Notes: generated by a model from the sequence alone, not told the origin. 64,000 bases of DNA from an uncultured Candidatus Saccharibacteria bacterium (GCA_964469405.1 CAYXYP010000004.1:7717-71716), one strand, 5' to 3'; shown: positions 1 to 64,000, counted from the stretch's first letter. Numbers and translations: made by a program.

Positions 1-980
1 CGCGTATTCGGTGTAAGAGAATGTGTTTCGAGGAAGTCGGCAAGGGTGACGTCGCCGAGCGCAAAGCCGACTGCAGGAATCGGGTCGCCACCAAAGAGGG
101 CGACGAGCTGGTCGTAGCGCCCGCCACCGAAAATGGCACGAGGATTCTCAATGTTCGTGTCGTAAACTTCGAAGACCATTCCGGTGTAGTAATCAAAGCC
201 ACGCGTGATGCTCGAATCGAAGACGACATTGCCGACACCATAGGTTGCGAGCACTTCAATGTGATTGAGCAACCGACTTTTCTCAAGGGCCACTTCAGGC
301 GGAGCGCTCGTATCTCCGATAATTGAGAGGGGATCTGTCTCCGAAATCGTGCTCGATGCCGCCGCAAAAGCTTCAAGGGTCATCTTTGATTTCTTGTCGA
401 GGAGTCGTAAGTACTGTCGGATACTTTCGCCCTTTAGTCCCGCTGCGGTACAAGCGGCGTTCAGAAGTGGTCGTGAATTTATCCGAATGACGAAGTCGCT
501 TTCTGTGGCGCCAAAAGATTTGAGTATGGTCGATGCGAGCCGCACGATCTCAATATCGGCTTCGCCTTCGGGAAGTCCAATGAGGTCAATGTCTGCTTGA
601 TAAAATTCGCGCAGGCGACCTTTCTGTGGTCGTTCGTAGCGGAAACGATTGCCGATAGAGAACCATCGCAATGGATAGCTGAGTTCGCGACGTTTTGCCG
701 CGACCATCCGAGCCAGAGTCGGTGTCATTTCAGGTCGCAATGTTACGCGACGCTCGCCACGATCGGTGAATGTGTAAGTCTGTTCATTAACGATCTCCTC
801 GGAGGTTTTTGCTTCGTAGAGTTCGGAGCGTTCGAGCGGGGAAGCGTTATATTCCTCGTAGCCCCAGAGCGTAAGCGTTTTACGTATTTGCGTGAACATC
901 GCCTCGAGACGTGTCCAATCACTAGGATAAAAGTCGCGAACTCCTTTATATGAATCGGTTGATAGTGGTGAGTCGAACAT
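1..980 (-). CDS. hisS: histidyl-tRNA synthetase, N-terminal ~326 codons; the 3' end lies beyond the window edge
   Basis: Own minus-strand translation from the ATG at the complement of 978-980 gives MFDSPLSTDSYKGVRDFYPSD. It continues to ITRGFDYYTGMVFEVYD (complement of about 170-215) and GGGRYDQLVALFGGDPIPAVGFALG. This is the HisRS class II motif 3 region. There is no in-frame stop before position 1, so it is absent from the ORF track. Confidence 0.8.
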   Translation of the reverse strand, partial: MFDSPLSTDSYKGVRDFYPSDWTRLEAMFTQIRKTLTLWGYEEYNASPLERSELYEAKTSEEIVNEQTYTFTDRGERRVTLRPEMTPTLARMVAAKRRELSYPLRWFSIGNRFRYERPQKGRLREFYQADIDLIGLPEGEADIEIVRLASTILKSFGATESDFVIRINSRPLLNAACTAAGLKGESIRQYLRLLDKKSKMTLEAFAAASSTISETDPLSIIGDTSAPPEVALEKSRLLNHIEVLATYGVGNVVFDSSITRGFDYYTGMVFEVYDTNIENPRAIFGGGRYDQLVALFGGDPIPAVGFALGDVTLADFLETHSLTPNT

Positions 981-993
981 AGGTCCGATTGTA

Positions 994-1746
994 TCAGATA
1001 CCAATAATTTTTGGCTTAGTCGAGACGTAGATAATGCGGGGTTTCCCGTATTGGTCGGTGCGTATTTCGGCCAAAAGACCTCGTGTCGCAAATATCCTTT
1101 GAGTCTCCTCAGCTTGAGAACTATCGCACTCAATCCATGCCTCACCGTCTTTGGAGAGGTATTTCGGGAGTTCCTTCGCGATGCGGCGAATGGTATCGAG
1201 TCCATCCGCTCCGGAATAGAGCGCGCGGGCCGGCTCGTAGAGAGCAACGCTTTCCGGTAGCACACGACCGGCCGGAATATAGGGAGGATTTACGGCGATG
1301 ACATTGAACTGCATGTCGCTGAATGGCTCAAATAAGTCACCGATGCGGATATCGGCGCGCATAGCATCAAGATTATTTTCTCGAATATTTTTTTGAATAG
1401 TCGCTTTGTGCGCCGAGTCGATTTCGCCGAAAGATACCTGCATGTGCGGGAGTTTCGAGAGCACGGCACAGCCAATAGCGCCAGAGCCTGCGCAGAGATC
1501 AAGAAAGCCCATGTAGGACGTACGACGTCCTACATGGGTAAGGAGTTGCTCCGTCCACCATTCTGTTTCGGGGCGGGGAATGAGTGGCTTCGAGTCGAGA
1601 TGGATTTTCAATCCAAGAAATGGTTGCCAGCCAATGACGTAACCAAGCGGCTCGCTAGAAGCGAGCCGCTTCTTATCGATTTCGTAGGCCGCTGTTTCTT
1701 TCCCAGCGTATTTTTCATCTAGGAGCCATTGCTCATCGCGAGTCAT
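994..1746 (-). CDS. prmC: release-factor glutamine N5-methyltransferase (HemK/PrmC family)
   Basis: The 250-aa ORF has a SAM-binding LDLCAGSGAIG motif and the NPPY catalytic motif (VNPPYIP). Confidence 0.85.
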   Translation of the reverse strand: MTRDEQWLLDEKYAGKETAAYEIDKKRLASSEPLGYVIGWQPFLGLKIHLDSKPLIPRPETEWWTEQLLTHVGRRTSYMGFLDLCAGSGAIGCAVLSKLPHMQVSFGEIDSAHKATIQKNIRENNLDAMRADIRIGDLFEPFSDMQFNVIAVNPPYIPAGRVLPESVALYEPARALYSGADGLDTIRRIAKELPKYLSKDGEAWIECDSSQAEETQRIFATRGLLAEIRTDQYGKPRIIYVSTKPKIIGI

Positions 1747-1770
1747 AAGGGAACGCTAGCATATAAGAAG

Positions 1771-1802
1771 AAAGCCCGCCCTCCGAAGGAGGGCGGGCTT
1801 TC
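1771..1802 (-). terminator. intrinsic terminator hairpin downstream of the RRM-protein gene
   Basis: A perfect 14-bp stem aaagcccgccctcc / ggagggcgggcttt has a GAAG loop. On the minus strand it is followed by a T-rich tract. Confidence 0.7.
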
Positions 1803-1827
1803 CCCAAGTCTGTTTGACGATAAGGGA

Positions 1828-2223
1828 TTAGTATCCGCCGCGACCGTATCCGCCGCCGCCGTTACCACCACCAAAACCGCCACGATCACCACCGCGGTCA
1901 CCGCCGCCAAATCCACCCTCGCGGCGTGGAGGACGATCACCTTGTGGGCGAGCGAAGGAAACTGAGAGCGTACGCCCATCAAGTTCCTTGCCGTCCAAAC
2001 GGTCGATTGCCGCCTGAGCTTCCGCTTCAGTGGCCATCTCGACGAAGCCGAAGCCTCGTGAGCGACCCGTCATGCGATCACTAATAATGCTCGCGGAAAC
2101 GACATTTCCGGCCTCACCGAAGGCCTTCTTGATATCATCTTCCGTCGAACGATAAGGAATACCACCTACGTAAAGCTTGTTCCCTTGCACCGATGCTCCT
2201 GCTGCTGGCTGCTGATTGTCCAT
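1828..2223 (-). CDS. RNA-binding protein with a single RRM domain and a glycine-rich RGG/GGY tail
   Basis: RNP-2-like KLYVGGIPY and RNP-1 RGFGFVEM are present. The C-terminus reads GGFGGGDRGGDRGGFGGGNGGGGYGRGGY. Confidence 0.85.
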   Translation of the reverse strand: MDNQQPAAGASVQGNKLYVGGIPYRSTEDDIKKAFGEAGNVVSASIISDRMTGRSRGFGFVEMATEAEAQAAIDRLDGKELDGRTLSVSFARPQGDRPPRREGGFGGGDRGGDRGGFGGGNGGGGYGRGGY

Positions 2224-2412
2224 GTATTGGATCTAACTGATTAACCTCGCCGAAACTGAAAACTTTGCTTGCTCTTGTGGAGGGCGAAGCTCTAATACTC
2301 TGCGAGTGGGGACAGTATGCCAGAAATGTGTAGGAAACACAAGGCAAGGTGGGGATATTAGAAAATTGCGGTACGATTTGCGAAATTAACCATATCGGCA
2401 TATTGTGCCTTC

Positions 2413-3213
2413 ATGAAAACCGCCAAGAAAGTTAGCTGGGTCGCCGTGTCAGGAGGATTCGACCCTATACATATCGGCCACGTTCGCATGTTTGAGAAGG
2501 CAAAGAAATTTGGCGATAAACTTGTGGTTATCGTCAACAACGATAATTGGCTTCTCGCCAAAAAGGGCTACGTATTTATGTCCGAAAAGGAACGTTGCGA
2601 AATTATTGCATCGTTTCCTTCCGTCGACAAAGTCATTTTGACCTCACATAAGCCAAACGATCCAGACAGAAGTGTTTGTCGCGAACTCACGAAATTAAAA
2701 CCCGCAATATTTGCAAATGGAGGTGACCGCAAAAGTACGAAAGATATTCCTGAAGCCGTCGTCTGCGAGAAGTACGGAATAAAGATGGTCTTTAATATCG
2801 GTCACGGCGGTAAAGTCCAGTCATCCTCGTGGCTTGCGCGCGATGCGAGTCGTAACTTCGCTCGCTCGGTGCGCCCATGGGGTGAATTCTACGGATGGGA
2901 TTCTGGGAAGGAGTGGAAACTGAAGACTCTCTATGTGAAAGCCGGACAACGTCTGAGTCTGCAGTATCATCATCATCGGACCGAACATTGGATTCTCGTT
3001 GAGGGCGATGTAACTGCGACACTACAAAAACCAGGCGGAATCTCAAAGCGTATGTCGCTCAAGAAAGGGGAGGTTATATTTGTCGATCGAAAGGATGTGC
3101 ATCGACTCGAATCGAAGAAAGGTGGAATCGTTGTCGAGATCGGATTTGGGAATTTTGACGAGAACGACATCGTGCGGCTTGAGGACGATCATGGTCGCGC
3201 AGCAGAACAATAG
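2413..3213 (+). CDS. bifunctional-looking protein: N-terminal sugar-phosphate nucleotidyltransferase (cytidylyltransferase-like, HldE-domain-II/TagD type) fused to a C-terminal cupin (type II phosphomannose-isomerase-like)
   Basis: GGFDPIHIGHVRMFEKAKKFGDKLVVIVNNDNWL resembles the (H/T)xGH nucleotidyltransferase motif of the cytidylyltransferase family. The C-terminal SLQYHHHRTEHWILVEGD...VEIGFGNFDENDIVRLED is a metal-binding cupin signature, as in ManC C-terminal PMI domains. Confidence 0.7.
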   Translation: MKTAKKVSWVAVSGGFDPIHIGHVRMFEKAKKFGDKLVVIVNNDNWLLAKKGYVFMSEKERCEIIASFPSVDKVILTSHKPNDPDRSVCRELTKLKPAIFANGGDRKSTKDIPEAVVCEKYGIKMVFNIGHGGKVQSSSWLARDASRNFARSVRPWGEFYGWDSGKEWKLKTLYVKAGQRLSLQYHHHRTEHWILVEGDVTATLQKPGGISKRMSLKKGEVIFVDRKDVHRLESKKGGIVVEIGFGNFDENDIVRLEDDHGRAAEQ

Positions 3214-3241
3214 CTCTAGTCCAAGATTAGCCAAATTATTT

Positions 3242-4549
3242 CTATTGCGTTTTCAGTTGAAGTTTTTTGTATAGATACGCACGCACTTTGTACCACCAGT
3301 CGGGGTTAATCGGTTTAAGGTGCACATCCTGTCTAACGATAGTGGTTGTTGCGTTTTCAGGCATGTGAAGCGTTACAGGATCATAGCCGTCTGCCTGCAC
3401 CGTTACTTCTTTATATTGTCTCGGTACGAATATTTGGTAGGTTCCATCCGACACAGTCGCATAATTGGTACCATTCACATTCACCCTCACTCCGCCCATG
3501 CTCTCGCCGAGAGAGTCATAGATTACTCCTTGTAGGTTGAATGCTTTGAAATAATTTTGCACGGTGAAATACGCCGCACGCGGCGTGCCGTCGTCGTTTA
3601 GAAGTGCTGTCGATCCTCCGCTGAGGGTCCAGTAATTCACGACAGGAATATGTGCGCGCTCCAGATACATTGCTTTGAAAAGAGAGTCAATATAATTTGC
3701 TTGTTCGGTTTGCGTCATCCATCCGTTCAAGTCGGGGATCGGTGCGCCAAATTCACCGAGTCCCACATTGGCTTTCAATTGCTCGGGGATGGCTTTGATA
3801 TCGCCTGCAAATTGTTCCGGCGTGTGCACGTAATGATCGATAAGAATTGTCCCGCCAAAAGCTCGAACAGTTGCTGGAGTAATAATTTGTCGAGCAATAT
3901 CGGCGTTCATAGAGGGGTATACGGCGACATGTTTGTCTTGTAGCGCAAATTCGTTGTCGGCAATTGTTTTTTCATCTCTAAGAAATGCATTGTACCCAGC
4001 TACATCACCCGTCTGGCGTGGATCACCTGGTCCGCCATTTTCGCACTCTGGACAAGGGCTAAAAACGTCTCCATTCTGAAAGAGTTCGGTATTATCATCT
4101 AAAAAGATTACTAGTAACTGCGTATGTGCAGTACGGTCAACTTTGGGATAATTAAACCACCCCTCCCATCCCGAGAAATTACCTCTGAACCACACTGAGA
4201 GGTGGTGTGATCGAGCGGATGCGACCCATAGTCTTAGGACGGGAAGAAACTCAGTGTCATAGGGGGTAGCAATCGCTACGTGCGTGGCACCCGCATCTGC
4301 GATACGGGCCATTTGCTTGTCTACCATTGGTTTGAATGCATTTGGATTATTGAGCATTTGTCTCGACATGTCGCGCGAGGATTTCATCGTGTCGATGGAC
4401 TGCACGCTAAAAAGATTTCCGGTAGTGGTTGGGGCGAAATAATATAAAGTGTTTCCGTGATAGGACAGGAGGAACATATATAATGCGAAAACGATTACCG
4501 AGGAAGATACGGCAAGTGTGATGAATGTGCGGAATAAAAATTTGCGCAT
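3242..4549 (-). CDS. membrane-anchored/secreted protein, possible glycoside-hydrolase-like TIM-barrel domain plus C-terminal beta-sandwich; last gene of the glycan operon
   Basis: It has an N-terminal TM helix (LAVSSSVIVFALYMFLL) and a 435-aa extracytoplasmic body. It sits at the 3' end of the minus-strand glycosyltransferase operon. The hydrolase assignment is by weak resemblance only. Confidence 0.4.
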   Translation of the reverse strand: MRKFLFRTFITLAVSSSVIVFALYMFLLSYHGNTLYYFAPTTTGNLFSVQSIDTMKSSRDMSRQMLNNPNAFKPMVDKQMARIADAGATHVAIATPYDTEFLPVLRLWVASARSHHLSVWFRGNFSGWEGWFNYPKVDRTAHTQLLVIFLDDNTELFQNGDVFSPCPECENGGPGDPRQTGDVAGYNAFLRDEKTIADNEFALQDKHVAVYPSMNADIARQIITPATVRAFGGTILIDHYVHTPEQFAGDIKAIPEQLKANVGLGEFGAPIPDLNGWMTQTEQANYIDSLFKAMYLERAHIPVVNYWTLSGGSTALLNDDGTPRAAYFTVQNYFKAFNLQGVIYDSLGESMGGVRVNVNGTNYATVSDGTYQIFVPRQYKEVTVQADGYDPVTLHMPENATTTIVRQDVHLKPINPDWWYKVRAYLYKKLQLKTQ

Positions 4550-4552
4550 TGT

Positions 4553-6235
4553 CTAATTCGATGCGGGTACATCATTCCTTTCGAATATAAGGACTTCATT
4601 TGAAGTATATGCTTTATTGAAATATTTATATAGTCGCGCATTGATTTTTGGGTTATCGTTTATGCTCGTCCATACGGTGTCGTTTTTCTGCATGACTATC
4701 CAGCGCGCGTATTTCTCGGGTGTGATGAGCGATTCTTCCCAGTATGGCTTGTTACCGATGTAGATAATGTCCTTCATTTTGATGGGCGAACGAATGATGC
4801 TGATTGTTCGCGCAAAATCATCTGTTAATACCATGCCGCGATCGTAGTGAGATTCAAGCCAGAGTTGTGCATCAGGTATTTTTGCTGTTGCAGATGATAG
4901 GCCTGCAATACCATCTTGCAAGGCAAGCACCGGGGTGAATCCGATGAAGAAGAAAATGCACTGCAACGCGAGCAATCCCCCGATGAGTGTACGACCAAAA
5001 GTCCCACTACGAGAAAACAGATATCCTATGAAGAGCGCAATAACGGGCACCATCATAGCGCCGTAGCGCACATTGAAAAGTGTCCATTCAAAAGTAATCG
5101 GCGTGATGCCTGGTAGGAATATGACCGACTGGCCTAGGAATAAGGTGAGGACATTAAAAAATAATGGGACGAGAAGTACCAATAATATGAGCCATCGGTA
5201 GCGCATTTTTCTACTGAATCCAAACATAAATAGCCCCACAAGTGCGATGCACGCTAGGAGTGTTCCAACGCTCTGCATACTCGTGACCGTGTAATAAAGC
5301 AGCGCTACAAGGATATTGTGGTATGCGGGCAGCTCGCCTCTAACGAGCCAACTATTTTGTTGCGAGCTGGCTGAGAATTGACTGTGAGTGAAATAGAGTG
5401 GATCGCCGAGAATGAGAGCTCCCCATGAGAGCCAGAGGAAAATGCCAAAGAACGCTAATGTTATGAACAATATTTCGCGCCCCTCGAGTCGGTGCCATAG
5501 TTCCAAGAGCGTGCGCTTGCTCTTATGTATGAAGAGAGGCACTCGCTTACTCTGCAATCGAAACCAGGTGAGATTAAATCTCAAAGGAAAATAGTAGAGA
5601 AAGAGCACTCCTGCTTCCATCATCACGAGCGCCCAGCCGTCGTAGCGTGAGAGGGAAGCGCAGAATCCAAATCCTGCCGCTGCGATAAGCATGAGCAGTT
5701 TCGTATCATCGAGGAGAAACCGTATGAAGAAATAGCTTGAGAGAATGAAGAAGACGACCAGTGGGAGCTCGGTCATCGGTGTTGATTGTAGATAGAGGAT
5801 GTTGGGATTCGACATGAACACTATCGCTGCAAAAAAGGCTGCGCTCTTATTTCTGGTGAGAAGGTGAACGAGTTTGTATATATAAAGACTCGAAATAACA
5901 AAAGCAATGCCAGATATGATTGATCCCGCGAGTCCAGTACGCCAAAGGAAATCAAAGTATACGAATGGTATGAGCAATACGTGCGGCAAGGGCAACCAAA
6001 TACCGCCAAGCTGGGCAAAGCCAGGGGTGAGACTGTCTACGACGCGCTTGGCGATGTTGAGGTGCGACTCTGCATCCCCGTAGGCAGCGATGTATCCGTG
6101 AGTAAACGAATATGCCGTCGCGAGTATCGCGACGAATACGGCGAGTATAACGACCCACCACTCGGGAGTGAGCCATATACTCGGACGAAGTATCCATTCA
6201 AAATATTTCTTTCTGATGACAAAGGTGCTATTCAT
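4553..6235 (-). CDS. GT-C superfamily membrane glycosyltransferase (ArnT/PMT-like, polyprenyl-phosphate-sugar dependent)
   Basis: The 560-aa ORF has about 11 TM helices followed by a soluble C-terminal domain. The architecture is typical of GT39/GT83-like enzymes. It overlaps the upstream gene by 8 nt. Confidence 0.6.
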   Translation of the reverse strand: MNSTFVIRKKYFEWILRPSIWLTPEWWVVILAVFVAILATAYSFTHGYIAAYGDAESHLNIAKRVVDSLTPGFAQLGGIWLPLPHVLLIPFVYFDFLWRTGLAGSIISGIAFVISSLYIYKLVHLLTRNKSAAFFAAIVFMSNPNILYLQSTPMTELPLVVFFILSSYFFIRFLLDDTKLLMLIAAAGFGFCASLSRYDGWALVMMEAGVLFLYYFPLRFNLTWFRLQSKRVPLFIHKSKRTLLELWHRLEGREILFITLAFFGIFLWLSWGALILGDPLYFTHSQFSASSQQNSWLVRGELPAYHNILVALLYYTVTSMQSVGTLLACIALVGLFMFGFSRKMRYRWLILLVLLVPLFFNVLTLFLGQSVIFLPGITPITFEWTLFNVRYGAMMVPVIALFIGYLFSRSGTFGRTLIGGLLALQCIFFFIGFTPVLALQDGIAGLSSATAKIPDAQLWLESHYDRGMVLTDDFARTISIIRSPIKMKDIIYIGNKPYWEESLITPEKYARWIVMQKNDTVWTSINDNPKINARLYKYFNKAYTSNEVLIFERNDVPASN

Positions 6236-9200
6236 GGCGACGAATGTATGACAAGAGGAGTACGATTGCTGCGATAACTGCTATCACCACATATATGATG
6301 AGGAAATATTCCATCAAGGTGAGATGGATATACATATACGTCTTGTACACAAAGCTGCCACTTATATTGTCTTGCAGGAGTGGAATATCTTTCAAATAAT
6401 TGTATGTCTTTATTGGAAGTAATATTGCCTCAGATTTTTTTGGAATAGCATTTGATGTTAATGCTCCAAGAAGTGCTATGGCTGATGAGAAGAGGAACAG
6501 TGCGAATGCGGCGATTTTTTTTGGACCAAGAAATCGCCCATAGGAAAGTGCTATACCCACAAAAAGCGCGAGCCATGGCATTGCGGGGATGAGGTATCGC
6601 GGACCATACGCTGACCCTCCCCACGGATCACCCCATGCGCAGTACAGAAATATATTCGTCGCAATGAGAGCAATTGGTACGATATATATAGTACGATAGG
6701 TCTTCTTCCTGCGGAGAACATACATGATGCCAAGGAGCGAAAAAATAAATATCGGCGAGAAAAAGAATAGACCCCGCTCGTCAGAAAATAAGAGGACATA
6801 AAAACTGTTTGGTATGGATTTCTCATGGAAAAATCCAACAGCAGTTTTATCTTTTATTGGGACAGTGCTTGTGGCTGTTGCCGAAGTTGTAGTCGAGGAC
6901 GCCTTCGCAATTGCTGGCGTACTTGTCGCAGTGACAACTTTGTATCCTTTTAACTCTCCTGCAAGATGGCTCCATCCGCCGTAGTACGTGGCATTGTGCC
7001 AGAAATGTAGGCTGGTAACGAAAGCGAATACCACAAATGTCGCAATCGCACTCCATTGTATCGATATCGCAATACCCTCACGAATTTTTTTGAACGAGAA
7101 TGTCGAGACCGCGAGATAGATCATGACCGGTAGCATAAGTACGGCATTTGGGTAGTCGACGAAGATTGCAAGCGCATACGCGAGCCACACATACGCCGCA
7201 TAGAGGAATCTATATCGAGCGTCGCTTTGTGAGAAGCGCCATGCTGCATAAAATGCGGTGACGATAAAACATGCCGTAAAAGCGTTTTGATAGAGAGTGA
7301 TGGCATAGCTCCATGAGGTTGATCCAAATGCGTAGACAAGGACGGCGAATAATGCAGCCCATCGCGGTAATGCGAAGATACGTAGCCCGATGAGATATAT
7401 GAAAACGAGCGTAACGATGCTTATGAGGGATTCTGCAGAAAAGGTAGCAACTTGTCCGAGTCCATATTGCGCACCAAAAAGATAGAAGGGAAGAGTAAAA
7501 TACGAAACACCCGGGGCGAAATAGCTGTCTAATTTTCCATCAGACGACACGCCAACATCAGGATAGGCGATATCAGCCCATGTTTTCGAGAGATTATAGA
7601 CTCCATTCTCAGCCATGTTTGCGACTTGGGTATAGCGGCCACGCTCAGGGGACAATTCAAAAGCGTTTGTTGGTTGGTCTAAATTATTCTTGAATTGATC
7701 TTCGGTTGGATTTCCTGGTGCGCCACGCAACGTCAGTCCGTACATGACGAGACCAAGCATGACGATTGCTATGATGATGGCCGTATCTTTCTTTATAGTT
7801 ATTTTGCTCAGCCAGCTACTTTTTTTGGGAGTTTCTTTCCGCGGCGAGTAATACACTTCTGGTACTAAGGGAATATTCCCATCGGGAAACATCATTTTGG
7901 TCTGACTTGTGTATTCTTTGATCATCCCGAGTTTCATCTCCGGCTCTTCCTCGAAACGAAATACTTCAGTCGCGAGAGGATTGTCATCTTTCGAACCTAG
8001 AACGTTCTTCATATTGTAAGGGAAATCCTTCCACAGAATTACATTTTCGAAATTTTTGAGGCATACATCGCGGACGATCACGTGATCAATGTGTGATTTC
8101 AGAGCGAGCGGGCAGAAAATGACGAATTGTTTCTCATTCGCAATGAGCGCCCTTAATTCTTCCCCGAGGGAACGCATAAGATCTGTGTCGTGGGATGAAA
8201 TTGCTCCGCGGGCGATGTGTAATTGGTGTATCGGATACAAGTGCAAAAATTCCGGAAGAATACGGGAGAGTAGTTGGCGGAACTTACTCGGAGACGTTAT
8301 TTTTCTCCATGAAGCATCGATATATCCAAGATGGTGTGGAGTAATCCCGATACGTGAGTATGCTTTGCGGTCCTCTTCTTTTCGATCAATAAGGAGTTGA
8401 TTAGTATCCGTATACCCACACCGGTACAAGAATCGTAGGACGGAAAGCGTGTATGGTGGCGTCGACGCAGCGGTAAAAACGCTTATAACTTCGACTTGCG
8501 TATGCTTCGACAGGTGCGTAATTAAACCACCCGCCGATAGAGCAGCATCATCCAAGTGTGGAGAAATAAAATAGCACGGGATTTTCCCCGTAATTATTTT
8601 CTGCAAAAAATGAGTGTCGCCCATACTCGCCCGTATTTTTTTAGAGCTTTCTGCCATCTCCCACAATGAAGTAAACTTGTCGGTTTTGTGCAAGCGAACA
8701 TATAACAATATCAGAATAAAATTTATGGAAAAAATAGGGTGCGTGAAAAATTCTTTTACCATTTCCCTGAGTATGAGTCCGGGTGGAATAGCATATGCTT
8801 TTCTGGCCTCATCGCCAAATATATCAATCACAGCCTCTTTGCCTGCAGCAAAACGAGAACTCTGTTTTATATGGTCGCGGAGATTTGTTGGGCAACGAAA
8901 TATCGCTCGAGGATATTTTACGGAAACAAAATGCATTTTGTTTCCCATACAAAACATATACGACATAGCATCATACGGAGTATTGTCTGGGTACTGAATC
9001 GTTGCATATAATTTCTTTGAGAATGCCTGAGCAGGACCGAAACAAGTGTAAAGATTGTTCCCACTTCCTATCGATAAAAATAATTTCTGTTTCAATTCAT
9101 GATTCCAGACAAGAACCTTTTCAGTAAATGTTTTTGGGTTTGAAGGAAGAAGTGCCGCGCTCGTTAGTCCGACGGAGGAGTCATTAATAATTGGGCGTAT

Positions 9201-9533
9201 CAGTTCCTCTACAAAAAACTCATTTTCAGGCAAAATATCCGCATCGAGCATTACCATGATGTCGACTGTGGCATGTCGCAATAGCATATTTTTAGCTCGA
9301 ATGGCTCCGCCTCTTGTCTCAGAGCGGATAAGTTTTACTTTTTCTCCTGCGAACGAACGAACGATAGCGTCTGTCTCATCCGTACTGGCGTCGGATACGA
9401 CCACTATTTCAACTAGGTCTGCAGTATCGATCTTCTGACGAAGGAGTTCAGTCAGAAGCACCCCGATATTTTCGGCTTCATTATATGCAGCTATGGTAAT
9501 AGTGAGTGTAGGTTTCATATTTTTGGCATACAA
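6228..9533 (-). CDS. tri-domain fusion: GT2 glycosyltransferase + LmbE/PIG-L family N-deacetylase + multi-TM GT-C-like glycosyltransferase
   Basis: The N-terminus reads TITIAAYNEAENIG...VVVSDASTDETD...LDAD, a GT-A/GT2 DxD fold. The middle section has ISPHLDDAALSAGGLI, the PIG-L/LmbE HxDD zinc-deacetylase signature. The C-terminal ~550 aa carries about 13 TM helices of PMT/ArnT-like type. Confidence 0.7.
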   Translation of the reverse strand: MYAKNMKPTLTITIAAYNEAENIGVLLTELLRQKIDTADLVEIVVVSDASTDETDAIVRSFAGEKVKLIRSETRGGAIRAKNMLLRHATVDIMVMLDADILPENEFFVEELIRPIINDSSVGLTSAALLPSNPKTFTEKVLVWNHELKQKLFLSIGSGNNLYTCFGPAQAFSKKLYATIQYPDNTPYDAMSYMFCMGNKMHFVSVKYPRAIFRCPTNLRDHIKQSSRFAAGKEAVIDIFGDEARKAYAIPPGLILREMVKEFFTHPIFSINFILILLYVRLHKTDKFTSLWEMAESSKKIRASMGDTHFLQKIITGKIPCYFISPHLDDAALSAGGLITHLSKHTQVEVISVFTAASTPPYTLSVLRFLYRCGYTDTNQLLIDRKEEDRKAYSRIGITPHHLGYIDASWRKITSPSKFRQLLSRILPEFLHLYPIHQLHIARGAISSHDTDLMRSLGEELRALIANEKQFVIFCPLALKSHIDHVIVRDVCLKNFENVILWKDFPYNMKNVLGSKDDNPLATEVFRFEEEPEMKLGMIKEYTSQTKMMFPDGNIPLVPEVYYSPRKETPKKSSWLSKITIKKDTAIIIAIVMLGLVMYGLTLRGAPGNPTEDQFKNNLDQPTNAFELSPERGRYTQVANMAENGVYNLSKTWADIAYPDVGVSSDGKLDSYFAPGVSYFTLPFYLFGAQYGLGQVATFSAESLISIVTLVFIYLIGLRIFALPRWAALFAVLVYAFGSTSWSYAITLYQNAFTACFIVTAFYAAWRFSQSDARYRFLYAAYVWLAYALAIFVDYPNAVLMLPVMIYLAVSTFSFKKIREGIAISIQWSAIATFVVFAFVTSLHFWHNATYYGGWSHLAGELKGYKVVTATSTPAIAKASSTTTSATATSTVPIKDKTAVGFFHEKSIPNSFYVLLFSDERGLFFFSPIFIFSLLGIMYVLRRKKTYRTIYIVPIALIATNIFLYCAWGDPWGGSAYGPRYLIPAMPWLALFVGIALSYGRFLGPKKIAAFALFLFSSAIALLGALTSNAIPKKSEAILLPIKTYNYLKDIPLLQDNISGSFVYKTYMYIHLTLMEYFLIIYVVIAVIAAIVLLLSYIRRHE

Positions 9534-10717
9534 TCTCTATATACGGTATCCATTTTCCGGGCGACATCTTTCCATGATTGTCCTTTGCCAAAAATGGCGT
9601 TCGCCTCTTTTATTTTCTGTACGCTTGTTGCATTGCTCGGATCAAGAAGCCACAAAACTTTTTCGGCAACTTTTTTATCATCGTGTACCGGAAGACAAAA
9701 ACCATTCACGCCGTCTTTGATAAGTCCAGGGAGGCCATACACATCGGATACAACACAGGGAATCCCTTGGCTCATTCCTTCGCGTACGACATTGCAACCA
9801 CTCTCCCATAATGCCATGTGTACCATGGCAACGGCATGTCGCATGAGATAATATTTATCAATTCCGCGGACGACACCAGTGAATACAATACGCTTTCCAA
9901 GCCGAAGCTCTGCTATAAGGTTTTTCAGTTTTTGTTCATATGTCGCATCTTGCAATTGACCAATGACCACAAACTTCATGTTCTCCGGTAGATGCGCGAG
10001 TGCTCGAATCGTTGTTTCGATATTTTTGATCGGGTACACTCGTGCGACTTGAATGATATATCTGCCGTACGTTGCAACCGCTTTTTTAACATCTGCGCTC
10101 GCTAAAGCGTCAATATCTCCATACGCTTCATCTTCGAGCCCGTTGTCTATCAAGTGAACCTTTTCGGGCCTAATATATTTCACTTCTTCCGTTCGTTCCC
10201 ACTCCGATACTGCGCGCACGCCATCAACGGTGGCGTTTATAAGCCATGCACCAAGTGTGTGAGTGTATATCTTTTTTACGAAACGACTTACGGGAGGGAA
10301 CATTGACCATTCGGGACTAAAACCACCATGCGGGGTGAGTATAAGCGCAAATTCTTTCTTCCCAATTATTTTAAATAAAAGCGCATAAAAGAGATACCGC
10401 ACAAAGAATATGTCAAAATTATGAAGTGCGATGACATCAGTCTCTCCCCAATGTAGTTCAGGAGAAAATCCGAATACGCCACTCTCGTATCTTTTTACGC
10501 GGAGGCCATTCATGATCTCTTCTGCTACGAGTATATTTTTCTCAGTGTATGTATCTCTGAGTGTATGTATGGTTACATCCCAGCCGAGCGTATTCTGCAA
10601 GGCGACATACGTCTGCATAATGTTATTCTCGATACCTCCTGCAACGGGGTAGAAATACTTCGTGATAACGTCCACGTGTTTTTTTGGCACATTTACGAGA
10701 GTAGTCATGGCTGTCAT
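9515..10717 (-). CDS. GT4 (GT-B, group 1) glycosyltransferase
   Basis: The C-terminal EGMSQGIPCVVSDVYGLPGLIKDGVNGF matches the EX7E-type GT4 donor-binding motif. The ORF is 400 aa. It overlaps both neighbours by 19 nt and 4 nt. Confidence 0.8.
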   Translation of the reverse strand: MTAMTTLVNVPKKHVDVITKYFYPVAGGIENNIMQTYVALQNTLGWDVTIHTLRDTYTEKNILVAEEIMNGLRVKRYESGVFGFSPELHWGETDVIALHNFDIFFVRYLFYALLFKIIGKKEFALILTPHGGFSPEWSMFPPVSRFVKKIYTHTLGAWLINATVDGVRAVSEWERTEEVKYIRPEKVHLIDNGLEDEAYGDIDALASADVKKAVATYGRYIIQVARVYPIKNIETTIRALAHLPENMKFVVIGQLQDATYEQKLKNLIAELRLGKRIVFTGVVRGIDKYYLMRHAVAMVHMALWESGCNVVREGMSQGIPCVVSDVYGLPGLIKDGVNGFCLPVHDDKKVAEKVLWLLDPSNATSVQKIKEANAIFGKGQSWKDVARKMDTVYRDCMPKI

Positions 10718-12450
10718 TTTATTATTACAGCAGTTGAAATCACCGCATATCGCGGATCATTAAACAAAAGATCCTCATCGGCGAGCTCTTCTTTTGCGAG
10801 CCCAACCCAAAACGCTTGTCCAGAAAGGACATTCCCATACGAAGAAACAAGTATATGTTCCGGTGAGACACATTTCCCAAAAAGATATTTGAGCGAGGTG
10901 GGAGTATATCTCCAATAGCATCGTTCCGGATTTTGCATTACTCCCATAGACGAGACGGTGACGAGAAGCACACCTCCTGGTTTCAATATGCGAACAGCTT
11001 CCCGCGCCGCAGACTCGTGATCGTCAATGACCCCGAGCGTGTGCGTAAGAATGATGCAGTCGTAGGTATTTTCCGGAATATGACTCATATTTCTCAAATC
11101 ACCATACAAATTCGCCCTCTTATTTTTTATATCTACATCAAGCACATCACTTTTTGTCACTTTGGCACCACCGAAACGGGCGGTGTAGTCGTTAGTACAT
11201 ATTTCAAGACAGTAACCACGTATATATGCCGCATTAGTTTCTAAAAATAACTCGATGTAGTGACGATCAATCGGAGTGCCTCGGTCAAAACCAAATTTTT
11301 TGCTTATTGGGAAAAGGGAGTATTTTGATTTTGGTCGAAAAAAACGCATGAAAAGAGTACGAATTCTCCCAAGAAGAGAGACGAACATGTCTATAATGGT
11401 CGACCTTGGATAGACCGATTGGCTTCGCAAGGCATCTCCCGATAAATCATGAGATATATCACTCCACTCATATACAACAGCATTAAAGCATCGAAAGTTT
11501 AATTTGAGGCGTTCTTCACTCTCTGTATCGTGGAGTAATTGGACGGCGGATATTGCAAAAAGCGCACGAAATATTTTTGCAGTTTCTTGCGATTTGCCAT
11601 ATAGCGATGCGACACCATTTAGAACGACCTTTCGAGATTCATCGTTATCCCACTCCCAATGCAATGAGTTGGTAAATATTTGGAGCAAACTTGTAAAAGC
11701 ATTATCGCCAAAATCAATGATAACAACCCCTTCTTTGTTTACGAGGACATTCTCAAAATGAAAATCTCGATGAACTAACCCTTCATGCCAATGTGAGGCA
11801 AGAGGTGGAACTGCTTGCAGAACCATCGGTATTGTTCGTATGAGAGTCGGTATTTCTCGAGGATATCGGATAGCGGCGTATACAAGACTGACACCATAAG
11901 CAAATAGCGTGTCGGATAGTGTACGTCTGGGAATCTGGCTTTTTTCAGAGGCGTTGAATTGGTCACCAATATATTTCCAAAAATCAATTGCGAGATTAAA
12001 GGTTTCGTATTTTTTTGAAAATGGAGTGACATCTTTTAAATGTATACAATTTTCTATATACTCAAAGACCGCCAGAATATGCGTAGGAGATATTTCCTTT
12101 TCTAAAAGGCGAGGGATGCATATGTGCCGGTATTTCTCTTCAAGTGAGGACCCAATGCGATCCAGCACCCCATGGAGAAGCATGTACAACCGAATCTCGT
12201 TCATGAGTTGGTAGTATTCGTATGTTTGAACTGGCCCCCTCCATATTTTGATAAGAACTTTGTGTCCCTGATTATTTTCGTATACACCAATACCGCGCGG
12301 AGAACTTACGAGAACGGTGTGCAATCGAAAGCCATTGTATTCCGCAGGAAGTGATGTGTCAGAGTCAATTCGCTTGAACAAGCTTACTACGCTAGTTTTT
12401 AATACTAGAGATATGTGCCAGAAAATGTTTGTTTGCTTTATAATAGTCAT
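10714..12450 (-). CDS. fusion of a protein-kinase-like/aminoglycoside-phosphotransferase-like kinase domain and a class I SAM-dependent methyltransferase
   Basis: HRDFHFENVLVNKEGVVIIDFGD gives an HRD catalytic loop plus a DFG motif. The C-terminal DCIILTHTLGVIDD...ILKPGGVLLVTVSS is a Methyltransf_11-type fold. Confidence 0.65.
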   Translation of the reverse strand: MTIIKQTNIFWHISLVLKTSVVSLFKRIDSDTSLPAEYNGFRLHTVLVSSPRGIGVYENNQGHKVLIKIWRGPVQTYEYYQLMNEIRLYMLLHGVLDRIGSSLEEKYRHICIPRLLEKEISPTHILAVFEYIENCIHLKDVTPFSKKYETFNLAIDFWKYIGDQFNASEKSQIPRRTLSDTLFAYGVSLVYAAIRYPREIPTLIRTIPMVLQAVPPLASHWHEGLVHRDFHFENVLVNKEGVVIIDFGDNAFTSLLQIFTNSLHWEWDNDESRKVVLNGVASLYGKSQETAKIFRALFAISAVQLLHDTESEERLKLNFRCFNAVVYEWSDISHDLSGDALRSQSVYPRSTIIDMFVSLLGRIRTLFMRFFRPKSKYSLFPISKKFGFDRGTPIDRHYIELFLETNAAYIRGYCLEICTNDYTARFGGAKVTKSDVLDVDIKNKRANLYGDLRNMSHIPENTYDCIILTHTLGVIDDHESAAREAVRILKPGGVLLVTVSSMGVMQNPERCYWRYTPTSLKYLFGKCVSPEHILVSSYGNVLSGQAFWVGLAKEELADEDLLFNDPRYAVISTAVIIK

Positions 12451-12453
12451 ATT

Positions 12454-15400
12454 TTATGTTCGATTTACCAAAGAAGCTTCGTGGTGGGATATAAATTCCC
12501 GACTGGAAATTGCCTCAATAAATTTTTGACTGCTCTTGCTCCACTCAAAATTCTGTGACCATACAATCGCGTATCTTGAGAGAATCTTCCGGAGTGTCCC
12601 ATCAACGAGCACTAGAATTATCTTTTCTGCGAGAGCTCCAGTATCACCATACGGGACCAGGAGTCCCGTCTCGCCATCGCGTACAGAATCGCGAAGGCCG
12701 GAGACATCTGACGCAATGACGGGCGTACCGCAGGCATTCGCTTCAATCGTAGTTATTCCCCAGCCCTCAATCATAGATGGAGTGACAAAAACCCAGGATG
12801 TTCGCAAAATATCACGCTTCTCTTCCTCGGATACCTTTCCACGAAAAGAAACTGAATTTCCGAGGTCGAGTTTCTGCGTCAATCTCTTCAAATTATTTTC
12901 TTCCTCACCATCCCCAGCAATAATAAGCTCTGCATCGGGAACACGAGCCAGAACTTCTTTGAATGCCTCGATGAGCACATGGACAGACTTGTGTTCTTTC
13001 AGTCTTCCAACATAGGACACTGTTGGCACGAATGCTTTCTTTCCAGGAGTTAGGAAATTTGTATCAATGCCCGGATTTACCACCTGAATATCTTTGGTCG
13101 TTATGTTGAGCGTCTCCATAGCCTGTTTTGAAGAATCTGACACCGTAATGAAGTTGCAGTTGCGATACACAAGCGGCATAAAATCTCTTTCGAGGAAGCA
13201 AGCAAAACTGGAAAGTGGCCACACGAGCGATTTGCGGAATACGTCTTGATGAATGTGGTGTACCAGGCAATACACGGGTTCTGTAGCATACAGCGGAGTA
13301 AAGAAGGGGATACCATTTTCACTATCTACGATAACGTCGAATGTCCCTCTGAAATGAAATAGATAATAGAGCGAGGCGATGACATAGGTCGCATAGAATC
13401 CACCACGGCGTATGATGCGGACACCATCAGTCTCTCCGTTTGGGGGTAAATGACCGTCATTACTTGTGAACAGGGTCACGGAGTGACCATCCTTTACCCA
13501 CCGTGATGCAAGAGCTTGCACGTATGTCTCGGCGCCGCCGGCAAACACACTTTTGGTATCGCGCCAATTGAAGACAAGAATATTTTTTTTGCCCGGAATA
13601 TGAGGGCGTGCGGGAGGCAATGGTTTATAGATAATAAGGATGTCATAGAGGTTACGATAGGCGTAGAGAAGCTGGTTGTAGAAAATATGTGAAGCCGCAA
13701 TAATTAGGAAATATATGATATTAAACGCTACTGCCGTCTGCACAAATACCGCTACGGAAGAATGGTAGAACACCATACTTGTAAGCATGGAGAGAGATAA
13801 CACTAAAGATATGGCGGGGAAAAAATATCGTTCCCGCGCAAGCTGGTAGAGAACGACGGTTGTTGCAAGCGTGAATAATGTCATGGCGATAGAGTAGGGA
13901 ATGAGATACGGGACAATCATCAGCGCCGATGCGCCAAGAAGAAGCGGTGCAAGAAACCACCCGAACAAAGAGAGGCCGAGCCCTGCCGAAATGCTGAGGA
14001 ATGCCGTACCGACAAAAATCTTCCCAAATTCTTTCTCCGGATCTCTGCCTTTTCCCATCGCACGACTCACCATTGACACGATAAATACATTGAGAAGAGA
14101 ACCGAAAAAATAAATCATTTTCCCGATGGTGGAGAGGAGAGCATAGACGCCGGCGTCATAGGGACTTAAATAATGTTTCGCCAGAATTACGTCGACGCTC
14201 AGAACCATCGCAATCGAAAATCCCTTCATGAGTGATGCTGCATAAAAATCAAGCGAAAATTTCGTTTCCGTCTGGGCCGTTCTTTGGGCAGCTGGAATTT
14301 TTCGGTACACGAGGGCGGCGCAAGCGGTTGAACCAGCCCAACCAAGAAAGATAGAAATAGGTATGGCAAGTGAAGAGAATTCGTATGCACTCATGGAGAC
14401 GAGAATCATGGCTGCGGCGAGTCTCGAACTGGATTCAAAAAGGGCTAGAAACGCAAGCATGCCGAAGCTCCACATGCCTTGCAAGTACCCGGCGTTATAC
14501 GCATTAAGCGATCCGAAGAAAATCGCTGGAGCGAAGGCTGCTATTACCACGTATCCTGACATGTGGAAGAAATCGGAGATAAACGGGACGGAAGCAAACC
14601 ACACGATGCTCCCAATCATGCTCGGAATAAAAATGTGTAGCCATGTGTGACGGAAAAAGAGACTTCCTTTTCCGGGAGCGATTCCTTCAAGATACGAAAC
14701 GGTGTGGTTGAGTGTGGTGCCGACACCGTTAACAAAAAGATTGAGCAGATACACAAACGTGCTTACGAGCGTGATAGTGCCGAAGTCTTCGAAATTAAGA
14801 TGTCTGCCGAGATACGCATTGAATGCAAAGTTGATGATGTTTGCGACTACCGAAGACATCACCAGGAGTCCTGCGCTTGAAGTGATGAATTTTCGTGTCT
14901 TTACGAACCATGTTTCTTTTTCGGTATTGTCACTCAGAATATGGATCAGCTCTGGTTCGTTGTCGGGTACAGCATTTGCCGCCATATCGATGGATGCCGG
15001 TAACGCGGGATTCTTTACGGGTATGAGTGTCAAGACGGTCCGTGGAGGCTGTTTCGCCATGACGGCTTTCATATCGAAAGCGATTTGCGGTACTGGGACG
15101 CGCATCGTCCATGGTATTTGCGGGATAATTTTCACCGGGGCGAGGTGAAGCCCATGAACTGTCTTCGCCCAGTAGTGTGGCTTCACAATTATTTCGTACA
15201 GCGCTTGCCATGCGGCGAAACTCATACCGAGCCAATAGAACGGGATGAGGAAAACGTATTTGATGAGTCCGTCGTATTCGCGCTTCACACAACCGATCAT
15301 GTAGTAGTAGAGATAGAGGAAGTTTCCAAATACAAGCGAAAAGACTCCGATATAGAGTATCGGTCCCGGGAAGAAGGCCTCTATAAAGAGGCCGATCTTT

Positions 15401-16662
15401 GCGCGGAAAAGAAAGTAACAAATCGTCGTCACCCACATGATGGGATTGATGAAAAGCGAAAGTATCTTTCCGCCAACGATGAGCTGGAAAAGAAAAAAAT
15501 CTTTTCCTTTCCCCGCTGTGAAATACTCCTGCGGATTACGCATGTGCACGAAATAGGTCTGGATGTAGCCTTTGATCCACCTGCTGCGCTGGTTGTACCA
15601 ATTCAGGACGTCCGAGTTGGCCTCCTCGTGTGTGGTCGAATCGACGATTGCCGTTTTGTAACCGCGCTTGGCGAGGCGCATACCGAGGTCACAATCCTCG
15701 GTGACGTTAAACGCATCCCAGCCCCCGAGCTCACGGAGCGTGTCTCTGCGGAAATGGTTGGAAGTTCCGCCAAGCGGAATAGGCGCCCCGATTGATTGAA
15801 AGCCGGGGAGAACCAAGTCGAACCAGAGTGAATATTCCGCGCTAAAGAGTCTCGTGAGAATGTTCTGTTGCGGATTATAGAAATTGAGTTTGGCTTGGAT
15901 GCAGGCCACGCTCGCATCTACTTTTTTGAATGCGAGAACCGCCTTCTTAAGTTGGTCGACTTCGGGGACATCCTCGGCGTCGTATATAACGACATACTCG
16001 CCGCTCACATAATTAAGGCCGTAGTTCATCGCCTTCGGCTTGGTCTTCGGCTTTGAGTGCGGCACGACCACGATGTGGAAGTGCTCGGGCAGGGAGGACG
16101 TGCTTATTTTCTGTATGGTTTCCGTATCGTTCTCCTCGAGAAGAAAAAGGACCTGAAGTTTCTCGTGCGGGTAATCAAGTTTCTGCATCGCTTCGACGAA
16201 CTGAGGTACCACCTGCCATTCTTTATAGAGCGGACAGAAGATCGTGTAGGTCGGGCAGTTCTCGTCGCGGAGTCCCGCTATCTCTGATGCGCTGATGCGT
16301 ATTTCGGGGAGCGCTTTGTAGCTTTGGAAAATAATGAACGCACTAAATAGAAGATCGAAAAAATAGAGCACGGTCATCACGCCGAACAGCGCGATGGCGG
16401 TCATCTGCCAATTGAGAACAAATGCAAATGCAAGGAGTCCGATAGCTGTTCCTAAAAATATTTTCTGATGTCTAAGTAAATTGAAAAACGCTGATTCTGT
16501 CACATGCAAATCTGCATGATGAATGAATTCGGCACCCTTGTAATGGAAGCCCGTCTGCATCGTGTTAGACATAATGGGCGACATGTGTGGATCATGCTCC
16601 GGCCCGAAGATGAAACCACGCACTTTCCGGGACAGGTTCGTGTACGCATCAACGTATCTCAT
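12454..16662 (-). CDS. 1402-aa tri-module protein: processive GT2 synthase (cellulose/chitin/PNAG-synthase-like, QxxRW) + about 12-TM Wzx/MOP-flippase-like module + C-terminal GT4 glycosyltransferase
   Basis: The N-terminal domain has DAEDVPE, TEDCDLGMRL and QRSRWIKG (D, D, D, QxxRW) flanked by TM helices. The central ~450 aa is highly hydrophobic and polysaccharide-biosynthesis/flippase-like. The C-terminus reads EGWGITTIEANACGTPVIASDVSGLRDSVRDGETGLLV, a GT4 signature. Confidence 0.75.
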   Translation of the reverse strand: MRYVDAYTNLSRKVRGFIFGPEHDPHMSPIMSNTMQTGFHYKGAEFIHHADLHVTESAFFNLLRHQKIFLGTAIGLLAFAFVLNWQMTAIALFGVMTVLYFFDLLFSAFIIFQSYKALPEIRISASEIAGLRDENCPTYTIFCPLYKEWQVVPQFVEAMQKLDYPHEKLQVLFLLEENDTETIQKISTSSLPEHFHIVVVPHSKPKTKPKAMNYGLNYVSGEYVVIYDAEDVPEVDQLKKAVLAFKKVDASVACIQAKLNFYNPQQNILTRLFSAEYSLWFDLVLPGFQSIGAPIPLGGTSNHFRRDTLRELGGWDAFNVTEDCDLGMRLAKRGYKTAIVDSTTHEEANSDVLNWYNQRSRWIKGYIQTYFVHMRNPQEYFTAGKGKDFFLFQLIVGGKILSLFINPIMWVTTICYFLFRAKIGLFIEAFFPGPILYIGVFSLVFGNFLYLYYYMIGCVKREYDGLIKYVFLIPFYWLGMSFAAWQALYEIIVKPHYWAKTVHGLHLAPVKIIPQIPWTMRVPVPQIAFDMKAVMAKQPPRTVLTLIPVKNPALPASIDMAANAVPDNEPELIHILSDNTEKETWFVKTRKFITSSAGLLVMSSVVANIINFAFNAYLGRHLNFEDFGTITLVSTFVYLLNLFVNGVGTTLNHTVSYLEGIAPGKGSLFFRHTWLHIFIPSMIGSIVWFASVPFISDFFHMSGYVVIAAFAPAIFFGSLNAYNAGYLQGMWSFGMLAFLALFESSSRLAAAMILVSMSAYEFSSLAIPISIFLGWAGSTACAALVYRKIPAAQRTAQTETKFSLDFYAASLMKGFSIAMVLSVDVILAKHYLSPYDAGVYALLSTIGKMIYFFGSLLNVFIVSMVSRAMGKGRDPEKEFGKIFVGTAFLSISAGLGLSLFGWFLAPLLLGASALMIVPYLIPYSIAMTLFTLATTVVLYQLARERYFFPAISLVLSLSMLTSMVFYHSSVAVFVQTAVAFNIIYFLIIAASHIFYNQLLYAYRNLYDILIIYKPLPPARPHIPGKKNILVFNWRDTKSVFAGGAETYVQALASRWVKDGHSVTLFTSNDGHLPPNGETDGVRIIRRGGFYATYVIASLYYLFHFRGTFDVIVDSENGIPFFTPLYATEPVYCLVHHIHQDVFRKSLVWPLSSFACFLERDFMPLVYRNCNFITVSDSSKQAMETLNITTKDIQVVNPGIDTNFLTPGKKAFVPTVSYVGRLKEHKSVHVLIEAFKEVLARVPDAELIIAGDGEEENNLKRLTQKLDLGNSVSFRGKVSEEEKRDILRTSWVFVTPSMIEGWGITTIEANACGTPVIASDVSGLRDSVRDGETGLLVPYGDTGALAEKIILVLVDGTLRKILSRYAIVWSQNFEWSKSSQKFIEAISSREFISHHEASLVNRT

Positions 16663-17395
16663 TTTGTGCGGTAGGAAGAGCGCTATAGCGTCCCAGAATG
16701 CGGTTCCACGATATGTGTGCGAGCTCGCCGAGCGTTTGGAAATAAGAAACAGCGGTAACTTTGGATCCGGCGGGATTGTCCCATACGACGGGAAGTTCCT
16801 TTATCTTGAAGTCATTTTTGCGAGCGATGACTAAAACCTCGATATCAAATCCAAAACGCTCGATAGTCTGTCGCGGGAAAATCGCGTCGGCCGCCTTTGC
16901 GGAAAATAGTTTGAATCCGCGCTGAGTGTCTTCAATTCCCGGCACCGCTAAGAGCTGTACGAGCATGTTTGCACCTGAACCGAGTATTCTGCGGTGCCAG
17001 CCATTATGCTCGGATACGTCGGTGGTATCAGTGATGTGTATAGAACCGATAGCAACGTCGAACCCATTTGAGAGAGAGCGCATGAACATATCGAGGTGTG
17101 AGATATCTACTGAGTTGTCAGCGTCCATAAACAGTCGATAGTCGCCCGTCGCGGCGAGCATTCCGCGCTTGACGGAGAAACCCTTTCCGCTATTTTTTTC
17201 ATTTATTAGAACCTGCAGGTTTTTTATTCTTGACGCATAGCGTCCGGCCACAAAGGCGGTGCCGTCAGTCGAGCCATCGTCGACCACGATCACTTCGACG
17301 GGCATGTCATTATGGGCGAAATATCGTTCGATGCTCTCGAGTGTATTCCCGATACGCGTCGCTTCGTTGTAAGCCGGTATGACTATGGAAAGCAT
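16649..17395 (-). CDS. GT2 polyprenyl-phosphate glycosyltransferase (Dpm1/GtrB-like)
   Basis: MLSIVIPAYNEATRIGNTL...VIVVDDGSTDGT...DADNS is present. I place the start at the ATG at the complement of 17393-17395, just after the GtrA stop. The ORF track extends it to 17455. Confidence 0.75.
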   Translation of the reverse strand: MLSIVIPAYNEATRIGNTLESIERYFAHNDMPVEVIVVDDGSTDGTAFVAGRYASRIKNLQVLINEKNSGKGFSVKRGMLAATGDYRLFMDADNSVDISHLDMFMRSLSNGFDVAIGSIHITDTTDVSEHNGWHRRILGSGANMLVQLLAVPGIEDTQRGFKLFSAKAADAIFPRQTIERFGFDIEVLVIARKNDFKIKELPVVWDNPAGSKVTAVSYFQTLGELAHISWNRILGRYSALPTAQNEIR

Positions 17396-17399
17396 ATTT

Positions 17400-17813
17400 T
17401 TATCCATGAGATTTTTTGAACACCAGGAATCGATAGCCGAGGAAGTTCCATCCAAGCACGACGAAGGTGCCCATCAATGCTCCAATGTTTGCCGCAAGTT
17501 GCGGGGAAGCCTGCTGCACGAAGAGGGTGAAGACGGCAAACGAAATTGATACGTTTATCCAGAAGCCTACCGCGGATATGATGAAGAAAAGTAGTGGCTC
17601 TTTCACGTTTGTCGGCGTGTCGTGCCTAAAGACCCACCATTTATTCAATATGTAGCTATTGGCGACAGCCGCGAGGAAAGAGATGCTCTTGAATACGACG
17701 AAAAGTTCACCATGGACACCGGTACCAAAAAAGTATATTAAAATGTTGAGCACCATTAAATCGAGTGCTGTGTTAAGCACTCCGACACAGAAGAATTTAA
17801 AAAATGTATACAT
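17400..17813 (-). CDS. GtrA-family small membrane protein (polyprenyl-P-sugar translocation partner of GtrB-like GT2)
   Basis: The 137-aa ORF has 4 TM helices. FFKFFCVGVLNTALDLMVLNILIYF is GtrA-like. It is the first gene of the operon. Confidence 0.7.
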   Translation of the reverse strand: MYTFFKFFCVGVLNTALDLMVLNILIYFFGTGVHGELFVVFKSISFLAAVANSYILNKWWVFRHDTPTNVKEPLLFFIISAVGFWINVSISFAVFTLFVQQASPQLAANIGALMGTFVVLGWNFLGYRFLVFKKSHG

Positions 17814-18206
17814 ACGTAAGTACTACGCCGGCCAACCAAGTTGGGCATTACTCCGAGGAGTAATGCCCAGTCAAAACACATATAAGGAAGGAAAGAACGC
17901 GGAGGATTCCCAATGTGACGAGGAAGCGACGCACCAGAACCCTAACATATAGACTGAGGGTATGTCAAATTTCCGTCGCGGAGCATATATAAGGAGTGTT
18001 TTCCCGATTTAAGCTAGACATCCATTGGATGTTTAGTGTATTTCAACCCTGCAATAGAGAGCAAAGTCGATGATATTTTGCACTACAGTATATTGATCAA
18101 GAAAAAATGTCCGTGGGAGCACAACAGTGTATTGAAAATATATGTTTTCGACTCCTCATCACCCGATAAAATACACCCTAATTAAATAGTTATCCCCACG
18201 AATTTT

Positions 18207-19559
18207 ATGGACAGTGCTGCGAAGATGACTATAATGAATTTTGTGGTAACGCTCTCTCGCACATTTTCAGTAACACTCGCAAGTATTTTTATTTTCAGCA
18301 TAGTTTTGTTTGGTGGGGCGGGGAACTCTCTCGCACAAACCACTTCCACCTCACAGCCGGGTGTCGTCCTTCTCGCAACGGTAAACGTCGTCGATGTAAA
18401 GATCATCTCTCAGGAGGGTAGTACGTTCCGTATTTCTTTCAATCTCACAAATCGTCAAGGTATACAGACAGGAGTTAAATATGGCGTTCGGCTCGTATCG
18501 AACGTTAAAGGGGCAGCTATCGCCGACGAAAAAGTATATCCAGCGACACTGACACTTGCGGAGAACAGCTCTGTGATCAAAGAAATCACCTACACAGCCC
18601 CAGAAAACTTAAGTGGCGCCTACACGCTCTACATCACCAGCAGAAATGAAAGTGGTCTCCCTCTTGCCCTTACTCCAGCTGGCAAGGTTACTCTCACTGC
18701 AACTACAAAAGGTCTTGCGGTCGATCCCACCTCCTGTTATTTGAAGATCGTAGGTGAAAAAGGCAGCCCTCACTACAATCTCGTTCAAGGTGTCGATATT
18801 GCAAGTACTGAAAATCTAGTGCTGACCTGCACAGCGACTAATGGAGAGTCGACAGCGCTTTCCGCAGTACCGTCTTTCGAAACTCACTATCGCACCATAT
18901 ATGGAGCCATAGTTAAGCAAGTCGGAGGAGATTCGACACCGATTTCTTTTGCTGCAGGTGAGAAAAAGACTTTTTCCATCACACTTCCTAAGGCGGGAGA
19001 ACCTCAAGCATATGACGTCTCGACCGTGCTCAAGTCGGGGAGTATTTCATCAAACGCCATCATTGCTCACTACGTGATCAGCGGATCAAGTGCGACCGTG
19101 CAAAGTATTTCTCTCGACAAGAATTTCTATATGAAAGGTGATACCGCAACACTGTCTTTCGCATGGTCGCCATCAGCTGATGACTTCCCTAACTCACGCA
19201 TCGGGGAAAGCTCCCTCTCTGTTACGAGCGCTAGTGTGTCTATGACCGATGCGAGTGGAAACGCCTGTATAACGCCGACTCAAAAGTCTCTGTCAGGGGG
19301 TGTCAAAATAAACATCGCGCTCCTTCTCGAGAAGGACTGCAATAATCCTCATGTATCCCTGTCGCTCGTAGACGCAGCAGGGCACCCTCTCGCTCAGAAG
19401 GATCTAGCTATTATCAGTCCTGCGACAGCTCCTGAGGCGACATCGTCGACATCATCTCCTGTCTCTGTGCTCATTGCTCTTGGCGTCATTGTGATTATTG
19501 GATTGGGAGCATACATCATGCACCGGAAGAAAGAAGTCGTAATACAACAACTACCATGA
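18207..19559 (+). CDS. cell-surface protein with N-terminal signal/anchor and C-terminal TM anchor, hypothetical
   Basis: The 450-aa ORF starts with a hydrophobic N-terminus. The C-terminus is SVLIALGVIVIIGLGAYIMHRKKE, a TM helix plus a basic tail. The body is Ser/Thr-rich and beta-rich. Confidence 0.55.
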   Translation: MDSAAKMTIMNFVVTLSRTFSVTLASIFIFSIVLFGGAGNSLAQTTSTSQPGVVLLATVNVVDVKIISQEGSTFRISFNLTNRQGIQTGVKYGVRLVSNVKGAAIADEKVYPATLTLAENSSVIKEITYTAPENLSGAYTLYITSRNESGLPLALTPAGKVTLTATTKGLAVDPTSCYLKIVGEKGSPHYNLVQGVDIASTENLVLTCTATNGESTALSAVPSFETHYRTIYGAIVKQVGGDSTPISFAAGEKKTFSITLPKAGEPQAYDVSTVLKSGSISSNAIIAHYVISGSSATVQSISLDKNFYMKGDTATLSFAWSPSADDFPNSRIGESSLSVTSASVSMTDASGNACITPTQKSLSGGVKINIALLLEKDCNNPHVSLSLVDAAGHPLAQKDLAIISPATAPEATSSTSSPVSVLIALGVIVIIGLGAYIMHRKKEVVIQQLP

Positions 19560-21046
19560 GTAACACCACCTCAAGGACGTTTCTCTCTCTGGCTATTTTT
19601 GTTGCAGCGACAGGTTTTGTGATGCCTCAACAAGCGAAGGCGGATACTTTTATAGTGAGCGGATGGGACGGACCGCTTTTTACTTCCTTCACCTTCAATG
19701 TTGGTCTAGATAAATCTGTATACAAACCGGGTGAAAGAGTAATTGCGACTGCAGAGTCTTTATATTTGTCATGCTCTAATTACAATTTCGCAACGATAAA
19801 GGCGACTATTAGTGGAGCAACACAGACGGTACTCAACATATATGGCGTCAGTGGATCTATGAATTTTACTGCACAAAGTACTTCAGGAAATTATTTTGCT
19901 GTCTTTACCGGGACTGCCGTACGCGAGAGAGATCGTCGAACTTTGATTAGTGCGGACGCAGCACTTACAACACCACTCGTAGCAACAATGAGTATTCCAT
20001 ACACTGTGTCGGCTGTTACCGGAGGCACCACCGGCGGTACTAATACCGGAGGCCCTATCCCAGGCGGTACTAATACCGGAGGTTCTACGGTAGGAGGTAA
20101 TGTTGCGGGAGGTGCCATCACAGGAACTACTATCACCGGCGGTACCATCACAGGAACTACTATCACGGGAGGTACTAATGGAGTAGGTACCATTACCGGC
20201 GGCACAATTACGACGGGTCCTAACACAGGACGTACCATCACCGGGGCTACCATCACCGGAGGTACTATTACAGGCGGCACCATTACGGGGGGCACGGTCA
20301 CGGGAGGTACGGTATCAGGAGGCACGGTCACGGGAGGTACGGTATCAGGTGGCACGGTCACGGGAGGTGTGATTTCGACTGGAGGCACCACCGGCGGTAC
20401 TAATACCGGAGGCCCTATCCCAGGCGGTACTAATACCGGAGGTTCTACGGTAGGAGGTAATGTTGCGGGAGGTGCCATCACAGGAACTACTATCACCGGC
20501 GGTACCATCACAGGAACTACTATCACGGGAGGTACTAATGGAGTAGGTACCATTACCGGCGGCACAATTACGACGGGTCCTAACACAGGACGTACCATCA
20601 CCGGGGCTACCATCACCGGAGGTACTATTACAGGCGGCACCATTACGGGGGGCACGGTCACGGGAGGTACGGTATCAGGAGGCACGGTCACGGGAGGTAC
20701 GGTATCAGGTGGCACGGTCACGGGAGGTGTGATTTCAGGTGGTCTCCCTACTCCTACTCCAACTCCTCCTCCAACAGTTTCTATCAGCGCTACACCTAAT
20801 CGTGTCATTGCTGGCAATGAAACCACAGTGTCGTGGAATGCTTCTAATGTGACCTCCTGTAGCGTCACAAAAAATGGCGCACCGTGGCAGACGGTTCTCT
20901 CAGATCCTAATACCAGAACGCAATTTAAATCCTTTGTAGAGACTATCAATGTTCAGACCACATATGTTGTTACTTGTGCCAATGGTGCCAGTCAGAATGT
21001 AGCGTCAGCAATCGTAAACGTCACCTCTGTCTTCCAAGGATTTTAA
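19556..21046 (+). CDS. secreted repeat protein: signal peptide, long GGT(I/V)TG-type glycine/threonine repeat region, PT linker, C-terminal Ig-like domain
   Basis: The signal peptide is MSNTTSRTFLSLAIFVAATGFVMPQQAKA. About 240 aa consist of GGTxTG-like repeats. TPTPTPPPT precedes a C-terminal beta domain. The gene overlaps the upstream gene by 4 nt. Confidence 0.7.
   Translation: MSNTTSRTFLSLAIFVAATGFVMPQQAKADTFIVSGWDGPLFTSFTFNVGLDKSVYKPGERVIATAESLYLSCSNYNFATIKATISGATQTVLNIYGVSGSMNFTAQSTSGNYFAVFTGTAVRERDRRTLISADAALTTPLVATMSIPYTVSAVTGGTTGGTNTGGPIPGGTNTGGSTVGGNVAGGAITGTTITGGTITGTTITGGTNGVGTITGGTITTGPNTGRTITGATITGGTITGGTITGGTVTGGTVSGGTVTGGTVSGGTVTGGVISTGGTTGGTNTGGPIPGGTNTGGSTVGGNVAGGAITGTTITGGTITGTTITGGTNGVGTITGGTITTGPNTGRTITGATITGGTITGGTITGGTVTGGTVSGGTVTGGTVSGGTVTGGVISGGLPTPTPTPPPTVSISATPNRVIAGNETTVSWNASNVTSCSVTKNGAPWQTVLSDPNTRTQFKSFVETINVQTTYVVTCANGASQNVASAIVNVTSVFQGF
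20021..20736 (+). repeat. perfect tandem duplication, 2 x 360-bp period (about 356 bp identical), in frame (120 codons each) inside the repeat-protein gene
   Basis: Lines 20021-20376 and 20381-20736 are identical base for base. Each copy also contains a doubled 30-bp sub-unit ggcacggtcacgggaggtacggtatcagg(a/t). Confidence 0.9.
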
Positions 21047-21067
21047 ACCTGTGCTATCATCGAGGGA

Positions 21068-21319
21068 ATGAAAAAGAATATACATCCAGCGGATTATCGC
21101 GATGTCCTCTTCGAGGATATTGCGTCAGGGGCACGTTTCCTTATTGGTTCTACGGTCCATACAACCGAAACCGCGAAGTGGGAAGATGGTAAGGAATATC
21201 CTAAACTTATTGTGGAAATATCTTCAAAATCACATCCTTTTTACACTGGTGAAGACCGTACGCTCGATAAGGCAGGTCGTGTGGAACGTTTCAAGCAGCG
21301 TGCCGCCAAGAAGAAGTAG
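21068..21319 (+). CDS. rpmE: 50S ribosomal protein L31 (Cys-less, type-B-like)
   Basis: [24 protein letters not shown]...SKSHPFYTG is L31-like. No CxxC zinc-ribbon motif is present. Confidence 0.85.
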
Positions 21320-21325
21320 GCTTCG

Positions 21326-21468
21326 CAAAAGGACGAATTGAGAGCACACGGCGTCCCGTCCAGCGATGGGACGCGTTCACTCTCGACTCGCAAATTCCTG
21401 CGCAGCCCCCTTCGGCGCAGGAATTACCATGCTGCTTCGTCTCCGAGAGTCTCTCAATTCGTCCTTTT
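21326..21468 (+). ncRNA. structured RNA element between rpmE and prfA (multi-helix; possible complex terminator or cis-regulatory leader)
   Basis: An 18-bp closing helix pairs aaaaggacgaattgagag (21327-21344) with ctctcaattcgtcctttt (21451-21468). It encloses a 7-bp hairpin gcgtccc/gggacgc and an 11-bp hairpin aattcctgcgc/gcgcaggaatt. The element ends in TTTT. Confidence 0.35.
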
Positions 21469-21497
21469 GCTATCGCGGAGGATGTTAGAGTAACACC

Positions 21498-22436
21498 ATG
21501 GAATATTTGCCTGAATTTAAAAAGAACTTTGCAACCGCGTATCTCGCGGAGGAGTATGAACGTCTCGATAAAGAGGCTGCTGAGGCACTTGGAGCCGCAG
21601 GAGGGGATGCCGAGCTTATGCGAATGGCGAAGGAAGACGAGTCGCGCGTCCGCGCGCGACAGGCGGGCATTCTCACCGAAATAGAGCAAATCCTTGCGAA
21701 AGAAAAAGAAGAAGTCGCTCGACCGAGTTCGGTCGTGATGGAGCTACGCGCTGCTGCGGGTGGGGACGAAGCGACCATCTTCGCCACCGATCTAAAAGAA
21801 ATGTATCAAAAATATGCTGAACGTCGTGGATGGAAGACGCGCGTTGTCGATGATCTCACTATTGAGATCATAGGTGCTGATGCGTACGATGCTCTGCGCT
21901 TCGAAACTGGCGTACATCGAGTCCAGAGGGTGCCACTCACTGAGAAGTCGGGGCGTATTCATACCTCCACCGCCTCAATAGCTGTATTGCCTATCCGCTT
22001 AAAATCGAAGGTAGATATCAATCCAGCCGATATCCAGATGGAATTTTCGAGAAGTGGCGGAGCAGGAGGACAGAATGTGAACAAGGTCGAGACGGCTGTT
22101 CGGCTCGTCCATATACCTACCGGAATTGATGTACGCTCTTCTTCCGAGAGAAGTCAGTTGGCGAATCGCGAAAAGGCGATGCAAATTCTATCCGCGAAGC
22201 TTGAACAATTGCATGAAGAACAGGAAGCGAAGAAACATGCGGCAGAGCGTAAAGAACAGATAGGTACGGGCGATCGTTCGGAAAAGATTCGCACGTATAA
22301 CTACCTGCAAGATCGTGTTACCGACCATCGGCTGAAGGAATCCTGGCACAATCTGCCGAAGATCCTCGCGGGAGGCATAGATGACATTATCGATGCATTA
22401 CACGCGGCAACCACCTCGCCAACCCATTCCGGCTAA
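21498..22436 (+). CDS. prfA: peptide chain release factor 1
   Basis: It has the GGQ motif [11 protein letters not shown]. The codon-recognition tripeptide is PLT ([14 protein letters not shown]), which is the RF1 P-x-T type. The ORF is 312 aa. Confidence 0.85.
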
Positions 22437-22555
22437 TTGCGACTTGTCCGTATTGTCGTATCCAGTAGCATGCGTCGTCAGCCTTACTTCGATGGTATAA
22501 TTCAGCTGCGATGGCAATCGATTTCGGCGAAGTATAGAGAGTATGTTTAAATACG

Positions 22556-23521
22556 ATGATTCCCGCATTCCCTGAATTTAAAAAGATTAGTACCGATGAT
22601 AGGGAAGCAGTCGAGTCCTATACACGTCGATACCAACCCTATTCAGATTTTAACTTCACAAATTTGTGGGCCTGGGATACAAGTGGAGAACGCATGATTT
22701 CAGAATTAAAAGGGAACTTCGTCGTGCGCTTCACTGACTATAAGACTTGTGAACATCTGCTCTCTTTCCTAGGAAGTAATGAATCTGAAAGTACGGCGCG
22801 TCAACTCCTACATTTTGCTGAAGCGTCGGGAGTGTCTCCAATACTTCGCTTTATCACAGAAGAATCAATGCAGAATTTACAAAACTCCAATCTGTATGTA
22901 GAGGAAGATCAAGATAATTTTGATTATATATTCTCTGTTTCAGAGTTGGTTGCCTTGCAAGGTTCAAAATTTAAAGGGAAAAGACATCTTGCGGAGGGAT
23001 TCTTACGTGAGTATCCAGACGTACTTTTTGAATCAAGAGAGCTTAGCGATGTATTTGTACAAGAGCAAATCATCTCGGTACTTCGTCGGTGGGAGGACAA
23101 GAAGAAATTAGATAACAAAACGTATGACCTGGGACATGAGAAGAAAGCGCTTAGCCGCTTATTAGAAACCGCTAACAAGCACAAACTCATTTTGTCGTGC
23201 ATCTTTTTGCATGATGCCATGATTGGTTTTAGTATTGATGAGATAGTGCCACACCAATACGCAATATCACATTTTTTCAAAGCGGATAATTCCTTCAAGG
23301 GCATATCTGAATTCCTCAATGAAAAAGTGGCGCAGTATCTGGTAGTGCATGATGTTGTGTTATGGAACTGGCAGCAAGACCTAGGCATTGAAGATTTAAG
23401 GAGATCAAAAATGAGTTATCGCCCTGTTAATTTTCTTAAAAAATATCGAGTTTCTTTTGGTCCGCAGAAAATAAAGCATGGGGAAGAAAAGAACGCTATA
23501 GAACATACTTCAGTTGTATGA
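22556..23521 (+). CDS. hypothetical protein, possible dupli-GNAT fold (MprF C-terminal / DUF2156-like aminoacyl-lipid synthase type)
   Basis: The 321-aa soluble protein has an N-terminal ...YSDFNFTNLWAWD... pattern resembling the DUF2156 family. This assignment is tentative. The gene overlaps the downstream transporter gene by 4 nt. Confidence 0.4.
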   Translation: MIPAFPEFKKISTDDREAVESYTRRYQPYSDFNFTNLWAWDTSGERMISELKGNFVVRFTDYKTCEHLLSFLGSNESESTARQLLHFAEASGVSPILRFITEESMQNLQNSNLYVEEDQDNFDYIFSVSELVALQGSKFKGKRHLAEGFLREYPDVLFESRELSDVFVQEQIISVLRRWEDKKKLDNKTYDLGHEKKALSRLLETANKHKLILSCIFLHDAMIGFSIDEIVPHQYAISHFFKADNSFKGISEFLNEKVAQYLVVHDVVLWNWQQDLGIEDLRRSKMSYRPVNFLKKYRVSFGPQKIKHGEEKNAIEHTSVV

Positions 23522-24435
23522 GCTGGTTCTTTTTAACATTGATTGGTCCGTTTCTATATGCATTAACAAACCATATAGACAAGATTCTCCTTGAGAAGTA
23601 TTTCAAAGAGAGTGGCGTCGGCACGCTCATGCTCTTCTCGTCGCTTCTTTCCGCGCTTGCGTTACCGTTCCTATTTCTGGCTGATCCAATGGCATTGAGT
23701 GTGGGTAGTATAAGCATCCTCGTGCTCGCGGTAGTGGGAATCCTAAACATATTGGTGTTATGGTTTTACCTTCTTGCTCTTAGAGACGAAGAAGCATCGG
23801 TCGTGATTGTATTCTATCAACTTGTCCCAGTGTTTGGACTAGGGCTCGGCTACTTCATTCTCGGCGAAACTCTCACACAGATGCAACTTATCGCAATGGC
23901 AATCATCATTCTCGGCACGACAATTATCTCCTTTGAGATAGATGTGGAGAATAATTTTAAGCTTCGTCGGCAAACCATCGTACTTATGCTCGCAGCTTCC
24001 TTCTGTTGGGCACTTGGGTCAGTCATCTTCAAGGCGGTAGCACTTGAAGAAAATGTCTGGCGCTCGCTCTTCTGGGAGTACCTCATGCTCACGCTTGTGG
24101 GTATCGGTATTTTCATATTCGCGCGCTCCTATCGTACCCACTTTCTTTCTGCGATACGAAATAATTCCAAAGCAATCATATCGCTCAATTTTGCAAACGA
24201 AGTCTTGTACATGCTTGGGAATCTCGTATTTTCGTTTGCGTATCTACTTGCTCCTATCTCCCTCATTCTTCTTGTGGATTCTTTTCAACCGATTTTCGTT
24301 CTGGCTATTGGCATATTTTTGACGGTTCTCTTTCCAAAAATATCGGTCGAAAAGATATATGCGAAGCATCTCTGGCAAAAAATTATTGCAATCTGTATAA
24401 CCGGAGTTGGTACGTATCTCCTCCTCATCTCATAA
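23518..24435 (+). CDS. EamA/DMT-superfamily transporter
   Basis: The 305-aa ORF has 10 predicted TM helices with two-repeat EamA-like organisation. Confidence 0.7.
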   Translation: MSWFFLTLIGPFLYALTNHIDKILLEKYFKESGVGTLMLFSSLLSALALPFLFLADPMALSVGSISILVLAVVGILNILVLWFYLLALRDEEASVVIVFYQLVPVFGLGLGYFILGETLTQMQLIAMAIIILGTTIISFEIDVENNFKLRRQTIVLMLAASFCWALGSVIFKAVALEENVWRSLFWEYLMLTLVGIGIFIFARSYRTHFLSAIRNNSKAIISLNFANEVLYMLGNLVFSFAYLLAPISLILLVDSFQPIFVLAIGIFLTVLFPKISVEKIYAKHLWQKIIAICITGVGTYLLLIS

Positions 24436-24495
24436 GTGGTATACGCCTACCCGTGCTCTACTTAGTTTTGCTATACTCTACGTACCTACTCGTCT

Positions 24496-24903
24496 ATGAA
24501 ATTTCGCGACAATATATTTCTCTACGTGCTCGTCCCGCTCATCATTTTTCTTGTGAGCTTCTCCTACCTTCGCTTCATTGTCGCGCATGATTATATGGTT
24601 GCGTATGAAGGCGCATGTGACCCAGTCACAAATAATTGCTTCATTGGCTGCGAGGACGATGTATGTACGAAGGAGTATTACTACACTAAAGTGCAGAAGT
24701 ATGCGGCTGACTTGTACGCTCAATGTAGTGAGGATATAACAGGCTGCGAAGCTGCCAATGAATGTTTCCCCATCAATGATAGGAAGTGTTCTGTAACCTA
24801 CTGCGATCTGGAGATTGACGGCACGGCCTGCAAGGTGCAGGTAGAGAAGCCGAGTGTGTTAAGTAATGACCAAGTACAATCTGGTATCTTGAGTAATTCA
24901 TAG
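24496..24903 (+). CDS. small membrane-anchored cysteine-rich exported protein, hypothetical
   Basis: An N-terminal TM helix (IFLYVLVPLIIFLVSF) is followed by about 100 aa containing 13 Cys (CDPVTNNCFIGCEDDVCTKEY...CSVTYCDLEIDGTAC). Confidence 0.5.
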   Translation: MKFRDNIFLYVLVPLIIFLVSFSYLRFIVAHDYMVAYEGACDPVTNNCFIGCEDDVCTKEYYYTKVQKYAADLYAQCSEDITGCEAANECFPINDRKCSVTYCDLEIDGTACKVQVEKPSVLSNDQVQSGILSNS

Positions 24904-24906
24904 CTT

Positions 24907-26550
24907 ATGATTTGCAACTTATTTCCTGAACCAACATATTTTTTCTTCTCCGCTAATCTACCGGAACTTCTCTATTATTCACATATACCAGCAACTGCAG
25001 TCGCGCTCCTGGTCGGCTTATTCGTTTTCTTGAATGGTAGACAATTTCTACTTAATCGCCTCCTTTTCATCATTTCTGTCTGCTTCTCGCTCTGGACACT
25101 TTCGAACCTAATTTTGTGGACCAATATCCATAGCGATTTTCTACTCCTCATCTGGACATTCTACGTAGTACTTTTTAGTTTTATATCGATCTTTTGCGTC
25201 TACTTCGTCTATGTATTCCTAGAGAAGAAAGATATCTCACTCTTACTCAAGAGTGTACTTCTAGCGCTCCTAGCTCCAACTATTATCTTTGCGCCGACCT
25301 ACTTAAATCTGAGTGGATTCAATATTGCCAGCTGTGATGCGTTTATATTTGAAGGATTTTGGTACAAGCTTTATTACCTTTCACTTGGTGTGCTAGCGAT
25401 GGTCTGGATTCTCGTCCTGCTTATTCGGCGGTACCGGAGCGCAACGCCTGCTTTTCGAAAGCAGATAGTGCTCATGGGGGTGGGAATCGAGTTCTTTCTT
25501 TTCTCCTTCTTCACGATGACATCTTTGGCAGCTTATCTTACAAGCATAGGCATATTGCAGGATTCGAGTCTTGAATTTTATGGGCTGTTCGGGATGATGG
25601 TATTCATGGTCTTTATCGGAATTCTCATGGTCCGGTTCAAGACCTTTAACGTTGGCCTCATCGCATCTCAAGCGCTTGTTGTCGCTCTTGTGGTACTTGT
25701 CGGATCCCAGTTTACGTATGTGGATTCAATTACAGGTACTATCCTTACGTCCATAACACTTTTACTTACTGCTGCGGCCGGTCTTATTTTGATACGAAGT
25801 GTTAAAAAGGAGGTACGTCAGCGCGAACGTATTGAAGTGCTTGCAGGAGAACTTCAGGAGACCAATGAGCGGCAGGAGGGGCTCATCCACTTTATCGGGC
25901 ATGAAGTGAAAGGGTTTTTGACCAAGGATGCTAATGCTTTCGCTGCACTTTCTGATGGCGATTTTGGTGTGTTGCCGAGGTCGCTAAAACCATTTGTCGA
26001 ACAGGCGCTCCAGCAGTCGCGTAATGGCGAGAGTTCAGTGACGGACATTTTAAAAGCTTCGAATCTAAAGAAGGGTACGGTTACGTATGCGAAAGAACCG
26101 TTCGATTTGAAAGCACTTGTAGCGGAGGTGGTTGAAAAGGCGAAGCAGGCAGCAGAGCAAAAAGGACTGGTACTTTCTTTTGCTGTCGATGAATCGTCGT
26201 ATCAGATGGTCGGAGACAGGGTACAGATTAGTGATCATGTCCTGCGCAATCTGATCGATAACGCGATCAACTACACGCCTTCTGGTTCCATCATCGTCTC
26301 GCTCAAGAAAGAGAACGGCAAAATTATTTTTGCAGTGAAGGATACCGGCGTTGGCATCACCGAAGAGGATAAGAAGCATCTCTTTACCGAGGGCGGCCAC
26401 GGTAAGGATTCGCAAAGGGTGAATGTGCATTCCACGGGCTATGGTCTCTATATCGCGAAGAACATTGTTGAAGCGCATGGCGGCACCATCCGTGTTGAAT
26501 CTGATGGAGCAGGGAAGGGTTCAATCTTCGTTGTCGATCTACCAGTTTAA
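24907..26550 (+). CDS. sensor histidine kinase with about 7-TM N-terminal sensor module
   Basis: The H-box is IHFIGHEVKG. The HATPase_c region is DTGVGITEEDKKHLF...STGYGLYIAKNIVEAHGGTIRVES. Confidence 0.8.
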   Translation: MICNLFPEPTYFFFSANLPELLYYSHIPATAVALLVGLFVFLNGRQFLLNRLLFIISVCFSLWTLSNLILWTNIHSDFLLLIWTFYVVLFSFISIFCVYFVYVFLEKKDISLLLKSVLLALLAPTIIFAPTYLNLSGFNIASCDAFIFEGFWYKLYYLSLGVLAMVWILVLLIRRYRSATPAFRKQIVLMGVGIEFFLFSFFTMTSLAAYLTSIGILQDSSLEFYGLFGMMVFMVFIGILMVRFKTFNVGLIASQALVVALVVLVGSQFTYVDSITGTILTSITLLLTAAAGLILIRSVKKEVRQRERIEVLAGELQETNERQEGLIHFIGHEVKGFLTKDANAFAALSDGDFGVLPRSLKPFVEQALQQSRNGESSVTDILKASNLKKGTVTYAKEPFDLKALVAEVVEKAKQAAEQKGLVLSFAVDESSYQMVGDRVQISDHVLRNLIDNAINYTPSGSIIVSLKKENGKIIFAVKDTGVGITEEDKKHLFTEGGHGKDSQRVNVHSTGYGLYIAKNIVEAHGGTIRVESDGAGKGSIFVVDLPV

Positions 26551-26623
26551 TCAATCTCATGAACAAGAAACTTCGCTTCCACGGGCTCATTTTTGTGTAA
26601 TCGGTTAAGTTTGGGATGAGTTA

Positions 26624-27262
26624 TTGTATGATTACCACATGCTCAAATATTATTTTCCGCACCTATTATTGGGAATCTACATAGTCGAATTTATCATTGC
26701 CGGCGTTTATCCCTATTCTCGCGATGTCTGGTACGTCGAGAATGGGCCAATTGTTGCGCTCGTTGTCTTCATTGCTATTCTGTACATCAAGAATGTTCGC
26801 TTCTCTAACGGCGCATACGCCCTCATGTTTATCCTGCCATTCTTGCATACGGTAGGCGGTCACTACACGTTTGAGCTCGTTCCATTCGATTGGTTTAATA
26901 ATCTTTTTGGATTTGAGCGGAATATGTTCGATCGCGTCGCGCATTTTGCAGTCGGTTTCTACGCCTTGCCAGTCATCGAATACTTAGTTGGAAAGGGATT
27001 AGTCGCGAAGAAATGGATCGCCGTCACGTATGCGATATTTGCTGTAGCGTTTGTTGCGGTTTTCTATGAATGGATCGAATGGTGGTATGCGGAACTACAG
27101 GGCGGGGAGGCCGGTGCGGCGTTTCTTGGGTCACAGGGCGACATTTGGGACGCACAGAAGGACATGTTTATGGATGTATCAGGTGCTGTTTTCTCCGCGA
27201 CTGTCTACCTCGCACTCGGGTTTTTAAAAGTAAAAGATAGAGTACCGAAAATTGTGTTATGA
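26624..27262 (+). CDS. integral membrane protein (DUF2238/YjdF-like), hypothetical
   Basis: It is a 212-aa multi-TM protein. The family call rests on weak resemblance. Confidence 0.5.
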   Translation: MYDYHMLKYYFPHLLLGIYIVEFIIAGVYPYSRDVWYVENGPIVALVVFIAILYIKNVRFSNGAYALMFILPFLHTVGGHYTFELVPFDWFNNLFGFERNMFDRVAHFAVGFYALPVIEYLVGKGLVAKKWIAVTYAIFAVAFVAVFYEWIEWWYAELQGGEAGAAFLGSQGDIWDAQKDMFMDVSGAVFSATVYLALGFLKVKDRVPKIVL

Positions 27263-27561
27263 AATCAAATCGATTCAAAATACAATCAGGTGTATGGATT
27301 TATCCGGGAATGGCTGGGTGGCACTTTATCGCAGTTCCTAAAAAGGAATCCGAGGAGATTACGAGAAAATTCGGCAGTCTGAAAAGAGGTTGGGGCTCAC
27401 TTCCCGTAGCTGTGACGGTAGGTAAAACAAGCTGGGAGACCTCTATTTTCCCAGAAAAGAAATCGGGAGTATATCTGTTGCCGTTGAAAGCTGCTGTACG
27501 AAAAAAGGAAGGGATTTTTGATAAGGACAAGATTGATGTACTACTAGAGATCAAAGCGTAA
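27259..27561 (+). CDS. DUF1905-like small protein
   Basis: WHFIAVPKK...GSLPVAVTVGKTSWETSIFPEKKSGVYLLPLKAAVRKKEGI fits the DUF1905 pattern. It overlaps the upstream gene by 4 nt. Confidence 0.5.
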   Translation: MKSNRFKIQSGVWIYPGMAGWHFIAVPKKESEEITRKFGSLKRGWGSLPVAVTVGKTSWETSIFPEKKSGVYLLPLKAAVRKKEGIFDKDKIDVLLEIKA

Positions 27562-27650
27562 ACCGGTAATCAACAGACGACATTTATCAGGTATTTGGCG
27601 TGATACACTTTACTAGTTACCTAGTTAATCAACATACTAACCACTAGCGC

Positions 27651-27920
27651 ATGAATGAAAAAGAGCAGTACTCGGCACTCATAAGCGAGATCATCAAGAA
27701 ACAATCGCTAATTCTGGGGCCTGAAATAGCAATACTGAAGGCACGCAGTGTCCCCGGTCTCATGGTCGATAATGATGGCAAGGTGACTGGAGTTGGTGAA
27801 AATCCAAAAGATACACTTCAGAACCTTGTCGATCAGTACGTCGAACTTTCCGGTCTCATCGTCAAGAATGCTCTCGGCTCTATCTTCGCGAAGTACCCGA
27901 ATATCGAATTAAATAAATAA
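27651..27920 (+). CDS. hypothetical 89-aa protein
   Basis: It is an ORF of plausible context with no recognisable motif. Confidence 0.4.
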   Translation: MNEKEQYSALISEIIKKQSLILGPEIAILKARSVPGLMVDNDGKVTGVGENPKDTLQNLVDQYVELSGLIVKNALGSIFAKYPNIELNK

Positions 27921-27923
27921 AAT

Positions 27924-28658
27924 ATGAGCGCAGACACATTAATTACAACTGGGTATTACCTATCTTCTGTCGGGTTTCTTGCCGCCTTTATTACTATGGG
28001 TGTAGCGGTTCAGAAGTTCGGAAAGTCCAGTCTCGCGTCTATTTTCTACTATCTGTTCATCGGAACGGGTATATTCTTCGTCATTACTGTTTTCCAGAAG
28101 CTCGGAGGAGATTTCTTCGGAATTGGAGATACATCGATGGATTTTTGGTGGCACCTCATGTTCTATATGGCGTTCTTCTTTTATTTCCAGGGTATCAAAT
28201 TACTCGTTAATCTGGGAAATGCCGATGCACAGCAGAATCAGATGGCTCAGATTGATGGGGAACGGAAGTGGGGGGTGGGGGCGCTGCTTGTCTTAGTAGT
28301 AGTATTTATTATCCCAAAATTTGCTGACGGTATAGTTACGGCATACATGTCGTCACCGTTTGCGGACTTTGGACTGCATCATTTCCTTGCGTTCGCTGTT
28401 GCGGCCGCTGTCGGTTTCTATCTGCTGCACGCTGAAAAGAATCTTGGTCAGATAGGGAAGGCTATTGCGAATCCGATGATTGTGGCAATGTGGGCATTTG
28501 CCGGGCAACACTTTTGGGAATTGTTGGTCGAAAGTTGGAAAGTTATACAGGTGACAAGCGAAACGGGCGAAGGTGTCGAAAAAATCTTCTTGGTCATAGC
28601 AGCAATCAGTATTACTTATGCTGCATGGCGGCTCAACTCTTTCGCTAAGGCGTCATAA
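27924..28658 (+). CDS. hypothetical polytopic membrane protein
   Basis: The 244-aa ORF has about 7 TM helices. It lies immediately upstream of a histidine kinase gene. Confidence 0.5.
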   Translation: MSADTLITTGYYLSSVGFLAAFITMGVAVQKFGKSSLASIFYYLFIGTGIFFVITVFQKLGGDFFGIGDTSMDFWWHLMFYMAFFFYFQGIKLLVNLGNADAQQNQMAQIDGERKWGVGALLVLVVVFIIPKFADGIVTAYMSSPFADFGLHHFLAFAVAAAVGFYLLHAEKNLGQIGKAIANPMIVAMWAFAGQHFWELLVESWKVIQVTSETGEGVEKIFLVIAAISITYAAWRLNSFAKAS

Positions 28659-28685
28659 CATCAAAACTGTGGAGGCATATCACCC

Positions 28686-30443
28686 ATGATAACTATCGCG
28701 TCCATAGTTATCGCATGTGCCGCCGTTGCAGTAAGTGTGTATCTCGGAATCAAAGATTACAAAGCAAAAGGAATACTCGAGAAGAGGGAGAAGGATGTGA
28801 GTCGTAGGATGTATGAGCTCGCTATTCTTAAAGAGCTCGGTGACCGCATCGGTTATTCGCTGGACGTCCAGCAAATAATCGACATCATCACGAATTCCCT
28901 ACATCAATTCATAGAATATTCGGCCGTCTCCTACATGTTGCTCGAACCGGAGAAGGTCATATTTAAGATGCATTTGGAAAATTCTGTGCATCGAAGGTTC
29001 GTAAACGACGTGCGGGATAGAATGCTCGGTTCGCTTGGAGCTCTGCTCGATCGAGAATTTGATAAGAAAAATGTAGAGGAAATCCTTTCGGGGGCGATCA
29101 TCATCGAAGAATTGGAAGAGCCGGTGCGATCATTCTTCAACATTCCTTTGGTTATCGACGAAAAAGTAGTCGGCGTATTGACGGTCGCTGATACGAAAGA
29201 GGGTTTGTACAAGGAAGAAGAAATGACCATCTTGTACAAGATTATTCAGCAAGCATCGAAGGCGGTGACGAGTCTACAGGGAGTCGTAAAGACGGAACAG
29301 GAAAAGGTGAATGCGATGGTCGAGAGTATGGAGGATGGTGTCGTGATGACTGACGCTGATTATCGCATTTTGGTCATTAATCCCGCAGCGAAACGGGTCA
29401 TTGGGCAGGAAAAGAAGACAGACATAACAATCTTCGATTTCATAGATAATCTGGGTGGGAAAATGGATATCCGTGGACGACTTGAGGAAAGCGTGAAGCT
29501 GAAGAAGACCTATGCGTCAGAGCGATTTCAAATGAGAGAAAAATTTTACCAATCGTTTGTTTTTCCGGTGAAAACCATGTCAGTCTTGAACGAGGGCGAT
29601 GTGCTTGGTGGCGTTGTCATTTTCCATGACGTGACGCGTGAAGTAGAGCTGGAGCGTGTGCGGGACGACTTCACGTCAATGATCGTCCACGAGCTGCGAA
29701 CGCCGCTCAGTGGCATTCAGAAGGCGAGCGAACTCTTACAAACGCCTACCAAGAAGAAAAAAGTGGCAACAAAGCAATACGTCGACATCATTTATCAGAA
29801 TTCTTCCTCAATGCTGGATCTTGTAAATGATATTTTGGATGCTGCGAAATTGCAGGCCGGCAAATTTGAAATCAATCGTGAATCGGCAAATATTACGGAC
29901 GTTATAGAGAACAGAGTTTCTTTCTTTAATATATCGGCGGCTGAAAAGAAGATTCGTTTCGTGGTAGCGGTGAGCGATGATGTACCAAAAGATGTCCATT
30001 TTGATATTCAGAGAATTAAGCAAGTTCTTAATAATCTTATCTCGAATGCCCTTAAGTTTACTGCTGCAGGAGGTTCGGTTTCGGTCGTCGCCTTTATGCA
30101 TGAAGTAGGTATATCGGTAAATATGGAAATAGATAAAATGGGCGTATCGTTGCCAGAACCTCTTTCGGAAGAACAGTTTGTGACCTTACCGAAATCGCTT
30201 GTCGTCGCGGTTGTTGACACTGGTGTGGGAATTTCGGCTGCAAATATCCCAGTTCTTTTCAGTAAGTTCAAACAACTTGATAACAAAGCAATCGTTCCGA
30301 GCATTAGGGGGACCGGATTGGGACTTGCAATTGCCCGGGGTATACTAGAGGGGCATGGTGGGGTTGTGGGCGTCGTGTCCAAGATGGATGCGGGAAGTGC
30401 GTTTTATTTCGCGCTACCGCTCACGAAACAAGAGCTACAATAA
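28686..30443 (+). CDS. sensor histidine kinase (TM anchor, GAF/PAS-like region, HisKA, HATPase_c with an insertion)
   Basis: The H-box is MIVHELRTPLSGI. The N/G boxes are LNNLISNALKFT...DTGVGIS...GTGLGLAIARGILEGHGG. Confidence 0.8.
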   Translation: MITIASIVIACAAVAVSVYLGIKDYKAKGILEKREKDVSRRMYELAILKELGDRIGYSLDVQQIIDIITNSLHQFIEYSAVSYMLLEPEKVIFKMHLENSVHRRFVNDVRDRMLGSLGALLDREFDKKNVEEILSGAIIIEELEEPVRSFFNIPLVIDEKVVGVLTVADTKEGLYKEEEMTILYKIIQQASKAVTSLQGVVKTEQEKVNAMVESMEDGVVMTDADYRILVINPAAKRVIGQEKKTDITIFDFIDNLGGKMDIRGRLEESVKLKKTYASERFQMREKFYQSFVFPVKTMSVLNEGDVLGGVVIFHDVTREVELERVRDDFTSMIVHELRTPLSGIQKASELLQTPTKKKKVATKQYVDIIYQNSSSMLDLVNDILDAAKLQAGKFEINRESANITDVIENRVSFFNISAAEKKIRFVVAVSDDVPKDVHFDIQRIKQVLNNLISNALKFTAAGGSVSVVAFMHEVGISVNMEIDKMGVSLPEPLSEEQFVTLPKSLVVAVVDTGVGISAANIPVLFSKFKQLDNKAIVPSIRGTGLGLAIARGILEGHGGVVGVVSKMDAGSAFYFALPLTKQELQ

Positions 30444-30457
30444 TATATACATACCAT

Positions 30458-30826
30458 ATGAAGAATATACTGGTGATAGATGATGATATGACTTTTGTGG
30501 CGATGATGAAGGCATCGCTTGATCCAATAGAATATTCGGTTACCTCTGCGGGGAATGGCATAGAGGGCCTGGAAGCCATGGAAGAATCTGTACCCAATCT
30601 CATATTGCTCGATATCATGATGCCGAAAATGGGTGGTATCGAGTTTCTCAAAAAAGTGAATGAAAAATACGGTGAGGGGAATATTCCCGTTCTCATTACT
30701 TCAAATGTTTCGTCCCTGGATAAGATTAGTGAGGGAATATCGCTGGGCGTTCGCGGGTATTTTGTAAAATCTGACGAGTCATTGGAGGGGATCGGTAAAA
30801 TAATCAGCGACGTGTTCAAGAAATAG
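30458..30826 (+). CDS. stand-alone response-regulator receiver (CheY-like)
   Basis: VIDDDMTF...LILLDIMMPKMGG...ITSNV is present. The phospho-acceptor Asp lies in LLDIMMP. There is no output domain. Confidence 0.8.
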   Translation: MKNILVIDDDMTFVAMMKASLDPIEYSVTSAGNGIEGLEAMEESVPNLILLDIMMPKMGGIEFLKKVNEKYGEGNIPVLITSNVSSLDKISEGISLGVRGYFVKSDESLEGIGKIISDVFKK

Positions 30827-30883
30827 CCATTCAATAGCTAGGTTTTTATAAACAAGAATCGTTGATTGGGAGATTTGCAATCT

Positions 30884-31639
30884 CTAGGCTGCAAGTCCGA
30901 TTTTTGATAGGAATGTCGTAAGCTCTTCTCCTTCGATTGCTCGCCATGCTCCCGGTTTAAGGTTTTCGAGCCGGATGTTTAGTATGCGCGTGCGCTCCAA
31001 GTCGACGACGGTGTTATGCATTGCCGAGACCATTCGGCGTATCTGATGCTTCTTGCCCTCGGTGAGCGTAATGTTGAAGCTCTTTGGGCCAGTTTTTCGT
31101 ACGGTACAGTGTTTCGTCAGGTACCCCTCAATATCGACACCCGCCTCCATGGTTTTCTTAAAACTATCACGGATTGAATCCTGCGTTCGTACGCGGTATT
31201 CCTTGTCGTGGTCGTACTCCGGATTTAGGAGTCTGTCGGTCACGCGGCCGTCGTTTGTGAGAATGATCAGGCCGCTCGAATCCTTGTCGAGCCTTCCTAT
31301 GGGGAAAACGTCTTGCATTTCTGTCGCTGTCTCTACACTTTGCTTGATATCCTTTTCGCCGAGTTGTGGCGAGTGGGTGATGACACCAACGGGCTTGTTG
31401 TAAGCGAAATACAGGTATTTTTTCGGAGAGCGTTTGCCGCGCAACTCGACTTTGTCTCCCTCGTTGACTTTATCGCCTAACACGGCGACTTTACCATTGA
31501 GAAGTATTTTCCCTTGGATTATGAGCTCGTCCGCTCCACGGCGGGTGGAGGTACCCTGTTTCGCAAGGTATTTATTGATGCGCATCGGATACTCATCCGA
31601 GACCTTTTGTGGCGTTTTTGGCATGAAGGCACTATACAC
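30884..31639 (-). CDS. rRNA pseudouridine synthase, RsuA/RluB family (S4 domain + catalytic domain)
   Basis: The S4 domain is INKYLAKQGTSTRRGADELIIQGKILLNGK. The catalytic motif is GRLDKDSSGLIILTNDG. Confidence 0.8.
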   Translation of the reverse strand: MYSAFMPKTPQKVSDEYPMRINKYLAKQGTSTRRGADELIIQGKILLNGKVAVLGDKVNEGDKVELRGKRSPKKYLYFAYNKPVGVITHSPQLGEKDIKQSVETATEMQDVFPIGRLDKDSSGLIILTNDGRVTDRLLNPEYDHDKEYRVRTQDSIRDSFKKTMEAGVDIEGYLTKHCTVRKTGPKSFNITLTEGKKHQIRRMVSAMHNTVVDLERTRILNIRLENLKPGAWRAIEGEELTTFLSKIGLAA

Positions 31640-31673
31640 GATTTTTTCGATAGATTATTTATCCAACAAAAGA

Positions 31674-31708
31674 AATAGCCCCTGCGCACAAGGCGCAGGG
31701 GCTATTTG
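31674..31708 (-). terminator. intrinsic terminator after the M23 peptidase gene
   Basis: A perfect 15-bp stem aaatagcccctgcgc / gcgcaggggctattt has an ACAA loop. Confidence 0.7.
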
Positions 31709-31735
31709 AAAGAACTGTGGTGAGATCTGCCGCTA

Positions 31736-32452
31736 TTATGGCTGGCAGGTGGTTACAGGATAGTGCATATTGAAGCCTGGACGAAGCGGATCAGATACCC
31801 ATGCCCAATCGTACCAATAGTCCCACGTCTGCGTACTTGCTGTACCACCGAAAGGATCATAGCTCATACTTGTACCCGAGAGATCATTTATGCGGAGTTC
31901 AAAATGTAGGTGCGCTCCACTAGAGCTTCCTGAATTACCGGAAACACCGACCGTTTTCCCTCCCGGACCGCTTATGCAAGTGATCGATCCGCTGAATACG
32001 GATACCGAACTTAGGTGAGCGTAGATACTTACCATGTTGTCTGCATGCTTGATGGCAACAAATCTGCCGAAGCCTGATCCACACGGATTGCCGAGGTAGC
32101 CGCCGTTCGGGGCACAGACATTGTTTGTTGAGTACACCGTTCCTCTCGCCGAAGCGTATACGGTGGTACCGTAAGGAGCAGCGAAATCAGTTCCACGATG
32201 TCCGTCGTAGTAGAACGAGCCGGATGGAATAGTGATGTTGTCGTACCGAACATCAACACCTGTTGTCGCCGAAGCATCCTTCCAAGCGTTGATGTTGTAT
32301 GGCACGTACGCAAGCGGCAATCTATGAAGGGTTGCTGCTTGAGCCGTATCAATGCCTATCAGTGCAAAGAGTATCGCTGCACATATTGCATGAAGCATTT
32401 GGTCTCTCCTTTTTTGGGTTGTGAATTTCAACGAGCGGTGAGCACACTCCAA
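31736..32452 (-). CDS. secreted M23-family (LytM-type) metallopeptidase
   Basis: A signal peptide is present. HxxxD is seen in YDGHRGTDFAAPYGT, and HxH in SSGAHLHFE. Confidence 0.8.
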   Translation of the reverse strand: MECAHRSLKFTTQKRRDQMLHAICAAILFALIGIDTAQAATLHRLPLAYVPYNINAWKDASATTGVDVRYDNITIPSGSFYYDGHRGTDFAAPYGTTVYASARGTVYSTNNVCAPNGGYLGNPCGSGFGRFVAIKHADNMVSIYAHLSSVSVFSGSITCISGPGGKTVGVSGNSGSSSGAHLHFELRINDLSGTSMSYDPFGGTASTQTWDYWYDWAWVSDPLRPGFNMHYPVTTCQP

Positions 32453-33549
32453 ATCTTGCTAGAAACACTCTCATCGCTTGAACGCGCGAGAAGCGTATTG
32501 CCGGTACCAACTCGAAGCACATCGATTACTTTGGGGAAAGTTTGGACACTGCCCGTTTGAGTGTTAACGACCCACGTAGTGTCCTCAGCGGACAGCGCCA
32601 AAAGACGTGAGCCGGAGAGGTATTCTACGCGAGTGTAATCCATGTATGGAAGCTTCTGTATTCCCGTCGTGACAAGCTGCGGTACAGCCCCTTCCGAAAC
32701 CAAGAGTGAATACAAATCAACACGATTCTGGTTGGATGGATCACTATTCTGCAAAGCGGCTGTATTAATAGCCGCGAAATAGAGAACGTTACCATCTTCA
32801 GAGAAAGCGAGTGGTATGTATTCAGCACCGTCTGGCTTGTATGTCATCAACGTCTTGCCCGAAGCAATGGCGATGATGCTGATGCCACCAGCATCCCCGA
32901 TGCTATAGGGGATTGCATTTAAGAAGGCGAGTCTGGTTCCATCGGGAGAGAATATGGCATAGGTTGCTTTTCCCAAGACGGCGCGTTCCTCGCCTTTCAG
33001 ATCGATGATGCGAAGCATTCCGTTCTCATCGGTTGCGGTGATATAGGAACCTCCTGGGGAAAGCTTCACATAGCCTCCTCCAGTATATACACGAGTCACT
33101 TTACCGCTCGCATCGCCAAGCCATGTTGTGACGTTTGCCACGCTTTCCCGGTTTGTACCCTCTATCGTTTGGTAGAGATATTCTCCAGTCTGACGGTTCA
33201 CGTCTGCGAGACGATAGACATTGTCCGCGATGATCCGTCGCGAAACTTCCGTAGTCGTTGTCGCTCCTTCCATTGGCTTCTTCACATGCGATAGAAAAAG
33301 CGTACCTTCTCGAAAGAATGGAATGGCAATGGTTGGTGCACCCTGATCATACGTGGACAAAGCGATAGACTCTGGAGGAATCGCTTGAGCCCATCCATGC
33401 GTAGACATGGCTAGCCATATGGTGAAAGAAAGTACCACCACACTCGCAAGAACGAGTGTGGAGAATACCTTCTTCCGCTTCTGTTGAGGGCATTGTTGCA
33501 TATTCATTCGATGACTCCTTGTTTTTTGGTGAGGGATGATTCTAAACAC
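32428..33549 (-). CDS. membrane-anchored beta-propeller protein (TolB/PD40-like repeats)
   Basis: It has an N-terminal TM helix. Repeated FSPDGTRLAF / PDGAEYIPLAFSEDGNVLYF-type PD40 blades are present. Confidence 0.55.
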   Translation of the reverse strand: MFRIIPHQKTRSHRMNMQQCPQQKRKKVFSTLVLASVVVLSFTIWLAMSTHGWAQAIPPESIALSTYDQGAPTIAIPFFREGTLFLSHVKKPMEGATTTTEVSRRIIADNVYRLADVNRQTGEYLYQTIEGTNRESVANVTTWLGDASGKVTRVYTGGGYVKLSPGGSYITATDENGMLRIIDLKGEERAVLGKATYAIFSPDGTRLAFLNAIPYSIGDAGGISIIAIASGKTLMTYKPDGAEYIPLAFSEDGNVLYFAAINTAALQNSDPSNQNRVDLYSLLVSEGAVPQLVTTGIQKLPYMDYTRVEYLSGSRLLALSAEDTTWVVNTQTGSVQTFPKVIDVLRVGTGNTLLARSSDESVSSKIWSVLTAR

Positions 33550-33606
33550 TTGTGTACTGATACACGCAATCCTACATGATGATCTCCTTTTCTGTTAAAG
33601 AACAAT

Positions 33607-33659
33607 TTGCGCAACTATTGCGCAACTATTGCGCAACTATTGCGCAACTATTGCGCGAC
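33607..33659 (+). promoter_or_regulatory. tandem array of about 4.8 copies of an 11-bp unit ttgcgcaacta containing the 8-bp palindrome TTGCGCAA, in a divergent promoter region
   Basis: ttgcgcaacta is read four times exactly, followed by ttgcgcgac. It sits between the divergent starts at 33549 (minus) and 33758 (plus). Confidence 0.6.
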
Positions 33660-33757
33660 ATTAGCTACGATGTAGCCGCCGTGCGGCGTATCACATACGA
33701 TGCATCGAATCGCAGGCTCTGTTTTTCATTTCATAAGAAATGAGTTAGGGTGGATGT

Positions 33758-35302
33758 ATGGCTCGCGAAGAAAGCGTCATACGCTTTGAAGAAGTTACGT
33801 TTGAATACGGGCACAACAAACCAATCCTTGATGAGGTGGATTTTGCGTTACGCCGGGGGATGAAGATGGCGGTAATGGGCCAGAACGGTGCAGGGAAGTC
33901 GACACTATTCGCTCTGATGACTGGCGAACTTACACCAGAGTCAGGAGAGGTACATATGTCGCATGGCATGAGGGTAGCGACCGCGGCGCAAGTAATTCCG
34001 CGCGACCGCCTTGAACTCACTGTGCGTGAATTCTTCCAGAAATGCTTTACAGAGCCGATATATGACATCGACCCCCGTATCGACGAGGTACTGGAGGTCG
34101 TGAACTTAGAACACCATCAGAAGCTTCATGATCGTATCGTGAAGAGCTTCTCGGGCGGTCAGCAGGCGCGACTCCTCCTTGCCTCGGCGCTTATCCAGAA
34201 CCCCGACCTACTTCTCCTCGATGAGCCGACGAACAACCTTGATACGGCAGGCATTGAGCATCTCACGAAGTTTCTCGTCGAGTATCCGAAGACGGTCGTC
34301 GTCATCTCGCACGATGCTGATTTCTTGAATGCATTCACAACTGGCGTCCTCTATCTGGATATCTTCACGCGCAAAATCGAACAGTATCCGGGGAATTATC
34401 ATGATGTGCAGCGCGATATATTAATGCGTATCGAAAAAGAGAATCGTAAGAATGCCCAGCTCGAAAAAAAGATTCAGGAGAACAAAGATAAAGCCAACTT
34501 CTTCGCGCAGAAAGGAGGGAAGATGCGTCTCGTGGCAAAGAAGATGCGCACAGAAGTCGAAGAGATGGAGGAGGCGAAGGTGGATGTACGCAAAGAGGAT
34601 CGGACCATCCGGCCGTTCACGATTCCCGCACAAGATAATCTCGGTGGTACGGTGCTTACGCTCACGTCCTATACGGTTTTGAAGGGGAGGAAGCCGGTGA
34701 TAAAGAAAGCGAACATCTCTCTCCGGAAGAATCAACATCTACTCCTTCGCGGCCCAAATGGTATTGGGAAAAGCACGTTACTCGAGGCTATCGCACGAGG
34801 TGTCGCTGACGATTTTTTCGTTGGTAATCCGACGAGCAAAAATCGCGTCGGGAATGAGCACATTTCCGACGCCTCTCAGTCTCGAGGAAAAGTTACGTTG
34901 ACTGCTGCATCTGGGCTAAAGGTCGGTTACTACCGGCAAGATTTCTCCACGCTAGATTTTGAGCAGACTGTTTATAAGGCGCTCGAACATGCGATGGGCA
35001 AGCCAGACGAGGAGCGGTTACGCGCGACCGCTGCCGGATTTCTTCTCAGTGCAGATGTCATGCAAACAAAGATCGGGAATCTTTCTGAAGGGCAGAAGGG
35101 TCTCGTTGCTTTTGCTTCACTCGTGCTTGAGCGCCCAGGGCTTCTCATTCTCGATGAGCCGACGAATCATATAAACTTCCGTCACTTGCCCGTCATCGCG
35201 AAAGCACTCGACGCGTACGCAGGTACGATGATTCTCGTTTCCCACGTACCGGAATTTGTTACTCAAATCCGCATAGACGAAATCCTTGATCTTGAGAAAT
35301 GA
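33758..35302 (+). CDS. ABC-F family ATPase (tandem ABC domains, no TM domain)
   Basis: There are two Walker A motifs (GQNGAGKST, GPNGIGKST) and two signature/Walker B sets (LSGGQQARL...LLLDEPTNNLD, LSEGQKGLV...LILDEPTNHI). The inter-domain linker is charged. Confidence 0.85.
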   Translation: MAREESVIRFEEVTFEYGHNKPILDEVDFALRRGMKMAVMGQNGAGKSTLFALMTGELTPESGEVHMSHGMRVATAAQVIPRDRLELTVREFFQKCFTEPIYDIDPRIDEVLEVVNLEHHQKLHDRIVKSFSGGQQARLLLASALIQNPDLLLLDEPTNNLDTAGIEHLTKFLVEYPKTVVVISHDADFLNAFTTGVLYLDIFTRKIEQYPGNYHDVQRDILMRIEKENRKNAQLEKKIQENKDKANFFAQKGGKMRLVAKKMRTEVEEMEEAKVDVRKEDRTIRPFTIPAQDNLGGTVLTLTSYTVLKGRKPVIKKANISLRKNQHLLLRGPNGIGKSTLLEAIARGVADDFFVGNPTSKNRVGNEHISDASQSRGKVTLTAASGLKVGYYRQDFSTLDFEQTVYKALEHAMGKPDEERLRATAAGFLLSADVMQTKIGNLSEGQKGLVAFASLVLERPGLLILDEPTNHINFRHLPVIAKALDAYAGTMILVSHVPEFVTQIRIDEILDLEK

Positions 35303-36162
35303 ATATTTCACGCTCGCTCTCGGCCACCTTCAAAGCGAAAGATACGCTTGAAGGCGCAGGAGTGCATCTGAAGCGCGGGTTCTCAAATATCGAAGCGTCA
35401 CGCTTTGACCCGTTTCTCTTGTTTGATGATTTCAGTTCGAATATTCCGGAGCATTACCGCGCCGGATTCCCGTGGCATCCGCATCGTGGTATGGAGACGG
35501 TCACGTATATCCTCGACGGTGCAGTACGGCATAAAGACAGTCTAGGGAATGAAGGGGTGATTGAGAGTGGTGCCATTCAGTGGATGACCGCAGGTAGTGG
35601 AATCATTCATGAAGAGATGCCTGAGAGCGCGAATGGTATTCGAGGCTTTCAATTATGGGTGAATCTACCGAAGAGAAATAAGATGACGCCGCCTCGGTAT
35701 CAAGATCTCAAAGGGGCGACGGTCCCAGTGGTTGATCTCGGCTCACATGCGCGAGTGCGCGTCATTTCGGGGGAGATTTCTGGCATAGCCGGCCCGCTCA
35801 AATCGATTGCCGGAAATCCGCTGTATGCGGACATAACTCTTTTGCCGAACGGGATAGTTTCAGTTCCTGTGCCTTCAGGAGACACAGTTTTCGCCTATGT
35901 AGTCGAAGGAGCACTTGGTGTGGACGAAATCGAACCGACGTACTTTGCGCCGGGAACCATTCTACTTTTCGAGCGTCAAGGCGACGTCGTCAGTTTGCGT
36001 GCGCCCGTTATGGGCGCACGATTCCTTCTCATATCCGGCGCTCCGCTTAATGAGCCGATCGCCTGGCATGGTCCCATCGTAATGAATACAGACGAAGAGT
36101 TGCGCACGGCATTTCGAGAATTGAATGAAGGTAGTTTTCTTCGAAGAGATACTTTCCAATAA
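35299..36162 (+). CDS. pirin-family cupin protein
   Basis: HPHRGMETVTYILDG is present, along with a bicupin architecture. Confidence 0.85.
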   Translation: MNISRSLSATFKAKDTLEGAGVHLKRGFSNIEASRFDPFLLFDDFSSNIPEHYRAGFPWHPHRGMETVTYILDGAVRHKDSLGNEGVIESGAIQWMTAGSGIIHEEMPESANGIRGFQLWVNLPKRNKMTPPRYQDLKGATVPVVDLGSHARVRVISGEISGIAGPLKSIAGNPLYADITLLPNGIVSVPVPSGDTVFAYVVEGALGVDEIEPTYFAPGTILLFERQGDVVSLRAPVMGARFLLISGAPLNEPIAWHGPIVMNTDEELRTAFRELNEGSFLRRDTFQ

Positions 36163-36242
36163 GTGTTTTGAGGCGGGAGACTGTTGAAGTAATCATTAGA
36201 TTCTCGTTTTATGCGCCGAGCAGGTATAATGAACTTATTGAT

Positions 36243-37625
36243 ATGAATGATAAGAAGTTTCAAAATGAAGCCGAGCACCTATTTGAAGCGCCCGCGAAAC
36301 TTCTAGAGGAGAGTGTTGTTTTCGTGAAAAAGGAAGAGCGTACTCTAGCAAAAAAGAAACCACTCAAGCTTGCAGAGGAATATTGGGATACTCTCGGCCC
36401 TGGACTTACGACGGGTGCTGCCGATGATGATCCTTCCGGAATAGCCACGTATTCGCAGGCAGGAGCCAAGTACGGTCTGCAGCTTATCTGGCTCTCGCTC
36501 TTCACGTATCCCTTCATGGCTACGGTGCAAGAGATGTGTGCGCGCATCGGTCTCGTTTCGGGTCAGGGGCTCGCAGCGAACATTCGGAATCAATATTCCA
36601 TGAGCGTACTATATGCGGTGACCGCGCTACTCTTTTTTGCGAATGTGTTTAATATCGCTGCCGATCTCGGCGCCATGGCGGCAGCGTCGCGCCTTTTATT
36701 TCCAGGCTTCGGGTTGGAACTGCTTGTTATATTTTTTGCCCTCGTGAGCCTTGCACTCCAAATATTCACCACCTATGCGCACTATGCAAAATATTTGAAG
36801 TATTTAGCGCTCGCCCTGCTCTCGTATGCCGCAGTTGCATTTGCAGTGGGTCTTGATTGGAGCGACGTTCTCTATCACACATTCGTCCCCTCGATAACTT
36901 TTTCTAAGGATCAACTATTCCTCATCTGCGCTATTTTAGGAACCACCATTTCCCCTTATCTTTTCTTCTGGCAGACTTCTCAAGAAGTCGAAGAGAGAAT
37001 ATTGAAAGGCGAGACGACTATTGAGGCGCGCCGAGAACAGGTGAGTAAGCACTCTTTACGCCGTATGCGCACCGATGTATGGAGTGGAATGTTCTTCTCA
37101 AACCTCATCGCGTTCTTCATTTTTGCTGCGTGCGCAGGTACTTTGTATGCGAATGGCATAACAAATATTGCTACGGCAGATCAGGCAGCTCTGGCTCTTA
37201 AACCCTTTGGAGAATTTGCTTTTTTGCTCTTTGCCATTGGTATTGTCGGCACAGGGCTTCTCGCGGTACCGGTTTTAGCGGGTTCAACCGCGTATGCAAT
37301 TAGTGAAAGTTTCGGATGGAAACACGGTCTTCATCTTAAATTAAAACAGGCGTACGCGTTTTACGGAGTCATTATTGTATCGATGGTACTCGGCATTGCA
37401 GCAAATTTTGCGCATCTTGATCCCATACAGGGACTTATTTATGCCGCAGTCGCAAATGGCATCATTGCACCATTCATCCTCTTCTTTGTCGTACGCCTCT
37501 CGAGTAGTCGGAATCTTATGGGAGAATACGCAAACCGACCGCTCGTTTCATTCATCGGGTGGATTACAATCGCTATCATGGCTATTTCGGGCATTGCGGC
37601 CATTACAACTTTGTTTTGGCATTAA
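36243..37625 (+). CDS. mntH: NRAMP-family divalent-metal transporter (MntH-like)
   Basis: GPGLTTGAADDDPSGIATYSQAGAKYGLQLIWL is an NRAMP signature. About 11 TM helices are predicted. The ORF track starts at 36168; I prefer the ATG at 36243 (MNDKKF). The start is uncertain. Confidence 0.7.
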   Translation: MNDKKFQNEAEHLFEAPAKLLEESVVFVKKEERTLAKKKPLKLAEEYWDTLGPGLTTGAADDDPSGIATYSQAGAKYGLQLIWLSLFTYPFMATVQEMCARIGLVSGQGLAANIRNQYSMSVLYAVTALLFFANVFNIAADLGAMAAASRLLFPGFGLELLVIFFALVSLALQIFTTYAHYAKYLKYLALALLSYAAVAFAVGLDWSDVLYHTFVPSITFSKDQLFLICAILGTTISPYLFFWQTSQEVEERILKGETTIEARREQVSKHSLRRMRTDVWSGMFFSNLIAFFIFAACAGTLYANGITNIATADQAALALKPFGEFAFLLFAIGIVGTGLLAVPVLAGSTAYAISESFGWKHGLHLKLKQAYAFYGVIIVSMVLGIAANFAHLDPIQGLIYAAVANGIIAPFILFFVVRLSSSRNLMGEYANRPLVSFIGWITIAIMAISGIAAITTLFWH

Positions 37626-37800
37626 TCAGTGATGCAGTAATTTCATCTGAACGGGATTGGATTGTCTGAATGGGATGTGTTTGGTAGTGTGTCAATACCG
37701 AGTCGGGCGAATCGCCGTAGTAAGCGTTCCTTGCACGCTTTCCCTCGGCTCGCTCGGAGTACATACGTATACGAAGACGTACACATATGTCTCCTCACTC

Positions 37801-37871
37801 GCCGGTGTAGTTCAATGGTAGAACGAAGGACTCATAAGCCTTAGACAGTGGTTCGATTCCACTCATCGGCA
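37801..37871 (+). tRNA. tRNA-Met (anticodon CAT); elongator type, or tRNA-Ile2 if lysidinylated
   Basis: The cloverleaf is acceptor GCCGGTG/CATCGGC (one G-U), D arm GTTC-AATGGTA-GAAC, anticodon loop CTCATAA, and T arm AGTGG-TTCGATT-CCACT. The 1:72 base pair is G-C, so it is not an initiator. The 3' CCA is not encoded. Confidence 0.8.
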
Positions 37872-38097
37872 CACACGACATTTTGGGAAAATTTTGGTAG
37901 GATGGGAAAACGAGCGCTTGCTGAGATAGTCAGGCTTACAGTAGTAAGCCTGAGACAGGCTTCTCACGCGGCGCTCGGAGAAAATACAAGCTCGCTTGTA
38001 TTTTACTCCTCGCTTGCGGGAGCAAGCTTAAGAGAGCATGCTCCCGGCGCGTTCGCTCACATAAGAAAATCTGATACTTTTCTTAGTTTCCTCACTT

Positions 38098-38171
38098 GCG
38101 GGAGTAGCTCAACTGGTTAGAGCGCCGCCCTGTCACGGCGGAGGTTGCGGGTTCAAGTCCCGTCTCTCGCG
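38098..38171 (+). tRNA. tRNA-Asp (anticodon GTC)
   Basis: The cloverleaf is acceptor GCGGGAG/CTCTCGC, anticodon stem-loop CCGCC-CTGTCAC-GGCGG, and T arm GCGGG-TTCAAGT-CCCGT. Confidence 0.85.
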
Positions 38172-38215
38172 CAGAATAGAAAAGCCGGCGAAAGCCGGCC
38201 TTTTCTTTATTCTGC
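38171..38215 (+). terminator. composite intrinsic terminator after tRNA-Asp
   Basis: An inner stem gccggc-gaaa-gccggc is followed by cttttctt. An outer stem pairs gcagaata with tattctgc. Confidence 0.65.
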
Positions 38216-38367
38216 TGACGAGAGACGGGACTTGAACAGCTCGGCTATGTTTTGCTAGCGAGCAAAACCGCCGAGCCAGGGCCGAGCGGAGTGAGGAGCG
38301 TCGGCGACGAATGAGCGCTTGGCCAAGCCCGTCTCTCGTTCAAAAATGCATAACTAAAATATAAAAA

Positions 38368-39327
38368 GTGTGTGGTAAGGTTCTATTGATTCTTACTATG
38401 ACAGTATCTACCGACCTTATTATAGGAATAATTTCTCTCTACGCGATTATTTTATTAGGCTATCTTGCGGGCAAACGGTGTAACGTCAGTAAAGAATCCA
38501 TAGCCGCTCTTCTGATTTATTTCATATCACCGATCGTTATTTTCAATGGTGTTGCTACTGCGCTTCCCAATGCCTCAGTTATTCTTTTGCCATTACTTTT
38601 CTTTGCTTTGGCAACAATCATAAGCGCCACATTCTATCTCATCGGAAAATTTTTCTGGCAGGGTGCTGAAAGAAACGTTCTGGCGTTTACATCTGGAGTT
38701 GGAAACGTTGGGTACTTCGGCCTGCCCCTCATCATTGTACTTTTTGGGGAACAGTATCTTCCGGAAGCGGTACTTTCGATTCTTGGCTTTATCCTCTATG
38801 AAAATTCCGTAGGGTATTATCTCGTCGCACGCGGCCATTTCAAACCAAGAGATGCGTTTATAAAAATGTGCAGATTGCCATCGATGTATGCATTTATACT
38901 CGGCCTATTGTTTCTCACTCTGCACCTCTCGATACACGAGAGTGTCTCAGCACTTTTCGCAAACTTTCGGGGAGCATATTCGATACTCGGTATGATGCTA
39001 GTCGGGCTTGGACTCGTCGGCGTCACCGCAAATTCTTTGGACATAAAATTTCTGTCAGCGACTTTTATTGCCAAATTTCTCGTCTGGCCTATCGCAATCT
39101 CCTCATTCATTTTATTGGATACTCATATCTTTCATATCTTTGCGTCGTCAGTATATCCAATCATGCTCGTTCTTTCTATCGTTCCGCTTGCGTCAAATAC
39201 CGTTGCCTTCGCGGCAGAGCTGAATGTGGTTCCCGGGAAGGCGGCAATTGCAGTTCTTGCGAGTACCATCTTTGCACTCCTCTACATCCCATTATTTATA
39301 GCGACGGTATTTCCTTTAATTTTGTAG
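38368..39327 (+). CDS. AEC-family (auxin-efflux-carrier-like) membrane transporter
   Basis: The 319-aa ORF has about 10 TM helices, an N-terminal LGYLAGKR motif and a two-repeat topology. Confidence 0.6.
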   Translation: MCGKVLLILTMTVSTDLIIGIISLYAIILLGYLAGKRCNVSKESIAALLIYFISPIVIFNGVATALPNASVILLPLLFFALATIISATFYLIGKFFWQGAERNVLAFTSGVGNVGYFGLPLIIVLFGEQYLPEAVLSILGFILYENSVGYYLVARGHFKPRDAFIKMCRLPSMYAFILGLLFLTLHLSIHESVSALFANFRGAYSILGMMLVGLGLVGVTANSLDIKFLSATFIAKFLVWPIAISSFILLDTHIFHIFASSVYPIMLVLSIVPLASNTVAFAAELNVVPGKAAIAVLASTIFALLYIPLFIATVFPLIL

Positions 39328-39366
39328 TTTTTCACACGATGTCTATGTTGTATGAATGAAACAGGT

Positions 39367-40086
39367 TTAGTGTGAGTGTAAACCGTAGCCTAATTGTGAC
39401 GCATGCGCAGAATGGTTCCGATGGATAAGTTCGTCGTTACGAATGAGCTCAAACAGCTCGTATTCATTTCGAACATTTCTTCCATAGAATGCAAGGAAGT
39501 CGGAGGTGACGGGAGTCTGTTTCAGGTGCTCGCCTTCGTTCTCAAGAAATTGTGAGTATTGCTCATACGCATGCGACTCAAAGAGGTAATTGAGGTCGAG
39601 TGCCGCTCGTCGGGAAACGAGGAAGAGGATATATACCGTCCAGAAATAGAAGAATGAGAAGAGAAACGGGATGAACGTATGACGAATGAAGCTTTGGCAG
39701 CGGAGGCGTTGCACAATCTGCGAAAGGACGACGACGTGCATCGTTTCATTGTCCTGAGCCATTCGACTGAACGCATTTAGCTTTGTAAGCTCGATGGCCC
39801 GGTGCTCATTCGAATAGAGCGCAGTTAGGATGGTGTACGCCGCGATTTCCCATGATTGGTAGGGGATTCGGGCGATAACCTCTATCGCTTTGAACTTAGC
39901 ATAGGACGGTGTGCGACCATAGATAAAAGTGCCTGAATGTACAAGAAGCGATCCGAGTAGTCGTGATATGAGCAACGGACGGTAGTGGTCAAAGGGCGCC
40001 GCATATTCAGCCCGGAGAGCAGAATCATTAAGCGACCGAGCAAGTTCTTCACTGATTGTAAATTCGTCGTTCATTTTTCCGAGCAT
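39367..40086 (-). CDS. di-iron carboxylate protein of alternative-oxidase (AOX/PTOX) type
   Basis: IEVIARIPY, NEHRAIE, LFESHAYEQY and IRNDELIHRNHS parallel the four AOX iron-binding helices (LETVA, NERMHL, LEEEAIHSY, RADEAHHRDVNH). There is a central hydrophobic membrane-dipping segment. Confidence 0.5.
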   Translation of the reverse strand: MLGKMNDEFTISEELARSLNDSALRAEYAAPFDHYRPLLISRLLGSLLVHSGTFIYGRTPSYAKFKAIEVIARIPYQSWEIAAYTILTALYSNEHRAIELTKLNAFSRMAQDNETMHVVVLSQIVQRLRCQSFIRHTFIPFLFSFFYFWTVYILFLVSRRAALDLNYLFESHAYEQYSQFLENEGEHLKQTPVTSDFLAFYGRNVRNEYELFELIRNDELIHRNHSAHASQLGYGLHSH

Positions 40087-40439
40087 TATGTGCGGCCGTA
40101 TCGATCTTCGAGACGTTGGATATCGTTTTCGTTGAATTCACCAAACGCAATTTCAAGAAAGGTGAGACCTTCGGGGCCTCCCAGAGCTCGATGTTTCGTA
40201 TGGCGTGGGCTGAAGAAAGTATCGCCTTCCTTCGCGTTATGGTCTGTATCATCGATATGTATCACGCCAGAACCTTTGAGTACGCGCCAGAATTCGTCGC
40301 GGTGTTCATGGGTCTGCAGACTGAAGGCCTCGCCGGCATCAACGGTGATTATTTTTACCGTCGTCTGCTCGTTCAGAGTGAAGCGTTCAAAGTCTCCCCA
40401 CGGGCGTTTCTCCTTTTCGTAGTGCGACAGACCTTCCAT
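40086..40439 (-). CDS. stand-alone cupin (type II phosphomannose-isomerase-like), paralog of the C-terminal domain of the 2413-3213 protein
   Basis: RPWGDFERF...SLQTHEHRDEFWRVLKGSG...LEIAFGEFNENDIQRLEDRYGR is present. Its stop overlaps the start of the AOX-like gene. Confidence 0.65.
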   Translation of the reverse strand: MEGLSHYEKEKRPWGDFERFTLNEQTTVKIITVDAGEAFSLQTHEHRDEFWRVLKGSGVIHIDDTDHNAKEGDTFFSPRHTKHRALGGPEGLTFLEIAFGEFNENDIQRLEDRYGRT

Positions 40440-40566
40440 AGGATATCCTCAGTATACTGTATTTTTATGGGTTATCATAAGCGCTATGCATGGGGGTTTT
40501 CATCATCTACGTAAACGCATTCGCGTTGCTCAAGGCATTGAGCCATTTCCTGCGCGTTCGATTGGG

Positions 40567-40818
40567 ATGCGCGCGTTCGATTACCTCATGTATGTCGTAG
40601 GAATTCTTGCGCCATTTGCACTCTTGCCGCAGACATTTCAAATTTACAATACGAAGAGTTCCGAAGGAGTATCCCTCCTTACTTGGATTTTGTTGACGAT
40701 TGCGAGCATCCTCTGGACCATTTATGCGGCTGTACATAAAGACAAACATCTTCTTTTTGCCAGCGGACTTATGATTATTTCTCATCTGGCGATCGTTATA
40801 GGCTTGCTAATCTATTGA
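40567..40818 (+). CDS. SemiSWEET/PQ-loop 3-TM sugar transporter
   Basis: The 84-aa protein has a PQ motif in FALLPQTFQIYNTKSSEGVSLLTWIL and three TM helices. The ORF track begins at 40486; I prefer the ATG at 40567. Confidence 0.5.
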   Translation: MRAFDYLMYVVGILAPFALLPQTFQIYNTKSSEGVSLLTWILLTIASILWTIYAAVHKDKHLLFASGLMIISHLAIVIGLLIY

Positions 40819-40893
40819 AAGGGAGGCGAAGATAGCGTAGTCTCGTAGAACAAGGAAATATATGTGCGTAGGAATTTCTTTGTATCCTCAGTC

Positions 40894-40966
40894 GCCGAGA
40901 TAGCTCAGTTGGTAGAGCACGTCCATGGTAAGGACGAGGTCGTCGGTTCAATCCCGACTCTCGGCT
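40894..40966 (+). tRNA. tRNA-Thr (anticodon GGT)
   Basis: The cloverleaf is acceptor GCCGAGA/TCTCGGC, D arm GCTC-AGTTGGTA-GAGC, anticodon CGTCC-ATGGTAA-GGACG, and T arm GTCGG-TTCAATC-CCGAC. Confidence 0.85.
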
Positions 40967-41101
40967 CAAAATTGGGAAAAGTAAAGACATGATGTATTCT
41001 AGTCTGAGTTGCTAGTGTCACCAAAGTTCAGCTGGTGGGTTGTCGACGATTGGTATCGTGACAAAAAATTCTTGTTCTGTAAACGTAATCGAATACCGTA
41101 A

Positions 41102-41174
41102 GCCGCCTTAGCTCAGTTGGTAGAGCGACTGCATCGTAAGCAGTAGGTCCCCAGTTCAAGCCTGGGAGGCGGCT
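41102..41174 (+). tRNA. tRNA-Thr (anticodon CGT)
   Basis: The cloverleaf is acceptor GCCGCCT/AGGCGGC, anticodon ACTGC-ATCGTAA-GCAGT, and T arm CCCAG-TTCAAGC-CTGGG. Confidence 0.85.
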
Positions 41175-41233
41175 CATTCAGTAGAATCTATGTCCAAAGA
41201 CACGAATTTGTAAATTCGCCTACTGGGTCAAAA

Positions 41234-41923
41234 ATGGAAATCCAAACAACGACCCCAGACGACAATGCTTCACAGAAGGAGGCACGTCGCGATGCGTTTA
41301 AAAATTTAGCCTTCATCTTACTTACCGTCGGTGCCGCATACGTGCTGACTGTCTCAATCGGAATTGATGGTCTTGAGCGGCTTGTGGAACGAGTAGGTAT
41401 ATGGGGTCCGCTTGCGATTATTGCGCTTAAGATGACAACGATTATCATTGTGCCGCTCTCCGGTGGCCCCGTCTATGCAGTCGCGGGAGCTGCGTTCGGT
41501 TTTTGGCAGGGACTGGGGATCACATTTATTGGTGACGTGCTCGGGTTTTCCGTTGCGTTTTATTTGAGTCGTTTTTTTGGTCGGAAAATAATTGACGTGT
41601 TTGTCCCGCGCACCCAGTTTCCTTTTATAGAAAAGTTTCTCACGCAAGGGTCGGTGCTCAAATCGTTCCTCAAGGCGCGTCTCGCGTTCACCGGATTTCC
41701 CGAAGTTTTTGCCTACGCCGCGGGCCTTACAGAGGTCTCATTCCTCGTTTTTATAGTCGCACAAATGGCGCTCCACACGCCGGTAGTTGCGCTTGTGGTT
41801 TTGTTCGGGAATGCGCTGCTCACGGGCAACCCACTTTTCTTTATTTGTGCGACGGTTGTTGGCGTTCTCTTGGCTATAATTGGCGGATGGTGGTTTAAGC
41901 GCGATCTCATCCATGAGGCCTAG
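41234..41923 (+). CDS. DedA/TVP38 (SNARE-associated) family membrane protein
   Basis: LAIIALKMTTIIIVPLSGGPVYAVAGAAFGFWQGLGITFIGDVLGFSVAFYLSRFFGRK is the family core. Confidence 0.75.
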   Translation: MEIQTTTPDDNASQKEARRDAFKNLAFILLTVGAAYVLTVSIGIDGLERLVERVGIWGPLAIIALKMTTIIIVPLSGGPVYAVAGAAFGFWQGLGITFIGDVLGFSVAFYLSRFFGRKIIDVFVPRTQFPFIEKFLTQGSVLKSFLKARLAFTGFPEVFAYAAGLTEVSFLVFIVAQMALHTPVVALVVLFGNALLTGNPLFFICATVVGVLLAIIGGWWFKRDLIHEA

Positions 41924-41941
41924 GGTTCAGAGATATAAAAT

Positions 41942-41971
41942 AGGGGCTCCTTGAGGTGTCTCAAGGAGCCC
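41942..41971 (+). terminator. bidirectional intrinsic terminator between the convergent DedA and NUDIX genes
   Basis: The stem is gggctccttgag / ctcaaggagccc with a gtgt loop. T-rich tracts follow on both strands. Confidence 0.7.
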
Positions 41972-41978
41972 GCTTTGT

Positions 41979-42422
41979 TCATGCTGGTCTCGCAAATACT
42001 TCTGCAATGAGGATTTTGTGCCGACCAAGAAGATCGGGTATCTCCAGGACTTTGGCAGTTGGGAATGCTTCGATCAACAAAGTTTGGTCGTCCTCTCGGC
42101 CGAATTTGTGTCGCGTGTTGAACTTTTTTTGCGTTACCTTTGCGATGCAGAGATGGGGAATATATAAAGCGCCATTATGTCGGTGCCACGAATGAAACGA
42201 CATTTCTTCCTGAAGGAGGCGGATACCAGTCTCTTCTCTGCATTCCCGTATTGCTGCGGCGGCAACACTCTCACCTTCTGGGTTAATATGACCTCCCGGC
42301 AGTTTCCAAAAAGGTTTCTTAAACCCCTCATTCTTAACCAGAATGATTTCCCCATTCGGTGAGAGTATGCACGTCATAACCGATCCTTTATCCGGACCTA
42401 TCTTTTGTGGGTCCATAGACAT
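41979..42422 (-). CDS. NUDIX hydrolase
   Basis: The Nudix box is [25 protein letters not shown]. The start is ambiguous; the ORF track extends to 42473 into the prfB promoter. Confidence 0.7.
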
Positions 42423-42507
42423 CTCCTGTCTGATTGTGGGGTACGTGAACGTTCTTCTATACCTACAATACAAATTATTTGATATATGTCAAGTACCGGA
42501 TAAAATC

Positions 42508-42516
42508 TGGTACAAT
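42508..42516 (+). promoter_or_regulatory. extended -10 element (TGgTACAAT) placed so that transcription would start at or next to the prfB ATG (possible leaderless mRNA)
   Basis: tggtacaat ends 6 nt before the ATG at 42523-42525. No Shine-Dalgarno sequence lies between them. Confidence 0.35.
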
Positions 42517-42522
42517 TCTTCG

Positions 42523-43398
42523 ATGTCTGAGAGAGAGCAGCGGCTGGCAGAGCTTGAGGCGATGATGGCATCACCTGACTTCTGGCTGGACAAGGAGCAG
42601 GCACAGATTTTCATACAGGAGTATCAAGCGCTTAAAGAGGGTGGCGAGGACGATCCGCATGATCGAGGCGATGCGACGCTCGCTATTCTTGCAGGAGCCG
42701 GGGGTGATGATGCCGAGGATTTCGCACGAATGCTCCGTCGGATGTATGAAGGATATGCGACGAAGCAGGGTTGGCGCGTGCGCGAGCTCCACGCGAACGA
42801 GAATGATCAGGGCGGCTATCGTAATGTCATGCTCGAATTCAGTGGTACAGGCGTATACGGGCGTTTGAGACATGAAGCGGGGGTGCATCGTTTGGTGCGC
42901 CAGTCGCCTTTTAATGCGAACGCCAAACGGCAGACGAGTTTTGCCCTCATCGAAGTGCTTCCGGTCCTGATTGCGACCGACAAGGTCGAACTAAGGCCGG
43001 ATGATATTGAGATACAGTTTGCCCGCGCAGGCGGCGCAGGCGGGCAGAATGTTAATAAGCGCGAGACGGCGGTGCGCATCCTCCATAAGCCAACTAATCT
43101 CTCTGTGCATATCTCAAGCGAGCGCAGCCAGCTCGCTAATCGCGAGAAGGCGCTTGAGCTCCTGAAAGCGAAGATTTTTGCCAAAGAAGAGGCCGAGCGT
43201 CAGGCAGTAGCAAAAGGTCGTTCTATTGCAGCAACGACCGCGAATGAATGGGGGAGTCAAATGCGCTCCTACGTGCTCCACCCATATAAGATGGTCAAAG
43301 ATCATCGTACGAATTATGAATCTTCCAACCCGGAGAAAATCCTTGATGGAGACCTTGATGGGTTTATAGACGCATCTGCCAAGGGTGGGGTACAATAG
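42523..43398 (+). CDS. prfB: peptide chain release factor 2, contiguous (no programmed frameshift), short N-terminal domain
   Basis: The SPF codon-recognition motif ([15 protein letters not shown]) and GGQ ([11 protein letters not shown]) are present. The ORF-track N-terminal extension from 42343 has no RF2 similarity, so the start is taken at [12 protein letters not shown]. Confidence 0.8.
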
Positions 43399-43407
43399 AA
43401 AACGACA

Positions 43408-44085
43408 ATGATTTATTTCGACAAGGTGACGAAGCGATATGGAGACGCGGTGGCACTCGAGGAAGTCACACTCTCGGTCGCGCCTAAAGAATTCATCTCC
43501 ATCGTCGGTCATTCGGGTGCGGGGAAAACAACACTCCTGAAACTCCTTCTCGCCGAAGAAAAACCGACTGACGGTACCGTTTTTTTTGAATCAATTGATG
43601 TAAACGACCTACCGAGCTCGGCGTTGCATTATTATCGGCGCAAGATAGGGATGGTTTTCCAGGATTTTCGTCTCATTCCTAACAAGACTGCTTATGAAAA
43701 CATCGCTTTTGCGATGGAAGCCGCAGGTCGCTCAGACACCGAGATCGCAAGTGATGTGCCCTACATTCTTGAATTGGTTAATCTTGCCGATAAAGCCTCA
43801 CATTTCCCTGATCAGCTCTCAGGAGGCGAGAAACAGCGTATTGCCATCGGTCGGGCCATTATCAATCAGCCAGATCTCATAGTTGCTGATGAGCCGACCG
43901 GCAATCTTGATCCGATCAATACATATGAAGTCGTTGAAATACTCAAGAAAATAAATGAGCTTGGTACGACCATTATCATCACGACGCACAACAAGGGTGT
44001 GGTTGACGCTATCGGGAAACGAGTCATTACCATCGATCGCGGGAAGTTAGTGCGAGACGATGCGGGCGGAAAATATTCCTTATGA
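43408..44085 (+). CDS. ftsE: cell-division ABC ATPase FtsE
   Basis: Walker A GHSGAGKTT, signature LSGGEKQRIAIGRA and Walker B LIVADEPTGNLD are present. It is 225 aa. Confidence 0.85.
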   Translation: MIYFDKVTKRYGDAVALEEVTLSVAPKEFISIVGHSGAGKTTLLKLLLAEEKPTDGTVFFESIDVNDLPSSALHYYRRKIGMVFQDFRLIPNKTAYENIAFAMEAAGRSDTEIASDVPYILELVNLADKASHFPDQLSGGEKQRIAIGRAIINQPDLIVADEPTGNLDPINTYEVVEILKKINELGTTIIITTHNKGVVDAIGKRVITIDRGKLVRDDAGGKYSL

Positions 44086-44122
44086 ATATAAAAAATTGTG
44101 CACCTGATATACTAGTCACATT

Positions 44123-45049
44123 ATGATCTGGATGGTTATAAAACGAGTCCTTGTGGGTGGTGGCAAGAACTTTGCCCGTGGCGGAGCAGTCTCGGCCGCG
44201 ACCGTGCTTATTATGACCGTGACACTTGCGATTATTGGCTCATTGATTTTCCTTTCAGCGCTCCTGACTTTTACTTTGGATACGATTAAAGACAAGGTCG
44301 ACGTCTCGGTGTTTTTTGTTACGACAGCCAGTGAGGCAGATATTCTCGCTGTGAAGGACCAGCTTGAGAAATTGCCGCAAGTATCGAGTATCGTTTATAC
44401 CTCAGCTGACGACGCTCTCACGGCCTTCCGTGCCCGACATGCGAATGATCAGCTGACTCTTCAGGCGCTTAACGAGCTTGGCGGTAATCCTCTTGACGCC
44501 TCGCTTGAAGTACAGGCGAAAGATCCTTCCGGATACGAAAGCATAGTGAATTTTCTCGAGGCATCACCGACACTATCTGCTGGTGGGACATCTCTGGTTG
44601 ACCGCATAAATTATGCGCAGAATAAAGAAATAATTGATCGTCTTTCGCTCGCGATACGAGCGACGCGTGAAATTGGTTTCGCCATCATTGTCCTTTTTGC
44701 AATCGCTTCGATTCTTATCGCATTTGCGACCGTCCGTCTCGCGATTTATAGCGCGAAGGAAGAAATTTCGGTCATGAGGCTCGTGGGCGCCAGCAACACC
44801 TATATCCAAGGACCATTTATAGTTACGGGAGTCATTACGGGTGTTATTGCGGCAACTATTGTTTTATTGCTCTTGTGGCCAGCAACATGGTACGCCGGAA
44901 TTAAAACTGTAGGATGGTTTGGCGGCTTCAATCTGGCGGATTATTACAGTACCCATTTTCCTGTCGTCTTCTCCATACTGATGCTCTCGGGTGTTTTGCT
45001 CGGAGCGGTCGCCTCGATGCTCGCTATCCGTAGATATTTGAAAGTCTAG
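44123..45049 (+). CDS. ftsX: cell-division permease-like protein FtsX
   Basis: It has 4 TM helices with a large first extracytoplasmic loop. It lies immediately after ftsE. Confidence 0.8.
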   Translation: MIWMVIKRVLVGGGKNFARGGAVSAATVLIMTVTLAIIGSLIFLSALLTFTLDTIKDKVDVSVFFVTTASEADILAVKDQLEKLPQVSSIVYTSADDALTAFRARHANDQLTLQALNELGGNPLDASLEVQAKDPSGYESIVNFLEASPTLSAGGTSLVDRINYAQNKEIIDRLSLAIRATREIGFAIIVLFAIASILIAFATVRLAIYSAKEEISVMRLVGASNTYIQGPFIVTGVITGVIAATIVLLLLWPATWYAGIKTVGWFGGFNLADYYSTHFPVVFSILMLSGVLLGAVASMLAIRRYLKV

Positions 45050-45056
45050 TTCCTGT

Positions 45057-46715
45057 ATGGCAAAAGAAGGTCATAAATACATATTTGTTCTTGGTGGAGT
45101 CATGAGTGGTGTAGGGAAGGGTGTCGTTACGAGTTCCATTGGATTATTGCTCCAACAGAAAGGCTATAAGATGAATCTGGTAAAAGTCGATCCGTATCTT
45201 AATGTTGATGCGGGCACGATGAATCCAACCGAGCATGGGGAGGTGTTTGTGCTTCGAAGCGGGCTTGAGACAGATCAAGATATGGGGAATTACGAACGTT
45301 TCCTTGGGCGCGATCTCACGAACGAAGATTACATGACGAGCGGCATGGTGTATCAATCGGTCATCGCTCGCGAGCGAGCACTCGAGTATGGCGGTAGATG
45401 TGTGGAAGCTATTCCTCATGTGCGCGATGAGATCTTGAGGCGTATCGAATCTGCGTCCGACTACAACGGCAGCCAGGTCTCAGTCATCGAGATCGGTGGA
45501 ACAATCGGCGATTTTCAGAATGCTCTCTTTATCGAAGCGGCACGTGTGCTAAAGATGAAGCACCCAGAGGACGTGCTTTTCGTTATGGTGTCATATTTGC
45601 CTACACCGGGGACTCTCGGCGAGATGAAGACGAAGCCAACTCAGATGGCGGTACGCGACCTCAATTCTTACGGGGTACAGCCAGATTTTATCGTCGCGCG
45701 CTCAAAAGAGCCCGTTGATGAGAAGCGGAAGGAGAAGCTGGCTATTTGGTGCAATGTGCGCAAGGACCGCATCATCAGCGCGCCAGATATCAGTAGTATC
45801 TACGAAGCTCCGCTCAACTTCGAGAAAGATAATCTCGGTGACGCTATGCTTGATGCGCTCAAATTGCCGGAGAAGAAAAAAGCATCCCTTGCCGCGTGGA
45901 AGAAGTTCGCACGCGCGGCCGCACATACAAAAGCACCAGAAGTAACTGTCGCGATCGTCGGGAAATATTTTGATACTGGCGATTTCATGCTCTCAGACGC
46001 GTATCTTTCAGTTATTGAAGCAATTAAGTTTTCTGCGGCCAAGCTCGGCCATCGTGCGAAAATAGCTTGGGTTAATTCAAAAGATATTGAGAAGGGCGGT
46101 GCAAAAGCAGCTGCCGTGCTCGGGGAATATGATGGCATCATCGTTCCTGGAGGCTTTGGCGAGACTGGTATCGAAGGTAAGATTAAAGCGATACAATTCG
46201 CACGCGAAAATAAGATTCCGTACTTCGGTCTCTGTTACGGCATGCAGCTCATGGTAATCGAGTACGCACGCAATGTGCTTGGGCTGAGGGATGCGCACAC
46301 GACCGAAATCAAGAAGACTGCCGAACATCCTGTCGTTGATGTGATGTTGGAACAGAAAAAGCATCTCGCTGATAACAAATATGGCGGGACCATGCGTCTC
46401 GGCGTGTACACGGCACATCTTAAGAAGGATACTATTGCTCGTGCTGCGTATAAGAAAGAATTAGTTGAGGAACGTCACCGTCACCGCTACGAAATAAATT
46501 CGTCGTACGTTAAGAAACTTGAAGATGTCGGTCTTGTCTTCTCCGGCACCTCTCCTGATGGCGTTCTGATGGAGATTGCTGAGCTCCCGCGCTCGGTGCA
46601 TCCTTTTATGCTGGGCACCCAGTTCCATCCCGAATTCCAGGCGCGTCCTTTGGATCCACACCCGCTTTTTACCGAGTTTCTTCGGGCCGCTATCGATCGA
46701 AAGAAAAGAAAATAA
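45057..46715 (+). CDS. pyrG: CTP synthase
   Basis: The N-terminal synthetase domain is VLGGVMSGVGKG. The C-terminal class I glutamine amidotransferase has GLCYGMQ and HRHRYE. Confidence 0.9.
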   Translation: MAKEGHKYIFVLGGVMSGVGKGVVTSSIGLLLQQKGYKMNLVKVDPYLNVDAGTMNPTEHGEVFVLRSGLETDQDMGNYERFLGRDLTNEDYMTSGMVYQSVIARERALEYGGRCVEAIPHVRDEILRRIESASDYNGSQVSVIEIGGTIGDFQNALFIEAARVLKMKHPEDVLFVMVSYLPTPGTLGEMKTKPTQMAVRDLNSYGVQPDFIVARSKEPVDEKRKEKLAIWCNVRKDRIISAPDISSIYEAPLNFEKDNLGDAMLDALKLPEKKKASLAAWKKFARAAAHTKAPEVTVAIVGKYFDTGDFMLSDAYLSVIEAIKFSAAKLGHRAKIAWVNSKDIEKGGAKAAAVLGEYDGIIVPGGFGETGIEGKIKAIQFARENKIPYFGLCYGMQLMVIEYARNVLGLRDAHTTEIKKTAEHPVVDVMLEQKKHLADNKYGGTMRLGVYTAHLKKDTIARAAYKKELVEERHRHRYEINSSYVKKLEDVGLVFSGTSPDGVLMEIAELPRSVHPFMLGTQFHPEFQARPLDPHPLFTEFLRAAIDRKKRK

Positions 46716-46717
46716 AT

Positions 46718-47524
46718 ATGGAAGCTATCATTGAGGTGAAGAATCTCACAAAAAAATTTGGCGATTTTGTTGCCGTACAGGACGTCTCATTTTCGGTTGA
46801 GGAGGGAGGTATCTTTGCATTTCTCGGACCTAATGGAGCGGGCAAATCGACGACGATTAAAATGATCACAACGCTGCTGCGCCCGACTTCAGGAACTATC
46901 ATTATCAATGGCCACGATCCCGCTATCAATCCCGATTTTGTACGAACATCCTTCGGTATCGTCTTCCAGGATCCTTCGCTTGACGATGATTTGACTGCAC
47001 TTGAGAATCTACATTTGCACGGAATTCTCTACGGCGTACCGAAAGACATGTTGAAGAGACGCATTGATGAGATGCTTACGCTTGTCGAGCTCACGGATCG
47101 TCGGCACGACTTTGTGCGTGATTTTTCGGGCGGGATGAAGCGTCGTTTGGAGATAGCTCGTGGACTTCTGCATCATCCGAAAATCATTTTTCTCGATGAG
47201 CCGACCTTGGGTCTCGACCCGCAGACGCGTAATCATCTCTGGAGTTATGTACAGAAGCTAAATGCCGATGAAGGTATAACCGTTTTCTTTACCACGCACT
47301 ACATGGAAGAAGCCGAGCGCGTCGCAAAAAAAATCGCCATCATTGATCATGGTGTCATTATTGCTCAAGGAAGTAATGATGAATTGAAGAAACAGACAAG
47401 TACAACAACGCTCGAGGAGGCTTTTTTGAAGCTTACCGGAAGCGATATCAGGCACGAAGCGGGTAATGCTCTCGAACTGTCACGCGCGCATCAACGGATG
47501 TGGCAAGGCACCAATCGTCGCTAA
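46718..47524 (+). CDS. ABC transporter ATP-binding protein (ABC-2 type)
   Basis: Walker A GPNGAGKST, signature FSGGMKRRLEIA and Walker B IIFLDEPTLGLD are present. Confidence 0.85.
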   Translation: MEAIIEVKNLTKKFGDFVAVQDVSFSVEEGGIFAFLGPNGAGKSTTIKMITTLLRPTSGTIIINGHDPAINPDFVRTSFGIVFQDPSLDDDLTALENLHLHGILYGVPKDMLKRRIDEMLTLVELTDRRHDFVRDFSGGMKRRLEIARGLLHHPKIIFLDEPTLGLDPQTRNHLWSYVQKLNADEGITVFFTTHYMEEAERVAKKIAIIDHGVIIAQGSNDELKKQTSTTTLEEAFLKLTGSDIRHEAGNALELSRAHQRMWQGTNRR

Positions 47525-47528
47525 TTGT

Positions 47529-48281
47529 ATGCATATGAACGCTGTGTACGTCATGTGGCTTAGAGAAATGAAGCGATTTATCCGCTCCCGGAGTCGTATC
47601 GTGGGTGCTTTGGGTCAACCCCTCCTCTTTCTTATTGCGTTTGGTTACGGGTTTGGTCCCGTGTTCGCAAAAGCAGGGCAAGGGAATTATCTGGAGTTTA
47701 TCGCACCGGGCATCATCGGCATGTCGATTATTTTTACCGCGATTTTCAACGGGATGCAGGTTATCTGGGATCGACAGTTCGGATTCCTGAAAGAGACGAT
47801 GGTTGCACCGGTCTCCAGGCTTTCTATCATGTTCGGACGTACGCTTGGCGGAGCAACGGTTGCGAGTATTGAAGGCATGCTCGTACTTATTATCGCCGTC
47901 ATAGTCGGTTTCCGACCCTCGTCGTGGGCTGGCATTGTACCGGCGATTCTTGTGATGTTGCTTATAGCCCTTCTCTTCAGTGCTCTCGGAATCATGGCCG
48001 CTTCGCGGCTGAAAGATATGCAAGGTTTCCAGATCATTATGAATTTTCTTGTGATACCACTCTTCTTTCTTTCGGGAGCTCTCTTCCCTTTGAATACGGT
48101 CCCGTCCGCTCTGCTTTTTGTTGCGCGACTTGACCCTTTGTCATATGGCGTCGATGCGCTGCGCTATTTTCTTATCGGCGTTGCGACATTCCCGATCGCG
48201 CTTGATATCGGCGTTCTCGTTGGGATTACGGCACTCTTCCTCGCGGTTGGTTCGTATTTTTTCTCCCGGATGGAAGTTTAG
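47529..48281 (+). CDS. ABC-2 family transporter permease
   Basis: About 6 TM helices are predicted. The start is taken at ATG 47529/47535, just after the ATPase stop. The ORF track gives 47466. Confidence 0.75.
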   Translation: MHMNAVYVMWLREMKRFIRSRSRIVGALGQPLLFLIAFGYGFGPVFAKAGQGNYLEFIAPGIIGMSIIFTAIFNGMQVIWDRQFGFLKETMVAPVSRLSIMFGRTLGGATVASIEGMLVLIIAVIVGFRPSSWAGIVPAILVMLLIALLFSALGIMAASRLKDMQGFQIIMNFLVIPLFFLSGALFPLNTVPSALLFVARLDPLSYGVDALRYFLIGVATFPIALDIGVLVGITALFLAVGSYFFSRMEV

Positions 48282-49021
48282 GATATCGCACGGATAGCAT
48301 CGGTCAATGTATCGACCTGTTTGAAGAATTTAGTATCACGAACATCGCGCGGGCGTAGAAGGTCGACATCAAGCGTCATTTCTATACGTCCCGGATGTGC
48401 CCCCATGACAATAATCTTGTCGGAGAGCTCGATGGTGTCGGGGATAAGGTGATTCACCATAAGGATGGTCATGTTGTAGGAGTGCCATATGTTAATCAGG
48501 TCTGCTTTGAGTGCTTCAGAGGTGATGGTATCAAGATTCGAGAATGGTTCGTCCATGATGAGGAAATCAGGAGAGATTGCGAGAGCTCGCGCGAGGCCAA
48601 CTCTCTGACGCTGACCGCCCGAGAGGGTTGCGGGAAAATGGTTTTCGAGATGTGCGAGGCCAACCTCTTTCAATTTCTCGCGCGCAATACTTTCCCGCTC
48701 TTTGCGTCGCATACCATCCATGTGGAGACCGAAAGCAACATTATCGAGAGCAGAGAGCCAAGGAAAGAGTGCATAGCTCTGGAATACCATCGCAGGTCGT
48801 GAAAAATTTCGCACAATATTGCCACTAGTCTGAGGGAGAAGTCCGAGGATGATGCGCATGAGGGTCGATTTCCCGGCGCCTGATGGGCCGATAACTGATA
48901 CGAATGCACCAGTAGGGACAGAGAATGAAATATCCCTCAAGATAGGTACGCTCACTTCTTCATCACTAAAATTGGCGGAGACGCGCGAGAGGACGAGTGC
49001 CGTTTTGTCAGAGTCAATCAT
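48278..49021 (-). CDS. ABC transporter ATP-binding protein (NitT/TauT-like)
   Basis: Walker A GPSGAGKST, signature LSGGQRQRVGLARAL and Walker B LIMDEPFSNLD are present. Confidence 0.8.
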   Translation of the reverse strand: MIDSDKTALVLSRVSANFSDEEVSVPILRDISFSVPTGAFVSVIGPSGAGKSTLMRIILGLLPQTSGNIVRNFSRPAMVFQSYALFPWLSALDNVAFGLHMDGMRRKERESIAREKLKEVGLAHLENHFPATLSGGQRQRVGLARALAISPDFLIMDEPFSNLDTITSEALKADLINIWHSYNMTILMVNHLIPDTIELSDKIIVMGAHPGRIEMTLDVDLLRPRDVRDTKFFKQVDTLTDAIRAIS

Positions 49022-49024
49022 AGT

Positions 49025-49774
49025 TTATTCAGCGTATCGCCGGCTGCTTTCGGCGAGGAGTGGGGTCCAAACGAGGCGATTCACTGCAAATACGATGACG
49101 AGAATAGCGAGCATCCCGGCAATCATGGCCTGACTCATACCCGAGACGCTCGCTTCTTTTATAAAGTCGCCGAAACCGGCGATATTCGTAATAATCTCGG
49201 CGCCGATGACCGCTTCCCATCCGATAGCAATGCCAACGATTGATCCGGTAAGTACGGCAGGGAAGGAGAGTGGAGCGAGATAATAGCGGATGCGTTTCGG
49301 TCCTCGCGCGCCAAAAATAGTTGCCGCGTCATTTAAATCTACGTGCGCGCTTTTAATTGCAGTCAGGACGGCGAAGAGGATTGGCCAGACTATGGAGCTC
49401 ACGGCAAAGAAAACGATCATTTCGCTTGTAAAACCGAAAAAGTAGATGAAAAGCGGTATGAGTGCAAATGAAGGAATGTTTTGTAAAACATCAAAAATTG
49501 GGAAAAGCATTTCGCCAAATCGGCCCCAGCCTACGAGGAGCGCGATGGAGACGCCGAGTATGAGTGCAATACCGTAGGCCAATACAAGGCGGTAGGTGGT
49601 CTGCAGGACGGCTTCCCCGATCATCACCCACGTATCGCCTCCGAAGTAGCCAAAGGACGTGAAAAGGACAGCAGCACAAATAATGCCCGTCACGATGAAC
49701 CATGCACGTCGGTGTCGCTTTAGATGAACACGATGCATGGCACGCGTTTGTGGGTGTATGACACTGCGAATCAT
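49025..49774 (-). CDS. ABC transporter permease (binding-protein-dependent inner-membrane component, SsuC/TauC-like)
   Basis: It has 6 TM helices with an EAA-like loop. It is coupled to the ATPase gene. No substrate-binding protein gene is adjacent. Confidence 0.75.
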   Translation of the reverse strand: MIRSVIHPQTRAMHRVHLKRHRRAWFIVTGIICAAVLFTSFGYFGGDTWVMIGEAVLQTTYRLVLAYGIALILGVSIALLVGWGRFGEMLFPIFDVLQNIPSFALIPLFIYFFGFTSEMIVFFAVSSIVWPILFAVLTAIKSAHVDLNDAATIFGARGPKRIRYYLAPLSFPAVLTGSIVGIAIGWEAVIGAEIITNIAGFGDFIKEASVSGMSQAMIAGMLAILVIVFAVNRLVWTPLLAESSRRYAE

Positions 49775-49928
49775 AGTTCCAAGTATATCTTAGTCGGGAG
49801 CCCGCTGATTTTCGATCGTGCGAACAGCGCATAGTGCACACTCATTGCCAAAGGATGGTGTGGGCCATGATACAATTGCTCTCGATAGCGGGCAGACGTT
49901 ACATATTAAGTATAATTATCTTTAATTC

Positions 49929-50717
49929 ATGAGTATATTTCGAACTATTGGAATCGTCGGCAGCGCTTCTGCACTTCTCTTTTCGGCGACGGTTGCGTTC
50001 GCTCAAGATCGGCCCGTGAATGTAAGAGAGGGTATGAATGAGCCTGCGAAGAATCCGATTAATATGCGTCGCGCGGTAGCTACATCGACAACCGCAACGA
50101 CGACTCGTCGAGAAATCGGCAAAGATTCACTCGAGCATATGAAAACGGTGCGTGAAGAAGCTCAAACGCGCATCAAGGAGCAACAAGAGAAAGCGCAACA
50201 ACGTTTAGGGGATATCAAGGAAAAAGCAAAGCAACAGATGGCAGATCGACTCATCAAGCAGTTCGCAAAAGAAAATGTAAGATGGACCGATCATTTTATG
50301 AAGATGCAGGATCGCCTCGATGCCATCTTGAAGAAGATTCAGGACCGAGCAACCATTGCTGCGAGCAAAGGGAAAGACATTTCTGCAGTCACGGCAGCAA
50401 TTGCATCAGCACAAACTGCAATCGCAACTGCTCGTACTGCGGTAACTACACAGGCTGCTAAGACCTATGCGGTAGATCCATCAGCTATTGTCGTGACAAC
50501 TTCAACTACGACTCCAAGCGGGCAGGAAGAGCTTATGCGAGGCCTACGAGCTTCGTTCAAGAATCTTCACACCGCTTTGTTTAAGGACCTCTTTGCCCTA
50601 CGCGATGGCCCGGTAACGGATGCACGGAAAGCGGTATATAACGCAGCTCAAGTATTGGGTAAAATCCACGGGGTTGATGAAGGGAGTGCGACCTCAACAG
50701 CAAATACGAATCAATAA
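49929..50717 (+). CDS. secreted coiled-coil/low-complexity protein, hypothetical
   Basis: The signal peptide is MSIFRTIGIVGSASALLFSATVAFAQ. The body is Ala/Thr/Lys-rich. Confidence 0.5.
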   Translation: MSIFRTIGIVGSASALLFSATVAFAQDRPVNVREGMNEPAKNPINMRRAVATSTTATTTRREIGKDSLEHMKTVREEAQTRIKEQQEKAQQRLGDIKEKAKQQMADRLIKQFAKENVRWTDHFMKMQDRLDAILKKIQDRATIAASKGKDISAVTAAIASAQTAIATARTAVTTQAAKTYAVDPSAIVVTTSTTTPSGQEELMRGLRASFKNLHTALFKDLFALRDGPVTDARKAVYNAAQVLGKIHGVDEGSATSTANTNQ

Positions 50718-50735
50718 TCTCTAATTGAAATATCT

Positions 50736-51104
50736 ATGGACAATCAACCAGTAGTAAATGAGCCCGTGAATCAGCCAGTATATGAGCCAGTAAATCAACC
50801 GATACTTCAAGTAATCGACCAAGGTTCCTCACACAATATGTGGTACATCACGGGCGCAGTCGTCGTTATCGCTGGACTCGCTCTATGGTACTACTTGACA
50901 CCGTCTCCGATTATCGTAGATGATACACCCCCGACTATTACGGTGGGTGCAGAGACTTCGGTTGTCGATGTGACGCAGGCCGTACCACTAGTAAGTGGCA
51001 ATTCTGTTGCGAATATTTTGACTGATCTCAGTCAAACTTCGGACGGTTCTGCTGCGCTCAATCAGGCGGCTGCTTCCTCCGCTGAGGCTGTTCAGGGATT
51101 TTAA
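50736..51104 (+). CDS. single-pass membrane protein, hypothetical
   Basis: The N-terminus has a proline-rich repeat (NEPVNQPVYEPVNQP). It is followed by one TM helix and an extracytoplasmic tail. Confidence 0.45.
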   Translation: MDNQPVVNEPVNQPVYEPVNQPILQVIDQGSSHNMWYITGAVVVIAGLALWYYLTPSPIIVDDTPPTITVGAETSVVDVTQAVPLVSGNSVANILTDLSQTSDGSAALNQAAASSAEAVQGF

Positions 51105-51117
51105 GAAAAAATATAGC

Positions 51118-51153
51118 AACGAACGATCGCCGGCTAGCCGGCGATCGTTCGTT
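51118..51153 (+). terminator. bidirectional intrinsic terminator
   Basis: A perfect 16-bp stem aacgaacgatcgccgg / ccggcgatcgttcgtt has a CTAG loop. It lies between convergent genes. Confidence 0.75.
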
Positions 51154-51172
51154 TGTATAGAGAAAATCTAAC

Positions 51173-51421
51173 TCAGAGTTCTCCGACGATTCCTACAATC
51201 CACTTTTCAACCTTCTGTATTGTCGCATGGATCTTCGGGTACTTCACGGTGTGGGTATCAGTCCATGCGCGGATTTTTGGCGAATGGAGGGAAAGGAGAA
51301 TTACGCCAATAGCAAGGAAGAGGAATCCTTGGAGAAAAGGTAGCACGAGACCAACGAGACCGAGAATAATGAAAAGAATGCCTGCCACAAGCACCAACTT
51401 CTTTTTAATTTTTTTGTACAT
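51173..51421 (-). CDS. YbaN/DUF454-like small inner-membrane protein
   Basis: The 82-aa ORF has two TM helices. LLSLHSPKIRAWTDTH resembles the YbaN family. Confidence 0.55.
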   Translation of the reverse strand: MYKKIKKKLVLVAGILFIILGLVGLVLPFLQGFLFLAIGVILLSLHSPKIRAWTDTHTVKYPKIHATIQKVEKWIVGIVGEL

Positions 51422-51827
51422 GATGGCTCCGAGGTCGTTTTTTTGCCAAGCTTTTTTTCAGTTTCTTTAAATCCGAATCTATCACCTCAAGTTCTTCAAC
51501 CACATGCTGCAGAGCACTTTGTTCAGAGTGTACCTCGCTCTCGGTTTTCTCGGTAAGCTTTTTTTCTCGATTAACACCTGACATGATGATGCTGTCTCCT
51601 ATAAAAACTGAAACGAGGAGTCCGGTGAGAAGAAGGATTACGGTGCCGACTACAATAGATATCGGTCCGGAAAACCAAGGAAACAGGTTTGCCGTTTCCC
51701 ACACCCCCCTCCAAAACAGGACAACACCAATACCGCCAATGAATGCATACGGAATTGGGTAGTGACTGAGCGAAATCCGTATCCTATCTTCAAGTTTATC
51801 GAAATAACAAATGATGCTGTTGAGCAT
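51405..51827 (-). CDS. hypothetical membrane protein with C-terminal coiled coil
   Basis: The 140-aa ORF has two TM helices. It overlaps the downstream gene by 17 nt. Confidence 0.45.
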   Translation of the reverse strand: MLNSIICYFDKLEDRIRISLSHYPIPYAFIGGIGVVLFWRGVWETANLFPWFSGPISIVVGTVILLLTGLLVSVFIGDSIIMSGVNREKKLTEKTESEVHSEQSALQHVVEELEVIDSDLKKLKKSLAKKRPRSHHVQKN

Positions 51828-51831
51828 GTCC

Positions 51832-52197
51832 TTATACTACCACCGGTTTGTTAGCGTATAGGAAGCCGAGTAATAGTGCGGAGAGTACTACGGCCGGTAG
51901 CATCAGCGAGAGAGGGTCAAACATGAGGTGAGAGCCGATTGCTCCTGTCATAACGATGAGTAATCCGATTGCAGCCATACGCGGCAGACGCGCATCAATG
52001 AGTCGTCCGCACACAAGCCCAAGTGCTCCGGCAAGTTCGATAGTACCAATAACATACATGAACCAAAGCGGATAGCCGAAGTGCGTAAACACCGCCACTT
52101 CCATTGGGCTAGTAGATAATTTCAAAAAACCGACAAAACCGAATGCAAGCGCAAGCAGTCCTGCAAGAACCCAAGACGCAACATTACTTTTTGGCAT
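51832..52197 (-). CDS. DoxX-family membrane protein
   Basis: The 121-aa ORF has 4 TM helices with DoxX-like spacing. Confidence 0.65.
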   Translation of the reverse strand: MPKSNVASWVLAGLLALAFGFVGFLKLSTSPMEVAVFTHFGYPLWFMYVIGTIELAGALGLVCGRLIDARLPRMAAIGLLIVMTGAIGSHLMFDPLSLMLPAVVLSALLLGFLYANKPVVV

Positions 52198-52282
52198 GAA
52201 TACGGTAAGTTACTATTATCTGCTAATAATAACATCCCCTATTGGTTAGAAATCGCTTCCAGTATGCCAGTGTCCCTGCATG

Positions 52283-54067
52283 TTAAACATGCAAACCAAT
52301 CTGTAATTCATAAAGTCTTCGGTATTCTCCACCCTCAATCATGAGGAGCTCTTGATGGGTTCCTGACTCAGTTACCCGGCCTTCTTTGAAGACGAGGATG
52401 ATATCTGCTTTTCGAACTGTACTCAGGCGGTGCGCAATGATAAAAGTGGTTTTGCCTCGCATAAGTTCGTCTAATGATTCGGTGATGATCTTCTCCGAGC
52501 CCGCATCAAGGGCTGAGGTCGGTTCATCGAGGATGAGAATACGTGGATTACGCAGGATCGCTCGAGCGATGGCTACGCGCTGTTTCTGGCCGACGGATAG
52601 TTTTACGCCTCGCTCTCCGACCATTTGCTCCCATTTCTGTGGAAATTTTTCTATAAAAGCTAAAGCATGAGCTTTTACGGTGGCTTGTTGTATTTCTTCA
52701 TCTGTGGCTTCGAAGTTTCCATATTGGACATTCATCCTGATGGAGTCATTGAAAAGAACAACTTCTTGTGGGACGACGCCGATCTGACTACGAAGGCTTC
52801 GAAGGTTAATGTCCCGAATGTCATGACCATCAATAAGCACCTCTCCTTTAGTAGGGAAATGATAGGCTGAAATAAGGTCAATAAGTGTGCTCTTCCCAAC
52901 ACCGGATTCCCCGACAAGAGCCACCACCTGGCCTCCCTTGATAGAGAAAGAAATATCTTCCAATACTCCTTTGCCTTCTTCATACTGGAAAGAGACATTC
53001 TTGAATGTGATGTCCCCTCTGACGGTAAGTTTGATGGATCCCTCTTTATTATAGGGTTCGGTGGGAATCTGAAGAATTTTTTCCGTCTCTTGAATATTTA
53101 CAATGCCATTCTGAATAATCTGCCAGTTTCGGGCGATGGTAGTGAAGGGGCCGAAGACCATCGCCGCATACGCATTGAAAGCAATCAATTCGCCAAGGGT
53201 CATGGTGCCGTGCTGAATATAGGAAACAGACATGATGAAAATAACGATTTGTGTCGTAAGAATCGTCATGCGTTGGTAGAGGGTCAGACTGCTCCAGAGA
53301 TTGGTGAGGCGCATCCAGAGAGGGACCGCACTCTTCATCTTTACGGAGAGCCTGTTTCTCTCATAGTCTTCAGCAGTGGCTTGTTTAATAGCTAATGCAT
53401 TACCGACGACATCAAACGACTCTCCGAAGACGAAATTGAGAACATCCCAGTATTCTTTCTGATAGATAGCAGTGTGCTGTATTTTCGATGAGAATATAAA
53501 AATATAGATAGACACGCCGAGAAGAAGCATGAGTGCTAGAAGTGGCTGCAGATAAAATGCAATAATAAAAGCAATAATGATACTTAGTATCTGAGGAGAG
53601 AGATCGATAACGATACGTCCGGCGATAGTTTCGAGGGCGCTTGCCGCTACGTTGATCTTGCTGCTCACCTCGCCTATTTTATTGGTTTTGTGAAATGAAA
53701 CGGGGAGAAGGAGAAGATATCCGAAGCCGTTACTTAGGTAATCGAGCCAGATAATATTTGAAAATTTCTCACTTAAAATATTAATGCGCCAGTCAAGGGT
53801 GTACGTGATCATTTGGATGATGGCCCACAAGATAAGGATCGCTGCGTAGAGAGGAACAGCGTACGAAAGCAGGTCGACCGTCGCGTGACTGGTAATGACG
53901 TCGAAGAATCTACCGGCGATATAGGGGATGACGCCGTTTCCGATGGCCGAGAAAATGCCCATGACACTAAGAGCTGTAATCTCTTTTTTGTACTGACTAA
54001 TGTATTTCCACAGTACGCGGAGACCGGTATAGAGGTTTTCTTTGCTTATTTTTTCTGCGGTTTCCAT
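52283..54067 (-). CDS. ABC exporter, fused transmembrane and ATP-binding domains (MsbA/type I exporter-like)
   Basis: It has 6 TM helices followed by GESGVGKSTL, LSVGQKQRVAIARAIL and ILILDEPTSALD. Confidence 0.85.
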   Translation of the reverse strand: METAEKISKENLYTGLRVLWKYISQYKKEITALSVMGIFSAIGNGVIPYIAGRFFDVITSHATVDLLSYAVPLYAAILILWAIIQMITYTLDWRINILSEKFSNIIWLDYLSNGFGYLLLLPVSFHKTNKIGEVSSKINVAASALETIAGRIVIDLSPQILSIIIAFIIAFYLQPLLALMLLLGVSIYIFIFSSKIQHTAIYQKEYWDVLNFVFGESFDVVGNALAIKQATAEDYERNRLSVKMKSAVPLWMRLTNLWSSLTLYQRMTILTTQIVIFIMSVSYIQHGTMTLGELIAFNAYAAMVFGPFTTIARNWQIIQNGIVNIQETEKILQIPTEPYNKEGSIKLTVRGDITFKNVSFQYEEGKGVLEDISFSIKGGQVVALVGESGVGKSTLIDLISAYHFPTKGEVLIDGHDIRDINLRSLRSQIGVVPQEVVLFNDSIRMNVQYGNFEATDEEIQQATVKAHALAFIEKFPQKWEQMVGERGVKLSVGQKQRVAIARAILRNPRILILDEPTSALDAGSEKIITESLDELMRGKTTFIIAHRLSTVRKADIILVFKEGRVTESGTHQELLMIEGGEYRRLYELQIGLHV

Positions 54068-54128
54068 AGTGTTGTAAGTCTAAAATAATTTACCACATCA
54101 AACGTTGAGTAAGAAATATCCTTGCGTG

Positions 54129-55418
54129 CTATCGCCCGGCAAGCTTCGATTTTTGTGATGCGTGGGTTCCGGCGACATACCCAGTCGTCCAGCAAAGTTG
54201 CAGCGAATAACCGCCCGACGGCCGAGTAATATGCAGCAGATCTCCCGTGACGAATAGGTTCTCATAGAGCCGACTTCGCATGGTCCGTGTATCAATTTCG
54301 GTAAGAGAGAGCCCTCCATCAGCCACTACCGCCCGATCGAAGCCCATGAGCCCCGTGATAGTTACTGGAACGTGTTTCAGAAGCTCAATGATCTCTCGCC
54401 GATATTCTTTTGTAACGCTATGGACTTTTGTATCGGGGTTGATATTCGGAAGAAGCGATAGAAGAATTTCGGCTGTACCAGGAGGCGCGATATCTTTGAA
54501 AACGTTTTTGAGCCGTTTATTTTTATTGGTATCAAAAAGTTTAGTGATCTTTTGGTCGAGCGCACCTACATCCAAATCAGGGCACGTGTCGATGGCGGCA
54601 GTGACGTTTCCTTCTTGAAGCATATCAGCCACTTTCCCTGCGCTGTTGAGGATAGTCGGACCGGATATTCCAAAATGGGTGAAAAGAAGTGTCCCCACAG
54701 TCGAAAATTTCTTTGTGCCATGCACAGAGAACGAAATTCTCATCGAAGGAAGGGAAGTACCCGCAAGCCGTTTGACCCACCCCTCTTTCACTTTGAGCGG
54801 AACGATGGTTGGGGTTGGTTTCGCTGTAGCATGTCCAAGCTCGGCGAGCCATGAGAATCCGTCTCCAGTCGAGCCGGTCTCAGGGTGCGAGGCGCCTCCA
54901 GTTGCGAGTATGTAAGAGCTTGCTGAGAAATCTCCTACGCTCGTCTGAACTTTAACTATGCGTCCGTGTGTGCCGACGATCTTTCTTACAGTGATGCCCG
55001 TGCGCACCTCGACATGCGTTTCTGCGAGATACTTTTCGAGTATAGCGACTACGTCAGGTGCGCGCTCGTTTACCGGAAAGACTCGTTTTTGCGCCTCGAC
55101 TTTCAGGGGCAATCCCCGAGATTCAAAAAATGAAAAAGTGTCTGATACTCCAAATTGCGCGAATGTTGAATGGAGAAATTTATCCATCTTTCCGTATTTG
55201 GAGAGGAAGATTCGTACGTCTGCTTCGGCATTCGTGATGTTGCAACGACCACCGCCAGTGATAGCGAGTTTCTCGCCAAGCCGCACATTCTTCTCGAGGA
55301 GTAGAACACGTTTTCCATTTTCGGCGGCGTGGCCGGCCGCCATCATGCCGGATGCTCCACCGCCAATCACGATCACGTCGTAGTGAGAAGTAGACCTCAT
55401 TGGGGCTAATGAACGCAC
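54129..55418 (-). CDS. HI0933-like (BaiN/aminoacetone-oxidase family) FAD-dependent flavoprotein
   Basis: YDVIVIGGGASGMMAAGHAAENGKRVLLLEKN...GGGRCNITN is the family signature. Confidence 0.8.
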   Translation of the reverse strand: MRSLAPMRSTSHYDVIVIGGGASGMMAAGHAAENGKRVLLLEKNVRLGEKLAITGGGRCNITNAEADVRIFLSKYGKMDKFLHSTFAQFGVSDTFSFFESRGLPLKVEAQKRVFPVNERAPDVVAILEKYLAETHVEVRTGITVRKIVGTHGRIVKVQTSVGDFSASSYILATGGASHPETGSTGDGFSWLAELGHATAKPTPTIVPLKVKEGWVKRLAGTSLPSMRISFSVHGTKKFSTVGTLLFTHFGISGPTILNSAGKVADMLQEGNVTAAIDTCPDLDVGALDQKITKLFDTNKNKRLKNVFKDIAPPGTAEILLSLLPNINPDTKVHSVTKEYRREIIELLKHVPVTITGLMGFDRAVVADGGLSLTEIDTRTMRSRLYENLFVTGDLLHITRPSGGYSLQLCWTTGYVAGTHASQKSKLAGR

Positions 55419-55421
55419 GGG

Positions 55422-55781
55422 CTACTTCTCGGTCGAGGAAAGCGCACGAGTTTGAGTCTCGACGAGCGCGATGAGTCGGTCGAGTTTTGTGCTGAGGATA
55501 CCAAATTGCTTTTTCATATCGCCGGTGCCCATGTCTTCGTTATGGGTATTTGGTTCGCGCACGGATGGCGTGAAGGATGGCGTCGGCATATTACTCTTGA
55601 AACAATCGTGGCAGTAGACAGGCTTTTTACCATTCGGGCGAAAGGGAACTTCGCACATCTTGTGGCAGCTATTGCAGGATGCTCTATGCTTTTCAGTTGG
55701 ACGATCGGCATTAAGCGCGGGTGAGCGTTTGCCGCCGAAATTTGTGCGTGGGCCGAAATGTGGTTTCTTAAAATCTTTCAT
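55422..55781 (-). CDS. small zinc-ribbon protein, hypothetical
   Basis: CNSCHKMCEVPFRPNGKKPVYCHDCF gives a CxxC...CxxC arrangement. It is followed by a coiled-coil tail. Confidence 0.45.
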   Translation of the reverse strand: MKDFKKPHFGPRTNFGGKRSPALNADRPTEKHRASCNSCHKMCEVPFRPNGKKPVYCHDCFKSNMPTPSFTPSVREPNTHNEDMGTGDMKKQFGILSTKLDRLIALVETQTRALSSTEK

Positions 55782-55928
55782 AATGAGGTACTTGTAACCT
55801 GTAGAATAACATGATTTTTAGAAAAAGGCAACCCATCCCAAAATCACAAAACAAAAGGTTGACCATTTGTTTTGTGAGGTGTTATTGACTGAGTCAAACC
55901 TAGAACAAGTTATTACTACGAAATCTGA

Positions 55929-56618
55929 CTATATTTCTATAATTGTATAAATAGGGAGATGGTCAGACGCTTGAGAGTCTATGGTTCCGCTTGAGAGTAC
56001 TTTTATATCTGATGTGCAGAATATATAGTCTATTTTTTTTCCGTCAGCGCTGAACTTAGTTGGGTCCCCCTCGGTGTTCACCATGACTTTACCCATATCC
56101 TCTATGATTTTAGTATCAGGCGTTGCATTGAAATCACCCATGACCAACCCGTTTTCTTTTGGTAATACCTTTATCAAATTCTGCACCTGGGTAGTCTGTA
56201 TTTGAGAAGGTTGTTCGGTCGCATATACGAGATGAGTTGAGAAGACTTGTAGGTTCTTACCCTCGATTTTCACCGTTGCTTCGAGTGCAGTCCTCTTCCG
56301 GTCTCCAGATAGGACGTGCACGTTTCTGTCCGAGATCGCATATTTGCTCAATATTGCATTTCCCCACTCCATATTATTCTCTATTTTGTGTTTCTCCAAA
56401 AGGTGAGATATCGAGGGGATCAAGAGGGTAGTAGTCTCGTACACATAGGTATATCCCAGGACGTCCGCGATAGCTTTGGCGCTGTTATTAGCGCCACCTT
56501 CATCTTGTAGGACCTCTTGTAGTCCGATAATGTCTGGTTTTGCCTCGCTTAAGCATTTTATAATTTCTGGTAACTTTCTTCCGCCCCAAATATTCCAAGA
56601 TACGATTTTTAATTGCAT
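55929..56618 (-). CDS. endonuclease/exonuclease/phosphatase (EEP) family protein
   Basis: VSWNIWGG...IIGLQEV...GDFNATPD...SDHLPIY are the EEP catalytic motifs. Confidence 0.75.
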   Translation of the reverse strand: MQLKIVSWNIWGGRKLPEIIKCLSEAKPDIIGLQEVLQDEGGANNSAKAIADVLGYTYVYETTTLLIPSISHLLEKHKIENNMEWGNAILSKYAISDRNVHVLSGDRKRTALEATVKIEGKNLQVFSTHLVYATEQPSQIQTTQVQNLIKVLPKENGLVMGDFNATPDTKIIEDMGKVMVNTEGDPTKFSADGKKIDYIFCTSDIKVLSSGTIDSQASDHLPIYTIIEI

Positions 56619-56731
56619 TGCCCCTGATTATAGCAAATCCTATCCTGAGTCAAGGACCAGTTATGTATAGTGATATATAGTGTCATATGCCCTTGACGGA
56701 GTTTAAATTGCTTAGTGGCACGACGTGGCAA

Positions 56732-57364
56732 CTATCGTAAGAGTGGGAGCAGTACCTGATATACGCGATCAGCAATAAATTTGTTCCCAGCATCATTCGG
56801 GTGGACCGAATCTTCCATGAATTCTTCCTTTCCGAAGAGACTTTGGAGAACATTAGAAACGTAAGCCGTCTGATATTTTTTATGAAGTGCCTCAAATTCG
56901 GACGCAAACTGGTCGCCAAAGAGACTCCCTTTCACTCCAAGCAGCAAAACGATTGCACCCCTTGCGTGGATGTACTCGATAATTTTCGCCAGATTCTGAA
57001 ATGTTGTTTGGATCGGGACCCGTTTAAGATGGTCATTACCGCCCAAGAGAAGAAGCACGACCTTAGGATGGTACCGATCCAGCTCATGGATGCGCGCGAG
57101 CCCGTCTGCAGTTGTGTCGCCAGGAACTCCTAAATTTATAATGGTGCGCCCTGTTCGACGGGACAAAAGCGAGACAAAATCATTCTTACTGGTAGCTCCG
57201 CTTCCCGCCACTAGACTATCCCCGAAGGCAATAATGTCTGTACCTGAGGAAGGGAAATTCGTGATATTTTCGTTGGGATCCGGAGAGAAAAAGAAATACC
57301 AACCAACACCAACAACACAGATGAATGCTACTACCGAAACCCATAGTATGGTCGGACGGCTCAT
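56732..57364 (-). CDS. SGNH/GDSL-family hydrolase, membrane-anchored
   Basis: IIAFGDSLVAGSGA is block I. LLGGNDHL is block III. DSVHPNDAG is block V. Confidence 0.75.
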   Translation of the reverse strand: MSRPTILWVSVVAFICVVGVGWYFFFSPDPNENITNFPSSGTDIIAFGDSLVAGSGATSKNDFVSLLSRRTGRTIINLGVPGDTTADGLARIHELDRYHPKVVLLLLGGNDHLKRVPIQTTFQNLAKIIEYIHARGAIVLLLGVKGSLFGDQFASEFEALHKKYQTAYVSNVLQSLFGKEEFMEDSVHPNDAGNKFIADRVYQVLLPLLR

Positions 57365-57455
57365 GTCCCCATCATAACCTCTTTCCTTTTCAATGGCTGA
57401 CGAACTGAGAGTTTAGCTGATCATGTCGTACGGTGGGAATCGTGATCAGACCCGG

Positions 57456-58019
57456 TTAGTTTTCTATGAACGAAATTGAAGTAGGGGGAACGAAGATTTT
57501 TGCATCCATTGTCCACGGACTGCAAGAGAAGGAAAGATCTGTAGCAAGATCTACTCCACCCCTGCTCGCTATCACACTGCCGCTCACACTTGAAGACGCA
57601 GGAAGTTTGATTCCCGTGGCCGCACTTGTTGTCCACGCATAGAGATAGTTACTATCATCTATCATCGTCGAATTAGTAAAGTTGGCACGTGCCATCCCTG
57701 CCACAACATACAATGTTCCCGAACGCATGACACCGCTCGCAGTTTTAATTGAGCAGACCAAAGGTTGTCTCAGATTGAGAAGATATGAGAGCGAACCGAT
57801 TCCGACGGTATTTACAGTGGTTTTCGTCGGCTTGGCTGCTGTATATGAAGATGTCTTGGTCGTCGTTTTTTCCGGTACAGTTGCCGATGGTGTGGTCGTC
57901 GCACTTGGTCCCCTTGTATCCTCACTCTCTATCTTTAATGTGAGATATGCTACACCGCCGACCAAAACTAGTACTATAATTACCCCCAAAATCGTGTTGG
58001 TATTCATTAGGAATAGCAT
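57456..58019 (-). CDS. hypothetical membrane-anchored exported protein
   Basis: The start is taken at MLFLMNTNTILGVIIVLVLV (complement of 58017-58019). The longer ORF-track version runs into tRNA-derived sequence. The body is Thr-rich. Confidence 0.45.
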   Translation of the reverse strand: MLFLMNTNTILGVIIVLVLVGGVAYLTLKIESEDTRGPSATTTPSATVPEKTTTKTSSYTAAKPTKTTVNTVGIGSLSYLLNLRQPLVCSIKTASGVMRSGTLYVVAGMARANFTNSTMIDDSNYLYAWTTSAATGIKLPASSSVSGSVIASRGGVDLATDLSFSCSPWTMDAKIFVPPTSISFIEN

Positions 58020-58186
58020 AGCATCGAAAGAACAAGTTACGCGGGTTGCGGACTCTATATTTCGGCTGCCAGACTTGGATTCGCCTCTCGCCGTGCTCGG
58101 CTCGAAACCTACGACGTCTCTTCGACGCCTGCGGCCCGCGGTTCGAATCCAAGTCTGTGTGCGCAAAAACTGCTACGCACTTTTTG

Positions 58187-58257
58187 CTGCCAGACTTGGA
58201 TTCGAACCAAGATACTCAGATTCAGAGTCTGAGGTCCTACCATTAGACGATCTGGCA
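58187..58257 (-). tRNA. tRNA-Gln (anticodon CTG)
   Basis: The minus-strand sequence is TGCCAGA-TC-GTCT-AATGGTA-GGAC-C-TCAGA-CTCTGAA-TCTGA-GTAT-CTTGG-TTCGAAT-CCAAG-TCTGGCA-G. All stems are perfect. Confidence 0.8.
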
Positions 58258-58519
58258 TAACTGTACCTTATTGCCAGACGTTAATGGGAGGACGTTGTCC
58301 TACTGCAAGCGAAGCAAGGCAAAGAAGGAATGTCTGCATTCATTCTTTCCGAGCGAGCGTAGCAGAAAGCCCGAAGGGCTTACCATTAGACGATCTGGCA
58401 ATAGTACGACACAGGAGTGTCGTACTATCTAGACGATACGTTATCAAGCAGGTTTGTTCAATACATAGAATTGCGGCAGATGTTTAGTAGAAAAAAGGTT
58501 GAGCATGTAGGATTGTCTG

Positions 58520-60061
58520 ATGCCACACGAAATTACGTCGTTATCTGACGCGGAGCATCGCAATATTATGGTCATCATGGCCGCGCTCATGCTCGCGCTT
58601 CTCTTGGCTGCGCTTGATCAGACAATTGTTTCGACCGCACTGCCGCGTATCGCGAGTGATTTCAACGCACTTTCCGAGTTGCCCTGGGTGGTAACGGCAT
58701 ACCTGCTTGCGACTGCAGTCTCGACACCGCTCTACGGCAAGCTGAGTGATCTCTATGGTCGCAAGCACGTGCTTTCGGTTGCTATCGTCATATTCCTCAT
58801 TGGGTCGGCGCTATCAGGTATGGCGCAGAACATGCTTGAGTTAATCGTCTTTCGCGGTGTCCAAGGTATCGGAGCCGGAGGTTTGATGACGCTCGTATTT
58901 GCAGTAATTGGGGACGTTGTTCCCTCGAGACATCGTGGACGTTATCAGGGGTACTTCGGAGCAGTCTTCGGTCTCGCAAGTGTGGCGGGCCCGCTCCTTG
59001 GCGGAGTATTTACTGACCATCTTTCGTGGCGCTGGATCTTTTATATCAATATTCCGCTTGGGCTTCTTGCTCTTGCTGCAATCTATATCCGGCTTCCGGA
59101 ACACCAGCACCATCGGAAACACTCGATCGATTATGTGGGCGCTTTTATTCTCTCGGTTGCCATTATCTCACTCCTGCTCGTGATGATGTGGGGCGGGGTG
59201 ACTTATGCTTGGAGCTCTTTGCCTATACTTGCGCTCGGTGCAGTTGGCGTCTTTGGGGCGGGGCTGTTTGTCTGGTGGGAATCGTATACGACAGAGGCAC
59301 TCATTCCGCTCCCTCTCTTTAGAAACTCAATCTTCCGTGTTTCTGCATTGCTCTCTCTCGTGTCGGGGGTGGCGATGTTTGCAGCCCTCATTTTCTTGCC
59401 GGAATATCAGCAAGTAGTGCGCGGCTACTCGGCGACGAAATCGGGCCTTCTAATGCTCCCGCTTATTTTCGGTCTATTGGTTGCGTCGATTGGTTCGGGA
59501 CGGGCCATTTCCCATACGGGCAAGTATCGCGTATTTCCGATTATTGGCTCAATTCTCGTGATATGTGGCGTCTGGCTCTTGAGTCATGTTGACGTTACAA
59601 CTCCGCAATGGCTACTCTCAATCTGGATGTTCATCGTGGGTCTTGGTATCGGCTCTTCGTTGCAAGTAACGACGATCGCCGCACAGGACACTGTCCATCC
59701 GCGGGATCTTGGTACCGCTACTTCAACTATCGTTTTCTTCCGCACTATTGGGAGCACCATTGGGACCGCCATTCTGGGTGCAATACTTACCACGCGTTTT
59801 GCGGCGCATCTTGCCGAACTCATGCCCGGTGGAACGAATAGTTTTTCGATACACGATGGCTTGGACTTCGCACAAATACACAATCTCCCGCCCGCTTTGG
59901 CCGCCAACGTGCTCCAAGCCTTTAACGCGGCATTTCAGGACGTATTTTTGTGGACGCTGCCGTTTGCCGTGCTTGCGCTTCTAGTCGCACTATTTCTCAA
60001 GGATCAGCCGCTCCGCTCTGATGCCCGCGAATTCGCCAAGGGCGAAGCGTTGGGTCTGTGA
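58520..60061 (+). CDS. MFS transporter, 14-TM DHA2 (EmrB/QacA-like) subfamily
   Basis: The 513-aa ORF has [13 protein letters not shown] and [10 protein letters not shown] motifs and 14 hydrophobic segments. Confidence 0.85.
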
Positions 60062-60100
60062 ACTTATCACGAAGACAGCGCGAGTGATATAGTCATCTAC

Positions 60101-61108
60101 ATGATAGACAAATCGCCGTCGCTATTTCGTTTTTTTCTTGTTCCCAGCGTGGTTTCAATCGCGATACTTGCAGGAGTGGGTATTTTTTTAGGACCAGTCG
60201 CTCTCTTTACGGCAGTGCTGCTTGTCGTGCTTGAAATAACTCTTTCTTTTGACAATGCCGTCGTAAATGCACGAGTGCTTCAGAAGATGAATCCTCTATG
60301 GCAACATCGTTTTCTTACCTGGGGTATCTTTATTGCGGTATTTCTCACGCGCGTAGTGCTCCCGGTCCTCATCGTCGCCGCTTCAGTCGCTATGTCTCCT
60401 TTAGTGATTGCGTCTATTGCTTTGTTTGACCCTGCACAATACGCAGAATTACTACATGGTGCGGAGCACATCATCGCTTCATTTGGAGGGATGTTTCTCA
60501 CCATGGTAGGACTTAAATATTTTTTTGATGAGGCGAAAGAAGTACACTGGATTCATCACATTGAACGACATTTCGCCCGGTGGGGGAGCATAGAAGCGCT
60601 TGAGATTGCCATTGCCCTCAGTCTTCTTACTGGCATAGCTCTCTTTTTGCCTGCGGACAGCACCGGTATTTTCTTTGCGGGCATCATTGCAATCGTGCTC
60701 TTTATTATCGTGCAGGGAATCGCGAATTCTTTCGATATCTCGACAAACAGCGTTGCTGCATCAGGTCTTGCATTGTTCGTCTATCTTAACGTTCTCGATG
60801 CAGCATTCTCGCTCGATAGTGTCGTGGGGGCGTTCGCTCTTTCGACGAGTATCCCAATCATTATCGTCGGTCTTGGCATCGGAGCATATTTCGTACGCAT
60901 GCTCACTCTCTATATGGTGCACAATGGTACGCTCTCTCGAATCATGTACATAGAGCACGGCGCACATTGGGCGATCCTCGGACTTGCGGGAGCGATGTTC
61001 GCAGGCATGTTTGTGCATGTCCCTGAACCAATTATTGGCCTCGTAGGGCTCCTTTTTGTGGGTGGGGCATACATATCGTCTATTCGCTCCGTGTCAGTCC
61101 GTGCATAG
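60101..61108 (+). CDS. TerC/DUF475-like integral membrane protein
   Basis: EITLSFDNAVVNA resembles the TerC-family ELSLSVDNA motif. About 9 TM helices are predicted. Confidence 0.6.
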   Translation: MIDKSPSLFRFFLVPSVVSIAILAGVGIFLGPVALFTAVLLVVLEITLSFDNAVVNARVLQKMNPLWQHRFLTWGIFIAVFLTRVVLPVLIVAASVAMSPLVIASIALFDPAQYAELLHGAEHIIASFGGMFLTMVGLKYFFDEAKEVHWIHHIERHFARWGSIEALEIAIALSLLTGIALFLPADSTGIFFAGIIAIVLFIIVQGIANSFDISTNSVAASGLALFVYLNVLDAAFSLDSVVGAFALSTSIPIIIVGLGIGAYFVRMLTLYMVHNGTLSRIMYIEHGAHWAILGLAGAMFAGMFVHVPEPIIGLVGLLFVGGAYISSIRSVSVRA

Positions 61109-61252
61109 GGATTGATATCCACCACTATACACTTGCATTTTCTGGACGGTGTCGCATGTAGGGTATACTCAGGGATGTAAGACAGTATCTGTCGCAACGT
61201 CTATAGTGAGCTGTGCTCAGGTACGTTACATAATTAACCTTATTTAAAATCC

Positions 61253-62284
61253 ATGTCAGCATGTAAGAAAATACTAGCAATCGTGATTGCGCTCGGCGTC
61301 TTTGCACCGGCGTCCGCCTTTGCACAGACAGCCTCTACAACGACTTCTACGACGAGTCCGGCAGCAGTTATCGGCCAGATTCAAGCATTGCAGACGCAAA
61401 TCAACTCGTTGCAGCTGCAACAGCAGCAAAATATCGCAATGCTCGTGACGACCCTTCGGCGAGGCTCAACCGGAGATCAGGTGTTGATATTACAGGCTCT
61501 CCTTGCGGCGGATTCAGTTATCTATCCGGAAGGTTTGATTTCCGGATTTTTTGGTCCCTTGACTGCAAAAGCAGTGAAGCGATTCCAGAAGAAGCACGGT
61601 TTCGAGCAAGTAGGGCTAGTCGGCCCGAAGACTCTTAAGAAACTACAAGAGCTTCTACAAAAAAATCCACTTGCTTTCAGCACCCTGACTTCTACCTCCA
61701 CGGCGACGTCGACCTCAAGTCAACTTTCAAGAGGTGATACAAAACGTTTGTGCGCCGTCATATCTTCTCTCACCAAAGATCTACTTCCAGAAGGATGGAA
61801 CAAGAAGGGTAAAGGTGATAATAAGCAAATTATAGCTGGATGCGACAAACGTTCCGAAAAACATGATGAGGATGACGAGGACGATGATCATCGAGGCACA
61901 CCTACGCCAACACCGACTTCTTCTCCTACGCCTACTCCAACCACTTCACCAACACCAACACCAACACCAACACCAGTACCTACTGACATCACACCACCTG
62001 TAAATTCTTCGGTGAGCGTGACGAATATTGCTACTACGACAGCTACTATCTCGTGGGTGACCGACGAGGCGGCTACGAGCAAGATCTACTACAGCACGGC
62101 AACACCAGTAAATCTTCTCTCGGCGCTTACAGTGAGCAATAGTTCGCTTGTGACGAGTCACATTCTTGGCCTCACAGGTCTCACTGCCTCGACGACGTAT
62201 CACTACATCCTAGAATCTAAGGATGCGATTGGGAACACAACGACGACCACCCCTTCGACGCAGATCTTCACCACTGCAAATTAA
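61253..62284 (+). CDS. secreted protein with peptidoglycan-binding domain, PT-rich linker and C-terminal fibronectin-III-like domain
   Basis: A signal peptide is present. The PG_binding_1-like segment is STGDQVLILQALLAAD...GFFGPLTAKAVKRFQKKHG. The linker is (TPTP)n. The ending ISWVTDEAATSKIYYS is FN3-like. Confidence 0.65.
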   Translation: MSACKKILAIVIALGVFAPASAFAQTASTTTSTTSPAAVIGQIQALQTQINSLQLQQQQNIAMLVTTLRRGSTGDQVLILQALLAADSVIYPEGLISGFFGPLTAKAVKRFQKKHGFEQVGLVGPKTLKKLQELLQKNPLAFSTLTSTSTATSTSSQLSRGDTKRLCAVISSLTKDLLPEGWNKKGKGDNKQIIAGCDKRSEKHDEDDEDDDHRGTPTPTPTSSPTPTPTTSPTPTPTPTPVPTDITPPVNSSVSVTNIATTTATISWVTDEAATSKIYYSTATPVNLLSALTVSNSSLVTSHILGLTGLTASTTYHYILESKDAIGNTTTTTPSTQIFTTAN

Positions 62285-62389
62285 ACGCGACTCAAACGCA
62301 TACAAAACCGCCCCTTTGGGGGCGGTTTTGTATTATACTAGGGAGCACGAACGTTCAGTAAGGAAATCGTCCCTACCACGTCATAACCT

Positions 62390-62884
62390 ATGAAGGACGA
62401 ATCTTTGGAAATAAAACTGCTTGCTGCTTACGATGCTCACGCTGACGCCATTTTTCGGCACTGCTATTTCAAGACGAGTCAACGAGAGATTGCAGAGGAC
62501 ATGATGCAGGATGTATTTCTCAAAGCGTGGTCCTATATGCAGTTAAAACGCCCGATACTCAACATGCGCGCCTTCCTGTATCGACTTGCCGATAATCTGG
62601 TGATCGACTGGTATCGCAAACACAAGTCCCAGTCACTTGATGCTCTGATGGACGATGGTTTCGAACTGGTTGAAGGAGATACCAGCATCGAGGAACAGAC
62701 GGAAATATCACTCGCGCTCGCAAAGCTCAAGGAGCTCAGTGAAGACGAGCAGAAGCTCATCACGCTACGTTTCGTAGAAGGATTGTCACCTAGCGAAATA
62801 GGGGAAATCCTCGATGAGAATGAAAATACGATTTCAGTACGGATTCACCGAGCTCTGAAGCGATTACGAATACTCTTTAAATAA
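62390..62884 (+). CDS. ECF-type RNA polymerase sigma factor
   Basis: Region 2 is DVFLKAWSYM...YRLADNLVIDWYRK. Region 4 is LITLRFVEGLSPSEIGEIL...ISVRIHRALKRLR. Confidence 0.8.
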   Translation: MKDESLEIKLLAAYDAHADAIFRHCYFKTSQREIAEDMMQDVFLKAWSYMQLKRPILNMRAFLYRLADNLVIDWYRKHKSQSLDALMDDGFELVEGDTSIEEQTEISLALAKLKELSEDEQKLITLRFVEGLSPSEIGEILDENENTISVRIHRALKRLRILFK

Positions 62885-62891
62885 TCTGCGT

Positions 62892-63749
62892 ATGGAACTA
62901 CCACCAAAAAAATTCATTGAACAACTTCGCTCAATAGCGCTCTCTCATACAGAGCGTTCCACACTGCGCTCGGCGCTTATTGCGCATATGAGTGAGCACG
63001 GTGCGCGACAGGCGGCACCTTCTCCCTGGTCTTCATTTTATTTCGCAAAGCGTATTCAGGTAGTGTCCCTATCCCTCGTCATCGTTATCAGCTACGGAAG
63101 CTCGGTAACTTTTGCCGCAGAGGGTTCCTTGCCAGGGGATATGTTGTATCCCGTTAAAACGTATGTGAATGAGCCGATAGTGCGGGTAGTAACGGTGACC
63201 TCTCCGGCTTCAGAAGCGGCGTTTGAAACAAAACTGCTTGAGAAACGCCTCGAGGAAGCCGAGACTCTTGATGCCGAGGAAAGCTTTAACCCAGAGCTCA
63301 AACTGTCTGTGCGCGAGGGCATACACGAGCAAAGCATCAAAGCGAAAGAGAAAATCAATGATGCCGAAAATTCTTCTGGCGCCAACGTATCCTCCACCAC
63401 AATATCTATAACTGGTGAGATCAGCACAAGCTCTCCCGAAAGTATTTCGGAGAAGGGAGATCAGTCTCACGATAATCTAGGCAGCGATAAAAAGAATCTC
63501 GATAATGAACATCCGGTATTGCGTGCTACTGAATCTGTAACTGACGCGGTCAATATCAGCTCTCCCGAAAACACCTCGGGGAGTAGTGGGTCGTCTAATG
63601 TAAATTCGGGCAGTAGCAAAAGTGACAGCGAGAGCTCTCTGAAAGATATACAACAAAAGCACAAAGATATTCTCGAGAAATTAGACCTTACTTTCGAAGA
63701 AGGCGATAACGATGATAATGAAACAGAAGAGCGTAGGAGGGGAGAATAG
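62892..63749 (+). CDS. putative anti-sigma factor / single-pass membrane protein with extracytoplasmic domain
   Basis: It lies immediately downstream of the ECF sigma gene. It has an N-terminal cytoplasmic segment, one TM helix (VVSLSLVIVISYG) and an acidic Ser-rich C-terminus. Confidence 0.5.
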   Translation: MELPPKKFIEQLRSIALSHTERSTLRSALIAHMSEHGARQAAPSPWSSFYFAKRIQVVSLSLVIVISYGSSVTFAAEGSLPGDMLYPVKTYVNEPIVRVVTVTSPASEAAFETKLLEKRLEEAETLDAEESFNPELKLSVREGIHEQSIKAKEKINDAENSSGANVSSTTISITGEISTSSPESISEKGDQSHDNLGSDKKNLDNEHPVLRATESVTDAVNISSPENTSGSSGSSNVNSGSSKSDSESSLKDIQQKHKDILEKLDLTFEEGDNDDNETEERRRGE

Positions 63750-63819
63750 TCACTGGACTATCATCTCTACTACATAAACTATGTTACCAAAGCAACATAG
63801 TTTATGTTCATAGAAGATA

Positions 63820-63841
63820 CCCGCTACGTAGTAGCGGGTTA
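63820..63841. terminator. hairpin terminator, usable from both strands
   Basis: The stem is acccgcta / tagcgggt with a CGTAG loop. A 13-bp inverted repeat cataaactatgtt/aacatagtttatg at 63773-63806 lies just upstream. Confidence 0.55.
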
Positions 63842-64000
63842 TAGATTGCCAGGAAGGAACATCCCGACCATGCTAAGGGCAAGCAGGATGACGAAAATGA
63901 TGGTAAATGCGCGTTTCATTGCTGTAGCATAGCAGATTTTTATAAAAATGGATTATACTCTACCTACATGAACTTTCTCGTGCGGTACAAGCACTCAGGA

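Follow-up and report, generated by a model that had tools for sequence, protein, structure and literature searches.

The 178-bp repeats of the tyrT locus of Escherichia coli have been known since the late 1970s to early 1980s and correspond to the RtT RNA family of Rfam (RF00391; gene rttR). In E. coli K-12 the tyrT–tyrV region follows the order tRNA gene, spacer, arm complementary to the tRNA end, core and 19-nt copy of the tRNA 3′ end, one such unit lying between the two genes and three after tyrV. All four units score 133–137 bits with RF00391, their ends read AATCCTTCCCCCACCACCA, and rttR is annotated on the strand of the tRNA. The RF00391 consensus itself starts with the complement of the 3′ end of tRNA-Tyr and ends with the 19-nt copy, the two being paired as the outer stem. 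In Actinobacillus two RNAs of the RtT family adjoining tRNA-Asn and tRNA-Lys genes, and described as lying upstream of them, were detected on Northern blots (PMC4986893), and release of RtT from tRNA operon transcripts has been described for E. coli (Bosl and Kersten 1991, as cited in PMC4986893). Within Rfam, RtT has so far been an enterobacterial curiosity of unknown function.

Two further systems are relevant for the comparison. Small RNAs are known to arise from the 3′ external transcribed spacers of tRNA transcripts, for example the 3′ETS of leuZ in E. coli. A direct repeat extending from the T-loop to the tRNA 3′ end is, moreover, the classic identity block of the attachment sites which tyrosine integrases use in tRNA genes.

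The DNA analysed here is a stretch of 64,000 nucleotides (referred to as the window) from an uncultured Candidatus Saccharibacteria bacterium (CAYXYP010000004.1:7717–71716). It carries on its minus strand an intact tRNA-Gln(CTG) gene without encoded CCA, which ARAGORN places at 58186–58257 and Rfam (RF00005, 62.1 bits) at 58187–58257, the latter being also the interval given in an initial annotation of this DNA. Three partial copies of the gene that had been described there, all read here on the strand of the tRNA, were recovered as exact matches. The first is an inverted copy of tRNA positions 50–67 (18 nt, 58140–58157), covering the last two nucleotides of the 5′ strand of the T-stem, the T-loop, the 3′ strand of the T-stem and four nucleotides of the acceptor. 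The second, a direct copy of positions 54–72 from the T-loop to the 3′ end (58065–58083), is two nucleotides longer than had been reported, 19 nt as against 17 (58067–58083), with 22 of 24 nucleotides matching over 58060–58083. On the other side of the gene positions 1–20 are repeated in direct orientation (20 nt, 58381–58400; 24/26 over 58375–58400). The whole 64-kb window holds no other match to tRNA-Gln of more than 10 nt, so that chance is excluded as the source of these copies.

Between the gene and the inverted copy lies a spacer of 28 nt (58158–58185, minus strand; spacer L), which forms an imperfect hairpin, GCAAAAAGTGC / GCAGTTTTTGC. This hairpin had been taken for terminator-like. 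That reading is not supported: a terminator scan of 58158–58187 found no intrinsic terminator on either strand, and it is only when the plus strand is read, not the strand of tRNA-Gln, that the GTGCG/CGCAC stem is followed by the T-run. The suspicion that the tRNA fragments had led to an over-extended neighbouring reading frame proved justified, as the public gene calls start this gene at 58007 (183 aa) and not with the 236-aa frame running to 58166.

On the 5′ side of the gene, again on the minus strand, a native leader of 14 nt (58258–58271, as read from the sequence) is followed by an arm that had escaped the initial annotation, an imperfect inverted copy of tRNA positions 1–24 (58272–58293; TGCCAGA-CGTTAATGGGAGGAC on the plus strand). 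In the predicted fold it pairs with the direct copy at 58381–58400. The interval between the two (58294–58380, core X1) is predicted to fold, on the tRNA-sense strand, into three hairpins, one of them capped by a cUUCGg tetraloop (fold z = −5.3), and resembles nothing else in the 64-kb window. Given the inverted 5′-end copy, the two flanks of tRNA-Gln are mirror images: with increasing distance from the gene, each shows a short spacer, then the inverted copy, the structured core and finally the direct copy. A perfect 12-bp hairpin with a 4-nt loop (ATAGTACGACAC / GTGTCGTACTAT, 58401–58428) abuts the distal 5′ copy, and a few leader nucleotides beside it resemble the native tRNA-Gln leader.

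Read on the tRNA-sense strand, the 3′ unit thus comprises an anti-3′ arm of 18 nt, a core of 56 nt (58084–58139) and the 3′ copy of 19 nt. The inverted copy provides the 5′ strand and the direct copy the 3′ strand of a 14-bp closing helix (58144–58157 with 58070–58083) around a two-hairpin junction (z = −4.8). Within the core, the first hairpin (H1) has six base pairs and a GAAGA loop, and the second (H2) contains tandem G·A and two U·G pairs. The Asp 3′ unit described below and the Gln 5′ unit fold likewise (z = −6.9 and −5.3), giving a range of −4.8 to −6.9 for the units. A trailer-pairing structure, one of two explanations offered in the initial annotation, is partly right: the inverted copy does pair with the distal direct copy and closes a multi-hairpin fold, the core hairpins of which covary (see below).

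The same order of elements had been noted at a second, independent tRNA, and this holds. The tRNA-Asp(GTC) gene (38098–38172, plus strand; ARAGORN and Rfam) is followed on its own strand by a terminator hairpin (38173–38217) roughly centred between the arms (palindrome test, p = 0.005), an exact inverted copy of its 3′ part (19 nt, 38219–38237), a 90-nt core with two long hairpins (38238–38327, z = −6.9) and a direct copy of its 3′ end (38328–38339, 11 nt exact). The A at 38218, just before the anti-3′ arm, pairs with the final T (38339) of the direct copy, where the tRNA has C; this A–T pair is, to judge from the sequence, a compensatory departure from the tRNA inside the closing helix. Upstream of tRNA-Asp there is a further module (38007–38046, plus strand), recognised by its repeats and its fold, which begins with a copy of the tRNA-Asp leader and of positions 1–7 (38007–38022) and continues with a hairpin whose 3′ strand holds the anti-5′ motif CTCCCG. 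In a BLAST comparison the four flanking units and the flanks of tRNA-Met shared no sequence within the window, and hence the units are not copies of one repeat.

The tRNA-Met (tRNA-fMet) and both tRNA-Thr genes of the window lack such flanking copies. Downstream of tRNA-fMet (37930–37958) there is a 14-nt stretch repeating part of the anticodon arm (13/14 matches to 37835–37848), which sits in a small hairpin (37930–37953).

A relative of the window organism from the same aquifer (contig L139) allows the tRNA-Asp locus to be compared directly. Its spacer, arms and flanks are homologous to those of the window and the upstream module is conserved, and in place of the 90-nt core of the window it carries the core type found at tRNA-Gln. 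The same contig has a 76-nt 5′ unit upstream of tRNA-fMet (L139:560–640), missing from the window (37770–37800), in which a copy of the leader and of tRNA positions 1–10 is followed by a short hairpin with the complement CACCGG. Since the upstream copies at tRNA-Asp and tRNA-Met read TCCTCGCT and the native leaders TCCTCACT, these 5′ units seem to be homologous to each other.

How do these modules compare with RtT? As in RtT they lie immediately downstream of the tRNA and on its strand (minus for Gln, plus for Asp), they follow the order tRNA, spacer, arm complementary to T-arm and acceptor, GC-rich multi-hairpin core and direct 3′ copy of about 19 nt, and the two arms form a closing helix, whose distal strand at tRNA-Gln is a 19-nt exact copy of the tRNA. 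RtT units occur singly, between tRNA genes or in tandem; the window has one unit and not an array. The differences concern the core, which is unrelated in sequence and stays below the 45-bit gathering threshold of RF00391, the host, which is an uncultured groundwater bacterium and not an enterobacterium, and the 3′ copy, which lacks CCA because the tRNA genes of the window do not encode it. Furthermore the window has a 5′ mirror-image module, and none was seen in E. coli. RF00391 gave no match in the window units, neither at the gathering threshold over the whole window nor at E values up to 10 in the Gln region and up to 5 in the Asp region, so that the link to RtT rests on architecture and not on demonstrated homology. 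Apart from the tRNAs, Rfam searches of the window and of both tRNA regions returned only chance hairpin matches to microRNA families. A gammaproteobacterial tRNA-Ser locus (L116), by comparison, has units scoring 52.5 and 42.2 bits with RF00391 (gathering cut-off 45). Judged by their layout, the modules of the window are of the same kind as RtT and represent a different variant. The initial annotation had not recognised the architecture of this known RNA family. The 3′ETS-derived RNAs offer a looser parallel: a functional RNA could likewise arise here from the trailer of a tRNA transcript by means of tRNA-processing enzymes, but those spacers contain no inverted or direct copies of tRNA ends and are not repeated at many tRNAs.

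The 56-nt core at tRNA-Gln is almost identical to a spacer adjoining tRNA-Lys in an unrelated genome bin (L059). Both have the same length and share identical blocks of 23 and 15 nt, and the hairpin GGCGTC/GACGTC of the Gln core is matched by GGTGCC/GGCACC in the other. A search pattern consisting of the conserved core blocks, which are thereby invariant by construction while the hairpins are left free, found 19 more metagenome loci, several of them from the same Hainich wells. From the pattern scan and a model of this core family (model R1) we find that a core of 56–59 nt follows at least 13 tRNA species in groundwater metagenomes, namely tRNA-Gln(ctg), Gln(ttg), Lys(ctt), Lys(ttt), Tyr, Trp, Arg(gcg), Arg(ccg), Asp, Glu, Gly, Asn and Ser. 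On the window the model scores 99.5 bits at 58077–58151 on the minus strand, its sole match there; the Asp unit and the 5′ units are of core types other than R1. At one further Hainich contig where the R1 module follows tRNA-Gln(ttg) (L145), a copy of the tRNA 5′ part lies about 300 nt upstream of the gene (L145:1990–2030) and is split by 14 nt in the D-loop region.

At the R1 loci the core remains constant and both arms match the adjacent tRNA in every case. The left junction comes after the complement of G52–T55, the right one at T-loop position 56. In the hairpins 94.7% of the cells are paired, and double-sided changes were counted in 44 cells as against 13.6 in shuffled alignments (none of 500 shuffles reached the observed value) and 2–7 in slid controls. 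All 18 sequences have the wobble pair U45·G70, and 13 of the 18 have U46·G69; the opposite strand would have A·C mismatches at these places. The covariation of the hairpins together with G·U pairs possible on the tRNA-sense strand only shows that the structure is selected on that strand, which points to an RNA. In L059 the module is flanked by tRNA-Lys and, downstream, by a second tRNA of the same orientation and must therefore be transcribed through, unless the downstream tRNA has a promoter of its own. Another contig (L137) has the module immediately ahead of a tRNA-Leu gene in the same orientation and is cut off before any tRNA on the 5′ side.

Contigs with an identical neighbouring gene were found in several Hainich samples; the source of the host DNA is Hainich groundwater filtered at 0.1–0.2 µm. 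One of these, from a co-occurring strain (L006), lacks exactly 58084–58204, a unit of 121 nt, and joins the 3′ end of tRNA-Gln to the far flank. The unit is bounded by two direct repeats, the 3′ copy at 58065–58083 and the stretch 58186–58204 within tRNA-Gln itself. Thus the absence of the segment from a related strain, which had been put forward as a check, was indeed observed. Four contigs of independent metagenome assemblies (L002, L003, L005 and L007) end at the edges of the 19-nt direct repeat (58186 and 58205 of the window), and one scaffold (L001) joins both alleles of tRNA-Gln. Since assemblies break exactly at the repeat edges, these modules fragment assemblies at tRNA genes where both alleles coexist. 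A second pair of alleles was found at orthologous tRNA-Trp genes of related metagenome contigs (L131 and L133), one empty and one filled, the homologous flanks resuming right after the distal copy. In the empty alleles at both tRNA-Gln and tRNA-Trp spacer L is missing as well. Owing to the direct repeats, a unit starting with spacer L cannot be told apart from a unit starting with the anti-3′ arm in either pair. Tandem arrays, as in E. coli, are present at three further loci (L047, L093 and L116); the direct repeats account simply for the loss of units as well as for their tandem expansion. In addition, units are gained at new tRNAs and cores are exchanged.

The layout is not confined to the groundwater organisms. 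We scanned one genome per species for GGTTCGAATCC followed, after a gap of 35–65 nt, by its reverse complement; all counts that follow refer to the matches listed. Of 122 matches listed, 104 consist of one tRNA with an inverted partial copy, i.e., at least 104 tRNAs have an inverted T-arm copy downstream, and five are convergent tRNA pairs. The median exact inverted repeat measures 15 nt. At 52 of the 104 listed loci the tRNA 3′ end recurs in direct orientation, over at least 14 nt, within 400 nt downstream, compared with 7 in the upstream control, and several of the listed loci have tandem units. The hosts among the matches listed belong to the Bacillota, Pseudomonadota, Bacteroidota, Spirochaetota, Verrucomicrobiota, Planctomycetota, Actinomycetota, Patescibacteria, Halobacteria and Thermoplasmatota, among others. 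The recurrence surmised from two tRNAs of the window extends to the 13 or more tRNA species with an R1 core and to more than a hundred tRNAs across phyla. Many loci have a strong terminator between the tRNA and the module, so that co-transcription may need read-through, and many have a second, different terminator after the distal copy.

At three loci with tRNA-Ser the Rfam family sX4 (RF02223, a Xanthomonas sRNA) gave matches of 38–44 bits, below its cut-off of 70, which span the tRNA and the anti-3′ arm (L016:3883–4051, L047:1316–1442 and L076:4304–4441). Possibly the described sX4 is itself an RtT-like module.

In the literature accessible to us, with limited access to subscription journals, RtT is mentioned only briefly and we found no paper on a wide distribution. 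Within the same limits the breadth of the architecture, a conserved core combined with arms that vary with the tRNA, and the mirror-image modules on the 5′ side appear not to have been described before.

From these observations we consider it fairly probable (roughly 60%) that the module is co-transcribed with its tRNA, closes through a helix mimicking the tRNA end and is released as a small RNA. The 3′ module would be a unit of 90–130 nt on the strand of the tRNA, made up of a complementary arm, a conserved core with two or three hairpins and a repeat, in direct orientation, of roughly the last 19 nt of the tRNA. It would be transcribed together with the tRNA, either by read-through or within a tRNA operon, and the anti-3′ arm would then pair with the distal copy and close the core as a compact junction. 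The terminal helix would mimic the acceptor and T-stem of a tRNA and end at a tRNA-like 3′ terminus, and the enzymes that mature tRNA ends would cut the module out as a discrete and stable small RNA, as reported for RtT in E. coli. The tRNA 3′ end and its copy would serve as direct repeats through which recombination or slippage removes the unit or amplifies it in tandem, and one core family would have spread to many tRNA species with the arms matching the local tRNA each time. The anatomy, the structured strand, the conserved and covarying core, the match of the arms to the local tRNA, the presence or absence between strains and the RtT layout are observations, whereas transcription and processing in the window organism, a role of the released RNA and the copying of the arms are inferred.

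Two considerations complicate this picture. RNase P and RNase Z recognise shape, and a mimic needs no exact identity over 18–20 nt; a mechanism which copies the arms must therefore also exist. In addition, the predicted minimum-energy fold of a read-through transcript pairs the anti-3′ arm with the 3′ part of the real tRNA and not with the distal copy, while the 5′ half of the tRNA pairs with the distal copy, and the predicted whole resembles a tRNA with a large insertion in the T-loop. As the anti-3′ arm takes up the 3′ part of the real tRNA in this thermodynamic prediction, the module could interfere with the folding of the tRNA.

We also entertain, tentatively, the wider notion that RtT-like modules are small non-autonomous mobile elements of structured RNA present across prokaryotes. 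A lineage-specific core would travel between tRNAs and its closing helix would be rebuilt at each site by copying the local tRNA end in inverted and direct orientation, at the 3′ side and sometimes at the 5′ side. Such target-templated insertion would be unlike any transposon, integron cassette or integrative element described, and the tyrT repeats would be explained at the same time.

That the locus reflects a mobile or integrative element directed at tRNA 3′ ends was the other proposal of the initial annotation, and it stands in part. In its most specific form, a miniature non-autonomous integrative element consisting of a replacement 3′ end, spacer L, anti-3′ arm and core would have inserted into the T-loop by site-specific recombination, with a recombinase supplied in trans, and the displaced 3′ end would now be the distal copy, as with phages and islands that target tRNAs. 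We think this unlikely. The direct repeat, which spans the tRNA from its T-loop to its 3′ end, does correspond to the identity block of such attachment sites, and gain or loss is precise at the repeats, both at tRNA-Gln and in the tRNA-Trp pair. As both empty alleles lack spacer L, they fit an inserted element with its own replacement 3′ end equally well. The second terminator after the distal copy looks at many loci as if it had been brought along. Moreover, the order of the module matches the succession site, loop, inverted site, cargo, site that is left by folded single-strand attachment sites, e.g., those of CTX phage. However, no cognate integrase was detected among the called genes and Pfam-scanned proteins of the 64-kb window, where gene tables (52–64, 21–57 and 2–12 kb) and a Pfam scan of eight further proteins contained neither an integrase nor a transposase nor a reverse transcriptase, and none of these lies beside E. 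coli tyrT. The unit measures only 121 nt, members with a common core differ in having non-homologous spacers L, and the same core carries arms for different tRNAs, which a fixed attachment site would not do. Furthermore covariation and strand-specific G·U pairs indicate an RNA and not sites for proteins on duplex DNA. The R1 core was not found in 2.9 million viral contigs, in which the generic T-loop inverted-repeat pattern is rare as well (six matches), and we reject a phage origin on these grounds.

The more familiar tyrosine-integrase duplications of phages and genomic islands share with the window the direct repeat flanking an insert and the presence or absence in different strains, but the insert in the window is about 100 nt long, contains no gene, carries an inverted copy and RNA-type covariation, and has no integrase nearby. 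The finding at tRNA-Gln is real, and it is no ordinary integration scar, a reading which explains neither the inverted arm nor the covariation. Miniature inverted-repeat elements (MITEs) and REP/BIME hairpin repeats are likewise small, non-coding, intergenic hairpin units that vary between strains. The "terminal inverted repeats" of the unit, in contrast to those of MITEs, are not the element's own and change with the neighbouring tRNA, and there is no direct target-site duplication outside the arms. R1 is present once in 64 kb, unlike a MITE with its many copies per genome, and the four units of the window share no sequence.

A by-product of replication or repair without any function seems improbable to us. 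According to this explanation, template switching at a quasi-palindrome, the terminator hairpin, makes the inverted copy; the direct copy is then added by further switching at the T-loop, which is nearly palindromic (TTCGAA). The sequence from the tRNA 3′ end through spacer L to the anti-3′ arm does form one long hairpin at Gln as well as at Asp, imperfect in its inner and perfect in its outer part, in 32 of 61 loci the arms enclose an interval that is a centred palindrome (p ≤ 0.01), and the core junctions always fall inside sequence derived from the T-loop. Template switching leaves unexplained, however, why a core of 56 nt is conserved across loci and genomes with compensatory changes and why cores are lineage-specific; the Gln interval is not significantly palindromic (p = 0.5), and at one locus (L029) the anti-3′ arm is offset from the terminator by 6–7 extra nucleotides. 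Fold-back at the terminator hairpin may thus be the source of the arms, not of the module.

Finally, we consider it very improbable that the copies stem from a former convergent tRNA (gene or pseudogene) or were created by misassembly at a repeat: five of the 122 listed pattern matches are true tail-to-tail tRNA pairs and several contigs do break at the repeats, but the inverted copy spans only 18–19 nt next to a core without any tRNA match by ARAGORN or Rfam, the same sequence recurs in independent assemblies, in different wells and in Logan assemblies, the exact repeat of 19 nt is probably too short to collapse at the usual smallest k (21), and finished genomes including that of E. coli K-12 have the same layout. 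Inspection by eye gave no support for a hidden tRNA-like gene on the opposite strand or for a hammerhead-type ribozyme.

The same architecture with lineage-specific, covarying cores after tRNA genes of many phyla of bacteria and archaea, one core family adjoining at least 13 different tRNAs with matching arms, and the turnover of units between co-occurring strains make RtT more than the oddity of one species and raise a general question. The question has two testable parts, the role of the released RNA and the process that copies the tRNA end in both orientations. In practical terms the units cause metagenome assemblies to break at tRNA genes, lead to over-long ORF calls and can pass for integration scars in the mapping of genomic islands.

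Elsewhere in the window, two adjacent open reading frames of 450 and 496 aa (18207–21046) are without a Pfam match. The window also encodes, at 39367–40086 and 21498–22436, a homologue of the alternative oxidase (AOX) and at least two release-factor genes of the PCRF/RF-1 type.
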